Source: a virus (taxonomy: Duplodnaviria; Caudoviricetes). Taken from it: 24,300 nucleotides of DNA. The notes under the pieces were generated by a model. It searched no databases and was not told the origin of the DNA. It saw only the letters and a program-made list of their open reading frames with translations. A program made the position numbers and the translations under genes. Below, piece after piece: positions 1 to 24,300 of the stretch (position 1 is the first letter of the stretch; each line of letters begins with the position of its first letter). The DNA lies in IMG/VR virus record IMGVR_UViG_3300037515_000071, positions 1-24,300 of that record. The stretch is one strand, 5' to 3'.

Positions 1-629
1 CGATCTCTTTCATCCATGAATTGCCATGATTCAAAATGAAATTGAAATTTTCTGCCATCATTTGATATAAAAACATATAACGGTCCTTCTTCATTATATT
101 CATCAAATGCATTGTTCTTATCACCTGCTGTACACCATTTTGTGCCTTTCCCATAATAACATGCTGCTTCCTTTGTTTTTAATTTTAACAATATTCCATC
201 ACTTCCTTTCTTTATAACATCCGCACCTTCTTTCTTTATTTCTATTTTCTCTTGTCTTTTTGATATTTCAGGTGTTAAATTATCTATGATATCTTCCAGT
301 TCATGGAAAGAATATTGATTGATATCTTTTTTTTCTAATTGATGCTTGTTCTTATGAAATTGTTTTAAAGCGGTTTTAACCCGATTGATATCTTCCAATC
401 TAAAAGATTTATTGATATATTCCTTTGCCAGCCATTGAAGATATTTGTTATTAAAATCAGCATCTTGTAATTGTTTTAATATTTCTATAGAAGAAACTTC
501 AGGATTTTTATTATATGCAATATTATCTTGTTTATAAACGGATAATAATTTATCATTTAAATGTTGAGAAAGATATGAAATTTTGTCTTCTAATAAAAGA
601 TATGATGGAAGGATTTGATTTAATTTCAT
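1..629 (-). CDS. Copy 1 (3'-truncated by window edge) of multicopy YGKGTKWCT-domain / variable-repeat protein
   Basis: Not in the ORF track because it runs off the edge. ATG at 629-627 reads MKLNQILPSYLLLEDKISYLSQHLNDK...AACYYGKGTKWCTAGDKNNAFDEY...WQFMDERD. Manual alignment gives about 28 mismatches in 629 nt versus 14885-15513. Confidence 0.93.
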   Translation of the reverse strand, partial: MKLNQILPSYLLLEDKISYLSQHLNDKLLSVYKQDNIAYNKNPEVSSIEILKQLQDADFNNKYLQWLAKEYINKSFRLEDINRVKTALKQFHKNKHQLEKKDINQYSFHELEDIIDNLTPEISKRQEKIEIKKEGADVIKKGSDGILLKLKTKEAACYYGKGTKWCTAGDKNNAFDEYNEEGPLYVFISNDGRKFQFHFESWQFMDERD

Positions 630-653
630 TTTTAAATTCCATAAGATTAAAGA

Positions 654-661
654 TATTTATG
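654..661 (-). promoter_or_regulatory. T4-type late promoter variant CATAAATA upstream of copy 1
   Basis: Plus-strand tatttatg, about 25 nt upstream of the ATG at 629. One mismatch to TATAAATA. Confidence 0.5.
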
Positions 662-739
662 AGAAATTATTTTATCAAATTAAAATTATTTGTAATATTT
701 TAAATATTTCAATTTTTAATTAATATATTATTCTTTTAA

Positions 740-772
740 TATAATTAGGGGGATTTCTCCCCCATAATTATA
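740..772 (-). terminator. Stem-loop / probable intrinsic terminator after SSB gene
   Basis: Minus strand GGGGGA-GAAA-TCCCCC (763-748), extended by TATAATTA/TAATTATA arms, just after the stop at 779. The U-tract is weak. Confidence 0.65.
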
Positions 773-778
773 TTTACT

Positions 779-1684
779 TTATTTCCTACTTAAAATATTT
801 TTAATGAAATCATCTTCATCCGAATCATCAATAATTACTTTAGAATTTTCTACAGTAACAGATTCATCAATATGTGGAATTACAACAGTATTATCATTAG
901 ATGATTCTACATCTTTAGAATCCTCATCAGAAGAATATTTTGGATTAAATTCAACCGCACCATCATGGGCATCCAAATAATGTTGAACTTTTTCTATATG
1001 CGGTTTATCTGGTAACAAATCTTTATAATCAATAAGTTCTATATTGTTTATAAATTCATCAGGTAAAGATGATGGCTTTTTATCAAAATAACTAAATGCA
1101 TAATTATAATGCTCTCCCTGAGTTGTTTTCTTTATATGAAAATTAAATCCATCTTTAAACATCCATGGCGCATTATCATCTTCTTCCATTTGAGACATTT
1201 GATTTTCAAATGCTTCCAATACTTGTGAGCCAAAATTCGATGTGCATACTCTTCCTTCATATTCAACAGTATCACCATTTTCATCCTTAACAGTTAATGG
1301 ACTTTTAAGAACTAAGACTCTAACTAGATTATTACGATTACGCCAATAATAACTGCCTTTCTCTTTATTATTTTCTCTATAATATTTTTGAGACCGCTCA
1401 CAAATTGGACAATCCGTAGTTGAATCAAAAGTTTTTGGACAAATTACTGTTCTTTCTCTTCCATCTATAATTAATTTATGATTAAAACTTTCTATATAAT
1501 ATGGTAAAGGATTATCAGGATTACTATCCGGAATAATCCTTACTACTGCTTCTTCTCCCGCTTCCATATTCCAAAATGGGAAAAAGTTTTTATCAACTGT
1601 ACCTTTAAATGATTGTTGTTTTTTACTACGTTCTTTAAGTCGCTTTTGAATCTCTTGAATTTTTAATGAACTAATTGTAGGCAT
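779..1684 (-). CDS. Single-stranded DNA-binding protein, T4 gp32-like
   Basis: AVVRIIPD, H...CPKTF...DCPICE zinc-type motif, GFNFHIKK, Y..SYF and acidic C-terminal tail (DDSDEDD). SD AAGGAG upstream. Confidence 0.88.
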   Translation of the reverse strand: MPTISSLKIQEIQKRLKERSKKQQSFKGTVDKNFFPFWNMEAGEEAVVRIIPDSNPDNPLPYYIESFNHKLIIDGRERTVICPKTFDSTTDCPICERSQKYYRENNKEKGSYYWRNRNNLVRVLVLKSPLTVKDENGDTVEYEGRVCTSNFGSQVLEAFENQMSQMEEDDNAPWMFKDGFNFHIKKTTQGEHYNYAFSYFDKKPSSLPDEFINNIELIDYKDLLPDKPHIEKVQHYLDAHDGAVEFNPKYSSDEDSKDVESSNDNTVVIPHIDESVTVENSKVIIDDSDEDDFIKNILSRK

Positions 1685-1773
1685 AATTTTACTCCTTTTT
1701 GTTTAACTATCCTAATTATTCTTAACTATCATAAATATTATAACTATTATAATAATATTCTTATTAAACTAAT

Positions 1774-1801
1774 ATTATATAGTTTATTTTCGGCGTGTCA
1801 A
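1774..1801 (-). promoter_or_regulatory. Consensus sigma70-type promoter for SSB gene
   Basis: TTGACA (1801-1796), 16-nt spacer, TATAAT (1779-1774). Confidence 0.75.
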
Positions 1802-2311
1802 GCCTTGAATAAAAATATTATCACGTTCTAGTTCTTCAACCATACGGATAATATGTTTACATACTCCCGAAACCTTTGCGGGATTAACAGGAGGTCTATC
1901 CGTTTTTTTAACATATGGTTTAGGCGGATCAGTAGCTAATGCATTATCTCTATAATTATATATAGCAAATCTATAATGAAAATCTAAACATGTACAACTA
2001 ACTTTAACATTTGATCTACTTCTATTTATTCTATCAAAATAATATTCTGCACCATCAACAGTTACAATGCGAGCAGTTCTTTTCGATGGTTCATCTCTAT
2101 AAAATATATTTTCAAACACTATTCTAGAAATATATTTTCCATTATCAGTTTTAGATTCAGCTTCTACCTCTAAATAATTATCATTAATATAAGGTATAAA
2201 AATTGTATTAGTTATTTTTACATCCGATGCTCTAACATTTCTATCATTTTTAAATGCTCTGTCAGTATTTCTAATTAATTTATCAAATGTAAGTTCTAAT
2301 AGTATATTCAT
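1784..2311 (-). CDS. SWIM-type zinc-finger phage protein
   Basis: VSCTCLDF...GVCKHI (CxC...CxH). ATG at 2311 (MNILLE) preferred over the TTG at 2323. Late promoter upstream. Confidence 0.7.
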   Translation of the reverse strand: MNILLELTFDKLIRNTDRAFKNDRNVRASDVKITNTIFIPYINDNYLEVEAESKTDNGKYISRIVFENIFYRDEPSKRTARIVTVDGAEYYFDRINRSRSNVKVSCTCLDFHYRFAIYNYRDNALATDPPKPYVKKTDRPPVNPAKVSGVCKHIIRMVEELERDNIFIQGLTRRK

Positions 2312-2334
2312 TATAATTTCCAAATATATTTAGA

Positions 2335-2342
2335 TATTTATA
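2335..2342 (-). promoter_or_regulatory. T4-type late promoter TATAAATA
   Basis: Exact match overlapping the terL stop, about 24 nt upstream of ATG 2311. Confidence 0.65.
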
Positions 2343-3933
2343 CTATAAATGGTGGAGAATCATCAAAATCATCTATTATTTCCATATCTTCATTATCCCA
2401 ATAATCATCTTTTGTTATAGATAAAGAATATAATTTATTATATGCCTCTTCATCATTTTCAGCTAAATCATCTAATATTCTTATAATAATCAATATAGCC
2501 GAAATACAATCATCCGTGGAACCTCGTTTTGCCTCATATGCTTTACCCCTTCTAACATAATTTTTTAATTCTTTTAATAATGTAACAGAATGTATATTAA
2601 ATTCATCATTTTCAATTAACGTTTTTAATTTATTAGCATATTTTAATTTTATAGAATCTGTCGTGGTAAATCCGTATCTAGCTTTTCCTGATTCATGTAT
2701 CATAGATACATTTACTGGCAACTCTTCATCATTATCATATAATGATATTATACCTTCACCAACACCATTATTTTCCACTGAAAATAATATTTCACATTCA
2801 TTATTCGTGAAAAACATAAATATTTTCTTTAATAATTCATATATTTGTGTTGATCTAGTTGAATTACTTCTAAATTCCATCACTTGTTCTAAAGATGGAA
2901 ATTCACATATTTCAACCACAGTATGATCAGACCCCGTTCCAGTTGCCGGATCAACACCAACTAAATATGTTGTACCCATTTTAATTGGTACAAAAAATGG
3001 TATATTTTCTAAAGTAAATAAAACATTTGTATTTTTTTCTAAAATTTTATTCTCACGTTCTATAAGAATTCTATTATCTAATAATGTCCCCTCCTCACCT
3101 AAGAAATGACATTCATACTCTTGTAACCATTTTCTCATACCAAATAAATTTATAATACCTTCCCTAAATTTTTCATCTCTATCAGGAGGCATATCCCATT
3201 TTATCCATGTTGGTACAAATTTTAATTCATTTCCACTATATTCTTCCCCAGAAGATAAATCTACACTTAATTCGGCTTGTCTCCATAATTCTGCAAATTT
3301 ATCAGAATCTCCATTTGGAGTAGATGCAATTATACATGATCCACCAGTAGATAATGTTGGCAAAATAGCTGCCCAAAATTCTTCTTGTATAAAATCCGGT
3401 ACCCATGCAAATTCGTCACAAAAAAGTAATGAGATGGATTTACTGCGCCCGGAAGTTTCAGATGTAGTCTCTGCTCTTATAATACTCTTATTTTCAAATT
3501 CACACGTATGTTTATTCCAATTATTTTGATTTATTCCGGGTTTTAACCATGACGGCAATTCTTCATATGAATTTTGTATTTTACTAATAATATCCATAGC
3601 ATTATCAGACTTATTAGACGCAATAAGAATATTTTTAACCTCATTATGCATGGCGTACCACAATAAATATGCAGCGGTCGTTTCTGTTTTCCCCGTTTGT
3701 CTTGCACTCAATACAATATTAAATCTATTATATTGATATTTTAGCATCAAATCTTCTTCATAATCATATAGATCAAATAAAATTTGACCTTTAGTTGGAT
3801 GTTTTATATATACATAATTTCTACAAAAATATATCGGATCATCATGAACCTTTTTAACCTCTATCAACATTTCTGGAGTATATGATTCTTCGGTAAATGC
3901 CTTTTTAAGTTTAGTATTACTACTTCTGCCCAT
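2338..3933 (-). CDS. terL: Terminase large subunit, T4 gp17-like
   Basis: DPIYFCRNYVYI, Walker A SARQTGKT, Walker B LLFCDEFA, ASTPNG, QEYECHF, and RNase H-like nuclease motifs VGVDPATG, VENNGVG, TDDCISA. ATG 3933 preferred over TTG 3945. Confidence 0.96.
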   Translation of the reverse strand: MGRSSNTKLKKAFTEESYTPEMLIEVKKVHDDPIYFCRNYVYIKHPTKGQILFDLYDYEEDLMLKYQYNRFNIVLSARQTGKTETTAAYLLWYAMHNEVKNILIASNKSDNAMDIISKIQNSYEELPSWLKPGINQNNWNKHTCEFENKSIIRAETTSETSGRSKSISLLFCDEFAWVPDFIQEEFWAAILPTLSTGGSCIIASTPNGDSDKFAELWRQAELSVDLSSGEEYSGNELKFVPTWIKWDMPPDRDEKFREGIINLFGMRKWLQEYECHFLGEEGTLLDNRILIERENKILEKNTNVLFTLENIPFFVPIKMGTTYLVGVDPATGTGSDHTVVEICEFPSLEQVMEFRSNSTRSTQIYELLKKIFMFFTNNECEILFSVENNGVGEGIISLYDNDEELPVNVSMIHESGKARYGFTTTDSIKLKYANKLKTLIENDEFNIHSVTLLKELKNYVRRGKAYEAKRGSTDDCISAILIIIRILDDLAENDEEAYNKLYSLSITKDDYWDNEDMEIIDDFDDSPPFIV

Positions 3934-3942
3934 GAAAATATC

Positions 3943-3984
3943 CAATAAATTTAATCATAATGATATTTATGATTAAATTTATTG
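3943..3984. repeat. Perfect 18-bp inverted repeat overlapping terL late promoter and RBS
   Basis: caataaatttaatcataa (3943-3960), 6-nt loop, ttatgattaaatttattg (3967-3984). Contains CATAAATA on the minus strand at 3971-3964. Confidence 0.9.
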
Positions 3985-3998
3985 ATGGATACGTAATA

Positions 3999-4676
3999 CT
4001 AAGAATTTACTGATAATAATTCAAAATCATGCAACCAAGCAGTGGTAGGTTCATGTATATTAATAAATTCTTCCTTTTTTTCAGATTTTACAGAAAGTTC
4101 CCAAGGTAAACGAATATATTCATAATTTTCTTCTCCCCTAAGAGAAGAAAGATATAATTCATAAAGATATTTATTTTTAAAAAATGGACCCGTAAATCCA
4201 AAAATTATTTGTGGTTTAGTAGGGCTATTAATACTACGAAAAATATTATTAATTTCTATTTCATTCATCATATTTGCATTATCTACAATAATTAAATCTG
4301 GGGAAATATATTGACCGGGAACAGATAAATGTGCCGGAGTTAATATTTTAATTTCCGATCCATTTGAAAATTTAATACCGGAACTTCCACTAGAAGATGC
4401 ATTTATCTCTTTAATATTCAAATTTCTATCAAAAATAGATACTGCACCAGTTTTCGCAGAATATAATATATCAGAAACTGTTCTTTCAATATATTTTATT
4501 ATATCAAACCTATTAATAAAATAATAAACTTTAGAATTATAATCTTCTGATGCTCTTAATAATGAATAATTTACTAATATAGAAGTTATTCCTACTTGTC
4601 GTGATCCTTGTATTATATAATTACCGCCACGTCTTATTTTATTGATCTGATGACGCTGATAATCATATAAATACAT
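3999..4676 (-). CDS. Degenerate terminase ATPase-domain paralogue
   Basis: LYDYQ, SRQVGIT (Walker A K>I), FSNGSEI, LIIVDNA (Walker B E>N), IRLPW. Collinear with the N-terminal domain of adjacent TerL; no nuclease domain. Confidence 0.75.
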   Translation of the reverse strand: MYLYDYQRHQINKIRRGGNYIIQGSRQVGITSILVNYSLLRASEDYNSKVYYFINRFDIIKYIERTVSDILYSAKTGAVSIFDRNLNIKEINASSSGSSGIKFSNGSEIKILTPAHLSVPGQYISPDLIIVDNANMMNEIEINNIFRSINSPTKPQIIFGFTGPFFKNKYLYELYLSSLRGEENYEYIRLPWELSVKSEKKEEFINIHEPTTAWLHDFELLSVNS

Positions 4677-6364
4677 TAAAAATTTCCTTTATACTGACCA
4701 TCAATTATATGTATTAAAGTGCGTGTACCATCAGGATAAACGATACAATGAGTATGCATCCAACTACTAGGACCACTTTGATATTCCAAATCTAACATAG
4801 CACTTACGCCAACTTGATATGCGCCTTCCCTAATTCCGGGAGTATGAGAATGAGCTATAATAACTTTTGGACCTATTTTTGAAAAAGAACTTAATGATCC
4901 TCGACTACCATTTGATCCTATATCTCCATGAAATCCAGTTTCTATCCCACATATTACATTACTTTTATCTCGTGCCAAAAAAATAGTATTTTCTTTAGAT
5001 TGTAATCCTTTTTGTTCATCAGGATTAAAACACCAAAATGCGAATGGATCAATAGTTTCAAATCCAGTAGGTGTAATCTTTACATTTTTATATTGATGGT
5101 ATTTCATATAATGATAAAATTTTGCATTTTCCGGATCATCCTTTGGGTCCGACTCACGCAACCATCTATCAAAAGCTTCATCATGATTTGATTTAACTAT
5201 AACATTAATAGTATCCGAGTGAGAATATCTATCTATAACATCGGCTGTTAATTGTAACCCCTCTTCAACATTATTGCGTCCTAAATGATGTTTACCATAT
5301 GAAATAATATCGTTACCTTTATGATGATGATTTCTACGATAAAAATCCTCTACATCATGCCATACTAAATATTTAGGACGTAAGACTCCACATAATGAAT
5401 CATTTCCATCATATGTAGCATGCTCAACATTTTTATCTAAAAATTCAGCATGTGTATCGCCAGTAACCAATCCCATTATTCTTATATTTCTTTTTACATT
5501 AGTTGTAGTATAAAATGAGTCTAAATCATAAAATCCCTTATCTTTATCATTCCAGTGTATATGTCTAATATGATGATGTCCATTAGAATCAACTTCCACC
5601 ACCAATGCTGCAAAATTATGATGAAATGCACCCTTATGTCCAGCTTTAGAATCTGTAAAATTAGGTACGGTTATGCTTCCAGTTGTTGTTAATATTTTTG
5701 GTAGTGATTTATTTGGAGTAGCAATACATCGTAATTCTAATTTTGGATGTCCAAATATTCCAGATGATTCTCCGGTATAACTTTCAAAACCAGATAACGG
5801 ATTTGTAGCAGTTGGTTGTATTTTTATATGTCCCATATATTCTAAAGATTTTCCTAATTTTCTAGAATAATCTTGAATATAAGATTTTATATCCTCATTC
5901 CACCATTCAGAATCCATATTTTTAGATGTCCACATAGACGTAGGATTTTTATATCTTAATGGTATAATTAATAATTCTGCATTATTAATATTGCAATAAT
6001 TCAAAATAGTATTAAGAAATTGATGATTTATTGGAGTAGCATTTTGTGCAGATGTTATAATATATCTTTTATTAATTTCATATTCATCTAATCTGATAGG
6101 TCCAAATTTGTCTTTTAATTCTTGAATAGCAATTTCAAATATATCAAGTTTATCAGTAGGAATATTATATTCTCCAGACAAATCAATAAGAGGCAATCTC
6201 AATCCAGTCTTTTCAAATACTTTTAATCTTTTACGCATTATTGTATCGGGTATAATACCGAGATAACTAGCCAATTGTTCACGACTTAAATTAGCGTTTA
6301 ATGCTGCCCTATATTGTATAATAAAATATTCAGTGCTAGACGGACCAGCTATTAAATAATCCAT
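4676..6364 (-). CDS. Calcineurin-like metallophosphoesterase / nuclease, T5 A1-like
   Basis: Metal motifs GDTH, WHD..D, SNHD, FHGD, AHSH. Blocks RYIITSAQNAT, PTATNPLSGF and KAGHKGAFHHNFAALVVE match my recollection of T5 A1. Possible N-terminal HTH (SREQLASYLGI). Confidence 0.78.
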   Translation of the reverse strand: MDYLIAGPSSTEYFIIQYRAALNANLSREQLASYLGIIPDTIMRKRLKVFEKTGLRLPLIDLSGEYNIPTDKLDIFEIAIQELKDKFGPIRLDEYEINKRYIITSAQNATPINHQFLNTILNYCNINNAELLIIPLRYKNPTSMWTSKNMDSEWWNEDIKSYIQDYSRKLGKSLEYMGHIKIQPTATNPLSGFESYTGESSGIFGHPKLELRCIATPNKSLPKILTTTGSITVPNFTDSKAGHKGAFHHNFAALVVEVDSNGHHHIRHIHWNDKDKGFYDLDSFYTTTNVKRNIRIMGLVTGDTHAEFLDKNVEHATYDGNDSLCGVLRPKYLVWHDVEDFYRRNHHHKGNDIISYGKHHLGRNNVEEGLQLTADVIDRYSHSDTINVIVKSNHDEAFDRWLRESDPKDDPENAKFYHYMKYHQYKNVKITPTGFETIDPFAFWCFNPDEQKGLQSKENTIFLARDKSNVICGIETGFHGDIGSNGSRGSLSSFSKIGPKVIIAHSHTPGIREGAYQVGVSAMLDLEYQSGPSSWMHTHCIVYPDGTRTLIHIIDGQYKGNF

Positions 6365-6388
6365 ATTAAAATACTCCTTGATATTATT

Positions 6389-6904
6389 TCATTCAGAAGA
6401 ATCTTTATCATAATCAACAGATTCTATAACAGACTTATCATTCTTGTCAAGATTATCATCCTTATTTAAATATTTCATCAATTCTTGAAAAGTTCCAACA
6501 AATACATTATTAATATTTCCTTTTGGATTTTTCCCGGATGATTCTAATAATCGTTCTTTTTGTTGTAATGTATCTATATGTTGCTTCATTATTCTTCTTT
6601 TTTCCGCCGAAGATAATGCGGTATTTAACATTATGGCCGCAACTTCAGCTAATCTGCTTACTTTATTCTGTTCGGCATCATCTATCTCATCTAAAAGAAG
6701 TTCGTATAATTCAAGAGATTTATCATATATATTTAAAAAATCCTCTTCAATTTCTTCATCTTTTAAATCATAATCTTCGGATTTTATAGCGATACTTTTA
6801 ATTTTAGTTTTAACAACTTCAGTAGTTCCACATGGAACACCTAAAGCTTTCTCAAAGGAATGATTAATTTGTTGAACTTTCTTTTCAATTTTTTGATCTG
6901 TCAT
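6389..6904 (-). CDS. terS: Terminase small subunit, T4 gp16-like
   Basis: Helical acidic protein with SRLAEVAA and C-terminal NNVFVGTFQELMKYL, typical of gp16-like proteins. Lies upstream of terL with a late promoter. Confidence 0.7.
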   Translation of the reverse strand: MTDQKIEKKVQQINHSFEKALGVPCGTTEVVKTKIKSIAIKSEDYDLKDEEIEEDFLNIYDKSLELYELLLDEIDDAEQNKVSRLAEVAAIMLNTALSSAEKRRIMKQHIDTLQQKERLLESSGKNPKGNINNVFVGTFQELMKYLNKDDNLDKNDKSVIESVDYDKDSSE

Positions 6905-6908
6905 ATAT

Positions 6909-7085
6909 CTATTTATTACTATTTTTAATATCTATAACATCAAATAATAATTTCAAATTAATATTTATATTAGGCGATATTCCATATTGATGCTGCGCCC
7001 ATGTATTAAAATCAAAACTTTTACCTAATATATTGTGTTTAATATAATTTTTATATTCTTCAATAATTTTATCATGCTTGTTCAT
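6909..7085 (-). CDS. Small hypothetical protein (58 aa), absent from ORF track
   Basis: MNKHDKIIEEYKNYIKHNILGKSFDFNTWAQHQYGISPNININLKLLFDVIDIKNSNK*. GAGG SD; fills the gap between neighbouring genes. Confidence 0.65.
   Translation of the reverse strand: MNKHDKIIEEYKNYIKHNILGKSFDFNTWAQHQYGISPNININLKLLFDVIDIKNSNK
6962..6969 (-). promoter_or_regulatory. T4-type late promoter TATAAATA upstream of terS
   Basis: Exact match about 58 nt upstream of ATG 6904. Confidence 0.55.
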
Positions 7086-7299
7086 TTGATGTTTCCTCTT
7101 TGATTATATTACTTATATCATTAGCAATCTTATTTTTTATACCCAATGCAGAATACATAAGAACTTGATGTTGATATAATATTTTTTCCATATCTTCTCG
7201 TACTGAATCATATAAACTAACTAAATCTCTTATTGATTTAGGTAATTCATCTACATTCATTGTTTTCCCGTTCACTTCAAATTGTGTTGTATTTTCCAT
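7072..7299 (-). CDS. Small hypothetical coiled-coil protein
   Basis: 75-aa ORF tightly packed after the helicase, with GGAG upstream. Confidence 0.75.
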   Translation of the reverse strand: MENTTQFEVNGKTMNVDELPKSIRDLVSLYDSVREDMEKILYQHQVLMYSALGIKNKIANDISNIIKEETSNEQA

Positions 7300-7303
7300 A
7301 ATA

Positions 7304-8668
7304 TTATAAACTCTCCATAAATTGTATTAAACTAATACCATTTTCATTTAATGTTGTTTTTTCATTTTCAAATTCTAATCCTGATATGTATTCTAAATCT
7401 CCATTTAACTGTTTTCTACGACGAGCCAAATCAAATAAATTATTATTATTTGAATCACCAGTATCAGTTATACGTAATGTTTTTGCATCATAATGTAAAG
7501 GTATTGATTTACCTACTCCGCCAGAATTTCTAGTCTTTAAAAAGAATGCTAACATTTCTCCTCTTAATCTCATTTGTTTATCCATATATAATGATATTAC
7601 ATTATCTACTGTATTAAGTTTAGTCAGTCCCCCACCAATTACATCTTGTTCAGGGGCTGCATTTCCTATTGCTTCTCTATTTTGTTGACTAGCAGTTGCG
7701 CATATCATATTATAATCATACACTAATTCTGCTAATTGTTCACTCTTAAATTTATCCTGCTCAGATATAGACAATTTAGAAACCCCTTGGTTTGGTGTCA
7801 TTTTATCCAAATAATCAACAATTAAAACATCAGGAGTTTTTTTAAATTCTAATTCATAATGTGTTAAATATGAACGTATATCATTAGTTGTGGCATTTCC
7901 ATTAATTCGTTCTATAATTAATGATCCAATTGTTTTTGATCTTACATTTGTAATAACAGAAGAAATTTCAGATTTATAATCCTGTAAAAAATCCACATCA
8001 TATCCAGAAATAATAGCAGATGATCTAGCAAATACCATCGTTCTAGGCAATTCCAAAGATAAATATACAACATTTAAACCTTGTGCTGAATAATTATATG
8101 CAAGATTATTCAACATTATAGACTTACCAATACCAGAATTAGCAGTAAATATAGTAACTTGTTGACGTGATAATCCACCTTTTAAATTTTTATCTAATGC
8201 TTTTATTCCAGTAGATTCAGTTTCTTGCTGTGCTAATGCTGCCTCTAATTTTTCTAAAAAATCTTCTGAAAAAATTTCCCATCCTAAATCTCTTTTTAAA
8301 GATATATCAACTGCTGCCTTCATCCGTTCTACAATAATACCCAAATTACCAGCTTGTAAATCATTTGTTGATTCTAACATAGCCAAAGCAACTGCTGATT
8401 CTTTACAAAATTTTTCAATTTCATCACATGTATATGCTATCTTATCAGTTGGGGTAATTTGTGATTTTAAATTTAAATCATATTCTGCATTAATAGTATC
8501 TATATCAGGTATAGAATTATATTTTGAAAAATATTCTAATGCAAATTTAGTGGCTAATTTTATTTCGCCATCAAAATATTCTGGTTTTATTATTGATATA
8601 CATCTTGAGAAAACATCATTTGAAGATAATAATATTTCAAACAGATGCTTCTGTTTCTTCATTTCCAA
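7304..8668 (-). CDS. Replicative DnaB-family helicase, T4 gp41-like
   Basis: STGIKALD, Walker A ANSGIGKS, YLSLEL, Walker B LIVDYLD, TASQQNR, LKTRN. Confidence 0.94.
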   Translation of the reverse strand: MEMKKQKHLFEILLSSNDVFSRCISIIKPEYFDGEIKLATKFALEYFSKYNSIPDIDTINAEYDLNLKSQITPTDKIAYTCDEIEKFCKESAVALAMLESTNDLQAGNLGIIVERMKAAVDISLKRDLGWEIFSEDFLEKLEAALAQQETESTGIKALDKNLKGGLSRQQVTIFTANSGIGKSIMLNNLAYNYSAQGLNVVYLSLELPRTMVFARSSAIISGYDVDFLQDYKSEISSVITNVRSKTIGSLIIERINGNATTNDIRSYLTHYELEFKKTPDVLIVDYLDKMTPNQGVSKLSISEQDKFKSEQLAELVYDYNMICATASQQNREAIGNAAPEQDVIGGGLTKLNTVDNVISLYMDKQMRLRGEMLAFFLKTRNSGGVGKSIPLHYDAKTLRITDTGDSNNNNLFDLARRRKQLNGDLEYISGLEFENEKTTLNENGISLIQFMESL

Positions 8669-8692
8669 TTATACATACTCCAATTTGATAAA

Positions 8693-8721
8693 ATGATAAA
8701 CTAATAATTAACATATTGCAA
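8693..8721 (-). promoter_or_regulatory. Sigma70-type promoter for helicase operon
   Basis: TTGCAA (8721-8716), 17-nt spacer, TATCAT (8698-8693), followed by GGAG SD. Confidence 0.6.
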
Positions 8722-8734
8722 GTGGTAAATTAAA
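8698..8734 (-). repeat. 37-bp non-coding tail shared by copies 2 and 3
   Basis: aaactaataattaa(c/a)atattgcaagtg(g/a)taaattaaa; 35/37 identical to 14403-14439. Confidence 0.92.
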
Positions 8735-9730
8735 TTATTTTATTGAGTTTAAAAATTGTTTATATCTATGTAAATATATTACATCTTTTGCTATAACCTT
8801 TTCACCCTCAGAAAATCTTCCTTTAATTACATTTTTGGCATATAAATATGAATATTCTTTATCTGTTGCTATAATTTTTTCTCCTTCAGGAAATCTACCT
8901 TCAATTACATTCATTGCATAATAATATGAATATCTTGCATTTGTTGCTATAATTTTTTCTCCTTCAGGAAATCTGCCTTCAATTACACTTTCTGCATAAT
9001 GATATGAAGTTATTGCATTTGTTGCAAATTCTTTTTCTTTTCTTTTAAAAAATGAATTAACAGTTGGATATTTTTCCATCACCTTTTTAACATTAATTTT
9101 TTTATCTCTTTCATCCATAAATTGCCATGATTCAAAATGAAATTGTAACTTCCTGCCATCATTCGATATAAAAACATATAACGGTCCTTGTTCATTATAT
9201 TCATCAAATGCATTGTCCTTATCACCCGTTGTACACCATTTTGTGCCTTTTCCATAATAACATGCGGCTTCTTTTGTTTTTAATTTCAATATAATTCCGT
9301 CGCTTCCTTTTTTTATAACATCTGCACCTTCTTTCTTTATTTCTGTTTTCTCCTGTTTTTTGGATATTTCAGGTGTTAAATTATCAACCACATCTTCAAG
9401 TTCATGCAATGAATATTCATTTATATCTTTCCTTTCCAATTGATGCTTGTTCTTATGAAATTGCTTTAAGACGGTTTTAACCCGATTGATATCTTCCAAC
9501 CTATAAGATTTATTGATATATTCCCTTGCTAGCCATTGAAGATATTTGTTATTGAAATCAGCAGTTTGTAATATTTTTAATATTCCCATTGAAGATAAAT
9601 CTTTATTTTTATCATATGCAATATTATCTTGTTTATAAACAGATAATAATTTATCATTTAAATGTTGAGAAAGATATGAAATTTTATCCTCTAATAAAAG
9701 ATATGATGGAAGGATTTGATTTAATTTCAT
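8735..9730 (-). CDS. Copy 2 of multicopy YGKGTKWCT-domain protein, 3 C-terminal 26-aa repeats
   Basis: 331 aa, near-identical to copies 1 and 3. Start overlaps the upstream stop (ATGA). Domain is possibly PcfJ-like (WC motif); function unknown. Confidence 0.93.
   Translation of the reverse strand: MKLNQILPSYLLLEDKISYLSQHLNDKLLSVYKQDNIAYDKNKDLSSMGILKILQTADFNNKYLQWLAREYINKSYRLEDINRVKTVLKQFHKNKHQLERKDINEYSLHELEDVVDNLTPEISKKQEKTEIKKEGADVIKKGSDGIILKLKTKEAACYYGKGTKWCTTGDKDNAFDEYNEQGPLYVFISNDGRKLQFHFESWQFMDERDKKINVKKVMEKYPTVNSFFKRKEKEFATNAITSYHYAESVIEGRFPEGEKIIATNARYSYYYAMNVIEGRFPEGEKIIATDKEYSYLYAKNVIKGRFSEGEKVIAKDVIYLHRYKQFLNSIK
8783..9016 (-). repeat. 3 x 78-bp coding tandem repeat
   Basis: Units xxxSYxYAxxVI(E/K)GRF(P/S)EGEK(I/V)IA(T/K)(D/N) at 9016-8939, 8938-8861 and 8860-8783. 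Confidence 0.95.
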
Positions 9731-11403
9731 TTTTTGAACTCTTCATCAATTTCATCAGGTCTAGTAACTGTTGATGTATCAGGATTAAAAAATTCCTGTA
9801 ATCTAGGTTCAATAACAGAATTATAAGCTCTTTTATCAGTTTCTAAATATATCCATGTATTCTTTTCCGTAGAAAATCTATATAACCTTGGAGGTATACC
9901 CTGTCTAATATTACTATAAGTTAATCTATGATAATCACCATTTTTTGGAGATGGAGGGAAATTATCACCTTGCGTAAATGATTCACCATTTGGGGGCATG
10001 GCATCTTGTCCCCATATATTTCCAACTCTATCTTTCCGTTTTAAATTAGCATCTCCATGTTTTTCTTCCCATTCATATAATTCTGGAGAAAATTTTTGAA
10101 CATTTGCAAAATCTTCCCCACGTTCAGGAACTTCTGTATTTGCTTGAGCACTTATAGTGTGGTCAATATCAAATATATCTTGATATTTCTTATTATTAAT
10201 ACCATCATTTGTATCTGCCAACCCAGTTTCATCATAATCTTCCGTTAATTTTCCAAAAATATCTTGAGTTTCCGGAGAAGCAAATGCCGGTTCAGCTATA
10301 ATTCGAACTAATAATGGTATCCATTGTGGAGAATAACCGTTCGGACTCCATGCAACATCTATTATAGTTAAATATTTTAAAACTGGAGTTAATGATACAG
10401 TATATTGAGTTTCACTAGGTAATTGTATTATATCTCCTATAACTAACGGTCTGCCAATAACTCTAATTATATCTGACCAATTAAATTCTATAAAATATTG
10501 TTCACTATTAAAATTATTAGCTAAACCTAATTTACTAATAAATGCTTGGGTATCAAATGGTGTATAAGAACCTTTCAATTTTTCCGGAAATTCTGCATAA
10601 TCTCTATCTCTATTTTCCATTAATAATTTATCTTGAATGTTATTTATTTGTGTTTTTTCATATTCAATTAATTGTAACGCTTGTATGCCCCAATAATCAT
10701 TTTCCCCTCCACCAAACTCTATTGGACGAATTCTCCAATATCTTGATGGAACAGACGCCCTAAAATCAATTGTAACAATACCATCACAATCCTGCACATC
10801 AGAAATACCAACACCATACCATTTTTTTCCATCATGAGAACGTTCTAATCTTATTTTTTTCACTTTATTAATTGTATCACACCCTTGTTTTATTCTTATA
10901 CGACTTATATTATGTTTAATAAAAGTCTCTATTCCATATCGTAATCTATTATTATCTAATTTTATTTCTCCAAAATCATAACCAATATATGAATTTTTAA
11001 CAATATTTTCTCCTAATTGTAATGATCTCCACTCTGTATTAAATAAATCAAAAGCATTTTTCGCTTTAAAATTAGGATGATCACCACCAGAAATAGCAAT
11101 TCCATCACCTGTCAAATCTTGTAATTTGCCTTGTTCATGAATTCCTAATAATTTATATACATTAATATCAGCACCACCAATATTAAGCTGCTCATTTAAA
11201 TAAGAATCAATAATACATGCATCAGAAGAATTTTCTGTTATTTCCCATGGACTTCTGAAGTTATCTACGGGACATAATTGCCCATCACGAATCTCAACAC
11301 ACATACCATCAAAACATGTATTTGAATCTCCATTATTAATAGTATCATCGGTTTGACATTCATCAAATGGAATCTTTTCTATTGTACAAGTATCCTTAGT
11401 CAT
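9727..11403 (-). CDS. Neck / head-closure protein (gp14-like) with inserted discoidin (F5/8 type C)-like domain
   Basis: EQLNIGGADINVYK, IQDKLLMENRDRDY and IGDIIQLP; lies next to the gp13-like gene. Insert has NAFD...W, YIGYDFG, LERSHDGKKW and SRYWRI. Confidence 0.65.
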   Translation of the reverse strand: MTKDTCTIEKIPFDECQTDDTINNGDSNTCFDGMCVEIRDGQLCPVDNFRSPWEITENSSDACIIDSYLNEQLNIGGADINVYKLLGIHEQGKLQDLTGDGIAISGGDHPNFKAKNAFDLFNTEWRSLQLGENIVKNSYIGYDFGEIKLDNNRLRYGIETFIKHNISRIRIKQGCDTINKVKKIRLERSHDGKKWYGVGISDVQDCDGIVTIDFRASVPSRYWRIRPIEFGGGENDYWGIQALQLIEYEKTQINNIQDKLLMENRDRDYAEFPEKLKGSYTPFDTQAFISKLGLANNFNSEQYFIEFNWSDIIRVIGRPLVIGDIIQLPSETQYTVSLTPVLKYLTIIDVAWSPNGYSPQWIPLLVRIIAEPAFASPETQDIFGKLTEDYDETGLADTNDGINNKKYQDIFDIDHTISAQANTEVPERGEDFANVQKFSPELYEWEEKHGDANLKRKDRVGNIWGQDAMPPNGESFTQGDNFPPSPKNGDYHRLTYSNIRQGIPPRLYRFSTEKNTWIYLETDKRAYNSVIEPRLQEFFNPDTSTVTRPDEIDEEFKK

Positions 11404-11404
11404 A

Positions 11405-14323
11405 TTAACCTAATATAAAATGTGCGCCCATTCCAGCTTCTTCTAAATTTTGCATAGAGGCATCTTCTAATTCTAATTTCAATTCAGATATTTCTGATTC
11501 TGCCTGAGTAATTAATTCTTGAGAATTTAATGTAGTACTTCCCTGTGGTCCGGGTAATGTTTGAAATTTACCTCGTATTTGTGAAAGCATCATTTTACTT
11601 TCAGCAAGTGACCACCGTTTAACCCATTCAACAGTTTCTCTATTTGAAAATATTTCTTGTTCTGTGCATTCTATATATGTATCTAATAAGACTCTTTCAG
11701 GACCATATACTGTATGATATAATTTTAACTCCCTAGTATTTTCTACCCAATCAAATGTTATATGATCAGCAAACATTATTTGTAAATCTTCAGTATAGGC
11801 AGAAACTAAATGATAACTTAACATATCAAATGTTCCAGTTCTATACAAATGAACAAGTGCCTGATATCCAAATATATCATATGCCCCTCTGGATACACCA
11901 TTCAAAAATCCTGAACGTAATCTATATATATAATTTATACCAGTAATTTTATTAAATCCAACACATCTATTAGTTAAAATATATCGTTGTTGATTTGGCT
12001 TTAAATCTAAAAAGAAATATGTCCTATGATATCCATAACCAGAATATTTTCTTACCATTATTAATGCAGAATTTATAGCCTCATCTATTTGATCATCAGT
12101 TAATTCAACTTTTTGTGTTGGATGCCCTAATTTTTGACGTATTATTCTATGTAAATTTCTTCTCTCATCAGGACTTCCATCATCACCAATTCCTAACGCA
12201 AGATAACTAGGTCCTTTTTCTAATCTAGATGCTCCATTTACTGGATCATAATATATTACAGTAGTCCCCAATTGTGTGAATAAATTTCCAGCCTCTATAA
12301 CAATTCTTATACTTTGTGTACATCCAACAGCAGAAGTTATAAAACATAAACTATTTCTCTCGGTAGATGTATTTGGATTTATTAAAATAACTTCAGCTAT
12401 TGAATCGCCATCTATCCATGTAATTCCATTCCATATGTATAATTTATCATCAACAGTATTCAAAACTAATAAATTAATTTCAGGATAAAATAATGAATCA
12501 ACTGTATCAATTTCTATCCATGTACTTCCATCCCATTGATATAATAAATTAACAGATGTATTATACCAAAAATCATTAATATTAATAATATATGGATCGG
12601 TAGTTGCAATTATTGGAATAATATCAACCCACCCACCTATACCATTAGATACTTTAAATTCATTATCAGAATTAAGCCATCCAACCCCATCTCCAATAAG
12701 TGTTGGATCAGAAGGATAATCAATATATTCTGCATCTTTAAATTTACAGTCTACAGTAGTTAATAATTGTAATTTTTCAGTATCTGGATTATACCAAGCA
12801 CTATCATTTTCTAATTCTGGTGGATTTGATGGATCAATAGAGGATTGTACAAATGAATTTACTAATATCCACGAACTTGATAATTCATCCCATGTGTATA
12901 ATTCATCTGCTAAAGAATTCCACCACAAATCACAACTTTTTCTATCTGTTGGATCAGATGGAGATAAAATAAAATCTAAATTTATCCACTCAGTATTTGT
13001 GCTATTTCTTCTATAAAATAATTGTTCTGATGGAATATACCAATATTGATTTCCCACGGGAGAATCTAATGTACCAGCCTCATTTCTTTCACTATATTCA
13101 ATATTAACCAAATTTTCCCATATTGAATTTACTAATACTTTCATTTCCAAATTATTTTGATTATACCAATAATCACCAACTCCTATAATATTTGGATCAA
13201 TACTAGAATAAATAACATCATTTTCTTCCCAACCATTTTTATCCAAATCCCAGCCATATAATATGAAATTTGCTATATCATACCAGTAATCATCACAAGA
13301 CATAACAGGAGGTAATAGAGGGCTTGTACTTTGTATATATGTAACTAATTTACACCAATGAGAATTCTCCCATATCCAAGCATTAGTTCCATCAAACCAA
13401 AGAGCATCACAAGTCGGATTAACCGGATCATATGATAATTTTAATAGTGGTACTGTCGCCCATCCACCACTTTCATAAACATATAAAATTTCTCCATCAT
13501 ACCAATATGAACCCAATACTGGAATAGTTAAATCAGCAGAATTTATAATTACATCAATTTCTTCATACTGATCAAAATTCCATTTATATAATTTATTATT
13601 ATCAGAGTCAAAATAATAATGTATGGCATTTAAATCCTTACTTTCTGCATCAGTTATAAGTTTAAATTCTTCATTTACAGCAGTAACTAAATCTCCATAT
13701 GTTAATGCATCCGCACCATCTATTTCTATTTCATATTCTGTTCCATTTATTATAATTTTAAAATTATATTCTGTCCCATCTACTAATCCAGTAATGGTAG
13801 AATTTTCAACAGGATTTAAATCCAATCCAATATCATATCTCGCAGGTGTATCAACAGACGAATTATATTCATCAGGTCCAGTAGGAAGTGAATAAGCATG
13901 AACACCCTCTCTATGATAACGTCCAACATTATCAACAGCATATGCAGAAACATAATATGGAGTCTTTTCTAACACATTTTGTACAAGTAATGTTTTTGTG
14001 ATCTTATCATGATAAAATGCACCAACTACCCTAGAATCATCAATTTTATCACCCGCATGCAATTCCGGATCAAAAGTAGGATCGGCGGAATAATATGTTT
14101 CATTTTTCGGAGATGATTCAATATAATTAGCAGGTTTATCAGATACTAAAATAACAATACCATCATATGCCTGATCTTCAACAGAACATCCAGCAACTGG
14201 AACAGGAATGTTCCATTTAATAATACCAGTACCATCACCATTTCTAACAAATGCTAAATCAATTTGTTGACCTTCTGATTTTATTTGATTTGGTGAATCA
14301 TGGAATCCATCATAAATTCCCAT
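11405..14323 (-). CDS. Neck protein (gp13-like C-terminal domain) with long Trp-rich repetitive N-terminal extension
   Basis: C-terminal IRQKLGHPTQKVELTDDQIDEAI and WVKRWSLAESKMMLSQIRGKFQTLPGPQG. Many P..GDYWY....LY.W....W units. SD AAGGAG. Confidence 0.8.
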   Translation of the reverse strand: MGIYDGFHDSPNQIKSEGQQIDLAFVRNGDGTGIIKWNIPVPVAGCSVEDQAYDGIVILVSDKPANYIESSPKNETYYSADPTFDPELHAGDKIDDSRVVGAFYHDKITKTLLVQNVLEKTPYYVSAYAVDNVGRYHREGVHAYSLPTGPDEYNSSVDTPARYDIGLDLNPVENSTITGLVDGTEYNFKIIINGTEYEIEIDGADALTYGDLVTAVNEEFKLITDAESKDLNAIHYYFDSDNNKLYKWNFDQYEEIDVIINSADLTIPVLGSYWYDGEILYVYESGGWATVPLLKLSYDPVNPTCDALWFDGTNAWIWENSHWCKLVTYIQSTSPLLPPVMSCDDYWYDIANFILYGWDLDKNGWEENDVIYSSIDPNIIGVGDYWYNQNNLEMKVLVNSIWENLVNIEYSERNEAGTLDSPVGNQYWYIPSEQLFYRRNSTNTEWINLDFILSPSDPTDRKSCDLWWNSLADELYTWDELSSSWILVNSFVQSSIDPSNPPELENDSAWYNPDTEKLQLLTTVDCKFKDAEYIDYPSDPTLIGDGVGWLNSDNEFKVSNGIGGWVDIIPIIATTDPYIININDFWYNTSVNLLYQWDGSTWIEIDTVDSLFYPEINLLVLNTVDDKLYIWNGITWIDGDSIAEVILINPNTSTERNSLCFITSAVGCTQSIRIVIEAGNLFTQLGTTVIYYDPVNGASRLEKGPSYLALGIGDDGSPDERRNLHRIIRQKLGHPTQKVELTDDQIDEAINSALIMVRKYSGYGYHRTYFFLDLKPNQQRYILTNRCVGFNKITGINYIYRLRSGFLNGVSRGAYDIFGYQALVHLYRTGTFDMLSYHLVSAYTEDLQIMFADHITFDWVENTRELKLYHTVYGPERVLLDTYIECTEQEIFSNRETVEWVKRWSLAESKMMLSQIRGKFQTLPGPQGSTTLNSQELITQAESEISELKLELEDASMQNLEEAGMGAHFILG

Positions 14324-14348
14324 AAATATAATCTCCTTATACTAAAAG

Positions 14349-14356
14349 TATTTATA
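14349..14356 (-). promoter_or_regulatory. T4-type late promoter TATAAATA
   Basis: Exact match about 26 nt upstream of ATG 14323. Confidence 0.7.
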
Positions 14357-14402
14357 ATATATTGGGGTATTTAATTAATCTTCTAATTTAAATTTAGTGG
14401 TG

Positions 14403-14439
14403 AAACTAATAATTAAAATATTGCAAGTGATAAATTAAA
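14403..14439 (-). repeat. 37-bp non-coding tail shared by copies 2 and 3
   Basis: 35/37 identical to 8698-8734. Retains TTGCAA at 14421-14426 but lacks the -10 hexamer. Confidence 0.92.
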
Positions 14440-15513
14440 TTATTTTATTGAATTTAAAAATTGTTTATATTTTCTTAAATAATATGCATCTGTTGCTATA
14501 ATTTTTTCACCTTCCGGAAATCTGCTTTTAATTACATATATTGCATAATAAACTGAATATTCGGCGTCTGTTGCTATAATTCTTTCACCTTCAGGAAATC
14601 TACCTTCAATTACATTTAATGCATAATAATATGAATAAACTACATCTGTTGCTATAATTTTTTCACCTTCCGGAAATCTACCTTCAATTACATCTCTTGC
14701 ATATTGATATGAATATAATACATCTGCTGCTATAATTTTTTCACCTTCAGGAAATCTACCTTCAATTACATTTACTGCATATTGATATGAATCATATGCA
14801 TTTTTTGTTATATCTTTTTCCTTATCTTTAAAAAATGAATTAACCGTTGGATATTTTTCCATTAATTCCTTAACATTAATTTTTTGATCTTTTTCATCCG
14901 TGAATTGCCATGATTCAAAATGAAATTGAAATTTCCTGCCATCATTCGATATAAAAACATATAATGGACCGTCTTCATTATATTCATCAAATGCATTGTT
15001 CTTATTACCCGCTGTACACCATTTTGTGCCTTTCCCATAATAACATGCCGCTTCTTTTGTTTTTAATTTTAATATAATTCCATCACTTCCTTTCTTTACA
15101 ACATCCGCACCTTCTTTCTTTATCTCTAATTTCTCCTGTCTTTTTGATATTTCAGGTATTAAATTATCTATAATATCTTCCAGTTCATGCAATGAATATT
15201 GATTGATATCTTTTTTTTCTAATTGATGCTTGTTCTTATGAAATTGTTTTAAAGCGGTTTTAACCCGATTGATATCTTCTAATCTATAAGATTTGTTGAT
15301 ATATTCCTTTGCAATCCATTGAAGATATTTGTTATTAAAATCAGCATCTTGTAATTGTTTTAATATTTCTATAGAAGAAACTTCAGGATTTTTATTATAT
15401 GCAATATTATCTTGTTTATAAACGGATAATAATTTATCATTTAAATGTTGAGAAAGATATGAAATTTTGTCTTCTAATAAAAGATATGATGGAAGGATTT
15501 GATTTAATTTCAT
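14440..15513 (-). CDS. Copy 3 of multicopy YGKGTKWCT-domain protein, 4 C-terminal 26-aa repeats
   Basis: 357 aa, exactly one 26-aa unit longer than copy 2. Confidence 0.93.
   Translation of the reverse strand: MKLNQILPSYLLLEDKISYLSQHLNDKLLSVYKQDNIAYNKNPEVSSIEILKQLQDADFNNKYLQWIAKEYINKSYRLEDINRVKTALKQFHKNKHQLEKKDINQYSLHELEDIIDNLIPEISKRQEKLEIKKEGADVVKKGSDGIILKLKTKEAACYYGKGTKWCTAGNKNNAFDEYNEDGPLYVFISNDGRKFQFHFESWQFTDEKDQKINVKELMEKYPTVNSFFKDKEKDITKNAYDSYQYAVNVIEGRFPEGEKIIAADVLYSYQYARDVIEGRFPEGEKIIATDVVYSYYYALNVIEGRFPEGERIIATDAEYSVYYAIYVIKSRFPEGEKIIATDAYYLRKYKQFLNSIK
14488..14799 (-). repeat. 4 x 78-bp coding tandem repeat
   Basis: gctataat recurs at 14495, 14573, 14651 and 14729 (period 78). Confidence 0.95.
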
Positions 15514-15531
15514 AATATTTTGATCTCAATA

Positions 15532-16260
15532 TTATTTTAAAATATTATTAGTTATATATTCATAAAAATTTTCTAATCTGGTATCAAGCTTTCGTTTATA
15601 TTCTTTTTCAAGTCTGGTCATATCTATTTCAATTATACCCACTGCTATTTTTTTGAATTTTTTAAATGTATTTCCAAAATATTCATCTTGTAATTTTTCC
15701 AGACTTCTTACTAATGTTTGTCGTTCTGCTTCATTAGCCGTGGTTTCTAATTTTTTATTTAAATCTTCAGCTATATTTTTATATTCTTTTATTTTATCTT
15801 TCATTCCATTTATAATTGTATTATATAAATTTTCAAAATTTTCATCGGTATTGACTTCTTTGGATGCTTCATATGATGTTATTACTTCATGCGTATCATC
15901 ATAATATTCATCAATAAAAGTTACAATTTCTTTTTTAACAGAATTATATATTTTGGTATTTGAAAGAAAATTATCTATTTCCATTCTATTTGGATAATTA
16001 GAAGTCTTTACAACGATAGTAAACCCATCTTTATTATTGTTTTTTGCTAAATCAATAAATTCTTCCTTTTCCTTAAAAATAGTCATATATAATCTTGAAT
16101 ATTCTGATCTTTTTATTAATATCCCTATATTAAAATCTAATCTATTTTCATTATAATCTACATGAGATTCATCTACATTATTTATGATTTGATGAAGAAC
16201 AATATCTGCTTCATTTGTAATGTTATCAATCTTTTCTATCAAAAATTCTATAAATTGCAT
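15532..16260 (-). CDS. Hypothetical protein, possible internal virion protein
   Basis: ATG 16260 (MQFIEFLIE) with AAGGAG SD preferred over 16296. C-terminal coiled coil. Confidence 0.75.
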   Translation of the reverse strand: MQFIEFLIEKIDNITNEADIVLHQIINNVDESHVDYNENRLDFNIGILIKRSEYSRLYMTIFKEKEEFIDLAKNNNKDGFTIVVKTSNYPNRMEIDNFLSNTKIYNSVKKEIVTFIDEYYDDTHEVITSYEASKEVNTDENFENLYNTIINGMKDKIKEYKNIAEDLNKKLETTANEAERQTLVRSLEKLQDEYFGNTFKKFKKIAVGIIEIDMTRLEKEYKRKLDTRLENFYEYITNNILK

Positions 16261-16300
16261 ATTTGCTCTCCTTAAAAAAATAAAAATTATTATCATTGAT

Positions 16301-16324
16301 TATAAATATATGTAAGTATTTATC
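16301..16324. promoter_or_regulatory. Late promoters at the strand switch
   Basis: TATAAATA on plus (16301-16308) for the tail tube gene; GATAAATA on minus (16324-16317) possibly for the 16260 gene. Confidence 0.55.
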
Positions 16325-16340
16325 TAAAGGAGATTTTATA

Positions 16341-16910
16341 ATGGGATTACTTAGCGATCTTGGTGTGGAAGGAACAGGAATATATCATCCACAACATAAA
16401 AATAAATGGAAAATAAATTTCTTTTGGCTTTTGGGAGATGCAAAACCATTGACATTACAGGCAATATCTGCGGATCGTCCAAAATTAAATTTTGATAAAA
16501 TAACGCTAGATAGATATAATACAAGAGCTTTTATTGCTGGTAAATACACATGGCAAACAATTAATATAACCTTTGAATCTGATCTAGGTGGATTGGTTGT
16601 AGCTGCTATTCAAGGACAATTAGAACGCCAACAAAGAATTATTGGCCCATTTTCTGCCCCAATGTTACCACAGACCGCAGCCGGACAAGATTATAAATTC
16701 GGTTTACATATGATAATGCTTGATGGCGATAGGATTCCATTAGAAATTTGGAAAATTGATGGATGTTATTTTGAAAATGTAGATTGGGGTGATTTAGATT
16801 ATTCTGCAAGTGAAGTTGTAAAGATTGTAACAACTATAAGTTATGATCATGCACGAGAAGAAATCTTTGGCGCTTACAGAGGAGCAAGAGCAAGCGGCGG
16901 AGCCAGTTAA
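16341..16910 (+). CDS. Tail tube protein, T4 gp19-like
   Basis: PQHKNKWKINF, ADRPKLNF, IAGKYTWQTINITFESD, EIWKIDGCYFENVDWGDLDYSASE, ISYD. ATG 16341 with AAGGAG SD. Confidence 0.85.
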   Translation: MGLLSDLGVEGTGIYHPQHKNKWKINFFWLLGDAKPLTLQAISADRPKLNFDKITLDRYNTRAFIAGKYTWQTINITFESDLGGLVVAAIQGQLERQQRIIGPFSAPMLPQTAAGQDYKFGLHMIMLDGDRIPLEIWKIDGCYFENVDWGDLDYSASEVVKIVTTISYDHAREEIFGAYRGARASGGAS

Positions 16911-16932
16911 ATATAAAAATAATATAATTTTT

Positions 16933-16961
16933 AAATGGCTTCCAACGGAAGCCATTTTTTT
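16933..16961 (+). terminator. Intrinsic terminator
   Basis: aaatggcttcc-aac-ggaagccattt followed by a T-run. Confidence 0.85.
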
Positions 16962-16968
16962 ATAAATA
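16961..16968 (+). promoter_or_regulatory. T4-type late promoter TATAAATA
   Basis: Exact match directly after the terminator and 6 nt before ATG 16975. Confidence 0.6.
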
Positions 16969-16974
16969 GATTAT

Positions 16975-17520
16975 ATGATTAATATATTTAAAACATTTAA
17001 TAAGGTGATAAATGTATCACCATTAGAAGATAAATTTACATCTTCAGTAAGAGCGTATACACAATCCAATATAAAACAAGGATCATCTTCATCTGTATTA
17101 ATAGAAAATATTGATGAATCTAATAAAATTACAATTGAAAAATATAAAAAATATTTTTTAAATAATGATAATAATCCATTAATTTATGGATTAAAATTAT
17201 TAGATAGAATGAGTATGATAATATCTAATAAATCATATACTGGAACATTGGAATTATTTGAAAATAAATTAAATGTTCCTCCATCTAAAATGAAAACATT
17301 ACCTTTAGATCAGGCAACAGACGTTGTATTAGATACACTGGAAATGATAATACCTGTAAAATCCGGAGTTCGAAATGGATTTAGTATTGCATTAGCATTT
17401 AATATATTAAGTGGGTCTATAGCAGAAGAAGTAAAAATTGGAAATAAAGTTTTTTCAACATATAATAAAACAACATTTATATTGGGTACACAAACTATTA
17501 AAGAGTGGGTTTATAAATGA
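16975..17520 (+). CDS. Hypothetical protein
   Basis: 181-aa ORF overlapping the next start (ATGA). Start position uncertain. Confidence 0.7.
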   Translation: MINIFKTFNKVINVSPLEDKFTSSVRAYTQSNIKQGSSSSVLIENIDESNKITIEKYKKYFLNNDNNPLIYGLKLLDRMSMIISNKSYTGTLELFENKLNVPPSKMKTLPLDQATDVVLDTLEMIIPVKSGVRNGFSIALAFNILSGSIAEEVKIGNKVFSTYNKTTFILGTQTIKEWVYK

Positions 17521-18299
17521 TTTTGCGGGAATCAAAATTTGGAGTGGCATTATATGGACCGGCAAGAGAAATTAAAGATGATTTTGCTGGTGTAGATGCC
17601 CCAAAATTAAAATTTAATTTTACATTGACATTAGAATATTCTAATGTATTACAAGGCACTACAAAGGGCAATGAAGACCCTCTTAAAATTGATTTTGGAA
17701 TAAAACAAATAACTCGTCCGGTTCCTAATATTATATATGAAGATGTTAATTATTATAATTTTATGACAAAGGTGGCAGTTCGTGTTGATTTTGGAATTAT
17801 AACAGTAACATTATATGACGATAGACAAAATAGAGCGCATGATATTTTTAAAAATTATATGGAGGCAATAAGTCCAATAACTAAAAATAATAAAAGTCAG
17901 GCACCATTATTATATAGAGCAGGATTAAGTACAGCTTCTACTATAGGTCCACTTGACGAAGATGCTCGTAGTGGGGTAATAAAAAATATAAGAGTAACTC
18001 ATTTTATAAATAATTCAGGAAAAAAAGTAATATATGATTATTTAAATCCTAAAATTCAAAGTGTAATTTTAGATGAATTAGATATGGCGACCTCTGAGGT
18101 AAATACTATAAGTTTTACATTTATATATGACACATTTAATATAATTCATGAAGGTGGGTCTGATACCTCTGGTGTGCCGAAAACTGAAAGTAATATTAAA
18201 TTAGATGAATTACCTCTTCCACCAAATAAAGCGGCAGAAGAAATAAAAAGAAGAAATCCAGATGATGGAATTTTACCACCACGTCTTGCACGTATATAA
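17517..18299 (+). CDS. Tail tube-fold protein (gp19/gp54-like, baseplate-tube junction)
   Basis: PKLKFNF, KQITRP, ITVTLYDD and LDMATSEVNTISFTFIYD parallel the motifs in 16341-16910. Confidence 0.65.
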   Translation: MILRESKFGVALYGPAREIKDDFAGVDAPKLKFNFTLTLEYSNVLQGTTKGNEDPLKIDFGIKQITRPVPNIIYEDVNYYNFMTKVAVRVDFGIITVTLYDDRQNRAHDIFKNYMEAISPITKNNKSQAPLLYRAGLSTASTIGPLDEDARSGVIKNIRVTHFINNSGKKVIYDYLNPKIQSVILDELDMATSEVNTISFTFIYDTFNIIHEGGSDTSGVPKTESNIKLDELPLPPNKAAEEIKRRNPDDGILPPRLARI

Positions 18300-18301
18300 T
18301 C

Positions 18302-18772
18302 ATGAGAAAATGGAAACAGGCGACTAAACCATTCCCGTTAAGAAATCCTCAAAAATATTTAGGAGACATCAGACAACTAAAATATAAATCTTCATGGGAA
18401 GAAGAAGCATTTAAAGTATGTGATAATAATCCATATATATTGGAGTGGGGATATGAAATAATTGATATACTTTATGTTATCCCTAGTATAAAAACTATGG
18501 GTAAATTACAAGTTAAAAAATATAAACCGGATTTATATGTTGTTGTTCAAAATGAAAATGGAACAGTTAATAAAAAATTAATTGAAATAAAACCATTTAA
18601 ACAAACAAAAAAATCAAGATCAAGAAATCCTAGAATTAAATTGCAAGAAGATTATATTCATGGAATTAATACTTTAAAATGGAATGCCGCTGTTGAATGG
18701 TGTAAGGAACGAAATATAGAATTTTTAGTAGTTACTGAACGAGAATTGTTTGGAAATAGAACTAGAAAATAG
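18302..18772 (+). CDS. Head completion nuclease, T4 gp4-like (TnsA-like fold)
   Basis: NPQKYLGD, YKSSWE, CDNNP..LEW..E, YKPD, LIEIKP, N..KW.AA..WC. Confidence 0.9.
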   Translation: MRKWKQATKPFPLRNPQKYLGDIRQLKYKSSWEEEAFKVCDNNPYILEWGYEIIDILYVIPSIKTMGKLQVKKYKPDLYVVVQNENGTVNKKLIEIKPFKQTKKSRSRNPRIKLQEDYIHGINTLKWNAAVEWCKERNIEFLVVTERELFGNRTRK

Positions 18773-18779
18773 AATATTT

Positions 18780-18787
18780 TATAAATA
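18780..18787 (+). promoter_or_regulatory. T4-type late promoter TATAAATA
   Basis: Exact match 30 nt upstream of ATG 18818. Confidence 0.7.
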
Positions 18788-18817
18788 CTTAATGTAATTA
18801 ATATTTTGGAGTTTTAG

Positions 18818-20545
18818 ATGAATAAATCAATTAAAGAGAATTCAGTAAGTGGATCAGTATCTGCACACTCTATTGCAGCGTTTCCAAATAGATTAGGTAC
18901 AAAACGTAGAAACAAACCAAAAACTTTTAAAGATTATATTATAAACTTTTATAAGATATTAAATAATAAATTACATATGATTCCAGTTAATGCATATAAA
19001 TTAGATAGTAAAAAGAAAAAATTAAAAATAGTTTCTTCTATTTCTGAAAGTTTTAATTTGGATAGTGTTCTTTCACAATTAAGTAATTTTGAAAATAAAA
19101 ATACAAGAGATGATGAAGATGTAATTACATATGGCGTGGAAGATGATAAAGGTAACTTAATGAAAGTTACTATTTTAAATACACAAGCAAATGATTTTGA
19201 AACATATATAAGCGCATATCTTTCAGAATTGAAAAATTTTAAAGATGAGGGTGTAGATTTAAAAGATATTTCTTTAGCTGAATTATTATATAAATTAAAA
19301 GATTTATTTGATGTTAGAGATGTTGAATTTCCAAGTATACCGGAAGATATTATATATAATGCGGATGAAACGAGTACTACTGTATCCAATGATGATGTTG
19401 ATATTCAAGATGAAAATGTTCCTCCTGATGAATTTGATTTAGAAGGCGAAAGTAATTTTGAGGATGAATTTAATCCGGAAGAAATAGGAGATGAAACGGA
19501 AGAAGGAGAAGAAATAATAGATGATGAATCGGTTGAAGATTTTTCAGAAATTGAAGATGAATCATCAACTCAGTCTATACTTATGAGTATAATAGATATG
19601 CTTAAATCTCAGGCAGAGGAACAAAAGGCAAGACATGAAGCAGAAGCAGAAAAAGCTAGGGCTGAGCAGGCGGAATATTCTGCTAGGGCAGCAGAGGCTA
19701 CATTAAATAATAGAGAAGAATTAATAGCTATGCAAGCTGAAAAAAATGAACAAAAAAGTAAAGAAAAAGAAGCTAAAAAACAAGCTGATTTAGCTACTTA
19801 TCGATATAAGAAAAGTAAAGGTATGCTTGATGATTCAAATCCTACATTTGAAGAATTTTCTTTTGATGGCGGCATATTAAGACATATTTTATTTGAAGAA
19901 GATATACTTATGGACCCCGCACTTTTGCGTAGGCAACAACAGACTGAATTAGTTGCATTACAAGCAGCATTAAGAAATGCTGCCACAAATGAAGAAAAAA
20001 ATGCTATACAAAAACAAATATCATTATTACATAGAAAATTTATGATAAAACGGCAAGAAGCAAAAGCTAGACAAGATCAACAAAATGCAATTAATAAAAC
20101 ACGAGATGAAGAAAATATAAAGGATAAAACTCGTCAAAATAATAATGTACAACAAGATAATAGACAAGATAGTAGACAAAATCAATTATCAGAATCTGAT
20201 ATTATTATAGAAACTATAACAAAAGATGAATATGAAAAATTAGATGAAGCAGTAAAGCGTCAATTTAAAAGATATGGTAATAAAATTGTAAGAAAATTTA
20301 GATGTTATGGTGGTCCAAAAGATGGAAGTATGGTAACGGATGCTGCTGATTGTGGAATTAAAAAAAACCCATTAAAGGTTCGACAAGGTAAGCAATCTGC
20401 CAGATTAAAAAAGGGACAAAGAGTTAGAAAGACTAATATGACTAAACGTAAAGCGCCATCTAAAAGATTAATTAGAATGAATAAACTTTTACGAGGGGAT
20501 ACAGATGTTTCATCAACATCTGTGAAATCATCAACTGGTATGTAA
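18818..20545 (+). CDS. Hypothetical late protein, possible prohead core/internal protein
   Basis: 575 aa with an acidic block, coiled coil, Q-rich block and basic C-terminus (RKFRC..GPKDG). Late promoter upstream. Confidence 0.6.
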   Translation: MNKSIKENSVSGSVSAHSIAAFPNRLGTKRRNKPKTFKDYIINFYKILNNKLHMIPVNAYKLDSKKKKLKIVSSISESFNLDSVLSQLSNFENKNTRDDEDVITYGVEDDKGNLMKVTILNTQANDFETYISAYLSELKNFKDEGVDLKDISLAELLYKLKDLFDVRDVEFPSIPEDIIYNADETSTTVSNDDVDIQDENVPPDEFDLEGESNFEDEFNPEEIGDETEEGEEIIDDESVEDFSEIEDESSTQSILMSIIDMLKSQAEEQKARHEAEAEKARAEQAEYSARAAEATLNNREELIAMQAEKNEQKSKEKEAKKQADLATYRYKKSKGMLDDSNPTFEEFSFDGGILRHILFEEDILMDPALLRRQQQTELVALQAALRNAATNEEKNAIQKQISLLHRKFMIKRQEAKARQDQQNAINKTRDEENIKDKTRQNNNVQQDNRQDSRQNQLSESDIIIETITKDEYEKLDEAVKRQFKRYGNKIVRKFRCYGGPKDGSMVTDAADCGIKKNPLKVRQGKQSARLKKGQRVRKTNMTKRKAPSKRLIRMNKLLRGDTDVSSTSVKSSTGM

Positions 20546-20547
20546 TA

Positions 20548-21018
20548 ATGAAATTAATAGATGATTTAAAATTACAATTGGATAGTATTGATGATGGGCA
20601 TGTAAAAAATATAATTAGTAAAATAAAAGAATTTATTTGTGAATATGAATCCAATATTGAAAATGATGAATGCACATGTGATGAAGAAGATATTGATGAA
20701 TTAAATCAATCAATTGAAATTAAATCTTTAACACATCATCCAAATATAGAATTTATTGATAGTTCTAAAATAATAACAGAAGATAATTCTATAACAAATA
20801 TTTGGTATGTTGATAATTTTGAATCCATTTCTGGAGCATGCAGCACGGGAAAAATAATATATAAAGATTCTGAATTATATATGAATATATGTGAACAAAA
20901 TGGTAAAACAACTGTTAATTTACTAGTAACAATAAATAATGAATTAAAAAATATTACATTTATTTTAGAAAAGACTTGCAATTCTGCAAATAACTATGAT
21001 ATGATCTTCTACTTGTAA
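20548..21018 (+). CDS. Hypothetical acidic protein
   Basis: 156-aa ORF packed 2 nt after the previous stop. Confidence 0.75.
   Translation: MKLIDDLKLQLDSIDDGHVKNIISKIKEFICEYESNIENDECTCDEEDIDELNQSIEIKSLTHHPNIEFIDSSKIITEDNSITNIWYVDNFESISGACSTGKIIYKDSELYMNICEQNGKTTVNLLVTINNELKNITFILEKTCNSANNYDMIFYL
20976..21005 (+). promoter_or_regulatory. Possible sigma70-type promoter for oxygenase-DsbA-polymerase genes
   Basis: TTGCAA (20976-20981), 18-nt spacer ending TGa, TATGAT (21000-21005). Same ACTTGCAAT context as the helicase promoter. Confidence 0.45.
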
Positions 21019-21039
21019 TTAAAAATTAGAGGATTATAT

Positions 21040-21669
21040 ATGAAAAATCCATTTATGGTTTTCCATGAATTTATTTCCCCTTTGCAATGTGAAGATATTA
21101 TTATAGGTAATAATAATATTTTTCCACAGGTGGATAAAGATGGTAATATAAAACCATTATTTTTTGGAAATACATTATCTGAAATAAGAATTCTTCCAAA
21201 ATTAAAAGAAGAAATAATACCTTCAGTAGAGTCTCATTATGATGTTGATATTAAAGGAATAAAACCGTTTCAATTTGAATGGTTTCCTGAAGGGTATAAA
21301 GGTGATAAAACCACATATGTCTGTGAAAATTCAATAATGATTAATGAAAAATGGGAACGTTCAAATAATAATGATTTTGCTGCTATTTTATTTTTAAATG
21401 AATATAATGATAATCCAGCATTTGATTCTGATTTTGAAGTATATGGAGGACAATTAGAGTTTTTAACTCACGGATTTTCATTTAATCCTAGAAGGGGTAC
21501 ATTAATTATATTCCCCGGAGCACCTAATTTTATTAACAATACAGCTACTGTTACCGTAGGAGAATTAAATCAAATACGAATACATTTTGCAGCACATGAA
21601 TTATTCGTGTATGATATGAACAAATTTTTAGGAAATTATAAAGTCTGGTTTAAAGGAGAGAAAATATGA
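21040..21669 (+). CDS. 2OG-Fe(II) oxygenase (prolyl-4-hydroxylase-like) fold protein with degenerate active site
   Basis: FISPLQCEDII, AILFLNEY, YGGQLEF, PRRGTLIIFP. The HxD, distal H and R are not evident. Confidence 0.72.
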   Translation: MKNPFMVFHEFISPLQCEDIIIGNNNIFPQVDKDGNIKPLFFGNTLSEIRILPKLKEEIIPSVESHYDVDIKGIKPFQFEWFPEGYKGDKTTYVCENSIMINEKWERSNNNDFAAILFLNEYNDNPAFDSDFEVYGGQLEFLTHGFSFNPRRGTLIIFPGAPNFINNTATVTVGELNQIRIHFAAHELFVYDMNKFLGNYKVWFKGEKI

Positions 21670-21938
21670 CAGATAATATTACATTACCATCTGATCCAAT
21701 AGATAGAAAAAAAATTAAAGATGCTATTATTGAGGCATCTTATGTATTGGACGCTATTGAATCTAAAAGAGATCAACTTAAAGATATAATTGATGTCATT
21801 AATTCCGAGTATAAATTATCTAAAAAAATACTTAGAAAAACGATTCGCATATATCATAAACAAAATTATAATGAAGTTTGTGAAGAAAATAATGAATTGG
21901 AATTAGTTTGTGAAAGTTTATTAGGAATTGAAGATTAA
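21666..21938 (+). CDS. Small dsDNA-binding protein, T4 DsbA/GapR-like
   Basis: 90-aa helical protein with IE..RD.LKDII....EYKLSKKILRKTIRIYHKQNY pattern. Confidence 0.65.
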   Translation: MTDNITLPSDPIDRKKIKDAIIEASYVLDAIESKRDQLKDIIDVINSEYKLSKKILRKTIRIYHKQNYNEVCEENNELELVCESLLGIED

Positions 21939-21943
21939 TTTTA

Positions 21944-24300
21944 ATGTATATTTCATCTATGTTAGACCCGGACTATAAAAATGTTATAGTCTGGGAAAGA
22001 AAAAATGGTAAACGGATACGAAAAATATATGATCCAGAATTAAATTTTTATGTGAAATATAAAGATGGAGAATATAAAGATGTTTATGGAAATAATCTAG
22101 CAAAGTTGGAATTTAACACATCTAAAGAATATTTTCAAACCAGAAAAGAATTACGAATAAAAGAGATAGATTTATATGAATCTGATATTTCTTTAGAGCA
22201 AAAAATATTATCAAAGTATTATTATAATACTGCAATTCCTGAATTAAATATTGTATTTTTTGATATTGAGGTTGATTATGATAAATTTATAGGATTTTCA
22301 GGAGTAAAGAATCCTTATGCTCCAATTAATTCTATTTCTTTATATTTTTATAATACGAATGAAAGATTAATTATAACCATTCCTCCTCAATATAGTCCAT
22401 ATAATCCATCAGACACACAATACAGCATAGAAGACTGTTCGACTAAATTATTAGATTCTTGTAAGATAATTTTTTGTAAAGATGAAAAAGAATTATTAAA
22501 TACATTTTTAGATTCTATTAAAGATTATGATCTAATATCAGGATGGAATTCTGATTATTTTGATGTTCCCTATATTTATAAAAGAATTAACAAAATATTA
22601 GGACCACGGTCTACTAAAAGATTATGTTTTCAAAATTCAAAAAATCCAATTATACGAGAAGTAGAAAGAGAAATTTTTGAAGGATTTAAGACAACAGAAG
22701 AAATTGTTATATTATATGGAAGAAAATCTATAGATTATAAAAGAATATATCAAAAATTTGTTAAAGAAAATAAATCATCATATTCATTAGATAATATTGC
22801 AAAAGAAGAATTATTAAATTATAAAAAATTAGAATATGAAGGATCATTATATGATTTATATAGAAATGATTTTATTTATTATCTTGAATATAATATGGTG
22901 GATACTGAAATTATTGTAAAATTAGAAGAAAAATTAAAATATTTAAATCTTGCTATAGAATTATCACACATGGCAACTACAGAGATAGAAAGCGTGTACG
23001 GAACTATACGACTTGCGGAATCCGCCATAATCAATTATTGTAATTATGTATTAAATGCTCGCGTACCGGATTCAAAACGACATGATTATTATTCCAAATA
23101 TGGAGGAGCAATTGTATTTGAACCAGAGGCTGGAGAATATAATATGATTGGCTCTGTAGATGTAGAATCATTGTATCCAACGGCATTAATATGTATCAAT
23201 GCCAGCCCTGAAACATTGATAGCGCAATTTGTAGAAAATGAAGCAGCATATATTAATATTTTTAATAATACAGGAGAATTATTAACTTTACATTATGAAG
23301 ATGGAAATATAGAAACAAAAACAACTGATGAATGGAAAAAATATTTTCAAACAGAAAAATATGCATTAAGTGCATATGGTACAGTATTTTCTCAAACTAA
23401 AGATGGGTTTATACCTGCAATATTAAAAGAATGGTTTGATGAAAGAAAAAAATATAAAAAATTAATGAATGAATATAAAATTCAATTAGAAAACATCGAT
23501 GAAAATAATTCTGAATATATGGAATTGAAATTGAAATTTGAATTATATGATAGATTTCAACATATTAAAAAAATTCAATTAAATTCATTATATGGTTGTA
23601 TGGGCAACAAATATTTTAAATTTTTTGATATTAGATTAGCAGAATCTACAACAAAAACAGGTAGAGAAATATTATTTCATTTAACCCGGCAAATTGGTAA
23701 AGATTTAAATGGAAAATATGAATATCCTAATGATTCAGTTATATACGGGGACTCAGTAGCCAAAGATTCTTTATTATATGTGGATGACGGAAATAGTCAA
23801 ACAATAGAAAATTTATTTGATTCTATAGATAATATTATTGGTGATAAGGAATATCATCACCCTGAAAATTTAAAGGTTTTAACTTATGATTCAAATATAA
23901 ACAAGTCATGTTATAAACCAGTTAAATACATTATGCGACATAAAAACAGGAAAAAAATGTTCAGAGTGTGGTTTACAAACTCAACGTACATAGATGTAAC
24001 AGAAGATCATTCACTTATGGGATATGTAAATGTACAAAAAAGAAAAACTTGTAACAGTCCTTTGCATGAAGTAAAACCAGAAGAAATAGGTAATGATATA
24101 AAAACTATTATTTGGTTAAAACGTATACCGCGACTATATAAATTAAATTCAAAAGAATATTCAAAAGAATTTTTTGAAATTATGGGTTTAGTTATTGGTG
24201 ACGGCGGATGTCATTCTATAAATTCCGGAGTAGAATTATCATTAGGATTTAAAGATAAAGATGAAATAATTGAAAAGACAATAACCCCCCTTATTGAACA
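21944..24300 (+). CDS. polB: Family B DNA polymerase (3'-truncated), intein-containing
   Basis: Own translation from ATG 21944: ExoI FFDIEVD, Exo[14 protein letters not shown], ExoIII YNMVD, motif A [9 protein letters not shown], motif B [10 protein letters not shown], motif C IYGD at 23741-23752. Confidence 0.96.
   Translation, partial: [785 protein letters not shown]
23753..24300 (+). mobile_element. Intein with LAGLIDADG homing endonuclease at the pol-c site (partial)
   Basis: YGD is followed by SVAKDS rather than TDS. Block B DVTEDHSL (about 23993-24016) and LAGLIDADG-like [10 protein letters not shown] (24176-24205). Confidence 0.93.

Follow-up and report, generated by a model that had tools for sequence, protein, structure and literature searches.

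A T4-like jumbo phage was found to carry at least four copies of one gene, which are real, intact and recently duplicated. We regard them as a lineage-specific four-copy expansion of a probably head-packaged protein that joins a conserved domain to a repeat solenoid, and we infer an effector role for the product.

The window, i.e., the whole stretch of DNA analysed, is an entire virus contig of 24.3 kb with genes for SSB, terminase, helicase, an Ad2 head-tail adaptor, two tube proteins, a head closure protein and DNA polymerase. Over its full length, the neck protein is 43–45% identical to its counterparts in XacN1, Xoo-sp13, CM1 and RAS14. The DNA polymerase contains an intein (23786–24300), and a 225-aa ORF between the terminase gene and a phosphoesterase-like gene (4002–4676) resembles a degenerate terminase ATPase domain (weak ResIII match). 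On contig L003, a 581-aa gene (1776–3521) has been inserted ahead of the scaffold gene in the opposite orientation; judged by an MGSCFA motif, its product resembles proteins of the GSCFA type. Endonuclease-like genes lie behind the sheath gene (L093:101–1717) and the major capsid gene (L001:742–2382), and neither had a match in the searched pieces of the related phage genome G011. A sigma-70 promoter scan stayed at background (136 sites versus 137 expected).

Gene copies and their assembly

Open reading frames were confirmed at the three places where a preliminary description of the window had located the same gene (<1–629, 8735–9730 and 14440–15513), all on the minus strand. Copy A (1–629), downstream of the SSB gene, is partial, as the contig ends inside it. 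Copy B (8735–9730) encodes 331 aa with three repeats, and its start overlaps the stop of a 558-aa gene of the neck region. Copy C (14440–15513), downstream of a 242/254-aa gene, encodes 357 aa with four repeats. The arrays of 78-nt repeats comprise 3.2 units in copy B and 4.4 units in copy C. The three window copies share 88–96% nucleotide identity. In an ungapped comparison of the first 629 nt, copies A and C were identical at 601 positions (95.5%), in agreement with the claimed value of about 95%. The term near-identical, which had been used for all three copies, suits this pair but not copy B, which matched A at 566 (90.0%) and C at 565 of the 629 positions (89.8%). The copies had also been placed between core genes. 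The SSB gene, the genes for the neck-region protein and the helicase, and the Ad2 adaptor gene were found as neighbors, but the adjacency of copy C and the neck gene is probably chimeric.

Three contigs from other assemblies were assigned to the same phage. Outside the copies, L001 and L002 agree with the window at every position over about 16 kb, and L093 is tied to it by 109 identical nt. L001 harbors a fourth allele, copy D, which encodes 305 aa with two repeats and lies behind a capsid-lysis block and before the neck gene. Copy B together with both flanks is identical in two assemblies, one of them represented by L001. The expectation that more copies exist elsewhere in the genome was thus borne out: the distinct upstream flanks number at least four and harbor the SSB gene (A), the 558-aa gene (B), the 242/254-aa gene (C) and a 224-aa gene (D); on the downstream side, three flanks are unique. 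The four alleles differ by 4–18%, mostly with a synonymous bias. They form one clade with the allele P0004 (support 100/100), whose source was sought and not found; it may be a fifth copy or derive from a sister phage. Allele P0001 (409 aa, six repeats) probably consists of the 5' half of D and the 3' half of A, a reading that would give arrays of 2, 3, 4 and 6 units.

The complete genome of G011 (316.8 kb), the core proteins of which are 49–84% identical, had no match to the gene family. The flanking genes are directly adjacent in G011 at all four copy sites, and XacN1 has the same uninterrupted gene order at sites A, B and D. The search for empty sites in relatives, which had been proposed as a check, was thus positive, and we concluded that the copies are insertions specific to this phage lineage.

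Contig sequences and synteny served as the basis for assessing the gene joins. The 242-aa gene of G011 terminates at 283.2 kb and faces the tail sheath gene; on the same strand, the neck gene starts at about 202.4 kb. The window order of 242-aa gene, copy C and neck gene skips about 81 kb of the G011 order, including the sheath and major capsid genes, and this predicts that copy C ends beside the sheath gene. Contig L093 starts with the last 99 nt of copy C and 10 more identical nt, followed by a convergent NUMOD3 endonuclease-like gene and the sheath gene. The join of copy C to the neck gene is probably an assembly chimera, in which the 5' portion of one copy has been connected to the sequence that follows a different copy. 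Its probable site is the 3' segment in which copies C and D agree exactly (final 162 nt of the gene; 14430–14601, minus strand). A real join, produced by deletion or block rearrangement between direct copies that act as rearrangement hot spots, appears improbable. The direct orientation of the 242-aa and neck genes in G011, the 162 identical nt at the 3' ends of C and D, and the different joins in each of three assemblies would suit it, but it would delete the 81 kb with the sheath and major capsid genes. Moreover, the flanks contain no SNPs between assemblies, the paths diverge only within copies, and L002 ends in a patchwork of pieces that overlap by 21–30 nt, as is typical of graph paths. 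Breaks and mis-joins within copies could also be expected if all copies were artefacts of a single gene. This is barely credible and largely refuted by the divergence of the four alleles, the identity of copy B and its flanks in two assemblies, and the unique upstream and downstream flanks. The case illustrates that gene order across such copies can be wrong in metagenome contigs.

Possible sequence exchange and mode of insertion

Several tracts are identical between the otherwise divergent copies. Copies A and C share 198 nt (gene nt 1–198; 432–629, minus strand; permutation P = 0.0001), A and D share 108 nt (gene nt 522–629; 1–108, minus strand; P = 0.002), and C and D share the 162 nt mentioned above. 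Such tracts suggest gene conversion, as read from sequence comparison. Real conversion is best supported for the C/D tract, where one and the same 3' end precedes two different flanks; the A/C and A/D tracts could be partly assembler-made. A four-taxon runs test on 20 informative sites gave no recombination signal (P = 0.34). The mosaic alleles P0001 and P0002, like the end of L002, were not accepted as evidence of in vivo shuffling, as assembler paths through common tracts suffice to produce them.

The ends of the copies are ragged. Copies A and D have a 46-nt 5' flank in common (630–675, minus strand), which includes a late-promoter-like ATAAATA motif at 654–661, and copies B and C have almost no common 5' flank. 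At the 3' side, the common flank measures about 37 nt or 9–10 nt; the 37-nt flank of copy B (8698–8734, minus strand) is similar to the neck-side flank at 14403–14439. Neither inspection by eye nor a repeat search revealed terminal inverted repeats, target-site duplications or fixed ends. Ragged ends of this kind fit recombination-driven copying and not transposition. Dedicated diversifying machinery was not found, and no reverse transcriptase was present among the 22 window proteins scanned. Diversity-generating retroelements introduce adenine-specific substitutions against a template repeat. The copies depart from this pattern: C/T and G/T changes occur among the variable codons, and synonymous differences are found all along the unit.

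Architecture of the product and variation of the repeats

The architecture given in the preliminary description, with a leader, the motif YYGKGTKWCT, three or four 26-aa repeats and a cap, was found as claimed. The AlphaFold2 model (mean pLDDT 91) consists of a disordered leader, a helical bundle up to aa 118, a core of aa 136–232 and a two-helix solenoid. In copy C, all on the minus strand, the 14-aa leader ending in L-L-E (15472–15513) is a predicted capsid-targeting propeptide, based on the T4 motif described in PMC9026906. It is followed by the modeled N-terminal helical bundle (aa 15–118; 15160–15471), the alpha/beta core (aa 136–232; 14818–15108) and four 26-aa two-helix repeats with hypervariable positions 4, 5, 8, 11 and 12 (14494–14805). 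The three 26-aa repeats of copy B lie at 8789–9022 (minus strand). In 57 aligned cores, the residues G, T, W, C, T and Y around GTKWCT are invariant.

Pfam, PHROGs and NCBIfam offered no named family for the copies, and the best PHROGs were two of unknown function. The sequence search of the PDB gave only a chance PPR match, Foldseek against the PDB gave nothing at E ≤ 0.001, and two metagenome scans, from which the phage's own or very near records were possibly excluded, gave no match. A PcfJ-like or GNAT fold had been suggested for the constant domain. VIA-align matched the core weakly to the N-terminal half of several GNATs, which is a strand-helix-helix-strand-strand-strand-helix arrangement; many GNATs were among the top-ranked matches, the best being SidF with Z 5.8 over 94 residues and an rmsd of 4.4. 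Across matches, Z was 5.3–5.8 for SidF and 4.6 for RimL, with rmsd values of 3.3–4.6 and Z within the range that the tool calls common. In GNATs, the fifth strand forms the acyl-CoA cleft, and motif A provides a Gly-rich loop. The model has no such fifth strand, with only helices after residue 205, and the 57 cores have no conserved Gly after the last strand. In the Foldseek search of BFVD, PcfJ-like proteins were the first named group below true homologs (E 0.06–0.7, TM 0.44–0.59), and PcfJ was also the nearest named family by language-model features (Atlas 0.88–0.89). PcfJ (PF14284) has a similar alpha/beta layout, but the W-C-T of the copies corresponds to H-C-I in the PcfJ example. PF14284 did not match the window proteins and was absent from the 25 families listed for 48 members, a list that covers every family matched by two or more members; hhalign of the core profile against one PcfJ sequence gave no match. 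The suggestion thus holds as a weak structural resemblance, and the sequence match to PcfJ and the two GNAT features are missing. At best, the core is a PcfJ/half-GNAT-like module, and we assigned it to neither family. Judged by the model, it is probably not a canonical acetyltransferase.

A true PcfJ protein, scoring over the Pfam cut-off, is encoded by L077 (G001:C1:212639–215830), 12 kb from a copy of the family in G001. It has the same overall architecture, with a leader-like start and C-terminal LRR-like repeats. The relative L040 carries an amidoligase domain.

The constant region showed pN/pS values of 0.08–0.27 in all six pairs of copies, which demonstrates purifying selection. Across 413 repeats from other genomes, entropy was highest at positions 8, 4, 5, 11 and 12. 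In the model, these five positions lie on the long helix of each unit, with the spacing of one helix face. For the eight distinct local units, pN at the five sites was 0.52 versus a pS of 0.19 (0.21 for the whole unit), and pN at the other 21 sites was 0.10; these values are uncorrected, the pairs among the eight units are non-independent, and AT-rich codons depress pS. For these reasons, the values are suggestive of diversifying selection at the five sites and no proof of it. The proposal of a constant domain joined to diversified arrays was supported for the conserved region and for one variable repeat face. For the proposed reshuffling, assembler paths can explain most of the mosaics. The arrays are predicted, with somewhat better than even chances, to be target-binding surfaces. 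In L052 (7677–11546) and L054 (9658–13777), a stand-alone constant-domain gene is followed by five or six short genes that contain only a common short N-terminus and 26-aa repeats; this arrangement may be a split trans-acting version or represent spare cassettes.

Probable packaging, distribution and possible function

The targeting propeptides of T4 internal proteins comprise 10–19 aa and are cleaved after L/I-X-E, and some of these proteins are injected, e.g., the anti-restriction protein IPI (PMC9026906). The 14-aa leader ending in LLE falls within this range and has this motif. The leader pattern was present in 64 of 82 homologs versus 12.7% of 1,073 control ORFs, and of 247 N-terminal modules, 233 had L/I/F-x-E within their first 24 residues. 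The polyproteins P0123, P0124, P0127 and P0226 contain 2–5 modules, often with an L/I-x-E site before each, and are likely cut into units in the head. In polyproteins, an L/I-x-E-like motif preceded 61 of 111 internal modules, many of them near-duplicates, versus 11% of 1,754 control windows.

The homolog gp205 of phage PA5oct (QCG76086.1; 37.5% identity over aa 1–241, E 1e-45) was detected in virions with 20 peptides and 55% coverage (PMC7318152, supplement sheet S5). It shares the leader, the helical bundle and the core, the last of these with a Foldseek TM of 0.86, and is encoded near the terminase and SSB genes. In contrast to the window copies, it is a single copy, and its C-terminal half is not composed of the 26-aa repeat. 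ATAAATA, which by analogy with T4 would be a late promoter, lies 32 nt upstream of copies A and D and also precedes the neck, tube, sheath, scaffold and terminase genes. It is absent before copies B and C and before the SSB, helicase and polymerase genes. The virion-detected homolog and the leader support the virion association that had been proposed for the gene product. The product of the copies is very probably packaged in the virion, and its injection together with the DNA is predicted with fair probability. Bacterial chromosomal homologs without a leader (L172, L174, L175, L179, L183, L185, L187, L188 and L190–L192) indicate that packaging is not universal to the domain.

The core profile retrieved 9,901 clusters at 50% identity (E ≤ 0.001), for which there is no Pfam or NCBIfam model. 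Among cultured phages, only 14 records matched: a single place was found in each of 11 Pseudomonas phage records and two CcrBL9 records, and six places in SCTP-2. Five large records were searched: G001 has five copies at three sites, G002 has a tandem run of six, and G003, G004 and G005 have one core each, as do three further fragments. Copies within these other genomes share 67–84% DNA identity where alignable. G001, G002, SCTP-2 and L008 each formed separate within-genome clades in a tree of 39 hand-chosen rows. Multi-copy expansion thus recurs in the family, with independent events in several jumbo phages, and is not peculiar to the window phage, which shows the youngest expansion among those compared. 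Elsewhere, the C-terminal partners include DUF4116, WG, LRV, ankyrin, TPR and DUF285 repeats, with a Pfam match of any kind in 10 of the 28 proteins scanned. Bacterial homologs include proteins with DUF4116 repeats in Archangium and Vitiosangium, a solo core in Devosia and several copies with ankyrins in a Rickettsiales MAG. The BFVD matches A0A481YZT2, A0A481Z016, A0A481YW50 and A0A1V0SEJ3 are labeled Marseillevirus/Indivirus and have ankyrin or FNIP repeats. We found no description of the domain, the repeat or such recent dispersed copies in the literature; the supplements of PMC7824862 and PMC5512222 may name the domain.

As the best explanation of the whole, we tentatively propose, at slightly less than even odds, duplicated domain-plus-solenoid proteins that are packaged in the head, injected and bind host targets. 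Recombination, with no transposase involved, would have placed the copies in the intergenic regions that follow other genes. The leader would target the product to the prohead and be cleaved there after L-x-E. After injection alongside the DNA, the stack of variable repeats would capture a host target for the half-GNAT/PcfJ-like domain, which may act via a pocket around the invariant T-x-W-C-T, either as a binding site or as a Cys-dependent modifying site. Copies may swap tracts by gene conversion, and unequal crossing-over may add or remove units (2, 3, 4 and probably 6), so that each array would have its own specificity. Counter-defence or host takeover early in infection seems the most likely role and is predicted with similar reserve.

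Some observations speak against this explanation: the gene is missing from close relatives, a single copy occurs in each of 11 Pseudomonas phage records, and the virion evidence comes from a homolog without the 26-aa repeats. Alternatively, the product could sit inside the head or belong to its core and serve as a structural component or as filler, the paralogs resulting from phage recombination and the repeat variation from relaxed constraint at exposed positions. We consider this rather unlikely, although the heads of jumbo phages hold paralog families of variable size to which no function has been assigned to date, and the authors of PMC5694885 raise non-essential duplication. The leader and the late-type motif would suit any head protein, and the gene is absent from G011 and XacN1. 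On the other hand, pN exceeds and does not equal pS at the five sites, the core has invariant polar and Cys residues, and it is paired with many unrelated binding-type repeats, also in bacteria. A selfish mobile gene, the product of which drives its own copying into intergenic sites, is still less probable. All four copies lie just behind conserved genes at sites that are empty in G011, and the lineage also has endonuclease-like insertions and an intein, but the ends are ragged and lack terminal inverted repeats or target duplications, the copies match no nuclease or transposase fold or family, and other phages commonly have tandem arrays or single copies.

Beyond the proposed injected effectors, a wider idea is considerably more speculative and itself unlikely to hold in full. 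Time and again, jumbo phages would have expanded a huge, unnamed superfamily of head-packaged half-GNAT modules into sets of injected binders. Ectopic conversion and repeat shuffling would diversify one helix face without reverse transcriptase and provide an adjustable panel against host defence proteins, and the copies would also rearrange genome blocks. The head cargo of jumbo phages is mostly without assigned function, and this domain can be tested in cultured PA5oct. Most differences among the four young copies fall on five repeat positions, so that the copies amount to a ready-made series of specificities. Should host defence proteins be what the arrays bind, the phage would have its own equivalent of recognition repertoires built from repeats.

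The copies resemble several known systems in part. Mature T4 internal proteins showed no sequence or fold match to them. IPI–IPIII and Alt of T4 also have a short N-terminal L-x-E leader and are dispensable, lineage-variable cargo (PMC9026906); the window copies differ from them by the repeat array and the recent dispersed duplication. GNATs and other packaged effectors were proposed in phage polyvalent proteins and in phiKMV Rac, with a packaged, host-modifying role (PMC5512222 and PMC7824862), and it is the N-terminal half of GNATs to which the core aligns. Membership in the polyvalent protein class was rejected, as the class, defined in PMC5512222, needs several unrelated enzymatic domains in one chain, whereas the window copies have one core plus repeats. 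Giant phages also have head paralog families, such as families A and B of SPN3US, with a copy number that varies between phages (PMC5694885). These families belong to phiKZ-like phages, whereas the window copies are 88–96% identical at the DNA level, scattered, and equipped with variable solenoids.
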